Part shown: piece after piece, positions 1 to 64,000 of the stretch
Position numbering within the stretch: the stretch's first letter is position 1
Layout of the letters: every line of letters begins with the position of its first letter
Source: an uncultured delta proteobacterium
GTDB lineage: Bacteria > Myxococcota_A > Polyangia > Haliangiales > Haliangiaceae
DNA: 64,000 bases
Direction of reading: 5' to 3'
Assembly (NCBI GenBank): GCA_963848295.1
Contig: CAWKDB010000010.1
Span: 2,528,001 to 2,592,000, forward strand
The notes under the pieces: generated by a model
The model's database searches: none
Seen by the model: only the letters and a program-made list of their open reading frames with translations
What the model was told of the DNA's origin: nothing
Program-made: the position numbers and the translations under genes

Positions 1-202
1 CACCGCATTCTTGCCGGCGATGACCGCGACCCTCGACGCGGCCCCGCCGATCACCGCGACCGCAACGACCATCGCCAGCGACGCGACCTCGGCGACCGCG
101 ACGTTCGATCTGACCGCCACCGCACCCGGCACCTATGCGCTCACCGTCGACAACCGCGACGGCTGCACGTCGACCGTGGCCGACGCGTTCCAGACCCTCT
201 AG
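1..202 (+). CDS. 3' end of a secreted protein with an Ig-like/IPT-type domain (partial)
   Basis: Thr/Ala-rich beta-strand pattern 'ATFDLTATAPGTYALTVDNRDG'; frame open from the window edge, stop at 202. Confidence 0.55.
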   Translation, partial: TAFLPAMTATLDAAPPITATATTIASDATSATATFDLTATAPGTYALTVDNRDGCTSTVADAFQTL

Positions 203-204
203 CC

Positions 205-834
205 ATGCGCGCGATCGCCGTGCTCGTCGTCGTCACTGCCACCGTCGCTCGCGCGCAGCCGGTCGCGCCGTGGACCGTCGAGGTCGAGCCGCGCGTCGGC
301 GTGTTGTTGTCGAAGTCGAAGCTCGATGCGAGCCCGCTCGGCGGGTTCGAGCTCGGCCTCGAGCTCCCGCACGATGGCCTGCTCGGCCTCGAGGCGTCGT
401 TCACCCACCCGCACCACACCGGGAGCGTGATGGATGACAACCTGGCGACGAGCTACACGCTCGAGCAAAGCCAGATCCTGCTCGCGATCACGGTCAACTA
501 CCGCTTCTTCGATTCGACCCACGCGATCGTGCCGCACGTCGGCCTCGGGCCGCTCGTCCAGGTCTTGCTCAGCACCGAGACCACGACCGCGGCGCCCGGC
601 GAGTTCAGCGCGAACGAGGCCCAGCTCGGCGCGGAAGCCGGTGGCGGTGTCGACATACGCGTCGGGCCGGGTTGGCTCGCGGCGAACATCCAGTTCGTGT
701 ACTCGCGGCCGATGTCGGCGTGCGCGATCCTGCCGATCTACATTCCGGTATGCGAGGCCCGAAGCGCACCGCTGACCGGCGGCACGGATGTCTACAACAT
801 CGCGATCACCGGCGGCTATCGCGTCGCGTTCTGA
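205..834 (+). CDS. Outer-membrane beta-barrel protein
   Basis: Signal peptide, amphipathic strands, C-terminal beta-signal 'GGYRVAF'. Confidence 0.7.
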   Translation: MRAIAVLVVVTATVARAQPVAPWTVEVEPRVGVLLSKSKLDASPLGGFELGLELPHDGLLGLEASFTHPHHTGSVMDDNLATSYTLEQSQILLAITVNYRFFDSTHAIVPHVGLGPLVQVLLSTETTTAAPGEFSANEAQLGAEAGGGVDIRVGPGWLAANIQFVYSRPMSACAILPIYIPVCEARSAPLTGGTDVYNIAITGGYRVAF

Positions 835-1073
835 GCTATCCCGTGAACGCATCGATGCTGTGCGTGCTTGGAGCGCGGCACCCAGATGCCCCCCGTGACG
901 TGAAAGTAACGGCGCTTGACCGCAGCCCATGCGATGCGACGAGCGACCGGCTCGCGTGCGGCGCCGTAGTGCGCGTACGCGTGATTGAACGCGTCGCGAT
1001 AGATGTCCTGCGCATCATGCGGCAGGACCTTGCGGACCGTCGCCGGCAGATCGGTGATATCGGCGTACGGCAT
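816..1073 (-). CDS. chaB: ChaB family protein
   Basis: 'MPYADITDLPATVRKVLPHDAQDIYRDAFNHAY...ARRIAWAAVKRRY' matches the ChaB pattern; ATG at 1073. Confidence 0.9.
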   Translation of the reverse strand: MPYADITDLPATVRKVLPHDAQDIYRDAFNHAYAHYGAAREPVARRIAWAAVKRRYFHVTGGIWVPRSKHAQHRCVHGIAQNATR

Positions 1074-1101
1074 AGCTATCTCGATGGGTCGTCGTCGCCC
1101 C

Positions 1102-2250
1102 TCATGACGCCAGCGGAGGAGCGAGGTGGGTTGGATAACCGCGCACGGCGCGCAGCTTGAGGGTCCGCGCGACATCGCGTGGCCCGATCAAGCCGGTCAC
1201 CGTCGCGGAGGGGTCGACCACGACGACATACGTCGCGCCTTGCTCGGCCGCCGCCGCGAGTGCCTGATCGGCGGCCGTGGTGTCCGGGGCGACCACGTAT
1301 CGCGCGCCAAGCTGGGCGACGACCGATTCGATCGGCGTGCCCGGATTCGCGCGAGCCAGCCGCGTTACGTCGTCGGCCTCGATCACGGCGATCGGGCCGC
1401 TTCGATCGATCACGACGAGCTCGAGCCGGTCGAGGTCCGACATCCGACGTAGTGCGTCGTCGAGGTTTTCGCCACTTGCGATCACCGGCGGTTGGCCTCG
1501 ACTCGGGAGGAAGTCCGTCACGCGGAGCCCGTGGATACTCTGGGTGATGCGCTCGCTCGCGGCCTCCGCGGTCGCGCCGGAATAGACGAACAGCGCGATC
1601 AACCCGAGCAACAGGTTGACCTCGAGGATGGCGAGGATCCCTAGCCCGATCGCGCACACCCGGCCTACCGTGGCCGCGATCGCGGTGGCTCGGCTGCGGC
1701 CGACGCGGGCCGCGAGCACGGCGCGCAGCACGCGACCGCCATCCATGGGGAACGCCGGGAGCAAGTTGAAGACCCCGAGCGACACGTTCATGACGCCGAT
1801 GTAGAACAGCGCCATCCGAACGTCGGCGCCACCGCCGATCACCGCATAGCCGGCGAAGCACAACGCGCCTAGCACGAAGCTCATCGCCGGCCCGGCGGCG
1901 GCCATGAGCCCCTCGTGCAGCGGCCGGGTCGGAGCCCGCGACAGCTGAGAGACGCCGCCGACGAGCATCAACGTGATCGAGCGGACGCGCCCACCGAAAC
2001 GGAGCGCGAGAAACGTGTGCGCCAGCTCGTGCACGGCGACGGATGCGAACAGCGCCACCGCGAGCAAGGCTCCCCACACGAGAGGCGGCAACGTCAGGTC
2101 TGCCTTCTCGACTCCGGCGAGGTGCGCGATCGAACGGAACTGATACGACAGCGCCACCGCGAGATATGGAATGACCAGCAGCAACGTCCAGTGCAACCGC
2201 ACCGGGACGCCGCGGACCCGAAACACCGTGACCGAGCCGTGACGGATCAT
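1102..2250 (-). CDS. Site-2 protease (M50) with C-terminal CBS-like domains
   Basis: HELAH zinc motif, 'FNLLPAFPMDGGR', several TM segments, CBS-like C-terminus. Confidence 0.9.
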   Translation of the reverse strand: MIRHGSVTVFRVRGVPVRLHWTLLLVIPYLAVALSYQFRSIAHLAGVEKADLTLPPLVWGALLAVALFASVAVHELAHTFLALRFGGRVRSITLMLVGGVSQLSRAPTRPLHEGLMAAAGPAMSFVLGALCFAGYAVIGGGADVRMALFYIGVMNVSLGVFNLLPAFPMDGGRVLRAVLAARVGRSRATAIAATVGRVCAIGLGILAILEVNLLLGLIALFVYSGATAEAASERITQSIHGLRVTDFLPSRGQPPVIASGENLDDALRRMSDLDRLELVVIDRSGPIAVIEADDVTRLARANPGTPIESVVAQLGARYVVAPDTTAADQALAAAAEQGATYVVVVDPSATVTGLIGPRDVARTLKLRAVRGYPTHLAPPLAS

Positions 2251-2954
2251 GGGACCACCTGGAGCGGCGCGCCGGCCGCGGTTCGATCGGCGAACACGAT
2301 CTCGTCCGGCGCGCTCCGATCGAGCTCGGCCGGCTCGGACTCGACATACCGACCGCGGGCCGGATCGAACATCCAGAGCGAGGTCGCCCCACGCGGGGAA
2401 CGATAGCGCAGCGCTCGAGGCGCGAACACGATCGCGCCTGCGAACGTCTGGTCACCGTCGCGCTCCACGATCGGCTTCGCGAACAACGGCAACAGATCGC
2501 CGCGTTCGCCGAGCTGGTACAGCACGATCGACGTCACGCTATCGCGATGACCGCCCGTGGTGACGGCGAGCGCGATGATCGGCTCGTCGAGCTGGCCATC
2601 GCCGATCGCGAGCGCCACGAGGTCATCCGCGGACCCGGTCGACTCGAAGCCGGGCGCGCGGGCAACGAGCTGCCCGGCGCGATCGACGACGACGAGCCCT
2701 TGTTGAAACGATGCCAACACGGCCTCGAGACCTCGACCACGACCGATCTCTCCGGTGACTTCCAGACCGCCGTACCCGCCGTTGGCCGGTGTCCCCACGA
2801 GTTGTTCGATGCGGTCGGAGACCGAATCGAGCTCGGCGTCGCTGGCAGCCTCGACCTCGAAGTCGTACAGCCACGGCATCAACGCAGGCGGTGAGGTCGA
2901 TGATCCGTCGGCGGGAACGACGACGAGGATCCCGAGGAGAAAGTACCTCGACAT
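2247..2954 (-). CDS. Hypothetical exported protein
   Basis: Signal-like N-terminus; ATGA overlap with the M50 gene; sigma54 promoter upstream. Confidence 0.65.
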   Translation of the reverse strand: MSRYFLLGILVVVPADGSSTSPPALMPWLYDFEVEAASDAELDSVSDRIEQLVGTPANGGYGGLEVTGEIGRGRGLEAVLASFQQGLVVVDRAGQLVARAPGFESTGSADDLVALAIGDGQLDEPIIALAVTTGGHRDSVTSIVLYQLGERGDLLPLFAKPIVERDGDQTFAGAIVFAPRALRYRSPRGATSLWMFDPARGRYVESEPAELDRSAPDEIVFADRTAAGAPLQVVP

Positions 2955-2966
2955 GCCTCGATAGAC

Positions 2967-2982
2967 AGCAACACCCGTGCCG
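2967..2982 (-). promoter_or_regulatory. sigma54 -24/-12 promoter
   Basis: CGGCACGGGTGTTGCT (GG-N10-GC) just upstream of ATG 2954. Confidence 0.75.
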
Positions 2983-3090
2983 GGTCACGACGGTCCGGCC
3001 ACGACGGCGGCGCTCCGCGAGCGAGCGCGACCGCACGCCTGCACCACCCGTGATCAGCGTCCCCGCCACAACGGTCCGAGCAAGGACGCC

Positions 3091-3672
3091 TCACCACATC
3101 GGCAACGAGCCGGTCCATGTCGTCGCGGACACGGAGCTCGTCGCGAACAGCCGATCCGGTGCCGAGTGGGCGTCGCAGAACCAGCGCTCGCCGTCTGACT
3201 CCGCGCGCACGGCCACGCAGTCGGGACAAGCGGGGATCGCGTCCGGCGAGTCGTCGGTCAAGCCGACCACGAGGGTCGGGCACGTGGCCGCATCGAGCAC
3301 GCGACTCGCGACACTACCGAGATGCGTTCCCCGGTGGTGCAGCCCGAACCGACCGACGACGATCAGATCCGCTCGCAGCTCGGCCGCGAGGTTCGCGATC
3401 TCCTCGTGGGCGCGACCACCGCGCACGTGGAGGCGCACGTGCCAGTCGAACCTGTCGAGCTCGTCGAGCGCCGGCAACACGAGCATGCCGAGCCGGTCCT
3501 TTGCTTGTTCGACGTCGGCACGATCCGCGACGACCGTGAGCACGTGGAGATCGGGCACCTCGTGGCGCGCGGCCTGATCGATCGCGTGCTCGAGCACGAT
3601 CTCGGCATACTCCGATTCGTCGATCGCGGCGACGATGCCGAACCTGCGGGGCGGCTGCGTGGTGTTCGTCAT
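3091..3672 (-). CDS. Universal stress protein with a C-terminal Cys/His zinc-ribbon-like tail
   Basis: 'IVAAIDES', 'ADLIVVGRFG...LGSVASRVL'; tail 'CPDC...WFCDAH'; ATG at 3672. Confidence 0.85.
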   Translation of the reverse strand: MTNTTQPPRRFGIVAAIDESEYAEIVLEHAIDQAARHEVPDLHVLTVVADRADVEQAKDRLGMLVLPALDELDRFDWHVRLHVRGGRAHEEIANLAAELRADLIVVGRFGLHHRGTHLGSVASRVLDAATCPTLVVGLTDDSPDAIPACPDCVAVRAESDGERWFCDAHSAPDRLFATSSVSATTWTGSLPMW

Positions 3673-3684
3673 ACGTGACACGGA

Positions 3685-3700
3685 TGCATCGCGCGTGCCT
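3685..3700 (-). promoter_or_regulatory. sigma54 -24/-12 promoter
   Basis: AGGCACGCGCGATGCA upstream of the USP start. Confidence 0.65.
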
Positions 3701-3748
3701 CGGTAGGGCTCGGCTGTCCGCGCTGCGGACATCGTGACCTCGACGAGG

Positions 3749-4027
3749 TCACGGCTTCTTGATGAGCGTCGTCTGCCGGCCGTCGATCGGGATCGCAGCC
3801 GGAGCGTCGGCAAACGTCTGGACCAACCCGCACCGCCGGCACGTGTACCGCTGAAGCCGGCCGTACGCCTGAACGATCCGGCCCTCTTGCTCCTCGAAGT
3901 CATACGCGATGGCCTCGGGGAAGAGATGACAGTGGCTGTAAATGGCACCCGGCCGGGGTCCGATATCCGCGGCAAACGAGAAGATGACCTCGCCGTGCCC
4001 GCATAGGGGACAACTTCCCGAGCGCAT
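3749..4027 (-). CDS. Small zinc-ribbon hypothetical protein
   Basis: 'CPLCG' and 'YTCRRCG' CxxC pairs; ATG at 4027. Confidence 0.65.
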   Translation of the reverse strand: MRSGSCPLCGHGEVIFSFAADIGPRPGAIYSHCHLFPEAIAYDFEEQEGRIVQAYGRLQRYTCRRCGLVQTFADAPAAIPIDGRQTTLIKKP

Positions 4028-4077
4028 GTCGTTCGGGCCGAAGGAGACGGCGGCCCCGACGGAGCCGGCCGGCTCGG

Positions 4078-5931
4078 TCACGACGGCACGCTCGCGGTGA
4101 CGCAAATGGACTGCACCACGCGATCGTACACGCGTCGCGCCAGCTCGCGGCGTGCGTCGCCCTCGGCGGTGCGCCAGACCCGCAGCGCGCGCTCGAGCTT
4201 TCGACGTGCCGGGTTCGGGATGATCGTCCCGGGTGGATACGGTTCGACGCGCCGGCCGTCGAGCTGGTTGATGCCCCAGCGCTCGACCCCGTGCTTGAAG
4301 CCGTTCTCCTGGCGCCAGCGGAGCCACAGGATCTCGACGAGCCGCTCCGCGGGCAGCTTCGAGGCGGCGAGCAAGCTCACCTGTCGACCATCTTCGGTGC
4401 AGACCATGATGCGACGAAGGCGCCCGCGACCCTCGCCGAGATTTCGCAATCGGCTCTCGTGCAGCCCGACCTGTTCGCCCGCGATCGTCGCCGCTGTAAA
4501 CGCCGTCGCCGGCAGCTCGGCGTAGGGCTTTCGCTCGTACGTGACGAAGTCGAAGTGGGCCTCGCGCAGCGCCGCGAGTTGCGCGGCAAACGCACCACCG
4601 CGATCGAAGGCGAGCAGGATCGTCTCGTCGGGGCCGAGCGCTTTGCGCAGGCGCTGGCCCAGGGGCAGCAGCCACTCGGTCAGGTGATCGTGCGACGGCA
4701 CCGGCACGCGAAACATCGGCCGGCCGTCCTCGTCGTGGACGTAGTAGTCGGTCGTCCCGGGCAGCACGCGCTTGGCCTGCATCCGCCAGCCCTTTCGCAC
4801 GACATGCTTGCCCGTATACGGCCGTAGATGGTTGTCGACGTAGAAGATCGCCGGGGCGCCGTCGCTCGCTGCGGTTGCGATCAGCCGCTCGGCCATCCGT
4901 GCCTCCAGCGCGGCGCCGGCGTCGGTCTGTGCGAGCAATCGACCGAGGATCTTGCGGACCCCGCTGGCCGTGGGCACGCGCTCGGCGCGCAGCAGCGTCG
5001 CGCCGGTCGGTGTCGCGAGTCGGCGCACACCCTCGACGACGAATTGCTTGAGCGCGAGCGCACAGATCACCGCGTCGAGCGCGATCCGCAGCCCATCGGG
5101 ATGCCGGCCCTCGAACGCGCGCTGCGCCTCTTCGTGCAGCCCCATCTCGCCGGCAAGCGCGAGCAAGATCCAGCAGCCGGCGTGCTGCACGAGCTTTCCG
5201 CCGCGGACCGGCTGCGCCGTCATCGGCACCTGATCCTTGTCGTCGAATTCGTCGGCCGTGACCGGATCGTCGCCGAGGTCGACATCGCGATCCGGTCCGG
5301 CGATCAGCAGTGCGAGCTGCCCGGCGATCGCGGTCGGCGCGGCCTGCCGTGCCGCCTCGACAGGGCTCCCGGCGGCGCGCTCACGACGCCAGTCGTCCCA
5401 AACGCGCCACACCGTCGAATACACGAGGCGCTGTTTGCGCGGCTGTTCGCGGTGCGCGTCGATCGGCATTCGCCCCGCGTCGAACATCGCGTACCAAACA
5501 GTTCGCAACTCCCGCGTTACCTTCGTAACTCCTCCGCGTCGCGGTCCCAGCACCGCAGCAAACCCCGCGGCTTCTTCCTTCCGCCGCAGGCGCCGCAAAT
5601 GTTCGTCCGTGATCCCGAATGCTGTTGCCAGTCGCCCGAGGTGGAACTGATCGGTTTTCGCGAGCGTCACTGCCAGTACGTTGCGAGGGCCGCGGTCATC
5701 GTCGTCCAGATCGAACCCGCCGATCAGCGTCCCGCCGATGTACACGCTCGCGATCGTGTCCCGGACGATCACCACCCCGTCCGACGAGAAACGCCGGATT
5801 TCGTGGGCGGGCTTTGGCGACGGCTCAGGCAAGGCGAGGTCGAGAGCTTCCATCGTTGCCAAGACAACCGCCAGCGATCCGAAATTCCCACAATCCATCG
5901 ATCTAATCGAATTCTCGTAAACCCGCGTCAT
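4078..5931 (-). mobile_element. Putative DDE transposase (Transposase_29-like), C-terminus apparently truncated
   Basis: 'FYVDNHLRPYTG', 'LAFDRGG', 'RWRQENGFK' DDE-type motifs; N-terminal HTH; no intact second IS end recognised. Confidence 0.75.
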
Positions 5932-5969
5932 TCGATCAGTTCACGAAATGCGGCGAACTCTGGAGCACT

Positions 5970-6449
5970 CTACCGCGACTTACAATCGCAACACGGCGCG
6001 CGGGCGTCCGCGCAGGTCGCGCCCGCATCGTGACACCGGCCGGCTGCCGTGGCGTCGGTTCGCAACTCCTTCGCGATCGCGCAGATCTGCGCCGCGTCAT
6101 CGCAGGCCGCGTCGGCTTGAACGCAGGCGGTGGAGCACGCCGACCCGGCGCCGGGCGTGCAATCCGCGGCGAGGCTTGGCTTACCGGGCGGATCCTCGAC
6201 CGCGCACACCGGCTCGCACGTTTCTTCGGGCGATGACGGCGGGGTCGGAAGCGATAGCGCAGCCCGACGCGCGATCAGGTCGGCGTACAGCTTATCGAGC
6301 TGCGTGCTCGGGTCGTCGGCCAGTTGCGGCGGTGGCCCGCTCGCAGTCGGCACGGGCCGGTCGATCGTCGGCTGCGGCATCATGTTGCCCCCCGTGCACG
6401 ACACGGCACCCACCGTTGCCGCGATCACCACCCATGACTGACTTCGCAT
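5970..6449 (-). CDS. Cys-rich lipoprotein
   Basis: Lipobox-like 'AVSC'; C-terminal 'CDDAAQICAIA...CHDAGATC'. Confidence 0.7.
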   Translation of the reverse strand: MRSQSWVVIAATVGAVSCTGGNMMPQPTIDRPVPTASGPPPQLADDPSTQLDKLYADLIARRAALSLPTPPSSPEETCEPVCAVEDPPGKPSLAADCTPGAGSACSTACVQADAACDDAAQICAIAKELRTDATAAGRCHDAGATCADARAPCCDCKSR

Positions 6450-6465
6450 CGGAAACTCCTCGACT

Positions 6466-7113
6466 TCAGTTCGTGATCCCAAACCTCGACTTGATCGCCT
6501 TGCCCTCGGCTTCCAGCGCGTTCGCACGGATCTGTAGCGCGTTCCCGGATGCCGCGATCGCGGCGAGCGCGGCGGTGTCGCTGCTCTTCATCGCCGCCGT
6601 GAGGTGTTGCACCATCTCGACGCCGTCGCCGAGCAGCCGGAGCATGCCCTCGTGATAGCTCGTGCACGACGGAGGCGGAGAGATCGCGCGTGCCCGCGCG
6701 GCACCGTCCTGCGCGAGCTTGAGCACCGTGTCGAAGCCCGACATGTCGCCTCTCATCGCGCCGGCCAGCACCGTGTTCGCGAAGTCGCCGGTATCGGTGC
6801 TCCCGGTGAAGGCTTGGATGCCGTCCATCTTGGTGAAGTAGTCGCGAACCGCGGCCGCTTCTCCCGGCGACGGCGCGGGACTGTCCACGGACGCCGGTGC
6901 GACGGCCGTCGGGGTTGCCTCCGCCGCTGGCGACGACGCCGGGACCGGAGGTAGTGGCGCGCTCTCCGGAACCGGAGCCCCGCGGATCTGCCCGCCACCC
7001 GCCTGACCGGACCGGACGCGTTGCGACTCGCGCCCGAGCAGGAAGAAGATGATGGCGATCATCCCGACGAACGCGAATGCGACGCCGTAGACCACGCTCT
7101 TGCCGACCTGCAT
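6466..7113 (-). CDS. Hypothetical single-TM protein
   Basis: MQVGKSVVYGVAFAF TM segment, Pro-rich linker, helical domain; ATG at 7113. Confidence 0.7.
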   Translation of the reverse strand: MQVGKSVVYGVAFAFVGMIAIIFFLLGRESQRVRSGQAGGGQIRGAPVPESAPLPPVPASSPAAEATPTAVAPASVDSPAPSPGEAAAVRDYFTKMDGIQAFTGSTDTGDFANTVLAGAMRGDMSGFDTVLKLAQDGAARARAISPPPSCTSYHEGMLRLLGDGVEMVQHLTAAMKSSDTAALAAIAASGNALQIRANALEAEGKAIKSRFGITN

Positions 7114-7173
7114 GCCGCAACGATCTCGCCGCTCGCGACCACGGTCAATGCGCGCCATACTTGGATTGCAGTG

Positions 7174-7890
7174 ATGGACGTCGAGCGTTACGTGGTCGCG
7201 ATCCGGGCGCTGGGGACCACGGTCGAGGCCGAGGCGAAAGCGCTCGCCGCTGATCTCGGGACCACAGCGTACGAAGAGCGCCTCATGCTCGTCGCGGGGT
7301 TTCCGGCGATCGCGCTGGAGACCACCGATGTCGATGTGGCGCAGGCGCTCGTCGGCAAGCTCCGGGCTCGCGGGCACCGCGCGCTGATGGTTCGTGGGGC
7401 CGACGTCGTCCGCGCAAGCGAGATGATTCAGATGCGGTACTTCCAGCTCGACCACGAAGGACTCGAGTCCGGTGAAGAACGCCTGGCTTGGGCTGACCTG
7501 TCGACGCTCGTCCGCGCACGCCACCAGCGTCAGGTTGCAAAGACCGCGACCGTGAAGCAGAAGAAGTTCGACGCCACGCGCGCGATCCTGACCGGCGGCC
7601 TCGTCATGCGTAAGACCGAGAAACGCGAGGTCTCCTCCACGACCGAGGAGATCGAGCAGGTGCTCTACCTGTTCAGCGCCGATGGCCGCACTCCATGGAT
7701 CCTGCGCGAGCACGCGACCAACTACGGCGCGCTCGGCGCCGCGCTCACCCCGGTCGCGAACCGCAACTTCGCGATCGTCGTCGAGAAGCTTCGCGCGTGC
7801 GCACCGCACGCGGTGTTCGACGACAGCCTGATCCGGCGGCCGACGATCGAGGACGTCGATCTGTACGCCCACCTGGTAGCGAGCCGATGA
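7174..7890 (+). CDS. Hypothetical protein
   Basis: Protein-like composition; ATG at 7174, divergent from the 7113 gene. Confidence 0.7.
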   Translation: MDVERYVVAIRALGTTVEAEAKALAADLGTTAYEERLMLVAGFPAIALETTDVDVAQALVGKLRARGHRALMVRGADVVRASEMIQMRYFQLDHEGLESGEERLAWADLSTLVRARHQRQVAKTATVKQKKFDATRAILTGGLVMRKTEKREVSSTTEEIEQVLYLFSADGRTPWILREHATNYGALGAALTPVANRNFAIVVEKLRACAPHAVFDDSLIRRPTIEDVDLYAHLVASR

Positions 7891-7918
7891 TCACGCGAGG
7901 ATGATTGTGCTCGATGGA

Positions 7919-8377
7919 CTATCCAGCGAAGAGCTCGTCCAGCTGGTCGAACGACTCGGGCATTCCGTCGTAGGCACCGACACCAGCATCGAGGGCTTCG
8001 CCCGACGGATAGAGCTCATGCAAGACCATTCGCGTCGTGTCGCCGCGGTCCTCGAGCGTCATCGTGCTGATCTGCCCGGCGTCACCGCCTTCTTCGTTCG
8101 TCCACACCAGGCGCGAATGTGGCGACACCTCGAGGTACCGGCCGAAGAACGCCATCGGTTCCGGCGCGGAAAGGAACACGAAGCGGTACGTGCCGCCGGC
8201 GCGGACGTCCATCTCGCACGATAGCAGCGTGAGGCCGGTCGACTTCGGGACCCACCATCGACGCATGAGCTCGGGCTTGGTCCACGCCTCGAACACGAGG
8301 TGTGCCGGGGCGTTGAAGGTGCGCGTGATGACGACCTCGCGCTCGGATTTCCGTTCCACCGTCGTGTCGTTCTTCAT
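7919..8377 (-). CDS. SRPBCC/Aha1 family protein
   Basis: 'EVVITRTFNAPAHLVFEAWTKPELMRRWW' and 'EMDVRAGGTYRF'. Confidence 0.92.
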   Translation of the reverse strand: MKNDTTVERKSEREVVITRTFNAPAHLVFEAWTKPELMRRWWVPKSTGLTLLSCEMDVRAGGTYRFVFLSAPEPMAFFGRYLEVSPHSRLVWTNEEGGDAGQISTMTLEDRGDTTRMVLHELYPSGEALDAGVGAYDGMPESFDQLDELFAG

Positions 8378-8733
8378 CGGGGTGCTCTCTCTTTCGCTTT
8401 CTGCTTCAGTTCTTCGATCAACTGGTCGAGCTCGTCGAAGCGCGCGCTCCACAGCTGGCGATAGCGGTCGATCCACGCCGTGACTTCGTCGAGCCGGCGC
8501 TCGCCGAGCGTACACGTCCGCACGCGGCCGACCTTCGCCGTCGCGACGAGCCCGGCATGCTCCAGCACGCCGACGTGCTTCTTCATGCCGGTGAGCGTCA
8601 TGTCGAACCTCTTGGCGAGGTCCGTGATCGACGCATCCGCCCGCCCGAGCTGCTCCAGCACACCGCGCCGCGTGGCATCCGACAGCGCGGCGAACGCGAT
8701 GTCGATCTGGTCGGCCTTCGTATACTGAACCAT
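8374..8733 (-). CDS. ArsR/SmtB family transcriptional regulator
   Basis: 'FAALSDATRRGVLEQL...KHVGVLEHAGLV'; coupled to the SRPBCC gene. Confidence 0.92.
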   Translation of the reverse strand: MVQYTKADQIDIAFAALSDATRRGVLEQLGRADASITDLAKRFDMTLTGMKKHVGVLEHAGLVATAKVGRVRTCTLGERRLDEVTAWIDRYRQLWSARFDELDQLIEELKQKAKERAPR

Positions 8734-9011
8734 TAGGTTCAGTATAAGCGTACGGCGCTCCCGGGCGCAAGTGATTCGTCGAGAGAAGGTGCTCCATCGC
8801 TGCGCGATTGGTGAGCCATTCTTCCGAGCCGGTTGCGCCGCCAACGCCCGTGCCTCATTCTAAGATGAATGGACGTTCGCTTTAGAGATTGGCGCCACGT
8901 CGCCGCGTCCAGCTTCGTCGCAGGACGCGCGAACGCCAGCGTGTCCCTGCTCGAGCAGGCCTCGCCTCGGCGGTGGATTGATGGCGTGCGCGGATTTCGA
9001 GGCACCTGCGG

Positions 9012-9878
9012 ATGAATCGTCGCCGGTTCGGTTACCCGCTCGCCTGGTTCGTCCTCGGCACACTGATGATCGCTCTCGTCGACGGCGTCCCGATCGGCGT
9101 CGGCTCCTATCTCGGCGTGCCATTCTCGATCGTAGGCTCGCTTGTCGGCTCGGTGGCGTCGGTCGGCGCCTACCTCGTCACGATGCGAGTGCTGGCGCGC
9201 CGCCGAGTACCCGAGCTCGGGAGGCCGATCGTGAGCGAGATGCTCGCGGGTTGCGTCCTGGGAGCGCTGTTCGTTGTCTCGTCGGTGATCGTCGTGGCCG
9301 CACTCGGGGGCTACACGTTGCAGTGGCACCCCATCGATCCTGCGAGGACCGTGTGCATCACGGTCACCGTCAACGCGAGCGCCGCCGTCGTCGAGGAGCT
9401 GGTGTTCCGTGGCCTGGCGCTACAAGCCATCGAACAGCTGGGTGGGGCCGCGCTCGCCGTTGCGGCCAGCGCCCTGATGTTTGGCGGTGTACATCTACTC
9501 GCTCCGAGCGCGACGCTGTGGAGTGCCTTTGCGATCGCCGTCGAGGCGGGTGTGTTCTTGGGCGTCGCGTTTGTTTGGCGCCGTAGCCTGTGGTTCGTGA
9601 TCGGGGTCCACTTCACGTGGAATTCCGTGGAGGGGCTCTTGGGAATTCCGGTATCAGGCCATCGCGATCCCGGCCTCTTCCTGACCGTCAAGCACGGCAA
9701 CAACTGGCTGACGGGCGGTGAGTTCGGGCTCGAAGCCTCCGTGGTTCCGGTCGCGATGGGCGTCGTGCTCTCGGTGCTGATCGCGTGCATCGTGCGCCGC
9801 AAGCGCGATCTATCGCGGGCGAGAATTGACGCGACGTCCGCCCCAGTTTCAGGCTCGAGGCATGCGGACCCGCGATGA
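9012..9878 (+). CDS. CPBP (Abi/CAAX) family intramembrane protease
   Basis: 'EELVFRG', 'FGGVH', 'HFTWN' motifs. Confidence 0.9.
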   Translation: MNRRRFGYPLAWFVLGTLMIALVDGVPIGVGSYLGVPFSIVGSLVGSVASVGAYLVTMRVLARRRVPELGRPIVSEMLAGCVLGALFVVSSVIVVAALGGYTLQWHPIDPARTVCITVTVNASAAVVEELVFRGLALQAIEQLGGAALAVAASALMFGGVHLLAPSATLWSAFAIAVEAGVFLGVAFVWRRSLWFVIGVHFTWNSVEGLLGIPVSGHRDPGLFLTVKHGNNWLTGGEFGLEASVVPVAMGVVLSVLIACIVRRKRDLSRARIDATSAPVSGSRHADPR

Positions 9879-10440
9879 GAAGAAGCGTGCTGCGATTCTC
9901 GCGGCGGCGCTAGCGGAAGTCGCCGCCTCGGGTCTCGCGGCGCTCTCGATCGACGCGGTCGCCAAGCGCGCCCACGTTGCCACTGGCACCGTCTACGTGT
10001 ACTTCTCGGGCAAAGAAGCCCTGATCGAAGCGGCCTACGTAGAGGTGGCGGTGCGTCTCGCGGAAGCGTTGGCCCAAAACGAACTACGCGACGGCGCATC
10101 GCCGGTGCGTGTCTGCTTCGAACGGACGTGCCGAGCGTATTTCGCGTACTGTACCGAACGTCCGACGGAGATCGCGTTTCTCGAGCATGTCGAGCTCGTG
10201 CCTCGGTACCGGCGCCGTATCGGAGCGCTCGATCGAGCGGCGATCGCACCACTCATCGCGCTTCTGGAGCGTGGTCAGGCCGAACGCCTCGTCAAGCGCA
10301 TCGCCGCCCCACTCCTCGTCGCATTCCTCGCCGGCGCGATACGCTTCTCGGCGACGGAAGTGCGCGGCGGAACCAAGGCAACACGCGCGCGCATGGCGAC
10401 TCAGCTGGTGACGTTGTGCTGGGACGCGATCGCCGCGTGA
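9862..10440 (+). CDS. TetR/AcrR family regulator
   Basis: HTH 'SIDAVAKRAHVATGTVYVYFSGKEAL'. Confidence 0.92.
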   Translation: MRTRDEKKRAAILAAALAEVAASGLAALSIDAVAKRAHVATGTVYVYFSGKEALIEAAYVEVAVRLAEALAQNELRDGASPVRVCFERTCRAYFAYCTERPTEIAFLEHVELVPRYRRRIGALDRAAIAPLIALLERGQAERLVKRIAAPLLVAFLAGAIRFSATEVRGGTKATRARMATQLVTLCWDAIAA

Positions 10441-10718
10441 TGCTGCGGGTCCGAGCTTGATCACGTACGCGCTTCCCGTGCAATCACCTTGCTGTCGCCG
10501 GCGAACTGGAGGCATTTCTCGATACCTTCGATGCGGCTGTCGCAGAGATGGTTGCGAACGTCGACAAAGCAAACGCGCTCGCGGCCGACGACGATCTCCG
10601 GACCTGGATCCGGAGATGAAGAGGCTCGTCGAGGAGCGGACCAAGCGGCGCCGCAGGTAGCTCCACAGCTACGTGCCCCCGGCCGGTCAGACCGGCGATC
10701 GGCCGTTGTTGTCTTGGC

Positions 10719-11288
10719 TTGAGGCAACCGCTCGAGCAGCGGAATGGTCCAACGATCGTGCGCGCGGCGGTCTTGTTGGTCTTGGTCGGTGTCGCGGCCA
10801 CAGCGCACGCAGACGATCCGACCTCGACCTCCGCGACGGCAACGGCCGAGGATTCAGCGCCGACGCTCGTCGACCCAGGTTTCCACGCGCTCCTCGAAGG
10901 TGTCGGCGCGTCGGAGAGTACGAACGCGAGCTGCCTCGATCTCGGACCACAGTCCCGTGCGTTCGCGCTCGGGTCACGCTGGTCCAACGAGATCGACGCC
11001 AACTCGAGTGGATGGACCGTCGCCGGCGGCGTCACTCGTGAGCTGGGCGAAGGCTTCAAGCTCGCGCTGACCGGCTCGTTCGAGCATCTCGATGGGCGAT
11101 TCGGCGGCCGCTTCTCCCGGGGATCCGCGGTCTCGGTCGGCGCGCGCATCGTTCGCTACTTCCATTGGTCGCGTGGCCGCGTCGCGTGGCTCGAATTTTG
11201 GATCGAGAGCACGATCTGGAACGGCGAGGCGGCGATTGCGCAACCGGCAGGAACGTTCGTCGGCCTGCACATCGGGACGACGTTCTGA
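10719..11288 (+). CDS. Hypothetical exported protein, possible beta-barrel
   Basis: Signal peptide 'AHA'; ends 'LHIGTTF'. Confidence 0.6.
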   Translation: MRQPLEQRNGPTIVRAAVLLVLVGVAATAHADDPTSTSATATAEDSAPTLVDPGFHALLEGVGASESTNASCLDLGPQSRAFALGSRWSNEIDANSSGWTVAGGVTRELGEGFKLALTGSFEHLDGRFGGRFSRGSAVSVGARIVRYFHWSRGRVAWLEFWIESTIWNGEAAIAQPAGTFVGLHIGTTF

Positions 11289-11495
11289 TCGCGCGCCACG
11301 TGCGCGGGCCTGGGCCTGGTGAACCGCAGCGGAGCTCGTCTTCCCTTGCCCCACTTCGCGTACGCCGCCTGCGACGCGGTCAGGTTCAGCTCATTGCAGT
11401 GGAATCCAAGGATGCGGAGGAATCGGCTGAGCCAGTCAGGCCAATCGAGTTCGTCGAAATGTTCTCCGGAATGTTTCTCCGGACGCGCTTGCCGC

Positions 11496-11571
11496 TTGAT
11501 CCTCGGCGGAATTTCGGTACGGTTACCGAGACCTGCGGGATTAACTCAGCGGTAGAGTGTCAGCTTCCCAA
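11496..11571 (+). repeat. att site: duplicate of the tRNA-Gly promoter and 5' half
   Basis: 11535-11571 identical to tRNA 18256-18292 through the anticodon loop; TTCGGTACGGTTAC also shared upstream (11513-11526 and 18234-18247). Confidence 0.9.
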
Positions 11572-11734
11572 AGGGCGGACAGCTAAAATCACCGTCGAGA
11601 ACTTCGCGATTACGGGGACATAACGTCTGAGGGCGTCTCGGACCGTCGAGCCCCGTAACGCAAAGTGGTGATGCAAGTGGTTATCGTTTTCGGCGGTACT
11701 GGATCGCATCCGCGAGGCCGGGAAGCTGCGTGGA

Positions 11735-12415
11735 TCAGTGCTCCTTGAGCGCGCAGCACTTCTTGAACTTGAGTCCGCTCCCACAGGGACAGGGCTCGTT
11801 GCGTCCGACCTTGTGCGAACGCGATGCGATCGGCGCGGCGACGGTCTTGCGCCGCCACGCGGTCCAGTACTGGTTCGCCTCACGCACGGTGGCGTTCAAC
11901 AGCTCCCGGCATCGCCGAAGTTGGGGCGTCGGATCCTCGATGACCTTACCGTCGGAGTCTTCGTGGCCGACGAGATCGGCCTCGCCTGACAGCACGGCCA
12001 TCGGAAAGAGAAACACGGCGCCGCGCTCGTCCTCGTTCCAGACGTCGTCCATGCGCGCGGCCTTGAGGTAGCCCGCGCACCAGAGACCAACGGCATCGTC
12101 GTCAGGACCGGACGGAGCGATCTGCTCGCCCTCGTTGAGGTCGGTGAGGATCTGATTGTAGAGGCGCATCGCGAGCCCCATCAAGCGCCTCGCCTGCTCC
12201 ATCGACGAGAAGCCGCGTTCACCGAAGATCTCCAGCTGCCAGACGCTCGGCATCATCGTGGTTGGCGCCGATGCGATCGCGGTCAGGAACCCCTGCGCTT
12301 CCGAGAGCTGCATCGCCCCGGGCGCGGTCGCGAGGTACTCGCTCAGGTCCTCGCGTTCAGCGCGGTCGAGGGGCCGCTGTAGTTCCCGGTTCTGCATGGG
12401 CGCGTAGCCTTGCAT
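11735..12415 (-). CDS. UPF0149/YecA family protein with SEC-C motif
   Basis: 'GFLTAIASAP', 'WCAGY', C-terminal 'KVGRNEPCPCGSGLKFKKCC'. Confidence 0.9.
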   Translation of the reverse strand: MQGYAPMQNRELQRPLDRAEREDLSEYLATAPGAMQLSEAQGFLTAIASAPTTMMPSVWQLEIFGERGFSSMEQARRLMGLAMRLYNQILTDLNEGEQIAPSGPDDDAVGLWCAGYLKAARMDDVWNEDERGAVFLFPMAVLSGEADLVGHEDSDGKVIEDPTPQLRRCRELLNATVREANQYWTAWRRKTVAAPIASRSHKVGRNEPCPCGSGLKFKKCCALKEH

Positions 12416-12447
12416 CGATCGATCGACGGCGGCAACGTGGAGCGGCG

Positions 12448-12801
12448 ATGGCCACGGGTAACCGCGCAGATCTGGACTCCGAGTGGCGGCGTAAGGGCGC
12501 CACGCTCAGCGACAAGACGGCGCGAAAGGAGTTCGGGCTGACGCAGGACGAGATCGTCGCCGCGATCCGCGCGGGCAAGCTCCAGTACCGTAACGGCGCG
12601 ATGCACGGGAACCCGTTCTTGCGACTGCTTCGACACGAGGTCGAGGCACTGGTCAAGAAGCAGCACGGCGACGACTACCTGAAGAACCAGCAGACGAAGA
12701 CGGAGATCGCGCGCATCGATCGCGAGCTGAAACGGTTGAAGGCCGAGGTCTCGGCGCTCGAAGAGCGCAGGTCGCAGTTGATCGCGGAGTCTCGGATATG
12801 A
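12448..12801 (+). CDS. Hypothetical DNA-binding-like protein with coiled-coil tail
   Basis: ATG at 12448 with SD; 'TARKEFGLTQDEI' followed by a coiled coil. Confidence 0.75.
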   Translation: MATGNRADLDSEWRRKGATLSDKTARKEFGLTQDEIVAAIRAGKLQYRNGAMHGNPFLRLLRHEVEALVKKQHGDDYLKNQQTKTEIARIDRELKRLKAEVSALEERRSQLIAESRI

Positions 12802-14450
12802 TGGGTTCGGCCTTGTCGCTATGTCTCACGTCGAACGATGTGTTCGCGGTTCTGCCAGATCCACTCGCAGTGAAAATGGCCTGGCTCCATGCCGAATGGG
12901 AATCGAGCAATCCGATTTTCAAACAGCTTATCCAAGCTGCGTTCCCCGGTAGCGAGCGAGATCTGCTGCTGAAGAAGTTCATTACCGTCGACACCGCGTT
13001 GAGAAGACGGGTCGACGTAACGTTTGAGAATGTACGTGGTCGTTTTTCGTTTTGGAAACCACGACGCGAACACGGATGTTGGCACAGCGTTCAGCTACAG
13101 CGCTTAGAACTGAATTGGGTTGCGGCGCACGTTGACGTTCTCTGGGGTACGAACGAGGTCTCGACGATCGAAGAACTGTGAGCGTGGGGGAGGCGGGGAG
13201 CGGGCGGAGACGGGGAGAGGGGCGCGGTGATGCAGGGGCGTGTTTGATGATGTCGGCATATCGCGCGTGTTTGCGCGGTGTGAACGCGCGAGCTACACGC
13301 GCGCAGAAGCGAAGGCACGGCGCACGGCGGCACGGCGGCTGCGCCGGAGAGGAGAGCGCGCAGTGCTGCGTGCTGACAGCGATGTAGGAAGGCGCTGCGC
13401 AGGTTACGCGAAGCTGCTGAAGACGGCGAGTACTGTGCTGACGCGCCGATGTACGCGTTTGATGACGCCAGCAGGTGCGTGAACGCGCGCGCAGCGCGGC
13501 ACGAGTACGTCAGCCCAGCTGTCGCGACGCCGAAAGGTGTGGAGTGGGACACGACAGCTGCTGGCGGCGAAGGGCCGTACTACCGCTGTACGTCATCTCG
13601 ACTCTTCAGCCGCTACGTCGTCGGCTGGCAGATGGCAAGAGCGAGTGGTGAAGGCGCAGCGCCTCATCGCGGCGTGCTGCGAGCAGCAGCGGGTGGTGCG
13701 CGGTCAGCTCACAGTGCACGCGGACGCGGCTCGCTGATGATCGCGAAATCGACGCGCAGCTCTACGTCGACCTCGGCATCGCACAGAGCCACAGCCGACC
13801 GCACGTCTCGAACGACAACCCGTACTCCGAGGCGGGCTTCAAGACCATCAAGTACTGACAGGAGATGCCGGAGCGCTTTGGCTCCATCGAGCACGCGCGG
13901 GCTGTCATGGCTCCGCTCCTCGGCTGGTACAACACGGCGCACTACCACACCGGGCTCGCGCTGCTCACGCCGGCCGATGTCCCCATGTGCGCGCCCGCCA
14001 TCGTCGCCGCGCGGCAGCTCGTGCTCGACGCGCGCACCTCCGTCACCTCGAAGAAGCGCACCATGTCGGCTCCTCAACCAGAAGAGCATTCACCTGCTAC
14101 GAGGACCATTCCGTACATGGGAGACGAGAAGCTCGCGACCGGCTCATGAAATCGTTCGACCACATCGTTCGGCAGCAGGAAATTTTCCGCGCTGTGTTCG
14201 GGCTGATGTGAGGGAGATATCTCAGGTACGAACGAGGGTCTCGACGATCGAAGAACTCCGCGGCGTTGTCTTGTGGTTCGACCCGAACAACGAAGGCGAA
14301 CTTCCACCGGGGCCATCTTCACCGCTGCGTAACCCGAACGGCCCGTTCAAACTGATCGAGGGCAATCACCGAGTGAGCGCATGGATGAATCGAGGGCTGC
14401 CGGAATTTCTGCCTGTATCGCTGTACATCGGATGTGATCAGCATCGGGAT
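12798..14450 (+). pseudogene. Interrupted ParB/Srx-like gene (5' part 12798-13177, 3' part from ~14258)
   Basis: 'STIEEL' encoded twice by a ~32 bp repeat; downstream part has 'FKLIEGNHRVSAW'. Confidence 0.55.
13178..14075 (+). pseudogene. Heavily frameshifted IS3-family transposase (rve core)
   Basis: Fragments 'FSRYVVGW', 'LTVHAD', 'SHSRPHVSNDNPYSEAGFKTIKY', 'MPERFGSIEHAR...WYN...HTGLALLTPADV' in different frames. Confidence 0.8.
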
Positions 14451-14525
14451 GTCGAGTTGCGTTCCTGGATCGGACCAGTCACGGGGGTTCAGGTCGCAGT
14501 TGCGGCGACGACCTCGTTGAGCAAT

Positions 14526-14744
14526 TTACCTGGGATTGAAAGAGGCATGGACGACGTTCCCGGTCGAGTCATCTATCACGACGCGAACGTTACAACCCCT
14601 CATTTCGTAGTTGGAAGAGACCTCCCATCGCGCGCTTCGCCCAAACCATCTGCGATTCAAATGGATGTGGATCGTCCCGATCCATGTCCAGTTGTTGTTG
14701 TGCGCAATAGTCATCGCACGTAACAAAGCCTCATCTTCGGTCAC
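14526..14744 (-). CDS. Small protein, candidate immunity protein
   Basis: Low GC; overlaps the stop of the upstream HExxH ORF. Confidence 0.55.
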   Translation of the reverse strand: MTEDEALLRAMTIAHNNNWTWIGTIHIHLNRRWFGRSARWEVSSNYEMRGCNVRVVIDDSTGNVVHASFNPR

Positions 14745-15232
14745 TTGTCGTTAGCCTTCGTTCCAGACACTCTGCCGGACGCCTTGTATGCGCCATAGAC
14801 GATGGCCCCATACACTAGTGAGCCAATTGTGGCTTCGACCGCCAAACGCCTCAAGCCAACGTAGCCCTCAACGATCGGAAACCGCACTCCTCGCACGAGG
14901 AAACTAGCACTGAAGCCGTCAACCTTCACTCGTGAAATAGTCTCGGCAAGCGCTTCTTCTGTGTACTTAAGCAGTGCTGAGTTGTTGTAGCCGGCCCAGG
15001 CCCCGTCGGCTCGAAGCTCGCGAAGAAATAGGGTTTTGGGAGAGAGTCCAGAATGTACGCGTTCGTGTTCCAAAGCGAGTGCCTGGTCTCTTGGACTGCC
15101 GTGAGGGGAAACCTCGATGTTGCCATATTTGTCGGTTCGGCCCTCGCCAGCTTGCAGCGCGCTGTTGGTCGTCACGCTTGGGGTGAAACGTCGGGCGCGC
15201 ACGTCCGCAGCAGAGTCACTCCCAGCGCTCAC
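14741..15232 (-). CDS. HExxH metallopeptidase-like polymorphic toxin tip (orphan)
   Basis: 'LEHERVH' with downstream 'EEALAE'; low GC; no delivery domain. Confidence 0.55.
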   Translation of the reverse strand: MSAGSDSAADVRARRFTPSVTTNSALQAGEGRTDKYGNIEVSPHGSPRDQALALEHERVHSGLSPKTLFLRELRADGAWAGYNNSALLKYTEEALAETISRVKVDGFSASFLVRGVRFPIVEGYVGLRRLAVEATIGSLVYGAIVYGAYKASGRVSGTKANDK

Positions 15233-15241
15233 CGCCTTGAT

Positions 15242-15487
15242 TCAACCTAAGAACGCCGTGGCGCCCATTTCGAAGCTGAGATTCGCGATCTCATTCACCA
15301 GCCGATTTAGGCGCTCGATATCGTACCTGGAAGTGGGAAGTCGTTCGGTCATCCACGACCGGAGTTGACCGAGGTCTGACAAGACAAGGTTCCGATTCGT
15401 CGACGTGATGTCGATGCCTGTCTCCATGAGTTCGATCCATTGCAAACGGAGTGCTGTGATGCCAGGTAGCCAACTCGGATCGGACAC
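15242..15487 (-). CDS. Hypothetical protein, possibly a 5'-truncated immunity protein
   Basis: Low GC, helical, directly upstream of the toxin-like ORF. Confidence 0.45.
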   Translation of the reverse strand: MSDPSWLPGITALRLQWIELMETGIDITSTNRNLVLSDLGQLRSWMTERLPTSRYDIERLNRLVNEIANLSFEMGATAFLG

Positions 15488-15858
15488 GAGCGATAGGTGA
15501 ACGGCATCGTGGAGAAGTCGCTGATGTTCTCGGTGACGACGACTTGTGCGCCAGCCTTCACGGCAGCGGCAGCGACATGCCGATCCTTGGGATCGTTCCG
15601 CATGGCCGCGACGAGATGCTCGTAGTCCGTGACGATCGCCTCGGGAAACGCGCCCGACATCATCGCGATGAGATGCGTTGCCTGTGGCTCCGTGATCTGG
15701 AGATTCGCGATGAGGTTGCGTGTCGCCTCATCGAGGATCTCCTTCGACCAGTAGGCCTGGTAGAGCCCCTCCGCCGCCGCTTGCAGCAAAACGTCCCGCA
15801 GATGCATGGGATAGAGGACGCATGCATCCAGGACGACCCTGAACGGGGCGGAGAGCAT
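15349..15858 (-). CDS. PIN-domain toxin (PIN_3/VapC-like), native C-terminus probably lost after ~15510
   Basis: 'VVLDACVL', 'ILDE', 'DPKDRHVAAAA', 'VTENISDF'. Confidence 0.85.
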   Translation of the reverse strand: MLSAPFRVVLDACVLYPMHLRDVLLQAAAEGLYQAYWSKEILDEATRNLIANLQITEPQATHLIAMMSGAFPEAIVTDYEHLVAAMRNDPKDRHVAAAAVKAGAQVVVTENISDFSTMPFTYRSCPIRVGYLASQHSVCNGSNSWRQASTSRRRIGTLSCQTSVNSGRG

Positions 15859-15864
15859 CGACGG

Positions 15865-16410
15865 CTACTTGCGGCTCTTGGGCTCGTCGTAACCGCCGAG
15901 TTCCTCGGTGAGCCTCGCCAGCTCATCCAACTTCTCGTCGCGCTCGCGATCTCGCTTCTGCTTGTACGCGAGAACGTCCTCGATCTTCAGCCGCCGGTGC
16001 TTGCCCGTTCGATCGTACGGGAGCTTTCCATCGTCGAGCAGACGGACGAGATACTGACGAGACACGTTCAGCAGATCTGCCGCCTGTTGGGTTGTCATCA
16101 CCGCGCCCACCGGAACGATCGTGAGCGCGTCGCCACGTGCAAGCACTTCGGCGATGCGCGCGAGCCCGTACACGACAGCCTGGGGAATGCGATGTCGCTC
16201 CCCACCGGGACCGATCAGATCGTAGTGCGTGTCGCGCGCCGTCGAGGGTGCGTGAAGCGCCGTCGACAGCTCGGCGATTTCGGCCTGATCCTCGCGTGGT
16301 GCTCGGACGGGCTCGAGGCGCCGGATTCGCTCTGGTGTCACTGCCAGCCACCATCTCCGTTCTCCTTCTCTGAATTCAATGTATGGCGAAATCGACCCAA
16401 ACGCAACCAA
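15865..16410 (-). CDS. Excisionase-type HTH (HTH_17) antitoxin
   Basis: 'MTTQQAADLLNVSRQYLVRLLDDGKLP...GKHRRL'; start uncertain; upstream of the PIN gene. Confidence 0.88.
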   Translation of the reverse strand: MVAFGSISPYIEFREGERRWWLAVTPERIRRLEPVRAPREDQAEIAELSTALHAPSTARDTHYDLIGPGGERHRIPQAVVYGLARIAEVLARGDALTIVPVGAVMTTQQAADLLNVSRQYLVRLLDDGKLPYDRTGKHRRLKIEDVLAYKQKRDRERDEKLDELARLTEELGGYDEPKSRK

Positions 16411-16526
16411 TATGAAGCGTTGGGATATCAGCGGCTTGAGCGAGAAGTGGGTGGGGATCGGCCCGGAATCAGCAGCTTTCGTAGGCGCCGGTCAGAAACG
16501 TCGGACGAGCATGTTGCAGTGAGGGC

Positions 16527-16901
16527 ATGTCGACGGAATTGGCGTGGGGCTTCGCAATCGAACAACTGTACCGCGCGATCGGGATCACCGACCTGATCTC
16601 GGAAGCCGAGCTGAGCGCAGGGATGCACCAACTCGAGGCCGCGCTCGTCACAATTGCGTTCGAGGTGAACCTTGCAAGGGCTCGAGGGATCCCGCTTCGA
16701 GAGGCGGTTCGAGACGAGATCGGCTACCCGCATCTTCACCGCGCCCACGCCTCGATCAGCGACATCCTCGAAATGTCGGTGCCGCTCGAGGTCGAGGCTT
16801 GGGTCCGTCGCGTCCATGCGATGCCGATGCCGCTTCTGGTAGATGAGCTGCGCACGAGCTTGGCGCGTGCGGCCGTCGGATGCGCGTCACCGGATGCGTA
16901 G
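16527..16901 (+). CDS. Hypothetical protein
   Basis: Helical protein-like ORF whose end abuts the IS21 end. Confidence 0.5.
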   Translation: MSTELAWGFAIEQLYRAIGITDLISEAELSAGMHQLEAALVTIAFEVNLARARGIPLREAVRDEIGYPHLHRAHASISDILEMSVPLEVEAWVRRVHAMPMPLLVDELRTSLARAAVGCASPDA

Positions 16902-17335
16902 TTCACTCATCGCGATCACCGAAACCGGCGCATCGTGATCGCCGAAAACGGACGATGGCGATCGCGGGGCGTGGAGACGGTGCTCGTGGTTTTACTTCTC
17001 GGTCTCGGCCTCCTCGCCCTTTCGCTTCGACGGTCCCCTTAGCACGAGCTTGTGCGCGTTGTGGATCAAGCGGTCGCAGATAGCGTCTGCGTGGGTGGGG
17101 TCGGCGATGTGTTTGTGCCACTTTTCCGGCGGCACCTGGCTCGTCACGATCGTCGAGCGGGTGCCGTAGCGATCCTCGAGGACCTCGAGGAGGTCACGCC
17201 GCTCTGTGGTGCCATCGCCCAGTCGTCGAGGACGAGCACGTCAGCGCGGGCGAAGCGCGTCAGCAGCCGGGCGTAGGTGCCGTCGGCGCGGGCGAGCGCG
17301 AGCTCCGAGAAGAGCCGCGAGCCGCGACGGTACGC
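16895..17335 (-). mobile_element. istB: IS21-family remnant: terminal repeat region plus 3' part of istB
   Basis: Minus-strand '[21 protein letters not shown]', '[24 protein letters not shown]...[13 protein letters not shown]'; TGCG...ATCGCGATCACC/ATCGTGATCGCC repeats at 16895-16965. Confidence 0.85.
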
Positions 17336-17339
17336 GTGG

Positions 17340-17781
17340 GATCATCATGATCTGGCCGTCCGACCTCGACGCAGATGGCGACGACGAGCCTTGGGAGCCG
17401 AAAAACCGTCGACCGCGAGAGGTTCCGATCTCGGACGCGTTGCTACCTTGGCTCAGCGGCAATCGCGCGTCGCCGGTTTGGGTGTTCCCGGCGTTGCGCA
17501 CCGGCAAACGTTTCGCCGTTTGGCCAGAGAACCAGTTCCAGCGCGTACAACGGAGCGCAGGTTTGAAGGGTGGCGCGCACACGCTGCGGCACACCTACGC
17601 GTCCTATTTCTTGCAAACGAAAAGCCTCGCGGCGCTCGCTGGCGTGCTCGGCCACAGCCACACGCGCGTCACGGAGCTGTATGCGCATTTGCTACCAGAC
17701 CATCTAGAGGGCGCTCGCAACGCCGTGTCGTTCGCGCCCAGCGTCGACGCGAGGGCTATGGATACGAGAAAACCGCGTTAG
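17340..17781 (+). pseudogene. Tyrosine integrase C-terminal fragment 1
   Basis: 'HTLRHTYAS', 'LGHS...TELYAH'; N-terminus missing at the IS21 junction. Confidence 0.85.
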
Positions 17782-17853
17782 GGATGACAACCTCTACGCG
17801 AGCATCGCGAACGACTGGAAGAGGAGAATGCACCCGGCTACGAACTCGGTTGG

Positions 17854-18231
17854 ATGTTCCCGTCAGAAGCGGGGTCGCTGCGCACGCCGAACAGCATGGA
17901 CAGGGCATGGGCGAGGTGCTTGGAGACCGCCAACGTGAAGCGACGCTTCACGCTACACGGCCTTCGGTACACCTTCACCGACCTCATCCGGTTGTCGAAG
18001 GCGGACGCGGTGGTGCGGCGCGCCCTCACCGGGCACGTCACGCAGGAGATGCAGGACCACTACTCGAACGTCGGCACCGAGGAGAAGCGCGCGGCGATCG
18101 CCGGCGCCCTCAAGCTACTCGCCACCGCCAAGGAGGCAAAGAATGACGAGCAGGGTGAGAACCGTCGGGAAAGTGTGAACTCGGGTGTGAACGAGGCATC
18201 CGAGCGTACGGAGCGCTTGACGGGCTCCTGA
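17854..18231 (+). pseudogene. Tyrosine integrase C-terminal fragment 2
   Basis: 'HGLRYTF', 'TGH...MQDHY'; adjacent to the tRNA. Confidence 0.8.
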
Positions 18232-18244
18232 GATTCGGTACGGT
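18217..18244 (+). promoter_or_regulatory. sigma70-type promoter of tRNA-Gly
   Basis: TTGACG-N16-TACGGT; same spacing as TTGATC-N16-TACGGT at 11496-11523. Confidence 0.6.
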
Positions 18245-18255
18245 TACGCAGCTCT

Positions 18256-18327
18256 GCGGGATTAACTCAGCGGTAGAGTGTCAGCTTCCCAAGCTGAAGG
18301 TCGCCAGTTCGAATCTGGTATCCCGCT
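18256..18327 (+). tRNA. tRNA-Gly (anticodon CCC), CCA not encoded
   Basis: Acceptor stem GCGGGAT/ATCCCGC, anticodon arm TCAGC-TTCCCAA-GCTGA, GTTCGAA T-loop. Confidence 0.97.
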
Positions 18328-18584
18328 CGACTACTTACGAGGGATGAGGCGCTCAAGTGAGCTCTCGTTCCCACCTTCACTCCCACCCGCACCGATCGAA
18401 AGACGCCGTGAGAGGCTTCGAGGTGGGAGCGAAGCCTCACGTGTCACCTGCGCGCAGCGCGTCGTCACAGGAGCTGCGCGAGACGCCAGGAGCTGTCGCT
18501 GGCTCACTTCGCGCGGCCGGAATAGTTTCGGACTTGAAGACGAGTTTCGGACCGGTCCAACCGCGACGCACTCTAAGGTGCACC

Positions 18585-19463
18585 ATGAAAATCGGTATCG
18601 CGCTGGTGTTGCTCGCGGCATGTGGCACGTCGGCAAAGCCCGCCGTCGATGAGGAGGTGCCGCCGAGGCTCGCGCACAAGCTGGCGACGATCGAACAGGC
18701 GCTCGCCGGCGGTCACAGCGTCGAGCTCGAGTGCATGTCGGCCGACTTCATCCTCGAGAACGGCGCGCCGAAACAGTTCGCCGATAAGCTAACAACGCTG
18801 TGCTTCGTCGAAGCGCCCAAGCGTTCGCTGCGTGTCGCGATCGCGAACGCGAAAGAGATGAAGGAGGCCTACGCGAGGCCGTACATGCAAGCGATGGCGC
18901 ACCACGAACCGGGAGACGAGTGTGTCTACGGCGCGGGCGAAGAAGCGTTACGTAAAGTCGCAGCCCACCCGAGCCACGATCGAGAGCTCGACAGCCTGGT
19001 CGCAGAATTCACGGCGCTGTGTCCGAAGCAGGCCGCGTTGGCCCATCAACCCGAGCAGCAGGCCGCGTCGAAGACGCCCGAGGAGATCGTGCTCGAGGCT
19101 CACATCGGAAACGGCGAGAGCATGGCCGCCGCGGGCAATGCGCTCGGCGTGTTCAGCGAGTGTGGGTTGATGCAGGTCGACGCGCCATCGTTACCCGCCA
19201 ACCTCGTCGCCCGTGCGCATCAACTATGCGGTGTTACAGGCCCCGAGCTGGTGCTGACCGCCGCCGTCGCCGACGCTGAAAAATATCGCGCGAAGCTCCG
19301 CGAACGCGCCGACCTATATTGCCAGATGGAGCCGATCGGCCCCGCCTTCGCGCAGATCGCTCGACACGCTAGCGACGATCGCAAGCTCAAGAGCCTCGTC
19401 GAGCACTACGCGAAGCTATGCCCGAAGTACGCCGCGCAAGCACGGCGCTCCGGCGCGTCTTGA
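18585..19463 (+). CDS. Lipoprotein with an internally duplicated Cys-containing domain
   Basis: Lipobox 'LAAC'; halves end 'LVAEFTALCPKQAA' and 'LVEHYAKLCPKYAA'. Confidence 0.75.
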   Translation: MKIGIALVLLAACGTSAKPAVDEEVPPRLAHKLATIEQALAGGHSVELECMSADFILENGAPKQFADKLTTLCFVEAPKRSLRVAIANAKEMKEAYARPYMQAMAHHEPGDECVYGAGEEALRKVAAHPSHDRELDSLVAEFTALCPKQAALAHQPEQQAASKTPEEIVLEAHIGNGESMAAAGNALGVFSECGLMQVDAPSLPANLVARAHQLCGVTGPELVLTAAVADAEKYRAKLRERADLYCQMEPIGPAFAQIARHASDDRKLKSLVEHYAKLCPKYAAQARRSGAS

Positions 19464-19479
19464 ACACGCGCAGACATTT

Positions 19480-19857
19480 GTGGCCGACGTCATGCGGATC
19501 GCCGGAGGCAAAGGGGCGCGTGTCGTCTTCGATGCCGTCGGAGGCCCACAGGTGAAGAGGCTGATCGGCGATCACATCGATGCCTGCGACGAGATCGCTC
19601 CGCGGGGCGGCGACAGGTCCGGCCTCGCCGTCGCGCCCGAGCCGAATGACGCGACGGAACCGATCGACGAGCTACGCGCGCTGGTCACTCGGTACGCGAA
19701 GGTTACGAGAACGCCTACTGATTCGTTCCTTCATCACCTCAGGTTCCCAGTCGCGCCGCAGCGGGATCGTTTTGCTCGATGCGATCTTTCTCGGCCGGCG
19801 ATCATCTCGGGGGTGACGAACGCTGCGAACAAGGTGCTGACGACGCGCTCGCGCTAA
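19480..19857 (+). pseudogene. Chimeric remnant (MDR oxidoreductase fragment plus other sequence)
   Basis: 'GGKGARVVFDAVGGP' is an MDR-family segment without the rest of the enzyme. Confidence 0.45.
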
Positions 19858-20248
19858 CCCCCGAGGAGCGGATGGACCTCGCGGCCGAGTTGCTACTCGG
19901 CGCTCACTCGTGATGCGCTCGAAGTCGCGGTAGGCGTCGCGTCGGCTTCTCGGAGAGAAGCGGAGCAGGATCCTCGGTCTTGAGCCGCGTGAAGCTACGC
20001 CGCACGATAGGCTCGGAAACGCGTGCCTCCAGCGCTTCCTCGAGCCTCTGGAGATCCGGGTCGGCGGTCATCGTCACCAGTTTCGCCGAGGCCGGTCGCT
20101 CCGGTGGTTACCATTGGGGTAGCGATCCACCGATGCTCGCGTCGGTCGCCTTACTCCCGAAGGCAGATGCGGTCATCCGGGACGAGCGTTCCCGACATTG
20201 GGCGACGTGCCGTCAAGCGCCCGACCGACGCGCCGGGCGGATAGGTGA

Positions 20249-20698
20249 TCACCAGCGTTGCGCACCCGCGACCTGCCGCGTCGACACGTTGATGCGGTTG
20301 TAGAGGTTGATCACCGCGATGTCGAGCACGAGCCACGCGAGCACCGCCTCGTCGTAGTGGCGCGCGGCCTCGGCCCAGACCGGATCTGGAACGGGATCCG
20401 TTTGGTCGGCGAGCCGCGTCACGGCCTCGGTGAGCGCGAGCGCGGCGCGTTCTGCGTCGGTGAAGAACGGCGCCTCACGCCAGACTGCGACCGCGCCCAA
20501 CCGCTGCGGTGTGTCGGTGGTCTTGGTGATCTCCATGTCCACGCACGTGCTGCAGCTGTTGATCTGGCTAGCGCGGAGGTGGACGAGGCCGAGCGTCGTC
20601 GCGGGGATCGGGCTTGCGGCGAGCATCTTGCCGAGCGCCATCAACGGGGCCATCGCGTCGTTCAAGATCATCGCGGGGTTCTTCATTCGGGCTTGCAT
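20249..20698 (-). CDS. Carboxymuconolactone decarboxylase/AhpD family protein
   Basis: 'LVHLRASQINSCSTCVDM', 'WREAPFFTDAERAALALTEAVT'. Confidence 0.92.
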   Translation of the reverse strand: MQARMKNPAMILNDAMAPLMALGKMLAASPIPATTLGLVHLRASQINSCSTCVDMEITKTTDTPQRLGAVAVWREAPFFTDAERAALALTEAVTRLADQTDPVPDPVWAEAARHYDEAVLAWLVLDIAVINLYNRINVSTRQVAGAQRW

Positions 20699-20763
20699 GG
20701 GTCTCCTTGTCACGTTCGGGGCGGCTCGTACGTCAGCTGTAGGACGGAACGAAAGGACTGGAT

Positions 20764-21148
20764 GTGACCAAGTCGAGAACGATCGGTTACTACGACCACG
20801 GCGATCATCGCGCTCGCGTTCCCGTCGGGCGGTGTTGCGCAGGTGTTGGGTTTCCACGAGGCCGTCGAGGGCGTCGTCAGGCTCGGCTACCCCGTCTACG
20901 TCGTGACGATCATCGGCGCGTGGAAGCTGCTCGGTGGCATCGCGGTGCTCGTGCCGCGCTTCCCACGGCTCAAGGAGTGGGCGTACGCCGGTGTGACGAT
21001 CGACCTCACCGGTGCAAGCATCTCGTCAGCCGCGAGTCACGAGTTCCGCGTGCTCCGATTCTCGTTCTCGGGCGACAAGATCGCGACCGCCGATGTGATC
21101 GCTGATCGCGCGCAGCTCGACGCGCTCGAGATCGCGACGCTCGGCTGA
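20764..21148 (+). pseudogene. Frameshifted DoxX-like gene fused to an ECF41 sigma C-terminal tail
   Basis: 'LGYPVY...WKLLG...PRLKEWAYAG' (DoxX_2), then 'VLRFSFSGDKIATADVIADRAQL'. Confidence 0.7.
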
Positions 21149-21228
21149 ATCGAATCTCTCACCGGCCCTGTCCGTGTAGGCGGTCGCCACATCCGGGATT
21201 TCCCTAGTCCACTCCCGCTCGGAACGCG

Positions 21229-21244
21229 AGGCACGTCGCTTGCT
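21229..21244 (+). promoter_or_regulatory. sigma54 -24/-12 promoter
   Basis: AGGCACGTCGCTTGCT upstream of ATG 21257. Confidence 0.75.
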
Positions 21245-21256
21245 CGGGATCTGAGC

Positions 21257-21808
21257 ATGAGACACCTCGGCGCTCGATTCGGACTCGCGCTCGTCATCTT
21301 GCTCGTCGGCATGATGATCCTCATCGAGCTGTTGGCGCACGTCGCGCTGCCCGTGTTCCGCCTGGTCGTCGGCGTGGCGATCACCGTGATCGGGGCGCGG
21401 ATGGTGCTCGAGATCTGGAACCGGCGCAAGCTGGAACCAGCGGCCGGAGAGGCCGTGATGGCGAACCTGAATTTCTCCCAGCAGGGCGTGCTCGACCGCG
21501 ACGAGCGATTCGATGTCGTGCTCGGCAGCGGCGCGATCGATCTGACGAAGCTCGTCGAGCCGATGCGCGACGTCACGGTCACGATCGACACGTTGTTCGG
21601 CCGCGCGATCGTCAAGCTGCCTGCGACGGTCGCCTACGACGTCGAGGGCAGTGCCACGTTCGGGCAAGTGCGGCTGCCGGATCGCAGCGCCACCGCGACC
21701 GGGACGATCGAATACACGCCGCGCCGCGATCATCCGCCGCACCTCCACCTCCGCCTGCACGCGGTGTTCGGTGCGTGTCAGGTGATCGAGGCGACCGCCG
21801 CGGCTTGA
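21257..21808 (+). CDS. LiaF-related membrane protein
   Basis: Two TM segments, then 'VVLGSGAIDLT...IDTLFGRAIVKLP'. Confidence 0.75.
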   Translation: MRHLGARFGLALVILLVGMMILIELLAHVALPVFRLVVGVAITVIGARMVLEIWNRRKLEPAAGEAVMANLNFSQQGVLDRDERFDVVLGSGAIDLTKLVEPMRDVTVTIDTLFGRAIVKLPATVAYDVEGSATFGQVRLPDRSATATGTIEYTPRRDHPPHLHLRLHAVFGACQVIEATAAA

Positions 21809-21858
21809 GTGTGCGGGCTATCTGCACACTGTCGCGCACGCGCGCGTGACTCATCCGC

Positions 21859-22293
21859 TCACCGGACGACGAGCACCGCACACGGGGCGTGGCGCACGAC
21901 GCGCTCGGCGACCGAGCCGAGCAAGATGTGCTTGATTCCGGTGCGGCCGTGGGTCCCGAGGATCGCGAGATCGAAGGTCGGGTCGGCGCGCAGGTACTCG
22001 ACGATCTCGTGCCACGGAATCCCGGTCGCGACGTGCGTCGACACGAGCTTGGCGCCGGTGCCCTCTGCCTCGTGCCGCCATTCCTCGAGCGCGGCGGTCG
22101 CTCCCTCGACGATCGCGGGCGCCAATTCCTCGAAAGGATATTGCGGACCCTCCGCGTAGAACCGCGTTCCCGCGACCACGTTCATCAACACGAGCGGAGC
22201 GCCCGTGTCCGCAGCCATCGCCGCTCCGACCTCGAAGGCGCGCCTCGACGGCGCGGAGAAATCGATCGGCACCAACAACTTCTTGAATCTCAC
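21859..22293 (-). CDS. Universal stress protein
   Basis: 'KLLVPIDFS', 'LGTHGRTG..HILLGSVAERVVRHAPCAVLVV'. Confidence 0.95.
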   Translation of the reverse strand: MRFKKLLVPIDFSAPSRRAFEVGAAMAADTGAPLVLMNVVAGTRFYAEGPQYPFEELAPAIVEGATAALEEWRHEAEGTGAKLVSTHVATGIPWHEIVEYLRADPTFDLAILGTHGRTGIKHILLGSVAERVVRHAPCAVLVVR

Positions 22294-22305
22294 ATTCGAC
22301 AGCGA

Positions 22306-22321
22306 TGCATTGCATGTGCCG
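22306..22321 (-). promoter_or_regulatory. sigma54 -24/-12 promoter
   Basis: CGGCACATGCAATGCA upstream of the USP. Confidence 0.65.
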
Positions 22322-22335
22322 ACCGACGAGCGGGC

Positions 22336-24006
22336 TCATCGTCGCCACACCCCGATCACGCGCGGCGCGCCCGATTCGAGATCGCGGGCGACGTGCACCA
22401 CGGTCTCGCCGGTGAAGCCCGGGCGCGAGGTCACGATGCGCGCGATGGTGTAGTCGTAGCGATCGCCGGCGAGCTCGAGCGGCGCGCACGTGCGGCCGGC
22501 TGGCCGAGCGGCGATAACGACCGCGGGATCGAGCGGGTGCGCATGGAAGTCGTACGTCGAGATCGCGTAGCGCATGGTCGCGGCCGGCGCGATGCCGTAG
22601 ACGATCGCCAGGTCGTCGAAGCACAGGTCGTGCGCGCCCGAGCTCGAGTCGATCGCGAAGTTGTCGAGCGGATTCACGCGCGCGAACCAGTGGGCGATCG
22701 TCACGCGTTGTCGCGCGACGAGCGTGTCCGTGATGTAGTCGATCGCGCGCGGGTCGGAGAATCGCCCGGCTTCGACCGCGGCGCGGATCTGTGCACGGGT
22801 GAAGCGCGCGATGATCTTCGCGCCCCAGTACTTGTCGAATCGGTCGGAGATGATGAACGGAGTGTACGTCGCCAGATCCATGTGCCAGCGCTCGGGATCG
22901 TAGATCCGGGCCTCGAACATCGCCGCGACGCCGCGAAGCTCTGGCGCGACGCGCTCCTCCCATGGCCGGCCGGCGAAGCCGAGCGTGAACAGCTGGCGCA
23001 ACATCTCGCCGAAGTCGACCCGGAAGGCGAAGCCACGCCACCAGTCGTGATCGGTGGCCGCCATCGCGCCGAGGCTCATGCCGAAGTCCACCGCGTAGTG
23101 CTTGACGTAGTGGCGGTTCGGGTTCTTCGGGTCGGCGACCCAGGTGTCGACGTACTGGGCCTCGGTGACATCGACCGCGTCGAGCCACGCGAAGATCGCG
23201 GCCTGGCCGCGCAGATCGCGCCGCAGCTCGTGCGGAATCCGGTCGTTCGGATCATCGCGGCGCACGCCGATGCCCGGAGGACCGCCGAGCGTCTTGCCAT
23301 CGATCCAGCGCGAGACCATGACCCGGATCCTGCCATCGGGCTCGTGGTGGACCTTTTCGAGATCGCGCGCGAGCTCGGCGCGGCCCAGCCGACGCTCGTG
23401 GTCTCCGTGGATGCCTTTGACGCTCGCGTCGCGCTCGAGCACGAGATCGTCGGGGCGGATGTAGACGACCTGATCCTCGGCCACGTTGTAGCCGCACGCC
23501 CAGAGCAAGCGGTCCACGACGACGTCGGTGCCGGTCTCGACTTCGGGCGGGTTGGCGATCGCGTCGAACTTCACCACGTACTTGACGCCGGTCGAGTCCT
23601 TGACGATGAAGCCGAGGCTGTTGCCGCCGACCTTCGTGCTGTGGATCGTCCATGGCAGATGGCGCTCGGGGTTGTCGGTGACCGGCCCGTCGCGAACCTC
23701 GTCGGGCGTCAGCGCGAACACCCCGATGCGATTGGTGAACCACGTGGAGTCGGGGACCTCGTCGAGCGCATTGACGCCGAGCGCGCGGTGCGGTTGCCGC
23801 AGCTCGAACGCGCGCGCGATCGGCTGCGCGATCACGCCGTCGTACGCGTAGACGTCGGGCGAGAACTCGCGAGTCGCCGGCGGCTTGGGAACGTCGAGGC
23901 GGTCGTCGACCCTCGTCGCGGCCGGCGCGTCGGCAAAGCGCGGGGCGGGCACCGCGACGGCGGCGCCGCAGCCCGCGAGCGCGGTGGACCATAGCCACGA
24001 CCTCAT
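22336..24006 (-). CDS. Lipoprotein with an atypical protein-kinase-like fold
   Basis: Lipobox 'LAGC'; 'KVGGNSLGF', 'YVVKFD', 'EVETG', 'WLDAVD', 'YAVDFG'. Confidence 0.7.
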   Translation of the reverse strand: MRSWLWSTALAGCGAAVAVPAPRFADAPAATRVDDRLDVPKPPATREFSPDVYAYDGVIAQPIARAFELRQPHRALGVNALDEVPDSTWFTNRIGVFALTPDEVRDGPVTDNPERHLPWTIHSTKVGGNSLGFIVKDSTGVKYVVKFDAIANPPEVETGTDVVVDRLLWACGYNVAEDQVVYIRPDDLVLERDASVKGIHGDHERRLGRAELARDLEKVHHEPDGRIRVMVSRWIDGKTLGGPPGIGVRRDDPNDRIPHELRRDLRGQAAIFAWLDAVDVTEAQYVDTWVADPKNPNRHYVKHYAVDFGMSLGAMAATDHDWWRGFAFRVDFGEMLRQLFTLGFAGRPWEERVAPELRGVAAMFEARIYDPERWHMDLATYTPFIISDRFDKYWGAKIIARFTRAQIRAAVEAGRFSDPRAIDYITDTLVARQRVTIAHWFARVNPLDNFAIDSSSGAHDLCFDDLAIVYGIAPAATMRYAISTYDFHAHPLDPAVVIAARPAGRTCAPLELAGDRYDYTIARIVTSRPGFTGETVVHVARDLESGAPRVIGVWRR

Positions 24007-25424
24007 CGCCACCTCGGCTCGGCGTCGAGTACCGGGCTGACCGAGACGCTCGCGAACACACCGCCATCGGTCGAGCTCGCGAGATCGGCGGAGAGCTCGA
24101 AGTCGCCTTGCTCGCCATGCAGCTCGAGACCGACGCCGTAGCCGACGCGAGGATGGTCGATCGACAGGTCCTCGATCGAAGGGAAGACGCGGCCGACGTC
24201 CGCGAAGACATGTGCATCGATGAAGTGCGAGAGGTCCCACTGGTACTCGAACGACGCGAGCGCCGCGACGCGATCGCGAAACCGTTCGAACGCGTAGCCG
24301 CGGAGAAACTCGCCCCCACCCAGGGTAGGCAGCTCGCTGAACGGCACTTGCGCGAGCGAGCCGGTCACCGCATCGAGCCGGAACCGCGCGATGATCACGC
24401 GCGGCCCATTCGCGATCGGCCAGAAGTGCTGGAGCTCGGCGCCGTAGCGCCAGAAGTCGGCTTCGCCGTCGAAGCCGTCGACGCGGCCCGCGTAGGCTGC
24501 CACGAGTGAACCGGCGGCGTGGATGCCGCGTGGCTCCCAGAGCGAACGCTGCCGCCGCGTATCCCAACGCAGCTCGAGCTGGCCGTACGCGTGGCGGACG
24601 CCGGCTCGAAAACCGACGAGGTCAGCGGCGTCGTACACATCGCCGATCGGGGGGCCGGTCGTGCTCGTCGCGAAGCGCAGATCCGCTAGCGAACCGGTCG
24701 CGATCACGTGCAAGTGGAGCGGCAGTCGCGCGTCGCCGATCAGGGCGAGCCGCACTTCCTGGTAGCGATAGTACGTCTCGACTGCGGTGTCGTCGATCTG
24801 CGGATCGACGGCGGACGGCGGCGGCTCGTGCAGATTGCCATTGCCGATGCCATCGAACGGGTCCGACGGGCGACGGTCGAAGCTCGCGTCGATCCCGAGC
24901 TCGAACCAGTGCGAGATGCGATCGCCGCTGCGGAACGACACCAGCGCTCCTTCGCGATAGTGCTCGCCGAGCACCGCACCGGTCGTGGCCTGCACGGCGA
25001 GGCGCTCGTGCTCGCCGAACAGATCGAGATCCTCGAATCGCATACCGACGTCGGCGCCGAAACCGGTCGCGTACGTCGCGGTCGGGAACAGCCCGATCGT
25101 CCGCGCGGCGTTGAAGAACGTGCGGTAGTAGAGATCGACGATGTCGTAGTGGTCGTTGACCCACGCGAGCCCATGTATCGGCGACACCGCCGCGTCGAGC
25201 AAGAGCTTCGGCAGGAACAGCAGGCCTCGCGCCACGACGCGGACCACACCGTCGTGCGAGTCGTCGTGATCGATCCGGCCGCTCTCGTTGCCGGGCAGCG
25301 GCGCGGCCGCGACGTCGGCGGCGGTGAGCTCGGCGGCGCGCATCGGCGCCACGGTCGGCGGTGGAGCTGCCATCGCAGAGGCCGAGCACGCGACCACGGC
25401 TGTGGCCCCGAGCCCGGCGATCAT
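24003..25424 (-). CDS. Omp85/BamA-TamA-type outer membrane barrel without obvious POTRA domains
   Basis: Signal peptide, amphipathic strands, 'LGGGEFLRGY' and 'FADVGRV...GYGVGL'. Confidence 0.8.
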   Translation of the reverse strand: MIAGLGATAVVACSASAMAAPPPTVAPMRAAELTAADVAAAPLPGNESGRIDHDDSHDGVVRVVARGLLFLPKLLLDAAVSPIHGLAWVNDHYDIVDLYYRTFFNAARTIGLFPTATYATGFGADVGMRFEDLDLFGEHERLAVQATTGAVLGEHYREGALVSFRSGDRISHWFELGIDASFDRRPSDPFDGIGNGNLHEPPPSAVDPQIDDTAVETYYRYQEVRLALIGDARLPLHLHVIATGSLADLRFATSTTGPPIGDVYDAADLVGFRAGVRHAYGQLELRWDTRRQRSLWEPRGIHAAGSLVAAYAGRVDGFDGEADFWRYGAELQHFWPIANGPRVIIARFRLDAVTGSLAQVPFSELPTLGGGEFLRGYAFERFRDRVAALASFEYQWDLSHFIDAHVFADVGRVFPSIEDLSIDHPRVGYGVGLELHGEQGDFELSADLASSTDGGVFASVSVSPVLDAEPRWR

Positions 25425-26800
25425 CGCGCGGGGGCTCCGGCCGCGACCCGGCTGAGTGCGCGATGCCGACGAGCGAGCCGCCATGCGACCCCGATCCACA
25501 GCGCGACCAGGCCGATGTTGAGCACCGCGAGGCCGCGGATCGTGTTCGGAAGCTCGCGTACGCTCAACCACACGAACAGCGCCGATACCGCGTCGGCGGC
25601 GCGTACGACGAACGTGTCGATCGCGGCCTTGGCCTTGTACTTCATCGCGCGGTCGGTCGGCAGGAACAGCGTTTGCCGGACGGTGTTCTGGATCGAGTAG
25701 TTGGCCGCGTTCTCGGTCGCCTTGGCCACTCCGACCAGCGCGATGCTCGTCAGCACGGCGATCGCTCCGTACGCGCCGAACGCGATCACCGGCATCACGA
25801 ACAGCGCGCGCCCGACCCCGAACTTCTCGATGATCCGCGACACCACGAACGCCTGCACGAGCAGCGAGACCACGTTCACCCACAGAAAGAACTGGCCGTA
25901 GAACGCCTTGATCACGTCCTGGCGATCGGCCGTGATCGCCGCCGCGCGAGCAGCACCGGCGAGATCCGCGTGCGCGGTCGCCGGCACGAGGTGCTCGGCG
26001 TGCGAGATGGCGGCGCTCGACAGGATGAACTCGCCGTTGGTCTTGACCAACTCGGATACGAGCACGAGCCCCGCGATCAGCAGCAGATAGCGATGACGCA
26101 CGATGAGCGTCACCGCGGGCTTGCCGTCGATCGGAGCATTCGCGCGCTGGCGCGCGGGATCGTCTCGATCGCCGATGTGCTCGACGACGTTGAAGACCGC
26201 GACGCAACCGATCAGCAGCACCGCGGCAAATGGCAGGAGCGTGTAGGTCGTCACGAAGCTGGCGAGCGCGGGGCCGACGACCGCGCCGAGCGAAGCGCCG
26301 ATCCCGATGAGCGCGAACAGCCGGTTGCCCTGCTCCTCGGTGTAGAGGTCGTTCGCGTAGGACCAGAACTGCGCGATCAGGAACATGTTGACGATGCCGA
26401 GCCACACGAAGAACGCCAGGCCGATCGGCACGCCGCTGCGCGCGACCGCGTACAACGCGACGAGACAGCCGATCACGATCGCGTAGGACACGTTGATCAG
26501 CCGGATCCGGCGCACGCGGTTCGCGAGCGCGTCGTACGCGGGGACCAGCGCGACGAGCAGCACCGCCATCGCACCACCGGAGTACGACTTGAGCTCCGCG
26601 CCCCGTAGCCCGAACGTTCCGCCGGTAAGGATCAGCGCCTCGCGTGCGGTCTTCATCAAGTAATAGCTGGTCAGGATCAGGAACACGCACGACAGCAACA
26701 GCAGCGCACGAAGCCCCTCGCCGGCATGGACCTTGGTGATCCGCCGCAACATCCATTCGAGCCGCGTCGCGGATCCGGCGACCATGAGCGGCGTCGACAT
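25421..26800 (-). CDS. TLC/NTT family nucleotide (ADP/ATP) translocase
   Basis: 'YYLMKTAREALIL', 'QFWSYANDLYTEEQGNRLF', 'KYKAKAAIDT'; many TM segments. Confidence 0.85.
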   Translation of the reverse strand: MSTPLMVAGSATRLEWMLRRITKVHAGEGLRALLLLSCVFLILTSYYLMKTAREALILTGGTFGLRGAELKSYSGGAMAVLLVALVPAYDALANRVRRIRLINVSYAIVIGCLVALYAVARSGVPIGLAFFVWLGIVNMFLIAQFWSYANDLYTEEQGNRLFALIGIGASLGAVVGPALASFVTTYTLLPFAAVLLIGCVAVFNVVEHIGDRDDPARQRANAPIDGKPAVTLIVRHRYLLLIAGLVLVSELVKTNGEFILSSAAISHAEHLVPATAHADLAGAARAAAITADRQDVIKAFYGQFFLWVNVVSLLVQAFVVSRIIEKFGVGRALFVMPVIAFGAYGAIAVLTSIALVGVAKATENAANYSIQNTVRQTLFLPTDRAMKYKAKAAIDTFVVRAADAVSALFVWLSVRELPNTIRGLAVLNIGLVALWIGVAWRLARRHRALSRVAAGAPAR

Positions 26801-26815
26801 GACCAGACGAATGAA

Positions 26816-26831
26816 AGCAAAGCCTGTGCCC
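26816..26831 (-). promoter_or_regulatory. sigma54 -24/-12 promoter of the NTT operon
   Basis: GGGCACAGGCTTTGCT upstream of ATG 26800. Confidence 0.7.
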
Positions 26832-26889
26832 TGGGCCCTCACGCTCTCCGAGGAAGTCGTATCCGCGGCTCGACATCGTGTTCGCTCGC

Positions 26890-27165
26890 GCACTCGAGCG
26901 AGCCGAAATTACTTGTGGATGGTGTCGGGCGAGAACTTCGGTGTGCTCGACGACCACGATCCGAGCTCGCACCACCTGACGTCGACCGGCCGCCGTTCAT
27001 CACGATCTCGCCGAACGCGAAGCGCGGGTTCGTCTCGCAGGTCGACTACGACACCACGTCGTATCTCGAGACGGTCGAGATGCTACTCGGCGTGGCGCCG
27101 CTACCATGCTCGACGGTTGCCTCGACGGTCGCGCCGATGGCCGACCTGTTCACGCTTCCGCTCAC
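26890..27165 (+). pseudogene. Phosphoesterase/acid phosphatase remnant with an internal deletion
   Basis: 'SEP/NYLWMVSGENFG' joined to the C-terminal 'PFITISP..K.GFVS..YDTTSYLETVEMLLGV'. Confidence 0.6.
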
Positions 27166-27225
27166 CCCGGCGGCCGGAGCGCGCAACGCCGCCGCTGCAG
27201 CGACGCGGACCGAGCCGCCGCACGC

Positions 27226-27759
27226 TCAGCCCGCGGCCTGGTAGCTGAGCTTTTGTCCACTCACCGATAGCTCGACCATCGCGCCACCCAGCGGCACCTC
27301 GAACACGGCGACGCCGTCCGCGAAGCGCGCCTCGGCCGCGGCGCCGGCGGTGAGCGCGACCGCCGAAGCGTCGGCCCCGAGCTGGAACGTCCCCGCCTTC
27401 AGTCGATCGATCGCGTACTGGTCGCGAAACACGACCAACTCGGCGGCGCTCTCCGCGCCGATCTGCGCGCCGAACGAGCCCTGGGTCAGTTGCAGGTAGC
27501 CGTCCGCCACGCCGTGGTCGAACAGCACGCCGCGACCCCACGCAGCCCCGACCGCAAAGCCGGCTTTTCCGATGTCCGGAAACACCGCATAGCCGGCCGA
27601 GTGCGCCAGCAGATCGTGCAGCCCAGGATCGCGAGCGTTCATGTCACCGACGGTGGCGAGAGCGCGCGCCTCGAGACTCTGGCGCTCAGAGACGGTCCGC
27701 GGTGCGGTCGCGCAACCCGCCACTGCGGCGAATGCACACAATGAAAGCAGCTTTGACAT
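27226..27759 (-). CDS. SYLF/Ysc84 lipid-binding lipoprotein
   Basis: Lipobox 'VAGC'; 'YAVFPDIGKAGFAVG..WGRGVL', 'GSFGAQIG'. Confidence 0.9.
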   Translation of the reverse strand: MSKLLSLCAFAAVAGCATAPRTVSERQSLEARALATVGDMNARDPGLHDLLAHSAGYAVFPDIGKAGFAVGAAWGRGVLFDHGVADGYLQLTQGSFGAQIGAESAAELVVFRDQYAIDRLKAGTFQLGADASAVALTAGAAAEARFADGVAVFEVPLGGAMVELSVSGQKLSYQAAG

Positions 27760-27786
27760 GGCGTACCTCTTTGCTCCTCACGCTCA

Positions 27787-27827
27787 TGCATCACGCCTGC
27801 CGACCCGAGCGAGGCACGTCGCATGCA
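27787..27827. promoter_or_regulatory. Back-to-back divergent sigma54 promoters
   Basis: CGGCAGGCGTGATGCA (-, 27787-27802) and AGGCACGTCGCATGCA (+, 27812-27827). Confidence 0.6.
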
Positions 27828-27839
27828 CATCCAGCGGCC

Positions 27840-28256
27840 ATGGAAGACATCCACGCAACGGCCGCACAACGAGTTGGCAGTCTGGTCGCGTTCGTCGAGG
27901 CTTGCTTGCTTGCATTCATCGCCTCGCTCCACTTCGGATTCGAATTGACGCTCGGTAATACGACATTCGCGTTTCCGTTCTTGTATCCAGCCGCGATCGT
28001 CGAAGCGGTGCTCGCGTGCGCGTTGCTCCTCGCCGTGATCTTGCCGGGCCGAGGTCCGGTCCGCGCCGGACGCGTGCTCGCGGCGCAGATCCTCGTGGTG
28101 GTCGGCATCTTCGCCGAGCAGGTCGCGTTGATGCGCGGCTCGAGCTTGGTGACGACGCGCAACGAATTCATCTACGGCGTGGTCCTCGTGCTCGCGCTCG
28201 CGAGCATCGCCTTGCTCGCGTCGCCGTCGTACCGGCGCCCTCCGGTAACGCGCTGA
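27840..28256 (+). CDS. Hypothetical 4-TM membrane protein
   Basis: Four hydrophobic segments; ATG at 27840. Confidence 0.7.
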   Translation: MEDIHATAAQRVGSLVAFVEACLLAFIASLHFGFELTLGNTTFAFPFLYPAAIVEAVLACALLLAVILPGRGPVRAGRVLAAQILVVVGIFAEQVALMRGSSLVTTRNEFIYGVVLVLALASIALLASPSYRRPPVTR

Positions 28257-28635
28257 ACCATGCCCCGCTGGAGTGTGACCGGGGCGCATCCTGCGCGCAG
28301 TCGCTGCGCGATCGGGCACACCGCATCGGCTTCACCGATGGCGACAAGCGCCATCGCGGCCGATCCTTCGCGGTGGTCTCTTCGTTGCATCGCGTCGCGA
28401 GCTCATGCCGGTCAAGCGCGTTCCACCACCGCCGAATCCATGGTCATCGCGCCGCACGCACCAAGACGCGACGTGTGTCGCGACGTCCCTGCAAGCGCTC
28501 ATGCGGCTCGAGGACCGATCGAGCGTGACCGTCGTGCTTGCCGGCGAGTACGCGAAGAATCCGGAGATCGCACGCGTGCTCGGCGAGCTGTTCCCATCGG
28601 CGCGGATCGAACGCGAGGTGCGCGCTCAGCGAGCC

Positions 28636-28651
28636 CGGCATATCGATTGCT
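28636..28651 (+). promoter_or_regulatory. sigma54 -24/-12 promoter
   Basis: CGGCATATCGATTGCT upstream of ATG 28686. Confidence 0.65.
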
Positions 28652-28685
28652 TGAGACATCGCAAACTCGATCCACGGAGGCAGTC

Positions 28686-29627
28686 ATGAAAGCGGCGCGC
28701 ATCGCGAAGTACGGGCATGAAGACGTCGTGCACCTCGTCGACATCGATCGACCGGCACCCGGCCGAGGCCAGGTCTTGCTCGAGGTCCACGCCTCGAGCA
28801 TCAACCCGGTGGATATCGCGACCCGCGAGGGCCGCATGAAGGGCGTGCACGACGTCGAGCTACCGATGACGCTCGGCGTCGATGTCGCCGGGGTCGTCAC
28901 CGAGCTCGGACCGGGAACCACGGAGCTCTCGGTCGGCGACGAGGTCTACGGATCGGCGTCGGTCACCTCGGGCGGTAGCGGGGCGTTCGCCGAGTATGCG
29001 ACGGCTCCCGTCGAGACGCTCGCGAAGAAGCCACACAGCCTGCGCTTCGTCGAAGCGGCCGCCGTCGCACTCACCGGCGTGAGCGCCGTGCAGGCGCTCC
29101 AGGACCATCTCAAGCTGCAGCGCGGTCAGCGGATCCTGATCCATGGAGCCGCCGGTGGCATCGGCACGGTCGCGGTACAACTCGCGAAGCACCTCGGCGC
29201 GCAAGTCACCGCGACGGCGACGGGCGATGGCATCGATTATGTCCGGCGGCTCCACGCCGGCGCGGTGATCGACTACAAGGCGAACGACTTCGAGGGCGAT
29301 GGTGCTCGTTACGATGCGATCCTCGACACGATCGGTGACGAGACCTACACCCGATCGTTCGCGGTGTTGAAGCCGGGTGGGACGATCGTCTCGCTCAAGC
29401 ATCCGGTCGATGCGAAGCTGATGTCGCGACACGCGGTCAAGGCGTTGTTCATGCAGACGCGCGTGACGACGAAGACGCTCGATATCCTGCGCACGCTCGT
29501 CGAGGAGCGGATCGTCCACGTCCATGTCGAGAGGACGTTCCCCCTCGAACGGATCGGTGCAGCGTTCATCGCCAAGGAGCGTGGCCACTTCCACGGCAAG
29601 ATCGGCATCGAGGTACCGACGCGGTAG
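28686..29627 (+). CDS. NADP-dependent oxidoreductase (MDR/quinone reductase family)
   Basis: 'ASSINPVD', 'ILIHGAAGGIGTVAVQLAK'; SD GGAGG. Confidence 0.93.
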   Translation: MKAARIAKYGHEDVVHLVDIDRPAPGRGQVLLEVHASSINPVDIATREGRMKGVHDVELPMTLGVDVAGVVTELGPGTTELSVGDEVYGSASVTSGGSGAFAEYATAPVETLAKKPHSLRFVEAAAVALTGVSAVQALQDHLKLQRGQRILIHGAAGGIGTVAVQLAKHLGAQVTATATGDGIDYVRRLHAGAVIDYKANDFEGDGARYDAILDTIGDETYTRSFAVLKPGGTIVSLKHPVDAKLMSRHAVKALFMQTRVTTKTLDILRTLVEERIVHVHVERTFPLERIGAAFIAKERGHFHGKIGIEVPTR

Positions 29628-29865
29628 CGCGGGAGCGTGCGTCTCACCGTGTGCGCTCGCGCGCAGCGTGACGCGCGCGAACGCTCCCGAGCGTCGCTCG
29701 CGGGCTAGTGCAGTGTCACGAACGCGACCGCGCCACCGAGCGCGACGACGCCAGCCCCGACCCCTCGACCATCTCGTACCAGTGTCCCGCGCCGGGCATC
29801 CGGATCAAGCTGGCGACGAGAAGTCATGTTGCCGCGCCGACCCGACGCGCTGCTATCGTCGAGGG

Positions 29866-30294
29866 GTGAGGTGTGTGTTCGCGTATGTGCTCGCGATCGG
29901 CTGCGGCCATGGCGCAGCGGCGGTATCGAACCGCGCCACTCCAGCACCGCCAGAACCGTGCATCGATCATCGCTACGACATGCACGCGTGGATGAGCTTG
30001 TACGCCTCGGATGATCCACACGACCCTGACACCCCATACGAGGCGGCTGACTCCGCGTGGCACGCCGCCGAGCCGCGGTTCGTCCCGTGCTACCGCGGCT
30101 ACACGCCAGCTGATACGAAGAAACCGCTCCGCATCGGCGTGGAGTTCAAGATCAGCGAGGCCGGGGTCGCTCATGCGATCCAGACGTGGGGTCCCGACGC
30201 GACGGTCGATCGCTGCGTATGCGAGACGATCAAGCGAATCGCCTTCCCACGCGTCCACCCTCCGCTCGCCGCCACGCTCGCGGTTGGCCCGTAG
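29866..30294 (+). CDS. Hypothetical lipoprotein with an AgmX/PglI-like C-terminal domain
   Basis: 'FVPCY...VEFKISEAG...VDRCVCETIKRIAFP'; start uncertain. Confidence 0.55.
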   Translation: MRCVFAYVLAIGCGHGAAAVSNRATPAPPEPCIDHRYDMHAWMSLYASDDPHDPDTPYEAADSAWHAAEPRFVPCYRGYTPADTKKPLRIGVEFKISEAGVAHAIQTWGPDATVDRCVCETIKRIAFPRVHPPLAATLAVGP

Positions 30295-30618
30295 CTACGT
30301 CGGACCTTGCTTGCGCACGAGGATGATCGAGTGTTGCACCGTGATCCGCAGGTGATCGAGCCCGGCGATCGCGCACGCGGCGTCTTGCCAGGCGACATGA
30401 CGCAGCGACAGCGTGACGGTGCCGACGACCTCATCCGAGACGACGAGGTTTACACTCGCGGTCTTCGCGAGCAGCCGGAACACGTCGTGGAGGTCGGCCT
30501 CCTTGACGTCGAGATCGAGCGTGGCGCCGTGGTGAATGCCGCCCGCGCAGAGATCGCGATCGGCGTACGCGGAGTGGGTCGCCGCGACGAGTAACGCGAG
30601 CGCCATCGCTTTCGACAT
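30295..30618 (-). CDS. Stand-alone secretin N-terminal (STN/N0-like) domain protein
   Basis: 'LDLDVKEADLHDVFRLLA...NLVVSDEVVGTVTLSLRHVAWQDA' resembles the PilQ N-domain. Confidence 0.75.
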   Translation of the reverse strand: MSKAMALALLVAATHSAYADRDLCAGGIHHGATLDLDVKEADLHDVFRLLAKTASVNLVVSDEVVGTVTLSLRHVAWQDAACAIAGLDHLRITVQHSIILVRKQGPT

Positions 30619-31139
30619 CAGAACTCCATGTCGAGAAAGTCCACGATGCCTTCGATGATATCGGGCTGCGGCTCGGAGCCCTCCGCGCCACCTTCGATGA
30701 CGCGAACCTCGTCGCCGCGGCGGAGCACGATCGCCCAGCCGTAAGCGATCTTGCCGTCGGGCGGTGGCCGGGCGAACGATCGCCGCCCGCCAGGCGCGAG
30801 CTGCCACAGCGGTTCTGCCCACGAGCGAAGCTCGTCGCGCTGGTCGTTCGACAGCGCGAGCGTTTCGGTCTTCACGTCGGTCCGCGGTCCACTGCGGTCG
30901 GACCACGAGGCCTTCGCGGCGCGATAGTCGCGCGAGACGGTCACCACGTGCACCCGCATGTCACCGGTGCCGCGATCCATGAGCTCGAGCGCGCCATCGT
31001 CGATCGCGACTTCGCCAAACGGCGAGACGCTGATCGTGAACGGCTTCGCAACCGGCGACCCGCTGCGGTTCGTGGGCGTGTTCGCCGCGGGGGTCGAACA
31101 AGCCATCACCGCGCCGAGCACCACCGTCGCATGCGTCAT
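30618..31139 (-). CDS. Hypothetical lipoprotein
   Basis: Lipobox-like 'VMAC'; coupled to the STN gene. Confidence 0.65.
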   Translation of the reverse strand: MTHATVVLGAVMACSTPAANTPTNRSGSPVAKPFTISVSPFGEVAIDDGALELMDRGTGDMRVHVVTVSRDYRAAKASWSDRSGPRTDVKTETLALSNDQRDELRSWAEPLWQLAPGGRRSFARPPPDGKIAYGWAIVLRRGDEVRVIEGGAEGSEPQPDIIEGIVDFLDMEF

Positions 31140-31215
31140 CCGGAGCGGCATTCGCCGATCATGCTACAGCCTGCGACCCGTTGAATCATTTCGGGGTGAC
31201 GTGCGTATAGTTCGT

Positions 31216-31653
31216 ATGAGACCGGATCTCGGTGCCGCGGGATTTCCACTCGACCCGGAGTGGTACTGGCGGATCGCGGAGAGTGCGAGCTCGCTGAACG
31301 CCGCGGCAGCCGCGCGCGACTTCATCACACCGCTCGCACGCATCGCCGCCGGTCGGTTCGCGATCACCACGGTCGCGATCGACGACGACATCCGCGGGTT
31401 GCGGCTGCGAGTCGACGACCTACTCGTCGAGATCCGGATCGCGCGCGACACCTCCGATCGGATCGCGATCAATCGCCTGGTCGGCGATCTGAATGCCGCG
31501 TTCGCCGCGTTGAAGCTCGGGCGGTCGTTCGCGATCGTCGCGCCGCGCAGGTTCGAGCTTCGAGGCGTGTTGCTCACCGATGACGAGCTCGCGGCGTTAC
31601 TCGGCGATCCGATCGTCGTGATCCCGTCCGCGCGACCGTCCTGGCGGCACTAG
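31216..31653 (+). CDS. Hypothetical protein
   Basis: Protein-like ORF from ATG 31216. Confidence 0.6.
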   Translation: MRPDLGAAGFPLDPEWYWRIAESASSLNAAAAARDFITPLARIAAGRFAITTVAIDDDIRGLRLRVDDLLVEIRIARDTSDRIAINRLVGDLNAAFAALKLGRSFAIVAPRRFELRGVLLTDDELAALLGDPIVVIPSARPSWRH

Positions 31654-31703
31654 CTCGACGCACCTCGACCATACGCCGCGTTCTTGCTCGACTGGCGAAC
31701 AGG

Positions 31704-31794
31704 TGTCCCGGGACGCTGCGAGCCGTCCCGGAACGCCGCGGGCCGGCCGGAAGTCGCGGACATCACGCGCCCTTTGATCGGCACGAGAGGTGCT
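31704..31794 (+). promoter_or_regulatory. Palindromic UAS plus sigma54 promoter
   Basis: TGTCCCGGGACG (31704-31715) and CGGCACGAGAGGTGCT (31779-31794). Confidence 0.65.
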
Positions 31795-31808
31795 GTAGCG
31801 ACGGTCCG

Positions 31809-33374
31809 ATGACGACTTCGCTAACAGCGATCGCGGTCGCGCTCGTGCTCGGCGCCACCCCAACCGTTCACGCCCAGTCGGCTCCGGTCACCGTGGCAGA
31901 ACAGCTGTTCCGCGACGGCAAGCAGCTGATGAAAGAGGGCCGGTTCGCCGAGGCGTGCGCGAAGTTCGAGGGCAGCGATCATCTCCAGAGCAGCATCGGC
32001 GCGCAGCTCAACCTCGGCGATTGCCGGGCGAAGCTCGGACAGGTCGCCACGGCGCGCGCGGTGTTCCTCGAGGCGGCGGCATCGTCGCGAGCGGCGGGCG
32101 ACTCCGAGCGCGAGGCCGAAGCCAACCGGCAAGCCTCGCTGCTCGAAGCGAAGCTGTCTTATCTGACGGTCGACGCGGCAGCCGAGACCCGCGCGTTGCC
32201 CGGACTCGCGATCGATCTCGACGGTCGCGTGCTGCCGATGACCGCGCTCGACGTGTCGATGCCGATCGATCCCGGCGAGCACACGATCACCGCGGCGGCT
32301 GCGAAGCGCACGCAGTGGCAGGGCAAGATCGTGATCGGCGCCGGCGAGCGCACCGCCGAGATCGCGATTCCGGCGCTCGTCGCGGTCGCACCGCCGCGAC
32401 CGCCCGCCAATCCCGGCGACGCGGAGCTGATCGCGCAAGCGATCGCCGCGCACCAAGCGGACGTGGCCGAACACGGAGATGCTCCGGCCGTCGCTGCGGC
32501 TCCGGACGTGGCGGTCTACGGCGGTGCTCCGGCGGTCGCTGCTCCAGCCGCCACTGCGGCTCCCGCGATCGTGGCGGCTCCGCTCGTCGCGGTAGCTGCT
32601 CCAGACGTTGCAACCGCTCGAGAGTCTCCCGCGGTCGATCCGCGCTGGAGCTCCGAGATCGGTAATCGCCCGCTCGTCACGCCACACGGCAAGATCGAGA
32701 TCCACAACGGGCTGCCGATCTTCGCGGAACCGACCTACGACGGCGCCGCGTTCGAAGGCTACGTCACGAACGAGGCGATCGGCGTCGGTGCTAGCTACGG
32801 TCTCGTCGATCGCCTCGAGATCGGCCTCGACACGATGCAAGTGCTCGGTACGGGCGGCAATAGCGCGGTGTCGTTTCACGCCGCGTATGATGCGGTCGAG
32901 ACCGATGCGCTCGATCTCGTCGCGGACGCGAACCTCGCGTTCATGACGGTTCCAGGCTCCACCGATGCCAACCTCGAGCTCGGGATCGGGCTCCGCTACA
33001 GGATCGACGACATGTTCTCGCTGTTCACCGGTCGCAACGGCGCGCCGACGATGCCGCTGCCGGTCGACTTCTTCAACCACTACCAAGCCAACATCGGGCT
33101 CGATAACGGTCAGGCGATCGTCATTCGCGTCCCGGTTGGATTCGCCGTGCAGGCGACGCCGAATATCTACGCGTCGGTGTCGACGACGCTCGCGGCGTTT
33201 ACGGTGAGCGATCCGATGGCGTCGGCGTTCATCGGCGTCGATGCGATTCCGGTCTCGGTCGGCGCGTACTTCTCGACTCGCATGTTCGATGCCGGGTTGC
33301 AGTTCACCGACGATCTCGAGAACGCGAACAACGGCTACGTCGCATCGCTCGCGTTCCGTTACTACGTCCACTGA
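31809..33374 (+). CDS. Exported TPR + PEGA-like protein with an Ala/Pro linker and a beta-barrel-like C-terminus
   Basis: 'AEQLFRDGKQLM...ACAKFEGS...LNLGDC', 'IDPGEHTITA'; ends 'LAFRYYVH'. Confidence 0.75.
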   Translation: MTTSLTAIAVALVLGATPTVHAQSAPVTVAEQLFRDGKQLMKEGRFAEACAKFEGSDHLQSSIGAQLNLGDCRAKLGQVATARAVFLEAAASSRAAGDSEREAEANRQASLLEAKLSYLTVDAAAETRALPGLAIDLDGRVLPMTALDVSMPIDPGEHTITAAAAKRTQWQGKIVIGAGERTAEIAIPALVAVAPPRPPANPGDAELIAQAIAAHQADVAEHGDAPAVAAAPDVAVYGGAPAVAAPAATAAPAIVAAPLVAVAAPDVATARESPAVDPRWSSEIGNRPLVTPHGKIEIHNGLPIFAEPTYDGAAFEGYVTNEAIGVGASYGLVDRLEIGLDTMQVLGTGGNSAVSFHAAYDAVETDALDLVADANLAFMTVPGSTDANLELGIGLRYRIDDMFSLFTGRNGAPTMPLPVDFFNHYQANIGLDNGQAIVIRVPVGFAVQATPNIYASVSTTLAAFTVSDPMASAFIGVDAIPVSVGAYFSTRMFDAGLQFTDDLENANNGYVASLAFRYYVH

Positions 33375-33382
33375 GCTCAACC

Positions 33383-34935
<1,553 letters not shown>

Positions 34936-34939
<4 letters not shown>

Positions 34940-35142
34940 CCCGGGTAGCGGCAGGGCGCGGTGTGGACCGTGCCAGTCGGGCGAACGCAACGGACCGCGG
35001 CGGCCGCGGCGATCGTCGGGCGCACGATCAAGATCGTGTGCGTGTTGACTCCGGCGCCGCCCGCGCCGTCGAGTTGTTCGCCGTCGAGCACGCGCACGGT
35101 CGAGGTGGAGAGCGACAGCTTCTTGTGGCTGAGTTTCTTCAT
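34936..35142 (-). CDS. 68-aa RiPP-precursor-like peptide
   Basis: Leader 'MKKLSHKKLSLSTSTVRVLDGEQLDGAGG', core with Thr and 2 Cys. Confidence 0.65.
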
Positions 35143-35194
35143 ATCCGGCAGAGCCACGAGCCCGCAGCTTCGGCTCACTCGAACCGCATCGAGA

Positions 35195-35284
35195 TGTCTC
35201 GGGACAGTCCGGGACACGATCGAACCGGCCGAGTCGCGTCGCTAGGTGGTCGTGACGCGGTTCGCGCGAGGCACGGCAGTTGCT
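35195..35284 (+). promoter_or_regulatory. Palindromic UAS plus sigma54 promoter
   Basis: TGTCTCGGGACA (35195-35206) and AGGCACGGCAGTTGCT (35269-35284). Confidence 0.7.
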
Positions 35285-35297
35285 GTCGTGACGATCC

Positions 35298-35819
35298 ATG
35301 CAAACGACATCTGTTCGCACCCCCGCTGCCCTCCTTGCCATCGCGCTGTGCGGAACGGCGTGTGGTCCCTCCGTCGTCCCATACGTTCGCGCCGGCGCTC
35401 CGGCACCGGTTCACTTCACCGACAATGACGATGGTGGCGCCTACTCGGTCACCGTCGTCGACGCGAATGGTGCGACGATGCCGGCGTGCAAGCTGCCGTG
35501 CGACCAGCAGGTCGCGACCGGCACCGCCACGGTCATCTTCTCGAGCCCGGAGGATCGCGCCGTGTCCGGACGCGCGGTGATTCCAGCCGGGCAGAGCAAG
35601 GTGTCGTTTCACAAGAAGCGGAAGGGCATGGTCATCGCCGGTGCCATCGTCGCTGCCTCGGGTGAGCTGCTCGCGATTCCGATGGAGGTCGAGGCGGAGG
35701 GCGGCGGTGACGTCGATGCGGGCAGCCTCGGGCTCGGCGTCGTCGGCCTCGGCGCTCTGATCGTCGGCACCGTGCTGATGATGGCGTCGGGCCACGACGG
35801 CGTCGATGTCGACCAGTGA
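35298..35819 (+). CDS. Lipoprotein with C-terminal TM segments
   Basis: Lipobox-like 'TAC'; 'CKLPC'; hydrophobic C-terminus. Confidence 0.7.
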   Translation: MQTTSVRTPAALLAIALCGTACGPSVVPYVRAGAPAPVHFTDNDDGGAYSVTVVDANGATMPACKLPCDQQVATGTATVIFSSPEDRAVSGRAVIPAGQSKVSFHKKRKGMVIAGAIVAASGELLAIPMEVEAEGGGDVDAGSLGLGVVGLGALIVGTVLMMASGHDGVDVDQ

Positions 35820-35849
35820 AGAAAACAACCGCGCTCGCGACGCCGTGAT

Positions 35850-37202
35850 CTAGCGGCGCAGGCCCAGTCGCTTCATCCAGCGCCGGATCTGCGTGCGATC
35901 CTTGCCGAGCTCGCGTGCGACGGTCGCGAGGTTGCCGCCGTGGCGCTCGATCGACGCCGCGAGCTGGTCGCGGAGGGCACGGTCGGCTGGGGTCAGCGCG
36001 GCTTCGTCGACGACGGGCTCGACCGCGAATACCGAGTGCATCGCGGCGGGTAGGTCGGCCAGCTCGACCCGATCGCGCGGCAGCGCAGTCGCCGAGCCGA
36101 GCGCGCGCTCGAGCTCGCGGATGTTGAGCGGCCATTCGTACGCGTAGAGCGCGGCGAGCGCATCGATCGAGAACGCGACGCGACGCGAGCGCGGCACTCG
36201 ACCGAGCAACGCGGCGACGAGCAGCGACAGGTCTTCGCGCCGGTCGCGCAGCGGCGGCATCTTGAATTGAAACCCGAGCAAGCGCGCGCGCACGTCGGCG
36301 CGGAACCGCCCGGCCGCGACGGCGGCATCGAGGTCCTGATGCGTCGCGGTCACGATGCGTACATCGACGCGGATCGGCCGATCACCGCCGACCGGCGTGA
36401 CCTCGCCTTCTTGCAGCACCCGGAGTAACGCCGCTTGTGATACCGGAGGGAGCTCGGCGATCTCGTCGAGGAACAGCGTGCCGCGATCGGCGGATCGGAT
36501 CAGCCCGGGCCGATCCTCGGTTGCGCCGGTGAACGCACCCTTGCGATGGCCGAACAGCTCGGCTTCGAGCAGCGTGCCCGGGATGCCGCCGCAATTGACC
36601 GCGACGAACGCGCCCGGGCGCTCCGACAATGCGTGCACGCTGCGCGCGATCAGCTCCTTGCCCGTGCCGGTCTCTCCGGTGACCTCGATCGCGACCTGCG
36701 CCTTCGCCGCGAGCGACAGGTCCGCGAAGCTCGTCGCGAGCGCAGGCGAGACCGTTTGCAGACCGGGCAACGTCGCGGCGAGTGACGTCGTGAGGTTCGG
36801 CGCTTCGCCGCCGGCCGAGCGATAGATCAGCGCGGTGTGGCCGACGATGATCACGTCGCCGTCGTCGAGCTCTTGGCTCTTGATCCGCCGCCCGCCCGAC
36901 CACGAGCCATTCTTCGAGCTCAGATCCTGGAACGTCCACGTCGACCCGCTGCACGTCAGCCGCGCATGCCCTTGCGACAGTCGCGCGTCGGCGAGCGCGA
37001 CCACCGCGACTTCGGCATCCTCGACCCGATCATAGGTGATGCGGCGCGCGTCGGCTCGCCGGATGTCGACCCGGTCGAGCCCGGTCAAGCTGATCCGCAC
37101 CGGCGGCGTCTCCGGAGCATCTGCGTTCAGCCCCACGTAGAGCGCCGGTTGCTCGCGCCGGGTGCGCGGGCTCGCGATGACCGCGCTGAGGGTGTCCGAC
37201 AT
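35850..37202 (-). CDS. FHA-domain sigma54 enhancer-binding protein
   Basis: FHA 'LSQGHA...DLSSKNG', Walker A 'GETGTGKE', 'GAFTGA', 'FLDEI', C-terminal HTH. Confidence 0.95.
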   Translation of the reverse strand: MSDTLSAVIASPRTRREQPALYVGLNADAPETPPVRISLTGLDRVDIRRADARRITYDRVEDAEVAVVALADARLSQGHARLTCSGSTWTFQDLSSKNGSWSGGRRIKSQELDDGDVIIVGHTALIYRSAGGEAPNLTTSLAATLPGLQTVSPALATSFADLSLAAKAQVAIEVTGETGTGKELIARSVHALSERPGAFVAVNCGGIPGTLLEAELFGHRKGAFTGATEDRPGLIRSADRGTLFLDEIAELPPVSQAALLRVLQEGEVTPVGGDRPIRVDVRIVTATHQDLDAAVAAGRFRADVRARLLGFQFKMPPLRDRREDLSLLVAALLGRVPRSRRVAFSIDALAALYAYEWPLNIRELERALGSATALPRDRVELADLPAAMHSVFAVEPVVDEAALTPADRALRDQLAASIERHGGNLATVARELGKDRTQIRRWMKRLGLRR

Positions 37203-37220
37203 TGGCGTCAGCTTAATCGA

Positions 37221-37288
37221 TGTCCCGAGACACCGCGTGACCCGCTGCACGCAACCGATGACGAGCAACGCGTGGCACGAGCATTGCC
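37221..37288 (+). promoter_or_regulatory. Palindromic UAS plus sigma54 promoter
   Basis: TGTCCCGAGACA (37221-37232) and TGGCACGAGCATTGCC (37273-37288). Confidence 0.7.
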
Positions 37289-37300
37289 TCAGCCGACTAG

Positions 37301-37837
37301 ATGTCCGAAGGCCACGAACCGCCTCACCGGGCGAGCATTCGTGCGCTGCGCGCGGCGCTGGAGCGGTCATCATCGCTTGCGGCCCGGCTCGCGCTGTTGC
37401 CGACGCTCGTCGCGACCGCCGAGACGTTCGCCGCGAATCACGGCGAGCCGATCGCCGCGACCGCGTACATGTCGCCGGAACAAGCTCGCGGCGACGCGCT
37501 CGACGAACGCAGCGATGTCTATGCGCTCGGCGCCCTGCTCTATCACCTGCTCGTCGGCGAGCCACGGGATCGCAACGCGCGGCTCGACGAGGATCGTGCA
37601 CCGCCCGAGCTGGTCAGCATCGCGCACAAGGCCATGGCGCGCGGCCCGGCGTGGCGTTACGAGAATGCCGCCGAGCTCGTCGACGAGCTGCGCCGCTATC
37701 AGGATGGGCGCGATGTCGCCGCCCATGCGTACTCGCGGGTCGAGCTCGCGCGTCGGTGGTGGAGCCGGCATCGGTTGGTCGCGCTCTCGGTCGTGGGCGC
37801 GATCATCGCGATCGCGGTCGCCCTGGTCGCGTTCTGA
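37301..37837 (+). CDS. Truncated Ser/Thr kinase (C-lobe + TM only); pseudokinase or pseudogene
   Basis: 'YMSPEQARG...DVYALG'; no Gly loop, HRD or DFG. Confidence 0.65.
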   Translation: MSEGHEPPHRASIRALRAALERSSSLAARLALLPTLVATAETFAANHGEPIAATAYMSPEQARGDALDERSDVYALGALLYHLLVGEPRDRNARLDEDRAPPELVSIAHKAMARGPAWRYENAAELVDELRRYQDGRDVAAHAYSRVELARRWWSRHRLVALSVVGAIIAIAVALVAF

Positions 37838-37839
37838 GC

Positions 37840-37911
37840 TGTCCCGGGACACTCGATTCGCGCACCTGCTCGCAGCGGTTTCGCGGTGTTCGGCGCGGCA
37901 TGGCACGTGCT
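37840..37911 (+). promoter_or_regulatory. Perfect palindromic UAS plus sigma54-like promoter
   Basis: TGTCCCGGGACA (37840-37851) and CGGCATGGCACGTGCT (37896-37911). Confidence 0.6.
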
Positions 37912-37924
37912 CTTCGTCGCGACC

Positions 37925-38614
37925 ATGGAAGCCATCTCACCGCTCACTCGATCGTTCTTGCTCGTGTCTCTCGGTCTCGGCCTCGCGGCGTGCGGAGGTA
38001 TGAACCAGCAAGAGCCGCCCGACGGCGGTTCCAACCACAGCTGCGGTGCCGGAAGCAACGCGTGTGAGACCTGCGGCGACGAGAGCTGCTGTTCCGAGCT
38101 GCAAGCCTGCGCGGACAATGCGTCGTGCCAGGCGGACATCGACTGCGTGGCCGGCTGCGGTAGCGATACGGCGTGCATCAACACCTGCGCCGCCGACCAC
38201 TCCGCCGGCGTCGCAGATGCGAACGCGCTCGCGACTTGCGTCAACAGCTACTGCAGCGAAGCATGTGCCGCCGCGCCGGCCGATTTCAGCCCGGTCGGCA
38301 CGTGGAACCTCGACATGAGCTTCGCCGAGAGCAGCTGTGGCAACCCCGCCTCGTTCAACACCGAGAGCCTCACGATCTCGCAGGCGGCGAACGGCTACAA
38401 CGTGGTCTCCGGCAGCGCCTCGATCACCGGAACGACGTCGTGCACCGCCTCGGGATGCTTGGTCTCGCTCGTCCTCGACTTCACGGTCAATAGCACCGCG
38501 TATCAGCAGACGTTGAACCTCTCGCTCGGGTCGACCGGCTCTCTCTCCGGTTCCGGGATCGAGAGTTGGAGCACGTGCTCGCAACAGATGTCGATCACGG
38601 GCTCGAGGCTGTAG
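37925..38614 (+). CDS. Cys-rich lipoprotein
   Basis: Lipobox 'LAAC'; 'CETCGDESCCSELQAC'. Confidence 0.8.
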   Translation: MEAISPLTRSFLLVSLGLGLAACGGMNQQEPPDGGSNHSCGAGSNACETCGDESCCSELQACADNASCQADIDCVAGCGSDTACINTCAADHSAGVADANALATCVNSYCSEACAAAPADFSPVGTWNLDMSFAESSCGNPASFNTESLTISQAANGYNVVSGSASITGTTSCTASGCLVSLVLDFTVNSTAYQQTLNLSLGSTGSLSGSGIESWSTCSQQMSITGSRL

Positions 38615-41321
38615 CCGCCCGCGCGTTCTTCAGCCTCTTGTCGAGATCGGTCAGGTCTTGAGCGAAGTTATTGGTCAGCTTGCCGTCCTCGCCGAGCTTG
38701 CGGAGCGTCGCCAGCATCGTCGCCATCATCGCGAGGCCTTCGGCGCGCTTCGGCTGCTGAGCCGCGAGCGTCTCTCCAACTGAAAACTTCGTCGCTAGCG
38801 CGTTGATCTGGAGCCGTGCATTGGTCGGGTCGCCGCGCAGTAAGTCCTCGTCGATCGTGAGGCGCGCGCGATAACTCGCTTCCGACTTGATCCAGTCGCC
38901 GCTCAGCCGGAAGGCGTCCCCGAGGTAGTCGTCGATCGAGGCGACGCTCGACGCGTATTGCGTGTTCGTCGGCGCCACGCGACTCGCCGACTGCGCGAGC
39001 TCGAGAGCGCGCTGCAGCAGGGGAATCGCGGTCGCGGTGTCGTGGATCTCGAGCAGATAGCCAGCGCGATGGCAGAGCGCATCGGAGAGGTCGATCGCCC
39101 GCGACACGTTCGTCTTGTCGCGCGCTGCGATCGCCTCGGTCACCGCGATCGACTTCACCATCCTCTTGGCAGCCTCGCTGGAGTGACCCATCGCGGCTTC
39201 GAGCTCGGCGAAGCGCTGGTACCCGTTGGCCAAGCTGCGTGCCCACTCGGCGTTGTCGGGGTCGAGGCTGACCAGCGGTTCGGCCGCGGCAACGAGCTCA
39301 TCCGCGTCGACCTTGGCGTCCGCGAGCTTCTCCGCCGAGATCGCGAGCTCGAACAGCTTGTCCCAGCTGACCACGATGCCGTGGCGAACGTCGAGATCAC
39401 CCGGGTCATCGCGAGCGATGTCCTGACGTAACGCGAGCGCGCTGCGCGCCGCTTGGTCGGCGGCGGCCCAGTTGTCGCGCCCCGACTCCGCGTCGCTCTC
39501 GCGATCGTAGCACTTCGCGAGCTCGAGGCGCGCGGCGCGACGCTGCGCCGGATCGTCGATCACCGAGCGAGCCGCATCGAAGCAACGCGAGAGCTCGGCG
39601 ACCGCGTCGTCCAGCTTACCGCTCAAGAACGCGCCGGTGGACAACCGGCGGTGGACCATCGCGAGCAGGATCGCGACGCTCGCGTGATCGGGAATCGCTT
39701 CCAGCGCGGTGCGTGCGTGGCCGAGTAGCGCGTCGGCCTCGTCGACCTTGCCGGCCTCGAGCAGCGATGCCGCGTACTCGTTCTGCGCCCGCGCGAGTGC
39801 AACCGCAGCTTCGCGATCGTGTGCAGCGAGCGGCGTGGCGCGTGCGATCGCCTGCTCGTACGACCGGTTCGACGCCTCGGAATCGCCGCCGGAGTAGAAG
39901 ACATCGCCGAGCACCTGGAGCGCGGCGATTCGGCGCAGCTCTTCATCGCGGTCGAGTGTCTTGGCGCGCGTCGCGAGCGAGTTGTAATAGCCCTCGACGT
40001 GCTTCGCCACGCCTTGCATCACGTCGAGCCGACCGACGCGCTCGAGCTGAGGCTTGAGCTCGGTGAGCATGAACGAGACCAGGCCCTCCGCGCCGCCGCG
40101 CTCGGTGTCCGCCCGCGTCTGCTCGGTCTCGGCCCGCGTCCGCTCGGCTTCGGCGTCGCGCCGCGCCGCTTGCGCGGTATCGCGCTCGTCGACGATGCGC
40201 GCGACCGACACACCGGACAAGACGGCGATCGCGATCGTCGCGACCGCGATCACGGCGACGACAGCGCGGTGCTTCGCGATGAACCGCCATGCTCGCTGCA
40301 GGAACGTATAGCGCCGCGCGCCGACGAGCTGGCCGGTCTGAAACCGCCGGAGATCGCCCGCGAGCTCGCGGGCATCGCGATAGCGGTTGTCCGGGACCCG
40401 CGACATCGCCTTGCCGACGATCGCTGCGAGGTCGCGCGGCGTCTCGGGGACGAGGTCCGACAGCATCCGCGGTCGCTGGTCGATCACGCGATCGAGGATG
40501 ATGTCGGCGCTGTCGCCGTCGAACGGCGGGCGACCCGCGAGCACGGTGTACAGCATCGCGCCGATCGCATAGACGTCGGCGCGCTCGTCGACGCGATCGC
40601 CGCGCGCTTGCTCCGGAGGCATGTACGCCGGCGTGCCGACCACTGCGCCGTAGGCCGTCTCGCTGGTCGCGCCGCGGACGTGGGGCAGCGGCGTGTCATT
40701 CGCCGGGCTCGCGCGCAGGTCCTTCGCGAGCCCCCAATCGATCACGACGGTCTCGCCGAACTCGCCGACGAGCACGTTCGCCGGCTTGAGGTCGCGATGG
40801 ATCACGCCACGCGAGTGCGCGTAGGCCAACGCTTCGGCGACCGCGATCACGTGCGGCACGAGCGCGAGTCGGTCGGTCGTGCTGGTCGTGTCGCGCACGA
40901 CCGCATCGAGCGCGCGGCCGCTGACGAGCTCCATCGCGTAGAACGGCTCGCCGTCGCGCCACGTGCCCGCTTCGTGGATCGTCACGATCGACGGATGCTG
41001 CAGCGTCGCGGTGATCCGGACCTCGCGCGCGAACCGCGCCGCGAGCTCGGGCGACGGCTTGATCAACTCCTTGATCGCGACGTCGCGGCCGAGCCGACGG
41101 TCTCGCGCGCGCAACACGCGGCCCATCCCGCCCTGCGCGACGGTTCCGGCGATGACGTAGTCCCCCGGTGCGACCTCGCGGAGCGAGTCGTAGTCCGGTT
41201 GGTCCCCCGCCGGCCCGGCGAGCGTATCGTCGAAGCTCGCGCGATCGTCCGGCGCGGAGGGCTTGCCCGTCGCCGAGGGGTTGCCCGTCACGGTCGGCTC
41301 GTCCGTTCCACGCCGCTCCAC
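38595..41321 (-). CDS. Transmembrane Ser/Thr kinase with extracytoplasmic TPR repeats
   Basis: 'GGMGRV', 'VAIK', 'HRDLKPAN', 'DWG'; TM; TPRs; GTG start near 41321 inferred. Confidence 0.93.
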   Translation of the reverse strand: MERRGTDEPTVTGNPSATGKPSAPDDRASFDDTLAGPAGDQPDYDSLREVAPGDYVIAGTVAQGGMGRVLRARDRRLGRDVAIKELIKPSPELAARFAREVRITATLQHPSIVTIHEAGTWRDGEPFYAMELVSGRALDAVVRDTTSTTDRLALVPHVIAVAEALAYAHSRGVIHRDLKPANVLVGEFGETVVIDWGLAKDLRASPANDTPLPHVRGATSETAYGAVVGTPAYMPPEQARGDRVDERADVYAIGAMLYTVLAGRPPFDGDSADIILDRVIDQRPRMLSDLVPETPRDLAAIVGKAMSRVPDNRYRDARELAGDLRRFQTGQLVGARRYTFLQRAWRFIAKHRAVVAVIAVATIAIAVLSGVSVARIVDERDTAQAARRDAEAERTRAETEQTRADTERGGAEGLVSFMLTELKPQLERVGRLDVMQGVAKHVEGYYNSLATRAKTLDRDEELRRIAALQVLGDVFYSGGDSEASNRSYEQAIARATPLAAHDREAAVALARAQNEYAASLLEAGKVDEADALLGHARTALEAIPDHASVAILLAMVHRRLSTGAFLSGKLDDAVAELSRCFDAARSVIDDPAQRRAARLELAKCYDRESDAESGRDNWAAADQAARSALALRQDIARDDPGDLDVRHGIVVSWDKLFELAISAEKLADAKVDADELVAAAEPLVSLDPDNAEWARSLANGYQRFAELEAAMGHSSEAAKRMVKSIAVTEAIAARDKTNVSRAIDLSDALCHRAGYLLEIHDTATAIPLLQRALELAQSASRVAPTNTQYASSVASIDDYLGDAFRLSGDWIKSEASYRARLTIDEDLLRGDPTNARLQINALATKFSVGETLAAQQPKRAEGLAMMATMLATLRKLGEDGKLTNNFAQDLTDLDKRLKNARAATASSP

Positions 41322-41384
41322 GCCGGCGATGCAACCGCATGAACTGACCGAAGTCAATTCCGTGAGGTCCGGGGCAGCGAACGA

Positions 41385-41452
41385 TGTCCCGGGACGAGGC
41401 CGGTGCTCTCCGTTAGGACCGGAACCGCGATAGCGTTGGCACCCGGGTTGCT
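41385..41452 (+). promoter_or_regulatory. Palindromic UAS plus consensus sigma54 promoter
   Basis: TGTCCCGGGACG (41385-41396) and TGGCACCCGGGTTGCT (41437-41452). Confidence 0.8.
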
Positions 41453-41464
41453 GAGTAGCCGACC

Positions 41465-42043
41465 ATGAGCTTCCGAGCGCTGATCGCACTCGCCATCCTG
41501 TCGTTGCCTGCCGTTGCACGGGCCGATGACGCGGCCCCCGCGGGCGCAGCGCCGGTCGAGATCGCAGCGCCCGCCCAGATCGCAGCACCCACCAAGGTCG
41601 AGAAGGGGCTGTTCCTTTCGATCGGCTTCGGGTACCTACCGGGAGGAATCGACGGCCCGGGCGACGCGGCCGCCGGCATCACGCAAGTTGGCTAGCGCAT
41701 CCGCGCGAACCGGATCGAGCTGCGGTTCTCCGGCGTCGCCGCGTACGAAGAGACCTATTACCAGACGTCGTTCCACGCGCTCGGGCTCGCACAGTTCTTC
41801 GACTACGCCGGAGAGGTCTACAGTTTCGGCGCCGGCGTCGGCCTCGGCAGCTACTCGCCGATCGGCGACTACAACGCTGACAACGGCACCTCCGCCGAGC
41901 TGTTGCTCGTCACGACGCCTGCGACGTTGCACGTCGGCCCCGGCCATCACATCGAGCTCGGGGTGGATGTCGGGGCGCTCTACCTGGTCGCGTTCAGCGA
42001 GACCGATCCGTTCTTCCAGCTGCGCGGCGGCTACGCATTCTGA
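41465..42043 (+). pseudogene. Outer-membrane beta-barrel gene with one in-frame TAG (41693-41695)
   Basis: Frame stays open after the TAG to 'FFQLRGGYAF' and TGA at 42043. Confidence 0.75.
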
Positions 42044-42062
42044 ATCGATCTATCGTGTAGCC

Positions 42063-43187
42063 ATGCGCTCGATCCTCGTCGTCTCGCTCGTTTGTGCGTT
42101 CCCGGCGTGGGCAGAGCCGAATCAGCAAGCGACCGACCTGCTCCGCAAAGGCCGGGCAGCCGAAGCCAAGGGGAAGCACGCCGACGCCGCGGCCGCACTC
42201 GAAGCCGCGGCGAAGCTCACACCCGAGGATCCGGCCGTGCTCGCCGAGCTCGGCTGGGTCGATTTCGAGCTCCACGATCTGACCGCGGCCGAGATGAACA
42301 CGCGCGGTGCGGTCGGGCGGCTGCCGCTCGTCACGGATGACCTGTTTCGCAACGACAAGACGAACGCGCTGCGCGGCGCCGCGCTCTACAACCTCGGCCA
42401 GATCCTCGAGGCCCGCGCGAACAAGGAGGGCGCGATCGTGGCCTACTCCGACTCGCTGAAGGCGCGAACGAACCCGGTGGTGTCGGCTCGGTTGCGCAAG
42501 CTCGATCCCGCCGCGGCCGATGCAGCCGATCCGCTCCGACCCACGGCCATGCAGGGTCCGTTCGCGTCGGTCGGCGAGTTCTGCAAGAAGGTAGCGGCAC
42601 CCGGTAGCTCGATCGGCGGCGACGACGCCGACTGCCGATGCGGTGAGGCGCTCGCGAACGAGGGCGCGAAGAAGCTGTCCCGCGGGTTCGATGACATCGC
42701 GGTGTTCCCGCGTCACGGTTGTGCCGACGGCGTCGATCAAGAGCTCGACGTCGCGGTCAAGCACGGCCGCAGTTGGTACGTCACGGCGGTCGGCACCGGC
42801 ACCGTGAACGACGGGAGCGGACACTGCGGTCAAGCGGAGTGGCACTTCGCCGGGGTCACGTTTCAGCCACTCGCGAGCGGCGGCGCGATCGCTCGGGTCG
42901 AGTACGCGACGTCGGGGTCGTGCAGCCACCTCGCCAACGAATGGGGCTGGGACAACCGCTCGGTCGTCGCGATCGGCATCGGCCCGTCGGACAAACCGTC
43001 CGCGACGCCGGACATCGCGGAGAAGCTCGTCGACACCGACGGCGGGACCACGACTCGCAAGCCCCAGGTCAACGACACGCTCGCGTGGTCCAAGGACGGA
43101 TCGCTCGTGATCACCGGGACGTTCGCGAACACCGGACTCGCGCTCGGCGGCGACCTGCGCGGCGCGCATCACCTCGTGTTTCCCTAA
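42063..43187 (+). CDS. Exported TPR protein
   Basis: Signal peptide 'AWA'; TPRs 'VLAELGWV', 'ALYNLGQI'. Confidence 0.8.
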   Translation: MRSILVVSLVCAFPAWAEPNQQATDLLRKGRAAEAKGKHADAAAALEAAAKLTPEDPAVLAELGWVDFELHDLTAAEMNTRGAVGRLPLVTDDLFRNDKTNALRGAALYNLGQILEARANKEGAIVAYSDSLKARTNPVVSARLRKLDPAAADAADPLRPTAMQGPFASVGEFCKKVAAPGSSIGGDDADCRCGEALANEGAKKLSRGFDDIAVFPRHGCADGVDQELDVAVKHGRSWYVTAVGTGTVNDGSGHCGQAEWHFAGVTFQPLASGGAIARVEYATSGSCSHLANEWGWDNRSVVAIGIGPSDKPSATPDIAEKLVDTDGGTTTRKPQVNDTLAWSKDGSLVITGTFANTGLALGGDLRGAHHLVFP

Positions 43188-44431
43188 GGCTTGTAGATCG
43201 CGGTGCTCGGTGGCTCTTTCGCGAGCGACACGCGCGTCGCTTCGACCCGGCCGAGGAACGCGAGGAAGTTCTCGCCGAGGATCTTCTTGATCTGCTCGTC
43301 GCTGTGACCACGGCGCAACAGCTCGTCGGTCAGCTTCGGCAACATCGAGACGTCGTCGAGCCCGATCGGCGGATCGGGGATGCCGTCGAAGTCGGTCCCG
43401 ATGCCGACCGCGTCGTCGCCGGCGATCTGGATGACGTGCTCGATGTGGTCGACGACCTTCGTCCAATCGGCGCGTGGCGGCGGCCCGAGCTTGTCCATCA
43501 GCGCGCGAAACTCTTTGAACAGCTTTGCCGGGTCCTTCGCATACTTCTTCTTGAGCACGAGATAGGCGGGCTTGACCTTCGCGAGCCGGGCTTGGAATTC
43601 GTCCCACACCTTCTGATCGACGAACGTCGATGCGACGTTGATCATGATGACCCCGCCCTTGGCGGCGATCCGCTTGATCTGATCGTCGGTGAGGTTGCGC
43701 GGCATGTTTGTCAACGCGCGACACGACGAGTGCGATGCGAGCACCGGCGCGCGAGAGACCTCGAGCACCGCATCGACGGTCGCATCCGACGTGTGCGAGA
43801 TGTCCACGATCATCCCGAGCCGATTCATCTCCTTGACGACCTCGCGGCCGAACTCGGTGAGGCCTTTGTGCTCGACGTACGACTTCGGATCGAAGTCGGG
43901 CAACATGTAGAACCCCGACGAATCGGCCCAGTGGTTCGTGTTGACGTGGGTGAGCGTCATGTAGCGGACGCCGGCGCGATACATCTCGCGCAGGACTCCG
44001 AGCGAGTCCTCGATCGCGTGGCCACCCTCGATCCCCATCAATACGGCGATCTTGCCGGCCTTCTTCGCCGCGCGAATGTCGGCGGCGGTCGTCGCGAGCA
44101 CCATGTCGTTCGGATGGGCCGCGACGACTCGACGCGTGAGGTCGATGAGCTCGAGCGCTCGCCGAGCGGCCCCGTGATTCGCGAACGTCGGCGAGACGAA
44201 GATCGCAAAGAACGCCGCGGTCAGCCCGCCTTCTTTCGCGCGCGGCAAGTCGAAGTGAGGAGTCGCGCCACGAGTCGCCACGTCGGCCCATTTATCGGAC
44301 AGCGCATCGGGAACGTCCTCGTGGGTGTCGATGACGATTGCCGCCTGATGCAGCTTCTTTGCGCGCGCTGCCAGATCGTCCGCACGAGCGGTGGCGGCGA
44401 GACAGGCGACCAGGCACGCGATTCGGAGCAT
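43184..44431 (-). CDS. Membrane dipeptidase (M19 family)
   Basis: 'IDTHED', 'GIEGG', 'VDISH', 'ASHS', 'GTDFDG'. Confidence 0.95.
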   Translation of the reverse strand: MLRIACLVACLAATARADDLAARAKKLHQAAIVIDTHEDVPDALSDKWADVATRGATPHFDLPRAKEGGLTAAFFAIFVSPTFANHGAARRALELIDLTRRVVAAHPNDMVLATTAADIRAAKKAGKIAVLMGIEGGHAIEDSLGVLREMYRAGVRYMTLTHVNTNHWADSSGFYMLPDFDPKSYVEHKGLTEFGREVVKEMNRLGMIVDISHTSDATVDAVLEVSRAPVLASHSSCRALTNMPRNLTDDQIKRIAAKGGVIMINVASTFVDQKVWDEFQARLAKVKPAYLVLKKKYAKDPAKLFKEFRALMDKLGPPPRADWTKVVDHIEHVIQIAGDDAVGIGTDFDGIPDPPIGLDDVSMLPKLTDELLRRGHSDEQIKKILGENFLAFLGRVEATRVSLAKEPPSTAIYKP

Positions 44432-44509
44432 CGGCCGGGAGCCTACCAGGCATGACCGAGCTCTGCCGTTGCTCCGGGGCGTACGGATGGTGCATGGTCG
44501 CGGACCGTC

Positions 44510-44785
44510 ATGACCAAGATCGCGATCGCATTCACCTTCGCCCTCACGTTCGGCTGTACGACGAAGCTCCCCGCCGGCGCAGAATGCACCGAGTCGTCGG
44601 CGTGCGAATCCGGGCTGAGCTGCCTCGATGTCGCGCAGGTCACCGGGACGTCGTGCACGGTCGTCGGCATGGCGTGCTCGATGGTGTGCGCCGGCGACGG
44701 CGATTGCGCATCACTCGGCTCCAACTTCAAGTGCTTCGCCGGCTGTGGCTCCGATATGACCTGCGGTGAGGTCGGCACGCCCTGA
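44510..44785 (+). CDS. Small Cys-rich lipoprotein
   Basis: Lipobox 'TFGC'; many Cys. Confidence 0.7.
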   Translation: MTKIAIAFTFALTFGCTTKLPAGAECTESSACESGLSCLDVAQVTGTSCTVVGMACSMVCAGDGDCASLGSNFKCFAGCGSDMTCGEVGTP

Positions 44786-44811
44786 CTCGAGCGTCACAAC
44801 CGCCCTGCGAC

Positions 44812-46365
44812 ATGCGAACATGTCCGGGTGCGGTGCCCTCCGTTGTTCGCGACGTGGGTGGGCTGCTACCCCTCGCCGTGACGACCGACGCGACGCCACC
44901 GACGCACCACGACCGCATCGTCGGGTGGATCAAGAACGGCCTGATGGTCGCGATGTTCGGGGTGATGTTCTTCGCGATCGATCGGTTGCTGCGCGCGTAC
45001 AGCTACGCCGAGATCGTCGCCGCACTGACGCGGATCTCGCCCGCGTTGATCGTCACCGCGATCGGAGTGCTCGTCGTCCAGCACGGCTGCCTCGTCATCC
45101 GCGAGTGGCTCGCGGTCGGCTACGCCGGCAAGTCCGACGTCGGGCTCGGCCGGATCGCCATGGCGTCGATCGTGACGCGGTCGCTCGGCTCGCTCGGGTT
45201 CGCGTCGATCACCGGCGTCGGCTTGCGGCTGCACATCTATTCTGGCTGGGGCCTGACGTCGAGTGATGTCGCGGAGATCTCGATCTACGACAGCACGGTC
45301 TTCCTCGTCGGCATCGCGTCGCAGTTCGCGCTGACGTTCACGGTGCTGCCGGTTCCCGTGATGCTCGAGCATTCGCTCGGAGTCGCCGGCGTCCGGTTGA
45401 TCGGAGGGCTCGCCGTAGTGCTCCTCGGCGCTTACCTGTTGTGGACGCGGCGCGGCCACGAGCTGCACATCCGCAAGTTCGTGATCCCGGTCCCGAACGC
45501 CAAGCAGCTCGCGGGCCAGATCTTGCTGCCGATCGCCGATCTCGCGCTGACCGCGTTGATCGTCGAGCTCTGCCTGCCCGGCGGACTGGCCCTGACCTAC
45601 TTCGACGTGATGGTCGCTTGCGTCGTCGCGAGCATCGCGAGCTCGATCACCCAGGTTCCGGCGGGCATCGGCGTGCTCGAAGCCACGATGCTGTTGTTCA
45701 TCGACAAGCCCGATGTCGCGCCGTCGGTGATCGCCGGACTCTTCGTGTGGCGCCTGATCACGAATCTGCTGCCGATCGCGGTCGGCGCGGTCTTGCTCGT
45801 GATGATGGAGGTGCGGCGCCGGCCGTCGGTGGCGCGCCCGCCGTTCCATGCCGAGGCGACGGCGACGATGCTCGCCGCGCTGATGTTCCTCGCCGGTGCA
45901 GTCGTGATGATCGTGTCGGCGTCGCCGCTGGGCGACCGGCTCGGAAACCTCGGCCAGGTGCTCGCCGTCGCCGCCGGCAGCGGCATGCTGTTCGTCGCGC
46001 GTGGCTTGCAGCGCCGAACACGGATGTCGTGGTGGATCGCGCTCGGCTTGCTCGTGATGCGCGTGGCGATCGGGCTCGCGATCCAGCCGGCGCTCTACGT
46101 GATCATCGTGCTCGTCGTGGTCGGCGCGCTGCTCGTGCTGAGCCGTTCGGTGTTCACCGCCGATACGCACTTCCTCGATGCGTCGCCGCGCTGGTGGATC
46201 GCCTCGGCGACCGTGCTGGTCGCGACGATCTGGATCGCGTTCGTGGCGAGTGGCCGCGTGATCACGGCCGGCATCGATGCGGACGTCCTCGCGATCGTCG
46301 GTGTCGCGGTGCTCGCGACTGCTAGCGCGGTGACCAGCTTCGTTCGTCGTCGGCGCAAGCGCTAA
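44812..46365 (+). CDS. MprF-like membrane (flippase) domain without the synthase domain
   Basis: LPG-synthase-TM-like 'QVPAGIGVLEA', 'LFVARGLQRR'; start uncertain (possibly GTG 44878). Confidence 0.75.
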   Translation: MRTCPGAVPSVVRDVGGLLPLAVTTDATPPTHHDRIVGWIKNGLMVAMFGVMFFAIDRLLRAYSYAEIVAALTRISPALIVTAIGVLVVQHGCLVIREWLAVGYAGKSDVGLGRIAMASIVTRSLGSLGFASITGVGLRLHIYSGWGLTSSDVAEISIYDSTVFLVGIASQFALTFTVLPVPVMLEHSLGVAGVRLIGGLAVVLLGAYLLWTRRGHELHIRKFVIPVPNAKQLAGQILLPIADLALTALIVELCLPGGLALTYFDVMVACVVASIASSITQVPAGIGVLEATMLLFIDKPDVAPSVIAGLFVWRLITNLLPIAVGAVLLVMMEVRRRPSVARPPFHAEATATMLAALMFLAGAVVMIVSASPLGDRLGNLGQVLAVAAGSGMLFVARGLQRRTRMSWWIALGLLVMRVAIGLAIQPALYVIIVLVVVGALLVLSRSVFTADTHFLDASPRWWIASATVLVATIWIAFVASGRVITAGIDADVLAIVGVAVLATASAVTSFVRRRRKR

Positions 46366-48470
46366 TCGCGGGAGCCATGCGGCGCCGGGTAGAGCTCGAG
46401 CCCGAGATACTTCGCGAAGAACGCGATCAGCTCGGTGTCCTGCTCGAGCTCTTGCGACTTCAGGCCGCCGCCGCCGTGCCCGGACTCGGTCTCGACCCGC
46501 ATCAAGATCGGCGCGGGTCCGGCCTGGGCCGCTTGCAGCGCCGCGCCGAACTTGTACGAGTGCAGCGGCGCGACGCGGACATCGTGGTCGGAGGTCACGA
46601 CGAACATCGCGGGATAGTAGGTACCCGCGCGGACGTTGTGCAGCGGCGAAATCTTGCGGAGGTATGCCGCTTCGGCCGGAACATCGGGGTGACCGAGGTC
46701 GGCTTGCCAGCCCGCGCCTTGACCGAACAGATGGAACCGCAACAGGTCGAGCACGCCAGCGATCGGCGCGACCGCACCGAACAGATCCGGCCGCTGGACG
46801 ACGACCGCGCCGACGAGCAGTCCGCCGCCCGACGCACCGTACGCCCCGAGGTGAGCCGCCGAGGTCCAGTGATGCGCGATCAGCCATTCCGCCGCCGCGA
46901 CGAAGTCGTCGATCTTGACCTGCTCGTGCTCGCGCCATGCGGCGTGATGCCAGGCGTCGCCGTATTCGCCGCCACCGCGCACGTTCACGGTGACCGCGAC
47001 GCCGCCACTCTCGAGCCACGCGATGACCTCGGGATCGAACGCAGGCGTCAGCGACACGCCGCCGAAGCCATAGCCGGTCATGATCGTCGAGTGCGTGCCG
47101 TCGAGCACGATGCCGCGCTTCGCGGTGATGAACATGGGCACCTTCGTGCCGTCGACGCTCTCGAAGAACACCTGCTGGGTCTCGAACGCCGATTCGTCGA
47201 GGCCCGGCGGCATGCGGCGCCAAGGCGTGCTCTTGCCGGTCGCGAGGTCGAGGTCGTAGGTCGCGCCGCGCGTCGTGAAGCTCGTGTAGTAGTAGAACGC
47301 GTCGCGATCGCCGGGACCGCCGGTCAGCGCGTAGACCGCCCCGAGCCCGGGCAGTGCGATGTCGTGCAGCTTGGCGCCGTTCGGATCGTACGCGGTGAGC
47401 GCCGAGTGGGCGTCGCGGAGCTCGACCACCACGAGCTCGCCGCCGACGAGCTCGGCGGAAGCGATCGCGCGCTTGCCCTCGGGCACGATGTCGCGCCACG
47501 TCCCGGGGGTTGCAACGTCGATGGCCGTGATCTTCTTGTTCGGTGCGTGGTCGTTGGTCTCGAAGTAGAGCTGCGAGCCGACATTGCCGACGAACACATA
47601 CTCCGCGGTGTAAGCGGGGACGAGCGGCACGATCGCGGCACCGGGCGCGCCGAGATCTTGAACCGCGACTTGCTCGAGGCTGCTGTCGCCGACCTCGCCG
47701 TCGCCGATCTCGATCACGAGGTACTTGCCGTCGAGCGTGACGTGGGGCTCGAACTGCCAGGTCGGCTGATCCGGACGCTCGTAGACCACGCGGTCGTCGG
47801 TCACCGGCGTCCCGAGCTCGTGCAAGTACAGCTTGCAGTCGTGGTCTGGCTCGGTGAGCTCCTTGCCCTTCGCCGGCTCCGGGAACCGGCTGTAGTAGAT
47901 GCCGGTGTGGTCGGCGGTGAACGCCGGCGAATAGTACTTGATGTTCGCGAGCTCGTCGGGGAGATCCTTGCCGGTCGCGACATCGCGCACGCGCCACCGC
48001 GTCCAGTCGCCGCCGCCCGATGACAAGCCGTACGCGATCAACGCGCCGTCTTGGCTCGGGATCCACCCGGCGAGCTGCAAGCTGCCATCTCGCGCGAACT
48101 CGCTCGGATCGAGCAACGTCTTCGCGGTGCCGTCGCTGCTCGCCGCGACCTGGATCGTCGGCTGATCGGCGTTGGCCTCGCGCCGGGTCCAGAAGTAGCG
48201 GTCGCCGCGGTGCACCGGCACGAACGAGACGTCGTGGCTCAGCAGCTCGCCGAGCCGGCGGTGCAAGGCGTCCTTGCCGGGGACGTCCGCGAGCGCCGCC
48301 GTGGTCAGCTTGTTCTCGGCGGCGACCCACGCCTGGGTCTGGGGCGATGCCATGTCCTCGAGCCAGCGATAGGGATCGTCGACGAGCTTGCCGCGCGGTG
48401 CCGGCGGAAACGCCGGGTGACTGACGGTGGCCGAGCAACCGATGAGGATGGCGAACCAGGCCGCGCGCAT
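46362..48470 (-). CDS. Prolyl oligopeptidase (S9A)
   Basis: 'DPYRWLE', 'NVRGGGEYG', 'GASGGG', 'DHDVRV', 'GHG'. Confidence 0.95.
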   Translation of the reverse strand: MRAAWFAILIGCSATVSHPAFPPAPRGKLVDDPYRWLEDMASPQTQAWVAAENKLTTAALADVPGKDALHRRLGELLSHDVSFVPVHRGDRYFWTRREANADQPTIQVAASSDGTAKTLLDPSEFARDGSLQLAGWIPSQDGALIAYGLSSGGGDWTRWRVRDVATGKDLPDELANIKYYSPAFTADHTGIYYSRFPEPAKGKELTEPDHDCKLYLHELGTPVTDDRVVYERPDQPTWQFEPHVTLDGKYLVIEIGDGEVGDSSLEQVAVQDLGAPGAAIVPLVPAYTAEYVFVGNVGSQLYFETNDHAPNKKITAIDVATPGTWRDIVPEGKRAIASAELVGGELVVVELRDAHSALTAYDPNGAKLHDIALPGLGAVYALTGGPGDRDAFYYYTSFTTRGATYDLDLATGKSTPWRRMPPGLDESAFETQQVFFESVDGTKVPMFITAKRGIVLDGTHSTIMTGYGFGGVSLTPAFDPEVIAWLESGGVAVTVNVRGGGEYGDAWHHAAWREHEQVKIDDFVAAAEWLIAHHWTSAAHLGAYGASGGGLLVGAVVVQRPDLFGAVAPIAGVLDLLRFHLFGQGAGWQADLGHPDVPAEAAYLRKISPLHNVRAGTYYPAMFVVTSDHDVRVAPLHSYKFGAALQAAQAGPAPILMRVETESGHGGGGLKSQELEQDTELIAFFAKYLGLELYPAPHGSRD

Positions 48471-48575
48471 GCGTGCACGATAACCGGGTTATCGACGCGG
48501 CCGGCGGTTGTTGCATCGCCGCGACGCGGTGTTTCGTTGGTGACGCCGAGCGCGGACCGTGCTTGCATCCGGGCC

Positions 48576-49538
48576 ATGCGACTCGCCGCCGCTCTCGCAC
48601 TCGCGACGGTGGTCACGCGCGCCACGGGTGTAGCCGCCGGGGACGCAGCCGCACCCGCGAGCGATGCCGAGCCGATCCAGCTCGCGTACTCGGCGCCCGA
48701 CGGCTGCCCCGACGACGGCGCGTTCTTCGCGCAGCTGCAGCACCGCGCGCGGGCGATCCGCGTCACCGACCCGAGCGCGCGATCGTTTCGCGTCGAGATC
48801 ACCGCGGACGGCGACGGCTTTCGCGGCCGGCTCGAGGTCAGCGCGGTCGATGGCGCTACGACGACGCGCGACGTGCACGGCGCGACCTGCGTCGAGACGG
48901 TCTCCGCCTTGGCGTTGATCAGTGCGCTCGCGCTCGACGATCGGGGCAGCGCCGCCGCAGGACGGCGCGGTTCCATCGAAGACCGCGCCGGGGTCGCTCG
49001 CGTCACGACGTCGGAAGCGCGCCAGGTTCGACCGTTGCACCTAGCGCTCGGCACCGGCGTCGAGGTCGACGGTGGCATCGCGCCCGCCGGGATCTACACG
49101 GTCGGCGCGTTCGCGGCGCTGCGCCGGACGAACGGCTGGCAGCTCCGCCTCGGCTTCGCGCGCAGTGCCCGCAGCGATGTCACGATGCCCGAGGGCGACG
49201 CGAGCTTTCGTTGGACGATCGCGACGCTCGATGCCTGCCCGCTCGCGTTCACGATCGGGCGCTGGTCGGCGGCGCCGTGCGCCGGTGTCCAAGGCGGAGT
49301 GTTGACCGCGATCGGCAGCGACGTCGGGATGGCGTCGAACGCCGACCGGCCGTGGCTGGCGCCCGATGCGACGGTGCGCCTGCGCGTCGCGATCGGCCGG
49401 TTCGCAGTCGAGCTCGCCGGCATGGTCGCCGCGCCGTTGATCCGCGATCGGTTCTATATCGCGCCCTCGACGACGGTCGATCACGTCCCGCCGGTGACCG
49501 CAGGTGCCCAACTCGCGCTGTCGGTGGATTTGCTGTGA
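48576..49538 (+). CDS. Exported hypothetical protein of the ECF operon, beta-rich C-terminus
   Basis: Signal peptide; 'APDGCPD'; amphipathic strands. Confidence 0.7.
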   Translation: MRLAAALALATVVTRATGVAAGDAAAPASDAEPIQLAYSAPDGCPDDGAFFAQLQHRARAIRVTDPSARSFRVEITADGDGFRGRLEVSAVDGATTTRDVHGATCVETVSALALISALALDDRGSAAAGRRGSIEDRAGVARVTTSEARQVRPLHLALGTGVEVDGGIAPAGIYTVGAFAALRRTNGWQLRLGFARSARSDVTMPEGDASFRWTIATLDACPLAFTIGRWSAAPCAGVQGGVLTAIGSDVGMASNADRPWLAPDATVRLRVAIGRFAVELAGMVAAPLIRDRFYIAPSTTVDHVPPVTAGAQLALSVDLL

Positions 49539-49591
49539 CCGCGCGGACGGTTAGCGATTCGCGTGATCAATTCCTCGCGCCGTTGCCATTC

Positions 49592-50277
49592 ATGAACGAT
49601 GGCGAGGCCAGCGGTCACCAACGCGCGCAAGCCGTGCCCCGAACGATCTCGAGCGAGCCGATCGAACCGCACCGCTCTTCGGTGCGGCCGGCCGGGGGCG
49701 AGCTCGGTCTGGTCGAGCCCGCGGCGCCGTCGCGTCTCGCGACAGGGACCGGATCGCCGGCGAGCGTGCCAGCGACGGCGGAGCTGAGGCTACGCCACAT
49801 GTTCGACGCGAATGTCGACTTTGTATGGCGCTCGCTGCGGCGGCTCGGCGTGCCACCGCTCACCGTCGACGACGCGGTCCAGGAAGTGTTCATCGTCGCG
49901 AATCGGCGAATCGCGGACATCGAGCTCGGACGCGAGCGGTCGTTCCTGTTCGCGACCGCGCTGCGCATCGCGTCGGAGCAGCGGCGGCGGGTTCGCCACC
50001 GCGAGCTCGTCGACGAGGTGGCGATCGCCGACGCCGCCGACGCGGCGCCGACACCCGACGAGGTCGCGGATCAGCAGCGCCGACGACAAGTGCTCGATCG
50101 CGTGCTCGCGAGCCTCGAGCTGGACGTGCGGGCGGTGTTCGTGCTCTACGAGCTAGAAGAAATGACGATGGCCGATATCGCCGTGACCCTCGATCTGCCG
50201 CCCGGGACGGTCGCCTCGCGACTGCGCCGCGGTCGCGACGAGTTTCAGGCGGCGGTCGCCCGGCTGCGGAGGGCGCC

Positions 50278-50281
<4 letters not shown>
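49592..50281 (+). CDS. ECF RNA polymerase sigma factor
   Basis: 'FVWRSLRRLGV...DDAVQEVF', 'GTVASRLRRGR'. Confidence 0.93.
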
Positions 50282-51245
<964 letters not shown>

Positions 51246-51249
<4 letters not shown>

Positions 51250-51809
51250 TCCGGATCGTCGCGGCGCTCGTGTGCGGCGCAGTCGCGTGCGGCAACGACA
51301 TTCGCCTCGGCACCGCGATCGATGCGGCGACGATCGATGTCCCGATCGATGGCAACGGCAATCCGTTCGCCGCGGGCTCTTACGCGGTCCAGTTCCTCGA
51401 TCCAGCGGTCGCCGACTGTACCGGTACGCTCGCCGGCAGCGAGAACGACTTCATGGGGCTGACCGCCGCGAGTGTCGGATACATCGGTGGCACCGTGATG
51501 CTCGCCACACCGACCGCGACGACCTTGGTAGTCACCGGCGCGCCGATCACCTCCGGCTGGGGCGAGACCGAGCTCGATCTGCTCGCGAACCAACCGGGCG
51601 CACCAATGGGCTTCTGGATCTCGCAGACCACCGCGATCGCGACCGCCGGGCCCGACAGCACCACGCGAGCCGTGAATCTGCTCGCCGCCGACAGCACGAC
51701 CGCGAGCTCGGCGAGCGGAATTCAGGGCGAGGCGGGCGCGGCCTATACGACCGCCGACACCAGCGGCACGTGCAGCGTGACGTTCGGCGCACTGCTGACC
51801 GAACAATAA
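51246..51809 (+). CDS. Lipoprotein
   Basis: Lipobox 'AVAC'; similar to the C-terminal domain of the next gene. Confidence 0.75.
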
Positions 51810-51877
51810 TTCGCGTCGCGTCGATTTGCTGATCAGACCGCGCGGCTCACCGCCATCTCTCGGCAAGCAAAGAGGAG

Positions 51878-53008
51878 ATGGCAATGAAGATTCAAATGAC
51901 GGCGTTGGCGATCACCCTCGCCGCAGCGTGCACCAGCGACACGACAAAAGATCCGGGCAACCAGACCGTGACGTTGCCGCCAGGAGGTGGCATTCCGACG
52001 ATCCATCGCGCGCCGCAAGGCATGGGCAGCGCTCCGCAGCTGTTCGACGGCGGCGGCTCGTTCACGTTCACCGGTCCGACCGCACCCGGCAACGCGACGT
52101 ACACCAACGCGCCGGTCGCCGATACGAGTCAGATGATGAGCCCCGCGACCGGGACCGGCTCGGTCGACGTCACGATCAGCGGCACCGAGTACGCCTCGAC
52201 CGCGCTCGAGACCATCGGGTTCGTGATGGCCGATGACTCGGGCACGAACTACGCGGTCGTCGACGGCGCCTATCCGTACGCCGGCCCGGGTGGCACCGAG
52301 CTCATGACCGAGGTCACCGTGATCGTGCTCGCGTCCGACTTCGCGATCGGTGTGCCGATCGCACTCGATGGCGTCGATCGCGTGGCGCTGTTCGCGAACG
52401 GCGACCCCGACGCGGAACAGCCGACGGTCGAGGGCGCGGCGATCTCTGGAACGGTGACGTTCACCGCCGGATCACTCGCGACCGGCAGCCAGCTGTCGGC
52501 GACGATCACCGGCGACTTCGGGCCGATCGACTTCACAGGCGGTGGTGGCGGTGGCGGCGGCTCCGACTCGAGCTCGATCACGCCGGGCAACTACACGCTC
52601 GCGGTCACCGGCCCGTCGCAGGTCTACTGCGAAGGCGCGCTCGTCGGTCACGAAGCCGATTTCGCCGGGATCACGCAGGCGAGCCTCGGCCTGGTCGGCG
52701 GCTCGGTCGCGGTCGCGACGCCGTCGCTCGATGCGGTCACGGTCGCCGGCGGGGCGATCTCGTCGTCGTTCGGAGCGCCGTCGCTGGAGCTCGATGACAA
52801 CGTCGGCCAGCCCGGACTGTTCGCTGGCTTCACGAACACGACCGGCGCGGGCCCGGATGGCACGTCGTTCGTCGGCGAATACCTCGTGATCGATGCTTCG
52901 ACCGCGACCTCGAGCTTCATCAACGGCGGCGTCGGGGCCGGCTACGTCGCAGCCGACGGATCGAGTGACTGTACGGTCGCGTTCGGAGCGAGCCTGACGA
53001 ACCCTTAA
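51878..53008 (+). CDS. Lipoprotein with two beta-rich domains
   Basis: SD AGGAG; lipobox 'AAAC'; poly-Gly linker. Confidence 0.8.
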   Translation: MAMKIQMTALAITLAAACTSDTTKDPGNQTVTLPPGGGIPTIHRAPQGMGSAPQLFDGGGSFTFTGPTAPGNATYTNAPVADTSQMMSPATGTGSVDVTISGTEYASTALETIGFVMADDSGTNYAVVDGAYPYAGPGGTELMTEVTVIVLASDFAIGVPIALDGVDRVALFANGDPDAEQPTVEGAAISGTVTFTAGSLATGSQLSATITGDFGPIDFTGGGGGGGGSDSSSITPGNYTLAVTGPSQVYCEGALVGHEADFAGITQASLGLVGGSVAVATPSLDAVTVAGGAISSSFGAPSLELDDNVGQPGLFAGFTNTTGAGPDGTSFVGEYLVIDASTATSSFINGGVGAGYVAADGSSDCTVAFGASLTNP

Positions 53009-55605
53009 AACGCGGTGGCGTGGCGCGCCGGCGCCGGCTTGTGGTCGTGCGCTGGCGCGCTCTTCACGTACTTGTCGAACCAGCGGATCATCTCGTAGAT
53101 CTCCTGCTCGTTCGACTCCATCGCGGAGTACCAGTGCGGTTCGTGCGGCAGCATCACGAGCCGAACCGTGCCGCCGTTGCCGCGGATCGCTTCGTAGAGC
53201 TTGACCGCTTGCAACGGTGTCGTACCCGGGTTCGCGTCGTCTTGGCCGTGCATGATCAGCAGCGGCAGCTTGATCTTGTCGGCGAAGAAGAACGGCGACA
53301 CCTTCAAGTACACCGACTGCGCTTGCCACACCGTGCGGCGCTCGTTCTGAAACCCGAACGGCGTGAGCGTCTTGTTATACGAGCCGCTGGTCGCTACGCC
53401 GGCGCGGAACAAGTCGGAGTGCGCGATCAAGTTGACGGTCATCAGCGCGCCGTGGCTATGACCGGTGACGCCGATCCGGTCGCGATCGACGACGCCGGTC
53501 TCGACCGCTTTGTCGACCGCGGCGCGGGCATCCTCGACGAGCTGCTCGAGGTAGGTGTCGTACGCCTTCTTCGGATCGCCGACGATCGGGAACGCGGCGT
53601 TGTCGATGATCGCGTAGCCGGCGAGCAACAGCAGCCGGTAGTCGTGGAGCTGCGTGAAGTACTGCTGCGAGCCGGTGACCTCGCCCGCCTTGGAGGCATC
53701 GGCGTAGTCGAGTGGATAGGCGTAGAGGATCGCGGGAATGCGCGTGCCCTCTCGGTAACCGGGCGGCGTGTACATCGTGAACGACAGGTCGACGCCGTCC
53801 TTGCGCTTGTACTTGACGAGCCGCTTCTTGATCTCGCGCACCGCGGGCGTCGGATCGGCGAGGTGAGTGACCGCGGTCACCGTCGAAGCGAAGCTCGCCT
53901 CGCCGGGGCTCGCGGGCGTCGCGGCACCGAGCGTTCGCAATAGCGCGTTCGGCGGATCGATCGGCGACTGGTGCCACGTTAGGAACGTGCGATCGGTCGC
54001 GCCGTTGAACGCGAGGAACGACTCGTACGCGGCCTTGTCGCTGCGAAACAGCCGCTCCGACTTTCGCGTCGCGGGATCGAAGCGATCGAGGAACGGCCGG
54101 TCGCCGTCGGGCGACGAGCCCCGGCCGCGAAGATAGATCGCACCGTTGCGGTCTTGGCGCGCGACCCAGGCGCCGTTCGGCAGCTCGCGCATCACGGGAT
54201 AGCCCGGATCCTTGTAGTGCTCGTCGCTCGATAGGTCCCACAGCACGCGCAGCGTGGGCTTCGGATCATCGACGTTCAACATGAACGTCCGCCGCCAGTG
54301 GCGATTGTCGTCGTACTCGTCGAGCAGCGCGAAGCTCGGGCGCTCGCCCCATTCGAAGCCGGCGTAGCGCTGTTCGGTCCGCGCGATCTCGACCGCCGGG
54401 CTCGTGAACGGTGCCTTCTGCATCATGATCTTGTCGCGCGCCGGGACCTTGACGTTCCAGTCGCCGCCGTCGAGCGCCTCCGCCCACACCAGCGTCGCCG
54501 GCTCGGTCGACCGCCACGACACGTCGCGCACACCGGTCGGCACGCCTTGGATCGGCACGCGATCCGCCAGCGGCAACGACGCGACGAGGTGTTTGTTGCC
54601 GTTGCGATCCCAGACCTCGATGTCGTGCGCGAACCGGTCGGCGGTCACGACATACGAGAACGGCTTGCGCAGCGTCGACACCAGCACGTGCTCGCCATCA
54701 GGTGCGACGTCGACATCATCGATCATCGCGGGCTGGCCGATCAGCGTCGTCGCGCCGGTCGCCGAGTCGACGATCGCGAGCTGGCTCGTCGCGTAGTACT
54801 CGAACAGATCTTCGTCGTGCTTGCTGTTCAGCGTGTCGCGCGCCTCGTACGTGCTGCTCTGTCCGGTCGCACCGTCGCTCTCCTGGATGCTCGGCCCGAA
54901 CGGCACGAGGGGTGCGGCGGGCGCGGGCCCGGCGTTCGCGGGGACGAGCTTGACGAGCAACGACCTGTGATCGGGGAGCCACGTCACCGTGCTGCCGAGC
55001 ATCGGGTTGAGCCGCCCGGTGCCGACCCGGTGGACCGCGCCGGTGGTCGCGTCGCCGATCCACAGCTCGACCGCGTCGCTCGACGTATTGTGGAACGCGA
55101 AGTGCTTGGCGTCCGGCGCCCAGTCGAAGCCATCGGCGCATCCGGGCGGCAGCGCGATGTGGCGGTCGTGGTCGGTCGCGACGTCGGCGAGCGCGAGATC
55201 GCGCGCGCACGGCGAGACTCCATAGCCGCCCGGCGTATCGTGCTTGCGCCGGGTGTTCGGCTCGAGCCGGATGCCGGCGAGCTTGAGGAACGGCTCGGCG
55301 ACCTGAGTCATCGGCGGGTACTCGACCCACGACACCAGCAGGATCGTCGCGCCGGTCGGGCTGACGTACGGCTGCGGCGGCGCCGGCGCGTACAGCACGT
55401 CGAGCACGTTCTTCGGCGGCTGGTCGTAGCCCGATGGCGGAGCGACCGCAGGCGGCGGGGGCGGAGCGACCGCAGGCGGCGGCGGGGTCACGACCGGCGG
55501 CGGCGATGCAGCCACGACCGGGGTCGGCGACACCGGGTGAGCCTGCGGGTTGGCACAGCTGACGAGGGCGGCGAGCGCTGCGAGCGCGAACGGCGAGCGA
55601 AGCAT
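53005..55605 (-). CDS. S9 family peptidase (glutamyl-endopeptidase-like) lipoprotein
   Basis: 'GHSHG' nucleophile, 'HGQDDAN', 'LPHEPH'. Confidence 0.9.
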   Translation of the reverse strand: MLRSPFALAALAALVSCANPQAHPVSPTPVVAASPPPVVTPPPPAVAPPPPPAVAPPSGYDQPPKNVLDVLYAPAPPQPYVSPTGATILLVSWVEYPPMTQVAEPFLKLAGIRLEPNTRRKHDTPGGYGVSPCARDLALADVATDHDRHIALPPGCADGFDWAPDAKHFAFHNTSSDAVELWIGDATTGAVHRVGTGRLNPMLGSTVTWLPDHRSLLVKLVPANAGPAPAAPLVPFGPSIQESDGATGQSSTYEARDTLNSKHDEDLFEYYATSQLAIVDSATGATTLIGQPAMIDDVDVAPDGEHVLVSTLRKPFSYVVTADRFAHDIEVWDRNGNKHLVASLPLADRVPIQGVPTGVRDVSWRSTEPATLVWAEALDGGDWNVKVPARDKIMMQKAPFTSPAVEIARTEQRYAGFEWGERPSFALLDEYDDNRHWRRTFMLNVDDPKPTLRVLWDLSSDEHYKDPGYPVMRELPNGAWVARQDRNGAIYLRGRGSSPDGDRPFLDRFDPATRKSERLFRSDKAAYESFLAFNGATDRTFLTWHQSPIDPPNALLRTLGAATPASPGEASFASTVTAVTHLADPTPAVREIKKRLVKYKRKDGVDLSFTMYTPPGYREGTRIPAILYAYPLDYADASKAGEVTGSQQYFTQLHDYRLLLLAGYAIIDNAAFPIVGDPKKAYDTYLEQLVEDARAAVDKAVETGVVDRDRIGVTGHSHGALMTVNLIAHSDLFRAGVATSGSYNKTLTPFGFQNERRTVWQAQSVYLKVSPFFFADKIKLPLLIMHGQDDANPGTTPLQAVKLYEAIRGNGGTVRLVMLPHEPHWYSAMESNEQEIYEMIRWFDKYVKSAPAHDHKPAPARHATAF

Positions 55606-55656
55606 GCGCGGAGCCTAGCGCAACCCGTCCAACGTTGTTGAGCTACGCTAGCGGCG

Positions 55657-56337
55657 TTGTCGATCCACGACTTGATCGCGGCAGAAGCGCGCGCGCAGCA
55701 ATTGCTCGACGAGTGCGCGCGCCAGGGTGCGATCATCGCGGGGACGACCGAGCGCGCGCTGAGCGAGCGCGTGTTCGCGATCGCCGAGACGATGTTCGGC
55801 GTGAAGCGCTACTGGCACAAGCGCATCGTGCGCGCCGGCCGCAACACCGTGCTGCCGTACGCCGCGAACCCGCCGGACTCGACGATCCAAGCCGACGACA
55901 TCGTGTTCTTCGACTTCGGCCCGGTGTTCGGCGAGTGGGAGGCCGACGTCGGTCGCACCGTCGTCATCGGCGATGATCCGCGCAGACATCAGCTCGCCTC
56001 GGATGTCGCGCGCGGCTGGGACCTCGCGTCGGAATATTTTCGCGCGCATCCCGACCTCACCGCCGCCGAGCTCTACGGTCACGTCGGCGAGCTCGCGCGC
56101 GGCTTCGGCTGGGACCAAGGCCACGTCCACTGCGGCCACGTCGTCGGGCGATTTCCGCACGAGCAAGAGCTCGACGACGACACGGTGTACCTGCGCGCCG
56201 ACAATCCGCGCCCGCTGCGCCGGCTCGGCCTGACCGGTCAACCGCTGCGCTGGATCCTCGAGATCCACTTCGTCGATCGCGCGCGCGAATTCGGCGGCTT
56301 TCAAGAAGCTCTGCTGCGCGAAGCCGACGAGCTCTGA
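55657..56337 (+). CDS. M24 family metallopeptidase
   Basis: 'DFGPVFGEWEADVGRT', 'GHVVGRFPH', 'WILEIH'. Confidence 0.9.
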   Translation: MSIHDLIAAEARAQQLLDECARQGAIIAGTTERALSERVFAIAETMFGVKRYWHKRIVRAGRNTVLPYAANPPDSTIQADDIVFFDFGPVFGEWEADVGRTVVIGDDPRRHQLASDVARGWDLASEYFRAHPDLTAAELYGHVGELARGFGWDQGHVHCGHVVGRFPHEQELDDDTVYLRADNPRPLRRLGLTGQPLRWILEIHFVDRAREFGGFQEALLREADEL

Positions 56338-56367
56338 GCGAAGCTCTCTTCTGGCTCGCGGCGATAC

Positions 56368-56685
56368 TCAAGCCGAGACGTGTCGCTTCTTCTCGAGCAG
56401 GCGCTTCGCTCGTATGCGTACGCGTTCGACGTCTCGATGCTCGGGACGCACATAACCCTGAGGGAACAGGATCTGGTGAGGCTCGATCCCGAGAGCGGCG
56501 GCCAGAAGAACCGCTCGGCGCACGCCTACATCGATCCGGTCATGCTCGATCGCCGATAGATTTGTGTAGCTAACGCCGGTGATCTGCTCGAGCTCCTTAA
56601 GGGTGAGGCCGAAATTCGTGCGAAACGCGCGGACGATTCGTCCGGGCGTTGCCTTGACCTGCGCTAGATCAAAAAAGTTCTTCAT
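56368..56685 (-). CDS. XRE-HTH antitoxin (HigA-like)
   Basis: 'LTLKELEQITGVSYTNLSAIEH'; coupled to the upstream toxin. Confidence 0.85.
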   Translation of the reverse strand: MKNFFDLAQVKATPGRIVRAFRTNFGLTLKELEQITGVSYTNLSAIEHDRIDVGVRRAVLLAAALGIEPHQILFPQGYVRPEHRDVERVRIRAKRLLEKKRHVSA

Positions 56686-56984
56686 TTCTTTCTCCGGTAG
56701 TCGTGATCGGTCGTGATGCGAACCACTGCGACGGTCACGACTTGTTGTTCGACCTTGTAGATGATTCGACCTACATGACTGAAGCTCGAAGCGCGGTGAC
56801 CACGCCATTCACCGTAGAGCGCATGGTCTGCCCACATGCCGGGGCGCGCGGCTAAGCATTCTGGTCCGAGATCACGCACGAGCTCGGCCCATTTCTGAAT
56901 CACGATCTTGTCGTCGGTGGTGAGCGCTTTGCCTTGGAATACGAGGGACGCCTCGTGTGTGATGTTCACCGTCCACTTGGCCAT
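56682..56984 (-). CDS. RelE/HigB-type mRNA interferase toxin
   Basis: 'DHALYGEWRGHRASSFSHVGRIIYKV...HDYR'. Confidence 0.85.
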   Translation of the reverse strand: MAKWTVNITHEASLVFQGKALTTDDKIVIQKWAELVRDLGPECLAARPGMWADHALYGEWRGHRASSFSHVGRIIYKVEQQVVTVAVVRITTDHDYRRKK

Positions 56985-56994
56985 CTCTCGCTAG

Positions 56995-57023
56995 ATTATA
57001 TCAAAATAAATACTGTATTGTAA
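56995..57023 (-). promoter_or_regulatory. sigma70-type promoter of the TA operon
   Basis: TTACAA-N17-TATAAT with extended TG in an AT-rich patch. Confidence 0.6.
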
Positions 57024-57120
57024 CCGATACATCAACGAGAGACCATAGACATCCGCTGGCTCGCTTCGCGGAGAGGCGAGGACATGAAATTGCACGCAAA
57101 ACTGCTTTCGTGACTAATCT

Positions 57121-57714
57121 CTAACCGCGGGCCGTGCGCAGCGCGCGCGCCCACCAGGCGAGGTTGTCGATCATCGTCGTCGCGCCCACCTCGACCGGCG
57201 CGAACAGCTCGGGGCTCGCAGGCGCCGTCTCCTTCATCGTCGCGAGATAGATGTCGCGCGGCAGATGCACCGCGTGCCGGATCGGCGCCATCTCGAGCTC
57301 GATCGAGACCTGGCGCAGCTGCTCGATCGCGCGCGAGCCGCCGACGCCGCCGTAGCCGAGGAACGAGATCGGCTTGCGATGCCATTCGCGAAACGCCCAA
57401 TCGAGCGCGTTCTTCACGACCGCGGTGTAGCCGTGGTTGTACTCGGCCGCGGTGATGACGAACCCATCCGCCGCCGCGATCTTCGCGGCCCAGCGGTTCG
57501 CGAGCGGGTTGCCGTAATCTCCGTCGGTGACGCGCGCGGGCGACTTCGGCTGGTCGAAGAACGGCAGCGGCCAATCGCGTAGGTCGACGAGCGTCGCGGC
57601 CAGCTCGGGGTGGCGATCGATTCGCCCCGCGATCCAGTGCGCCGGCTTGTCGCCGTAGCGACCTTCGCGCGTGCTGCCGATGATGACGAGGATCTCGAGC
57701 TTGGGGTCGGCCAT
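57121..57714 (-). CDS. NADPH-dependent FMN reductase
   Basis: 'IGSTREGR', 'AEYNHGY..VKNALDW'. Confidence 0.93.
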   Translation of the reverse strand: MADPKLEILVIIGSTREGRYGDKPAHWIAGRIDRHPELAATLVDLRDWPLPFFDQPKSPARVTDGDYGNPLANRWAAKIAAADGFVITAAEYNHGYTAVVKNALDWAFREWHRKPISFLGYGGVGGSRAIEQLRQVSIELEMAPIRHAVHLPRDIYLATMKETAPASPELFAPVEVGATTMIDNLAWWARALRTARG

Positions 57715-57733
57715 GTACTGCGCGGCGAAGATA

Positions 57734-58003
57734 CTACCGAGCGTCGCGCAACGCTGCCTCGAGCTCGGCGATCCGCTTGCGAGCCGCGGCGAGCTCGTCG
57801 CGCAGTCGCAAGATCACCTCGACCCCGGGCCAACCGACCTCGAGCTCGCGCACGAGCGTGTGCGCGACGAGCACGCGATCGACGTCGACCAGCGCGCGGT
57901 CGTCGCCGACCCGGGTGATCTCACCTTCCTCGACGAGGTGCGCGATCAGGTCGGCATCGCCGCCGACGAGCTCGACCAAGCGTTGATACGTGAACCGGGT
58001 CAT
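57734..58003 (-). CDS. cbpM: Chaperone modulator CbpM-like protein
   Basis: 'LVRELEVGWPGVEVILRL'; ATGA-coupled to the J-domain gene. Confidence 0.8.
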   Translation of the reverse strand: MTRFTYQRLVELVGGDADLIAHLVEEGEITRVGDDRALVDVDRVLVAHTLVRELEVGWPGVEVILRLRDELAAARKRIAELEAALRDAR

Positions 58004-58887
58004 AGCTTCAGCTCCTCGCGTAGCGGTTTGCTGTACGCGGTCGCGCTCGCGTGTAGCGCGGCGGCGAGTGCGGCATCTTCTTTGTCCGGCATCCGGACCT
58101 CGAGCGTCACGAGCAGATCGCCGCGCGCTTCCTTGCGCGCGATGCCCTTGCCGCGCAGCCGCAGCGTCGCGCCGTTCTGCGATCGCGGCGGCACCTTGAG
58201 CACGATCGCGCCGCCGAACGTCGGGACGTCGATGCTCGCACCGCTGTACGCCTCGTCGAGCGTCACCGGCAGCGTCATCTCGAGATCGAGGCCCTCGCGG
58301 CGTAGCCACGGATGCGGCATGACCTCGATCTCGATCACGAGATCACCGGGCGGCCCACCGCGCGCGCCCGGCGCCCCCTTGCCGGCGAGTCGGATCACCG
58401 ACCCGTTGTCGGCTCCGGGTGGGATCCGCACGCGCGTCTGGCCCTGGCCGGGAACGTCGATCGAGATCTCGGTGCCTTCGATCGCCTGGCGCAGATCCAT
58501 CTGCATCGCCGCGTGGACCTCGCCGCCGCGACTCGGTCCGCGCGCGCGGCCGAACAGCTCGGAGAAATCGAACTCGCGCTCGCCGGTGTCGTAGTGCTGG
58601 GCCTGCTGCTGCCGCGTGTCTTGCCAGCGCGCGTACTCGCGGGCCTTCGCAGCGTCGAACCCGCCTTGCAGCGAAGCGTCGCCGAACTCGTCGTACGCGG
58701 CGCGCTTCTTGTCGTCGGACAGCACGTCGTAGGCCGACGAGATCTGCTTGAACCGATCCTCGGCGGCCTTGTTACCCGGGTTGACGTCCGGGTGATGCTT
58801 GCGCGCGAGCTTGCGATACTTCTTGCGGATCTCGTCCGGGCTCGCGCCCTTCGCGACACCGAGCAGATCGTAGAGCGATTCGGCCAT
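58000..58887 (-). CDS. cbpA: DnaJ-class chaperone without zinc finger (CbpA-like)
   Basis: J-domain HPD motif; DnaJ C-terminal domain. Confidence 0.88.
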   Translation of the reverse strand: MAESLYDLLGVAKGASPDEIRKKYRKLARKHHPDVNPGNKAAEDRFKQISSAYDVLSDDKKRAAYDEFGDASLQGGFDAAKAREYARWQDTRQQQAQHYDTGEREFDFSELFGRARGPSRGGEVHAAMQMDLRQAIEGTEISIDVPGQGQTRVRIPPGADNGSVIRLAGKGAPGARGGPPGDLVIEIEVMPHPWLRREGLDLEMTLPVTLDEAYSGASIDVPTFGGAIVLKVPPRSQNGATLRLRGKGIARKEARGDLLVTLEVRMPDKEDAALAAALHASATAYSKPLREELKL

Positions 58888-58936
58888 CGCGCTGACCTTC
58901 CCGCGGCTCAGCCGGCAGTGCAATCGCGGGCGACGC

Positions 58937-58945
58937 TGCTATGAT
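58937..58945 (+). promoter_or_regulatory. Extended -10 promoter for the metG leader
   Basis: TGCTATGAT (TGn-TATGAT). Confidence 0.6.
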
Positions 58946-58951
58946 GTAGGT

Positions 58952-59023
58952 GTGAACCCCGCGCTGCGAATGCCGATGCCCATGCGCTCTTCGAGAGCAT
59001 CGGGCATCCGTGCGCGCACGTAA
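58952..59023 (+). CDS. Putative Met-rich leader peptide (MNPALRMPMPMRSSRASGIRART)
   Basis: GTG start 7 nt after the -10; three internal ATG codons overlapping a hairpin. Confidence 0.5.
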   Translation: MNPALRMPMPMRSSRASGIRART

Positions 59024-59101
59024 CTAACGACGCCGAGCGGCTGCCCTCGTGGCGGCTGCAACAACGCGCGAGGGCGGCCTCCGGCAAACCCGGAGATCGC
59101 C

Positions 59102-60640
59102 ATGACCACGTCCTTCATCACGACTGCCATTCCCTACGTCAACGCCCGCCCGCACCTCGGGTTCGCGTACGAGCTCGTCCTCGCCGACGTGCTCGCGCGC
59201 CATCATCGCCGCCGCGGCCGCGTCGTCCGGTTCATCACCGGCACCGATGACAACAGCCTGAAGAATGTCGTCGCTGCGCAGCGCGAAGGCCTGTCGCCGC
59301 GCGCGCTCGTCGACCGCAACGCCGCGGCATTCGCAGGGCTAGGGCCCTTGCTCGGCGTCGCGACCGACGACTTCATCCGGACATCGAGCGATCCGCGCCA
59401 CCTCGCGGCGGTCGATTGGTTGTGGCGCGCGTGCAGCGCGAGCGGCGATTTGTATGTCCAGCGCTGGCAAGGTCGCTACTGCGCCGGTTGCGAGGCGTTC
59501 GTCGACGACGATGTCGCGATCTGCGCCGAGCACGGCACCGCACCGGAGCCGGTCAGCGAGCCGAACTGGTTCTTCCGGCTATCGCGCTGGCGCGAACCGG
59601 TCCGCGACGCGATCGCCTCCGGCCGACTCGAGATCGTTCCCGACGCTGCGCGCGCCGAGATCCTCGGGTTTCTCGACGGCGAGGTTCGCGACCTCAGCGT
59701 GTCGCGCGTCGCGACTAGATCGAGCGGCTGGGGCATTACGGTCCCCGGTGACCCGAGCCAAGTGATCTACGTGTGGTTCGACGCGCTCGCGAACTACCTC
59801 GCCGCGCTCGGTCTCGGCGGTGATGCGGCGTTGCTCGATCGCTATTGGCGCGACGGCGAGACCACGCACGTGATCGGCAAAGGCATCACGCGATTCCACG
59901 CCGCGTACTGGCCGGCGTTCTTGCTGTCAGCCGGCCTGCCGCTGCCCGATCGCATCCTCGTCCACGGCTACCTCACGGTCGACGGCGACAAGATCAGCAA
60001 GTCCGGTCGCAACGTGGAGGTCGCGCCGGTCGTCGAGCAGGTCGGCGCCGATGCGTTGCGCTGGTACTTCGCGCGCCGGTGCCGGACGCGAGCCGACTCC
60101 GACGTCTCGCTCGCCGCGATCTGCGACGCGTACGATGGCGATCTCGCGGACCGACTCGGCAACCTCGTGCAGCGCTGCAGCGCGCTCGCCGCGAAGTTGT
60201 GCGCGGGTTGCGTGCCCGAGCCGAGCGACACGCCGGCCGCGACCGAGCTGCGTGCCCGTGCCGAGGCGCTACCGGCGCGGATCGACACCGCGCTCCGCGC
60301 GTTCCTACTCGACGATGCCGCGGCGGCGATCGTCGACGCGCTCGATGCCGCGAATCGCTACCTCGAGCAGATCGCGCCGTGGCGGTTGCAGCGCAGCGAT
60401 CCGGCCGCGGCCGCCGGCGCTCTCTACGCGCCGCTCGAGCTCGCGCGGTTCGTCGCAGGCGAGCTGTCGCCGTTCGTGCCGGGCGTCGCGCAGACCATCG
60501 CGGCGGCCCTGGGAACCGAGGATCTCGCCGCGCTCTGGGGCGTACTACGAGCGGGACACCCCTTGCGGATCGGTCCGCCGCCACTGCCCCGAAAGGGTGC
60601 GGTTCGCGAGAGATCAGCGACCGAGGCGATCCGGCGGTAG
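59102..60640 (+). CDS. metG: Methionine--tRNA ligase (short form, divergent motifs)
   Basis: 'ITTAIPYVNARPHLGF', 'YVWFDAL', 'IGKGI..FHA.YWP', 'KISKS'. Confidence 0.9.
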   Translation: MTTSFITTAIPYVNARPHLGFAYELVLADVLARHHRRRGRVVRFITGTDDNSLKNVVAAQREGLSPRALVDRNAAAFAGLGPLLGVATDDFIRTSSDPRHLAAVDWLWRACSASGDLYVQRWQGRYCAGCEAFVDDDVAICAEHGTAPEPVSEPNWFFRLSRWREPVRDAIASGRLEIVPDAARAEILGFLDGEVRDLSVSRVATRSSGWGITVPGDPSQVIYVWFDALANYLAALGLGGDAALLDRYWRDGETTHVIGKGITRFHAAYWPAFLLSAGLPLPDRILVHGYLTVDGDKISKSGRNVEVAPVVEQVGADALRWYFARRCRTRADSDVSLAAICDAYDGDLADRLGNLVQRCSALAAKLCAGCVPEPSDTPAATELRARAEALPARIDTALRAFLLDDAAAAIVDALDAANRYLEQIAPWRLQRSDPAAAAGALYAPLELARFVAGELSPFVPGVAQTIAAALGTEDLAALWGVLRAGHPLRIGPPPLPRKGAVRERSATEAIRR

Positions 60641-60660
60641 GCGATCGTCGTAGTTGTGGC

Positions 60661-61881
60661 GTGGGAGTCGCCTCTATCGGCCGAAGTCGCCGCAAGCTCG
60701 CCGTGTTCGCACTCGGGGCCATTGGCCTCGCGATCGCGCTGACCGCGACGGCGTTCGTCGCCCCGAATCGCACCGCGACCGCGGCGGTCGTGTACACGCC
60801 GCACGATCCGAACGCGGTCGTCGCTCGCGTGCCGACCCGCGACCCGAATGAGGTCGCGGCGCGCCAGGCCTTGTCGGCGTCACCGGATCGCGTCGAGCTC
60901 GCGGTCCAGCTCGCGCGCGCCGACATCCAGCGCTCGCGCGCGTTGCAAGATCCGCGTTACCTCGGCCGCGCGCAAGCGACGCTCGGCCGGTGGTGGAAGC
61001 TCGCGGCACCGCCGCCCGACGTCCTGCTGCTGCGCGCGACGATCGAACAGTCGCTGCACGATTTTCCCACCGCTCGCGCCGATCTCGATCAGCTGATCGC
61101 GGTGCGCCCGGGCGACGCACAAGCCCACCTCACGCGCGCCGTGGTCGCGACCGTGATGGCCGACTATCCCGCGGCGCGAGCGAGTTGCAACGCGCTCGTG
61201 CCGATCGCCCCGCCGCTCGTCGTCGCGACCTGTGTCGCGCCGCTCGACGCGCTCGCCGGCCACGCCGACGATGCGTATCGCTCGCTCGCCGCCGCGATCG
61301 CCGACCTCGGGCGCCGCCCCGATCCGACGCTGAAAGAGTGGGCGCTGACCACGCTCGCCGAGCTCGCGACCCAACGCGGCGACGATGCCGGCGCGGCCGA
61401 GGCGCTCGATCAGGCGCTCGCGCTCGACCCCGACGACGCGTATGCGCGCGCGGCGCGCGCCGATGTCGAGCTGTGGACCGGTCATCCCGCGGAGGCCTCG
61501 GCGCTGCTCGTCGGCACCGACGTGATCGACAACTTGCTCGTCCGCCACGCGATCGCCGAGCACCGCGCGCACGGTCCGGACGCGGCGCGGCTCGCCGGGT
61601 TGATGCATGCGCGGATCGCGGCTGCCGCCGAGCGCGGTGACCGCGTCCACATGCGCGAAGAAGCGCGGTTCACGCTCGAGGTCGACGGCGATGCGACCCG
61701 CGCGCTGCCGATCGCTCGCGACAACTGGGGCGTCCAGCACGAGCTCGCGGATGCGCGCTTGCTCGCCGAGGTCGCCGCCGCCGCGGGCGATGCCGACGCC
61801 GCCGAGCCGGTGCGCGCCTGGCGACGCGCGAACGGCGTCCACGACGCGCAGCTCGACCACTGGCTCGGAGGTGCACGATGA
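60661..61881 (+). CDS. TPR protein
   Basis: N-terminal TM; 'DPRYLGRAQA...QSLHDF'; start uncertain. Confidence 0.8.
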   Translation: MGVASIGRSRRKLAVFALGAIGLAIALTATAFVAPNRTATAAVVYTPHDPNAVVARVPTRDPNEVAARQALSASPDRVELAVQLARADIQRSRALQDPRYLGRAQATLGRWWKLAAPPPDVLLLRATIEQSLHDFPTARADLDQLIAVRPGDAQAHLTRAVVATVMADYPAARASCNALVPIAPPLVVATCVAPLDALAGHADDAYRSLAAAIADLGRRPDPTLKEWALTTLAELATQRGDDAGAAEALDQALALDPDDAYARAARADVELWTGHPAEASALLVGTDVIDNLLVRHAIAEHRAHGPDAARLAGLMHARIAAAAERGDRVHMREEARFTLEVDGDATRALPIARDNWGVQHELADARLLAEVAAAAGDADAAEPVRAWRRANGVHDAQLDHWLGGAR

Positions 61882-62972
61882 TCCGCAGCCTCGCGTTCGC
61901 ACTCGTCGGCGTCGCGCTCACCGCGACGTCCGCGTTCGCTCACAAACCGAGCGACGCGCAGCTCCATCTCGCGGTCGACGGCGATCGCCTGACCGGCCGA
62001 CTCGACATCGCGCTGCGCGACCTCGACGGCGCGCTCGGTCTCGACGGCAACGGCGATGGTGCGCTCACCTGGGCCGAGGTCACGACCGCCGCGCCGCGGA
62101 TCGCGACGTACGTCGAGGACCGGCTCCAGCTCGCCGCCGATGGCACGCCGTGCTCGCTCGCGCTCGGCACCGCCGCGCTCGTCGATCTGTCCGACGGCGC
62201 GTACTGGGCGCTGCCGGTCACCGCGACCTGCGCCGCGCCACCGCGCGAGCTCGCGATCACGTATCGCCTGCTGTTCGATCTCGACGCCCAGCACCGCGGG
62301 CTCGTTCACCTCGAGGCGAACGGCTCGACCCAGACCGTGATCGTGCGCAGCGCCGAGCCGGTGACCGTGACGATCGGCGCGGCGACGTCGTTCCGCGCGT
62401 TCGTCAAGGAGGGCGTCTGGCACATCTGGATGGGGCTCGACCACATCCTGTTTCTCACGTGTCTGATCTTGCCCGCGGTGTTCCAGCGCCGAACCGAGCG
62501 CTGGCAGCCCGCCGACTCGCTGCGCGACGTCGCGGTCGAGGTGTTCGAGATCGTGACCGCGTTCACGCTCGCCCATTCGATCACGCTCGTGATCTCGGCG
62601 GTCGGGTTGATCCGCTTGCCGTCGCGCTTTGTCGAGACCGCGATCGCGCTGTCGGTCGTCGCGGCCGCCGCCAACAACTTGTTGCGCGCGATCGATGCGC
62701 GCTGGGCGGTCGCGTTCGCGCTCGGCCTGCTGCACGGGTTCGGGTTCTCGAGCGTGCTGATCGATCTCGGCCTGCCGTCGCGCGAGCTGATCGGCGCCCT
62801 GCTCGGCTTCAATATCGGCGTCGAGATCGGCCAAGCGGCGATCGTGCTCGTACTGCTTCCGACGCTGTTCCTGATTCGCCGCTCGCTCGCCTACCAGGCG
62901 GTCCTGTGGGCGGGTTCCGCCACGGTCGCCGTGATCGCCCTGATCTGGTCCTACCAACGCTGTTTCGTATGA
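61878..62972 (+). CDS. HupE/UreJ family protein
   Basis: 'GVWHIWMGLDHILFL', 'FTLAHSITL', 'GLLHGFGF', 'GFNIGVEIGQ'. Confidence 0.92.
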   Translation: MIRSLAFALVGVALTATSAFAHKPSDAQLHLAVDGDRLTGRLDIALRDLDGALGLDGNGDGALTWAEVTTAAPRIATYVEDRLQLAADGTPCSLALGTAALVDLSDGAYWALPVTATCAAPPRELAITYRLLFDLDAQHRGLVHLEANGSTQTVIVRSAEPVTVTIGAATSFRAFVKEGVWHIWMGLDHILFLTCLILPAVFQRRTERWQPADSLRDVAVEVFEIVTAFTLAHSITLVISAVGLIRLPSRFVETAIALSVVAAAANNLLRAIDARWAVAFALGLLHGFGFSSVLIDLGLPSRELIGALLGFNIGVEIGQAAIVLVLLPTLFLIRRSLAYQAVLWAGSATVAVIALIWSYQRCFV

Positions 62973-62980
62973 GGCCCACC

Positions 62981-63514
62981 ATGACCAAACCAAGCCTGTT
63001 CCTCGCCGTGCTCTCGATCGCCGCTTGCCGCGGCAACGCCGTCGCGCCTACCGCCGCACCGGCGCCAACGCCCGAGGCGATCGCGGCTCCTGCGGCTGCA
63101 CCCACGGTCGTCAACGGCTCGATCAAGCCGGCGACCGACGTGCGCTCCCTGCTCGGCCATCTGCAATACGAGGCGCAGCATCGGCCGGCGACCGCGGTCA
63201 ACGCCGACCACGTGCTCGACGTCGTCGACCGAGCCGGGCTCAAGCTCGAGCGCCGTCGCCAGTACCTCGGCTCGACCGTCAAGGCCGCGTACTGCGTCGG
63301 CGGTACGACGAGCGACGGCGTCGCGGTGTCGGCGTGCGAGTACCCGACGCCGGCCGCTGCCGCCGACGGGCTCGCGTACATGAACGGCGCGTTCAAGAAC
63401 ACGCAAGTCGCCAAGCGCGAGCAACGCGCCGCGACCGTGCTGTCGATCGCGAACCACGACGCTCGCAGCGATGGGCTCGTGCACGACGCCTTCAATCAAT
63501 TCGCCGCGCTCTAG
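62981..63514 (+). CDS. Hypothetical lipoprotein
   Basis: Lipobox 'IAAC'. Confidence 0.7.
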   Translation: MTKPSLFLAVLSIAACRGNAVAPTAAPAPTPEAIAAPAAAPTVVNGSIKPATDVRSLLGHLQYEAQHRPATAVNADHVLDVVDRAGLKLERRRQYLGSTVKAAYCVGGTTSDGVAVSACEYPTPAAAADGLAYMNGAFKNTQVAKREQRAATVLSIANHDARSDGLVHDAFNQFAAL

Positions 63515-63547
63515 GTCGATCACCAACCCCGGAAAAGGACAACCAGT

Positions 63548-64000
63548 ATGAAGCTACGGACGAAGTTACTCGGCGGCGCCACGGCGCTCGCCACGGTGTT
63601 GGCGCCGATCGCCGGCCTGGCGTCGAGCCACCGCGAGGCCCCGTTCATCTCGAAGAATCCGAAGGTCGACGGCACCGACTTCTACATCTTCAACAGCTAC
63701 GAGCCGGGACGCGCCGGGTACGTCACGATCCTGGCGAACTACGAGCCGCTGCAAGACGGCGCGGGTGGTCCGAACTTCTTCACGATGGATCCCGACGCGG
63801 TCTACGAGATCCACATCGACAACGACGGCGACGCGAAAGAGGACCTGACGTTCCAGTTCCAATTCCAGTCGACGCTCGCGAACGGCGGCGCCGGCCTCGC
63901 GCTCGACGTCGGTCCGACCGGCAACACGAAGTCGGTCGCGGTTCCGCTGACCAACATCGGCGGGATCACGAGCACGTCGTCGGCGGCGCAGAACGTGCTC
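63548..64000 (+). CDS. DUF4331 domain protein (5' partial)
   Basis: 'ASSHREAP...DGTDFYIF.SYE...GGPNFF..DPDAVYEIHIDNDGD'; runs off the window. Confidence 0.88.
   Translation, partial: MKLRTKLLGGATALATVLAPIAGLASSHREAPFISKNPKVDGTDFYIFNSYEPGRAGYVTILANYEPLQDGAGGPNFFTMDPDAVYEIHIDNDGDAKEDLTFQFQFQSTLANGGAGLALDVGPTGNTKSVAVPLTNIGGITSTSSAAQNVL

Follow-up and report, generated by a model that had tools for sequence, protein, structure and literature searches.

The route of ATP to the periplasm is called unknown in the passages of a 2020 review that deal with it, which also hold that no ATP/ADP translocase is known for periplasmic ATP in Gram-negative bacteria (PMC7432876). Neither the role of NTT-type carriers in free-living bacteria (PMC5381601) nor the function of POTRA-less Omp85 barrels has been explained. 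The K527E variant of the carrier AtNTT1 is described as binding ADP and not ATP (PMC3306366), and K527 is held to be important for triphosphate transport in the relevant part of another report (PMC4256464). Among Omp85 proteins, a lipoprotein-flipping role is suggested for the noNterm type in the pertinent section of PMC11358297, and the barrel of PlpD is described as holding in the periplasm an enzyme domain long believed to be secreted (PMC11116518). The operon described here links the questions of periplasmic ATP, free-living NTT carriers and POTRA-less barrels in one testable unit.

The window is the whole stretch of DNA analysed, 64,000 nucleotides, and the operon within it consists of three intact open reading frames on the minus strand, with these features:

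26817..26831, minus strand: sigma54-type -24/-12 site GGGCACAGGCTTTGC in the operon upstream region, one mismatch
25421..26800, minus strand: carrier gene P0003, 459 amino acids, single-domain NTT/TLC-family inner-membrane carrier
25592..25594, minus strand: codon of D403, aligned with the ATP/Pi-site lysine K527 of AtNTT1
24003..25424, minus strand: barrel gene P0002, 473 amino acids, POTRA-less Omp85-superfamily barrel
22336..24006, minus strand: kinase-fold gene P0001, 556 amino acids, predicted lipoprotein and atypical kinase
22675..23694, minus strand: kinase domain, about residues 105-444, with K146, E155, D279, Q284 and D307FG
23155..23187, minus strand: catalytic loop WLDAVDVTEAQ, a subclade variant of H-x-D-[KR]-x-x-N
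22342..22674, minus strand: C-terminal Ig/fibronectin-III-like beta-sandwich, residues 445-555

The ATGA junctions reported in the first-pass annotation are seen as stop/start overlaps at 25424-25421 and 24006-24003. Pfam assigns the carrier to TLC (E 7e-10) and the barrel to Omp85 (E 1e-10), and gave no significant match for the third product. The sigma54-type promoter of the same annotation is present as a site, scored against a -24/-12 consensus, but taken alone it is at chance level, given that 50 two-mismatch matches were found across the window against 50.0 expected. Among 66 related operons, 18 have the motif upstream, versus 1 of 329 controls drawn from coding rather than intergenic regions. 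The flanking Usp and LiaF-like genes are also preceded by sigma54-type sites, and a scan for sigma70 promoters and terminators gave matches at chance level. Elsewhere in the genome there is a second barrel-kinase pair, without a carrier. The operon can be read as a predicted outer-membrane-anchored atypical kinase, a dedicated POTRA-less barrel and an NTT-type carrier, and the full explanation built on this reading falls a little short of an even chance.

The AlphaFold model of P0001 (pLDDT 95.9) is a bilobed kinase fold, as had been anticipated from its motifs, which are seen in the expected order (K125-VGGNS, VVK146FD, E155, WLDAVD279, D307FG). The beta3 Lys K146, helix-C Glu E155, catalytic Asp D279 and DFG Asp D307 are conserved in 122, 99, 125 and 125 of 127 family members. 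By VIA-align, the kinase domain matches CtkA (Z 13.9), Fam20C (13.6), PI4KIIa (12.4), CotH (11.7) and HipA (10.6); the 14 best matches are all kinases of the Fam20C/CotH/PI4KII/HipA clade, at Z 9.5-13.9, and unrelated matches reach at most 8.1. MavQ is also among the fold matches, and the closest are extracytoplasmic or secreted kinases. The model thus supports placement of P0001 in that clade of the protein-kinase-like superfamily, with kinase activity predicted. Placement is by structure only, since sequence searches of Pfam, NCBIfam and PDB sequences returned nothing significant, including no match to the Pfam Fam20C model PF06702 at E up to 1 and none to the Pfam CotH or HipA models; ESM Atlas returned unnamed clusters and weak leads (0.78-0.79) to Fam20C, HipA_2 and LepB_N. 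P0001 folds like Fam20C yet is a separate family, one that comprises 2531 clusters at 50% identity and has no Pfam or NCBIfam model. A lipobox, LAG-C13, can be read directly from the sequence, and a lipobox regex is matched by 86 of the 127 members; some members carry an ordinary signal peptide and no lipobox, signal peptides throughout being judged by eye or regex. The C-terminal domain reaches a middling Z of about 7-8 to FnIII/Ig domains, which speaks for the general fold only. Longer proteins were screened for fusions of kinase and barrel; this screen, weak by its own caveat, gave three matches, none of which includes a barrel. Two apparent read-through joins, P0235 (glycosyltransferase plus kinase) and P0273, were left out.

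The barrel model (pLDDT 87.8) has 16 strands in residues 110-464, preceded by a signal-like N-terminus and a long helix at 60-103. It carries the L6 RGY motif as LRGY at 374-377 and matches TamA by Foldseek (E 3e-14). Neither Pfam nor the model contains a POTRA domain, in agreement with the first reading of an Omp85-like barrel, so that P0002 is predicted to be an Omp85-superfamily member of the noNterm type; BamA/TamA insertases are recognized by at least one POTRA, and P0002 has none.

A gene-neighbourhood survey shows that kinase, barrel and carrier recur together, as first proposed, but not as a fixed triad. The barrel adjoins the kinase in 73 of 77 genome loci, the four misses lying at contig edges, and in all 51 genome loci of at least 12 kb; among distant metagenome loci it does so in 66 of 79, and in 31 of 31 of those of at least 9 kb. 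Barrel and kinase are therefore together in 82/82 long loci. An NTT-like gene is found in the sampled flank of 38/77 genome and 30/79 metagenome loci (26/51 and 19/31 among the long ones), which rules out a strict three-gene unit, given that the carrier is missing from about half of the loci. The barrel-kinase pairing is near-obligate, and the carrier is frequent but optional. In a 201-genome sample of the phylum, an NTT-like gene occurs in 18 of 19 kinase-positive versus 61 of 182 other genomes, and lies within 10 kb of the kinase in 13 of the 19; these figures were taken from coordinates, and related genomes are not independent. No carrier lies near any of the 5 other genome loci with a DxTxxQ loop. 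Genes for exported-type phosphatases accompany 24/77 genome and 16/79 metagenome loci. No description of the module was found in open-licence literature; the supplements of PMC5381601 and PMC4104836 could list its proteins.

The TLC/NTT identity of the carrier is borne out by PF03219 (38.7 bits, cut-off 21), and its only PDB matches are the NTT1 structures 9j3n (profile E 3e-15) and 9j3j (8e-13); against TIGR00769 it scores 31, below the cut-off of 387. In an HMMER alignment with AtNTT1, K71 and E257 retain K155 and E385, but G135 stands at E245 and D403 at K527, such that two of the four residues of the canonical AtNTT1-type ATP/ADP+Pi exchanger set are lost. Close carriers share Gly at the E245 position (61/64) and Asp at the K527 position (58/64). 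Because D403 replaces K527, export of ATP cannot be taken for granted; with two of the four residues lost, the case for it is less strong than the family label of P0003 suggests.

An independent hint comes from genomes that lack the kinase. Of 16 such genomes with a close carrier, eight carry it in a cluster, without a barrel, with a dikinase of about 1000 amino acids that has a signal-peptide-like N-terminus, a His-swivel domain and an ATP-grasp domain, and is not homologous to the P0001 kinase. The nine genomes with a full-length dikinase come from five families; all nine have the close carrier, and the kinase is absent from every one of them. Of 20 carrier loci away from the kinase, 12 are also without the dikinase and have mostly unrelated neighbours. 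PF06702 lipoproteins lie within 16 kb of the carrier in seven genomes, all of one family, and were not counted as a third link. The dikinase association suggests that the carrier subfamily serves exported ATP enzymes. A broader proposal, tentative and on balance doubtful, is that ATP leaves the cytoplasm through one NTT subfamily altered at K527, which brings back ADP or AMP and is used by at least two unrelated exported systems; equally tentatively, one of these would be a Fam20C-like kinase with an Omp85 barrel of its own, and another an enzyme resembling glucan water dikinase that neighbours penicillin-binding-fold proteins.

The best reading, at not quite even probability, is periplasmic phosphorylation at the outer membrane, fed by the carrier. 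The NTT-type carrier would swap cytoplasmic ATP for periplasmic ADP, with ATP moving outward, probably in the form of Mg-ATP or with no Pi co-substrate, a mode proposed because Asp stands in place of the Pi/gamma-phosphate lysine. The lipoprotein kinase would go to the outer membrane and sit at the barrel, which would serve as a scaffold or as a channel for substrate, and not as an insertase of the BamA type. The kinase, active in spite of its DxTxxQ loop, would act from the periplasmic side to phosphorylate an envelope substrate, and the nearby exported phosphatases may reverse the mark. As candidate substrates, proteins or glycans, by analogy with Fam20C/B and CotH, and outer-membrane lipids, by analogy with PI4KII and MavQ, deserve roughly equal weight. 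The position of the carrier beside both the probably exported dikinase and the kinase module suggests, but does not prove, that ATP is sent to the envelope. Evidence against this reading includes D403 at K527, the loss of E245 and the half or so of loci without a carrier; in addition, periplasmic phosphatases would drain exported ATP, as argued in the review passages cited above (PMC7432876).

An optional carrier with Asp at K527, which fits di- or monophosphate or NAD specificity, would also suit an arrangement in which the barrel acts as a flippase that puts the lipoprotein kinase on the cell surface, ATP comes from lysed prey or neighbours, and the carrier imports the resulting ADP, AMP or NAD. 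The flipping role suggested for noNterm barrels, an Ig-like tail of a kind common in surface proteins, and exported phosphatases that fit nucleotide breakdown agree with such salvage. We consider it unlikely, as some family members, judged by eye, have ordinary signal peptides and no lipobox, the PlpD precedent proved periplasmic, and the carrier tracks a dikinase whose cluster has no barrel, for which a periplasmic consumer fits better.

The catalytic loop was first noted as atypical and P0001 as a possible pseudokinase; the former holds, and the latter is a minority reading. The family consensus is the canonical H-x-D-[KR]-x-x-N (N in 115/127, H in 86/127), and P0001 is without the family residues H277, K/R281, N284 and R323. 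The catalytic-loop Asn, the second metal ligand, and the preceding His are replaced by Q284 and A277 both here and in its subclade. The DVTEAQ loop marks a conserved 33-member subclade that keeps K146, E155, D279 and D307 in 33/33, so that decay of the P0001 copy is ruled out. It is improbable, though still to be weighed, that the family is active and P0001 is a pseudokinase or nucleotide sensor regulating a paralogue, as Fam20A does for Fam20C. The four subclade changes (H277A/S, T/S281, N284Q, R323W) are linked, DxTxxQ copies often reside with other paralogues in a genome, and Fam20A is described as inactive through Gln in place of a metal-binding Glu, at another position (PMC7948968). Set against these points, the catalytic residues are retained across long branches, and position 281 varies freely (Q, K, H, N) in close relatives. 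RIO and Bud32 are active kinases that carry Ser/Thr at the equivalent position.

MlaD/PqiC-type genes are found in 12/77 genome loci, co-oriented directly upstream in 11, and also upstream of this genome's second barrel-kinase pair. Together with the fold matches to PI4KIIa and MavQ and the PAP2 phosphatases near the module, they could indicate a lipid-handling unit tied to a Mla/Pqi-type transporter, whose carrier transports, in place of ATP, a lipid-related nucleotide or another metabolite. This is a slim prospect: among the 79 distant loci no Mla family is seen in as many as three, so that lineage-specific co-regulation may account for the link, and a phosphoryl donor for the kinase would be required in any case. 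Least probable is a carrier that is only co-regulated with the pair in sigma54 clusters and has no functional tie to it, as NTT-like genes in 61/182 kinase-negative genomes and the sites before the Usp and LiaF-like genes might suggest, because carrier-kinase adjacency occurs in many orders and orientations, in loci of 40-73% G+C and much more often than the roughly 2% that chance predicts for a 7-Mb genome, and the genes here overlap by ATGA.

The broader proposal above, a dedicated supply of ATP to the periplasm of free-living diderm bacteria, would if true amount to a bacterial equivalent of secretory-pathway phosphorylation. P0001 shares its fold (Z 10.6-13.9) and its Lys/Glu/Asp/DFG set with Fam20C/Fam20B, CotH, CtkA, PI4KII and HipA, at 7-14% identity, and Fam20 and CotH act outside the cytosol, as proposed for P0001. 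Unlike that clade, P0001 is a predicted bacterial lipoprotein with an Ig-like tail, encoded behind an Omp85 barrel, and its DxTxxQ loop differs from the HxD[KR]xxN of the rest of its family. P0003 is homologous to the NTT/TLC translocases (AtNTT1, chlamydial NTT1) and keeps the K155 and E385 positions, but has Gly for E245 and Asp for K527, in a host whose 7.8-Mb genome is not that of a reduced parasite. NTT and NTT-HEAT-cNBD forms from free-living organisms have been described by Major et al. 2017 (PMC5381601), the main text of which names no barrel or kinase neighbour; NTT-HEAT and cNMP genes are frequent partners in the related loci here. P0002 resembles the noNterm Omp85 subfamily (Heinz and Lithgow 2014, PMC4104836; Leptospira paralogues, PMC11358297) in its 16-stranded barrel, L6 RGY and lack of POTRA, and the word kinase is absent from both papers. 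PlpD, as described in PMC11116518, and Metallo-Omp85 likewise pair a barrel with an enzyme; P0002 differs in its long conserved N-terminal helix and in having its enzyme encoded by a gene of its own, that of the adjacent kinase. The new points are the conserved loop subclade, the Asp at K527 and the carrier-dikinase link.

The three genes form one minus-strand operon, as the first-pass annotation had read it, with the carrier and barrel, and the barrel and lipoprotein, joined through ATGA overlaps and all three reading frames intact:

26817-26831, minus strand: sigma54-type site upstream of the operon (motif scan)
25421-26800, minus strand: NTT/TLC carrier gene, 459 aa, intact (Pfam TLC, E 7e-10)
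24003-25424, minus strand: Omp85 barrel gene, 473 aa, intact (Pfam Omp85, E 1e-10)
22336-24006, minus strand: kinase-fold lipoprotein gene, 556 aa, intact

The proposed sigma54 promoter stands in part. The site is present, scored with what we take to be the consensus, as were those of related operons, but matches with two mismatches are no more frequent than chance across the window. The motif does recur ahead of 18/66 related operons, compared to 1/329 coding controls. Sites of this type (22307-22321 and 21229-21243) also precede the flanking Usp (21859-22293, minus) and LiaF-like (21257-21808, plus) genes. A SYLF lipoprotein gene (27226-27759, minus) lies on the other flank, and SYLF genes are found again near 3 related loci. 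A mobile insertion is suggested at ~14700-18250, where the ORF list shows integrase-like remnants, an excisionase-type HTH paired with a PIN-like gene, and short ORFs that resemble toxin-immunity genes. The host genome measures 7.8 Mb, at 85% completeness, and the lipoprotein's nearest named relatives carry the label Kofleriaceae.

A Pfam search with the lipoprotein returned nothing significant. An AlphaFold model, built on a 127-sequence alignment (mean pLDDT 95.9), was compared to 48,161 solved chains, and the top 14 matches are all atypical kinases: among them CtkA (Z 13.9, rmsd 4.3, 232 aligned), Fam20C (Z 13.6, rmsd 3.8, 255 aligned), Hydra Fam20 (Z 12.6), PI4KIIa (Z 12.4), CotH (Z 11.7), actin-fragmin kinase (Z 11.3), MavQ (Z 11.0) and HipA (Z 10.6). 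Unrelated matches begin at Z 8.1 and fall on the C-terminal Ig/FnIII-like domain. Foldseek also places Fam20C first, with a modest E of 6e-4. By its model, therefore, the lipoprotein is a kinase-fold protein, as its motifs had suggested. Because the top matches are tied, the fold does not discriminate between protein, sugar and lipid substrates. The family has 2531 representatives at 50% identity; in the 127 aligned members the key columns are K146 (122), E155 (99), H277 (86), D279 (125), K/R281 (104), N284 (115) and D307 (125). A lipobox regex is positive in 86/127, and many of the others have, by eye, ordinary signal-like N-termini. Two family kinases (P0274, P0275) reach ~1160 aa and are extended at the C-terminus by a long region without a Pfam match.

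In the model of the barrel (pLDDT 87.8), a long helix at the N-terminus precedes 16 strands and there is no POTRA, in agreement with the earlier reading, and Foldseek matches it to TamA (E 3e-14).

Recurrence was surveyed in 77 genome loci, from the best 80 of 223 relatives, and in 79 distant metagenome loci (40-73% G+C), from the best 80 of 445. The barrel-kinase part of the proposed triad recurs, with a barrel homologue in 73/77 genome loci, nearly always directly upstream of the kinase, and in 66/79 distant loci. The four genome loci without one all begin at a contig edge, and the barrel is present in 51/51 genome loci of at least 12 kb and 31/31 distant loci of at least 9 kb. An NTT-like gene is present in only about half of the loci: 38/77 genome loci (26/51 of the longer) and 30/79 distant loci (19/31). 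One distant cluster includes a member labelled Gemmatimonadota. NTT-HEAT and cNMP genes are recurring neighbours, and exported-type phosphatases lie near the kinase in 24/77 genome and 16/79 distant loci.

The most likely mechanism, to which we still give somewhat less than an even chance as a whole, is that the carrier would swap cytoplasmic ATP for periplasmic ADP, and the kinase, which would sit at the barrel on the periplasm-facing side of the outer membrane, would phosphorylate an envelope protein, glycan or lipid. Neighbouring phosphatases would undo the modification, and the system would be under sigma54 control. PlpD provides an example of an Omp85 barrel able to retain an enzyme in the periplasm rather than secrete it (PMC11116518).

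The only PDB relatives of the carrier are two solved NTT1 proteins. With an offset of 84, residues K71, E161, E301 and K443 of the 9j3j chain become the published AtNTT1 residues K155, E245, E385 and K527; this offset is a deduction that agrees at all four positions. The window carrier has K71, G135, E257 and D403 there, and 64 close carriers have K in 56, G in 61, E in 60 and D in 58, with Arg one turn ahead of D403 in 62/64. AtNTT1 K527E binds ADP and not ATP (PMC3306366), and K527 is tied to triphosphate and Pi transport (PMC4256464). D403 is the main result against ATP export. The Asp could bind Mg-ATP, and an exporter that runs on the membrane potential would need no Pi coupling; these points soften the objection but do not remove it. 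Two carriers beside kinase loci (L037:3863-5365 and L080:8638-10146) have Lys at this position rather than the subfamily's Asp, and a single 1241-aa ORF (L066:9443-13168) with two tandem NTT domains is a fusion of both carrier types.

A surface kinase, with the carrier serving nucleotide salvage, would fit with D403 and is the best of the alternatives, if unlikely. Set against it are carriers away from the kinase. Twenty such loci (all 16 close carriers of genomes that lack the kinase, and 4 from genomes that have it) contain neither kinase nor barrel. In 8 of those 16, two beta-lactamase-fold genes come after the carrier, and a ~1000-aa dikinase lies convergent to them:

L086, L087, L090-L094, L096 (e.g. 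L094:1245-8541): carrier-dikinase cluster

The dikinase has, by eye, a signal-peptide-like N-terminus. Its PEP-utiliser His domain, in which SHxQLLARN is invariant, comes before a PPDK_N ATP-grasp domain, an order that recalls glucan-water dikinase. At least nine genomes of five families encode it in full length, none with the kinase; 9/9 hold a close carrier, adjacent in eight, and in the ninth both genes are at contig ends. It is a second ATP enzyme, non-homologous and probably exported, with a link to this carrier subfamily, and the link is the strongest independent evidence in favour of a role in ATP supply. It does not hold everywhere, given that the other 12/20 loci have mixed neighbours. 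The cluster merits separate study. PF06702 (Fam20C-like) proteins, a separate family with signal- or lipoprotein-like N-termini, occur in 22/201 genomes (e.g. L082:13438-14538, L085:1007-2173); in seven of these, genomes of a single family, an NTT-like gene lies no more than 16 kb away.

The catalytic loop of the window copy reads A277-V-D279-V-T281-E-A-Q284, and [AS]xDx[TS]ExQ is found in 33/120 closest sequences. A quick tree of 77 rows, made up of the 33 variants and 44 of the 87 others, places the variants on one side of a single branch (SH-aLRT 99). Q284 and W323 are present in 33/33, compared to N in 86/87 and R in 86/87 of the others. Decay of the window copy is ruled out, given that 33/33 keep K146, E155, D279 and D307. 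The change is a specialisation, which may have altered the substrate site or may have produced a pseudokinase with a regulatory role. Fam20A illustrates that such a kinase can lose its activity when Gln replaces a metal ligand (PMC7948968). The retained residues argue for activity, and a pseudokinase role for the window copy is doubtful.

Beside its single carrier, the genome of the window encodes two barrel-kinase pairs, and no carrier accompanies the second:

L003:5765-13298 (G000:C10 ~4.184-4.191 Mb): second barrel-kinase pair, loop DRVDVSRGN, with MlaE-MlaF-MlaD-PqiC-type genes before and a PF04185 phosphoesterase after

An MlaE-F-D-PqiC cluster recurs near the kinase, with MlaD/PqiC in 12/77 genome loci, as would suit a Mla-linked lipid unit whose carrier moves another substrate; no Mla/PqiC-type family recurs among the 79 distant loci, and this reading is improbable. 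That the carrier is incidental to the pair is very improbable. The DxTxxQ loop occurs in five other genome loci, and in none of these does the flank examined include a carrier. Of 201 genomes sampled from the phylum (7-8 candidates scored per genome), 19 have the kinase; 18 of the 19 also have an NTT-like gene, which lies within 10 kb in 13, compared to 61/182 others, counts in which kin are not independent.

The carrier-fed mechanism can be set beside known systems. Major et al. describe NTTs of free-living bacteria as uncharacterised, and their main text names no barrel or kinase partner (PMC5381601). How ATP enters the periplasm is described as unknown in PMC7432876. Each part of the module belongs to a known superfamily, but no description of the combination was found in the open-licence literature. 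The barrel is consistent with the noNterm class of Omp85 proteins described by Heinz and Lithgow (PMC4104836) and in a Leptospira study (PMC11358297), and the word kinase occurs 0 times in each.
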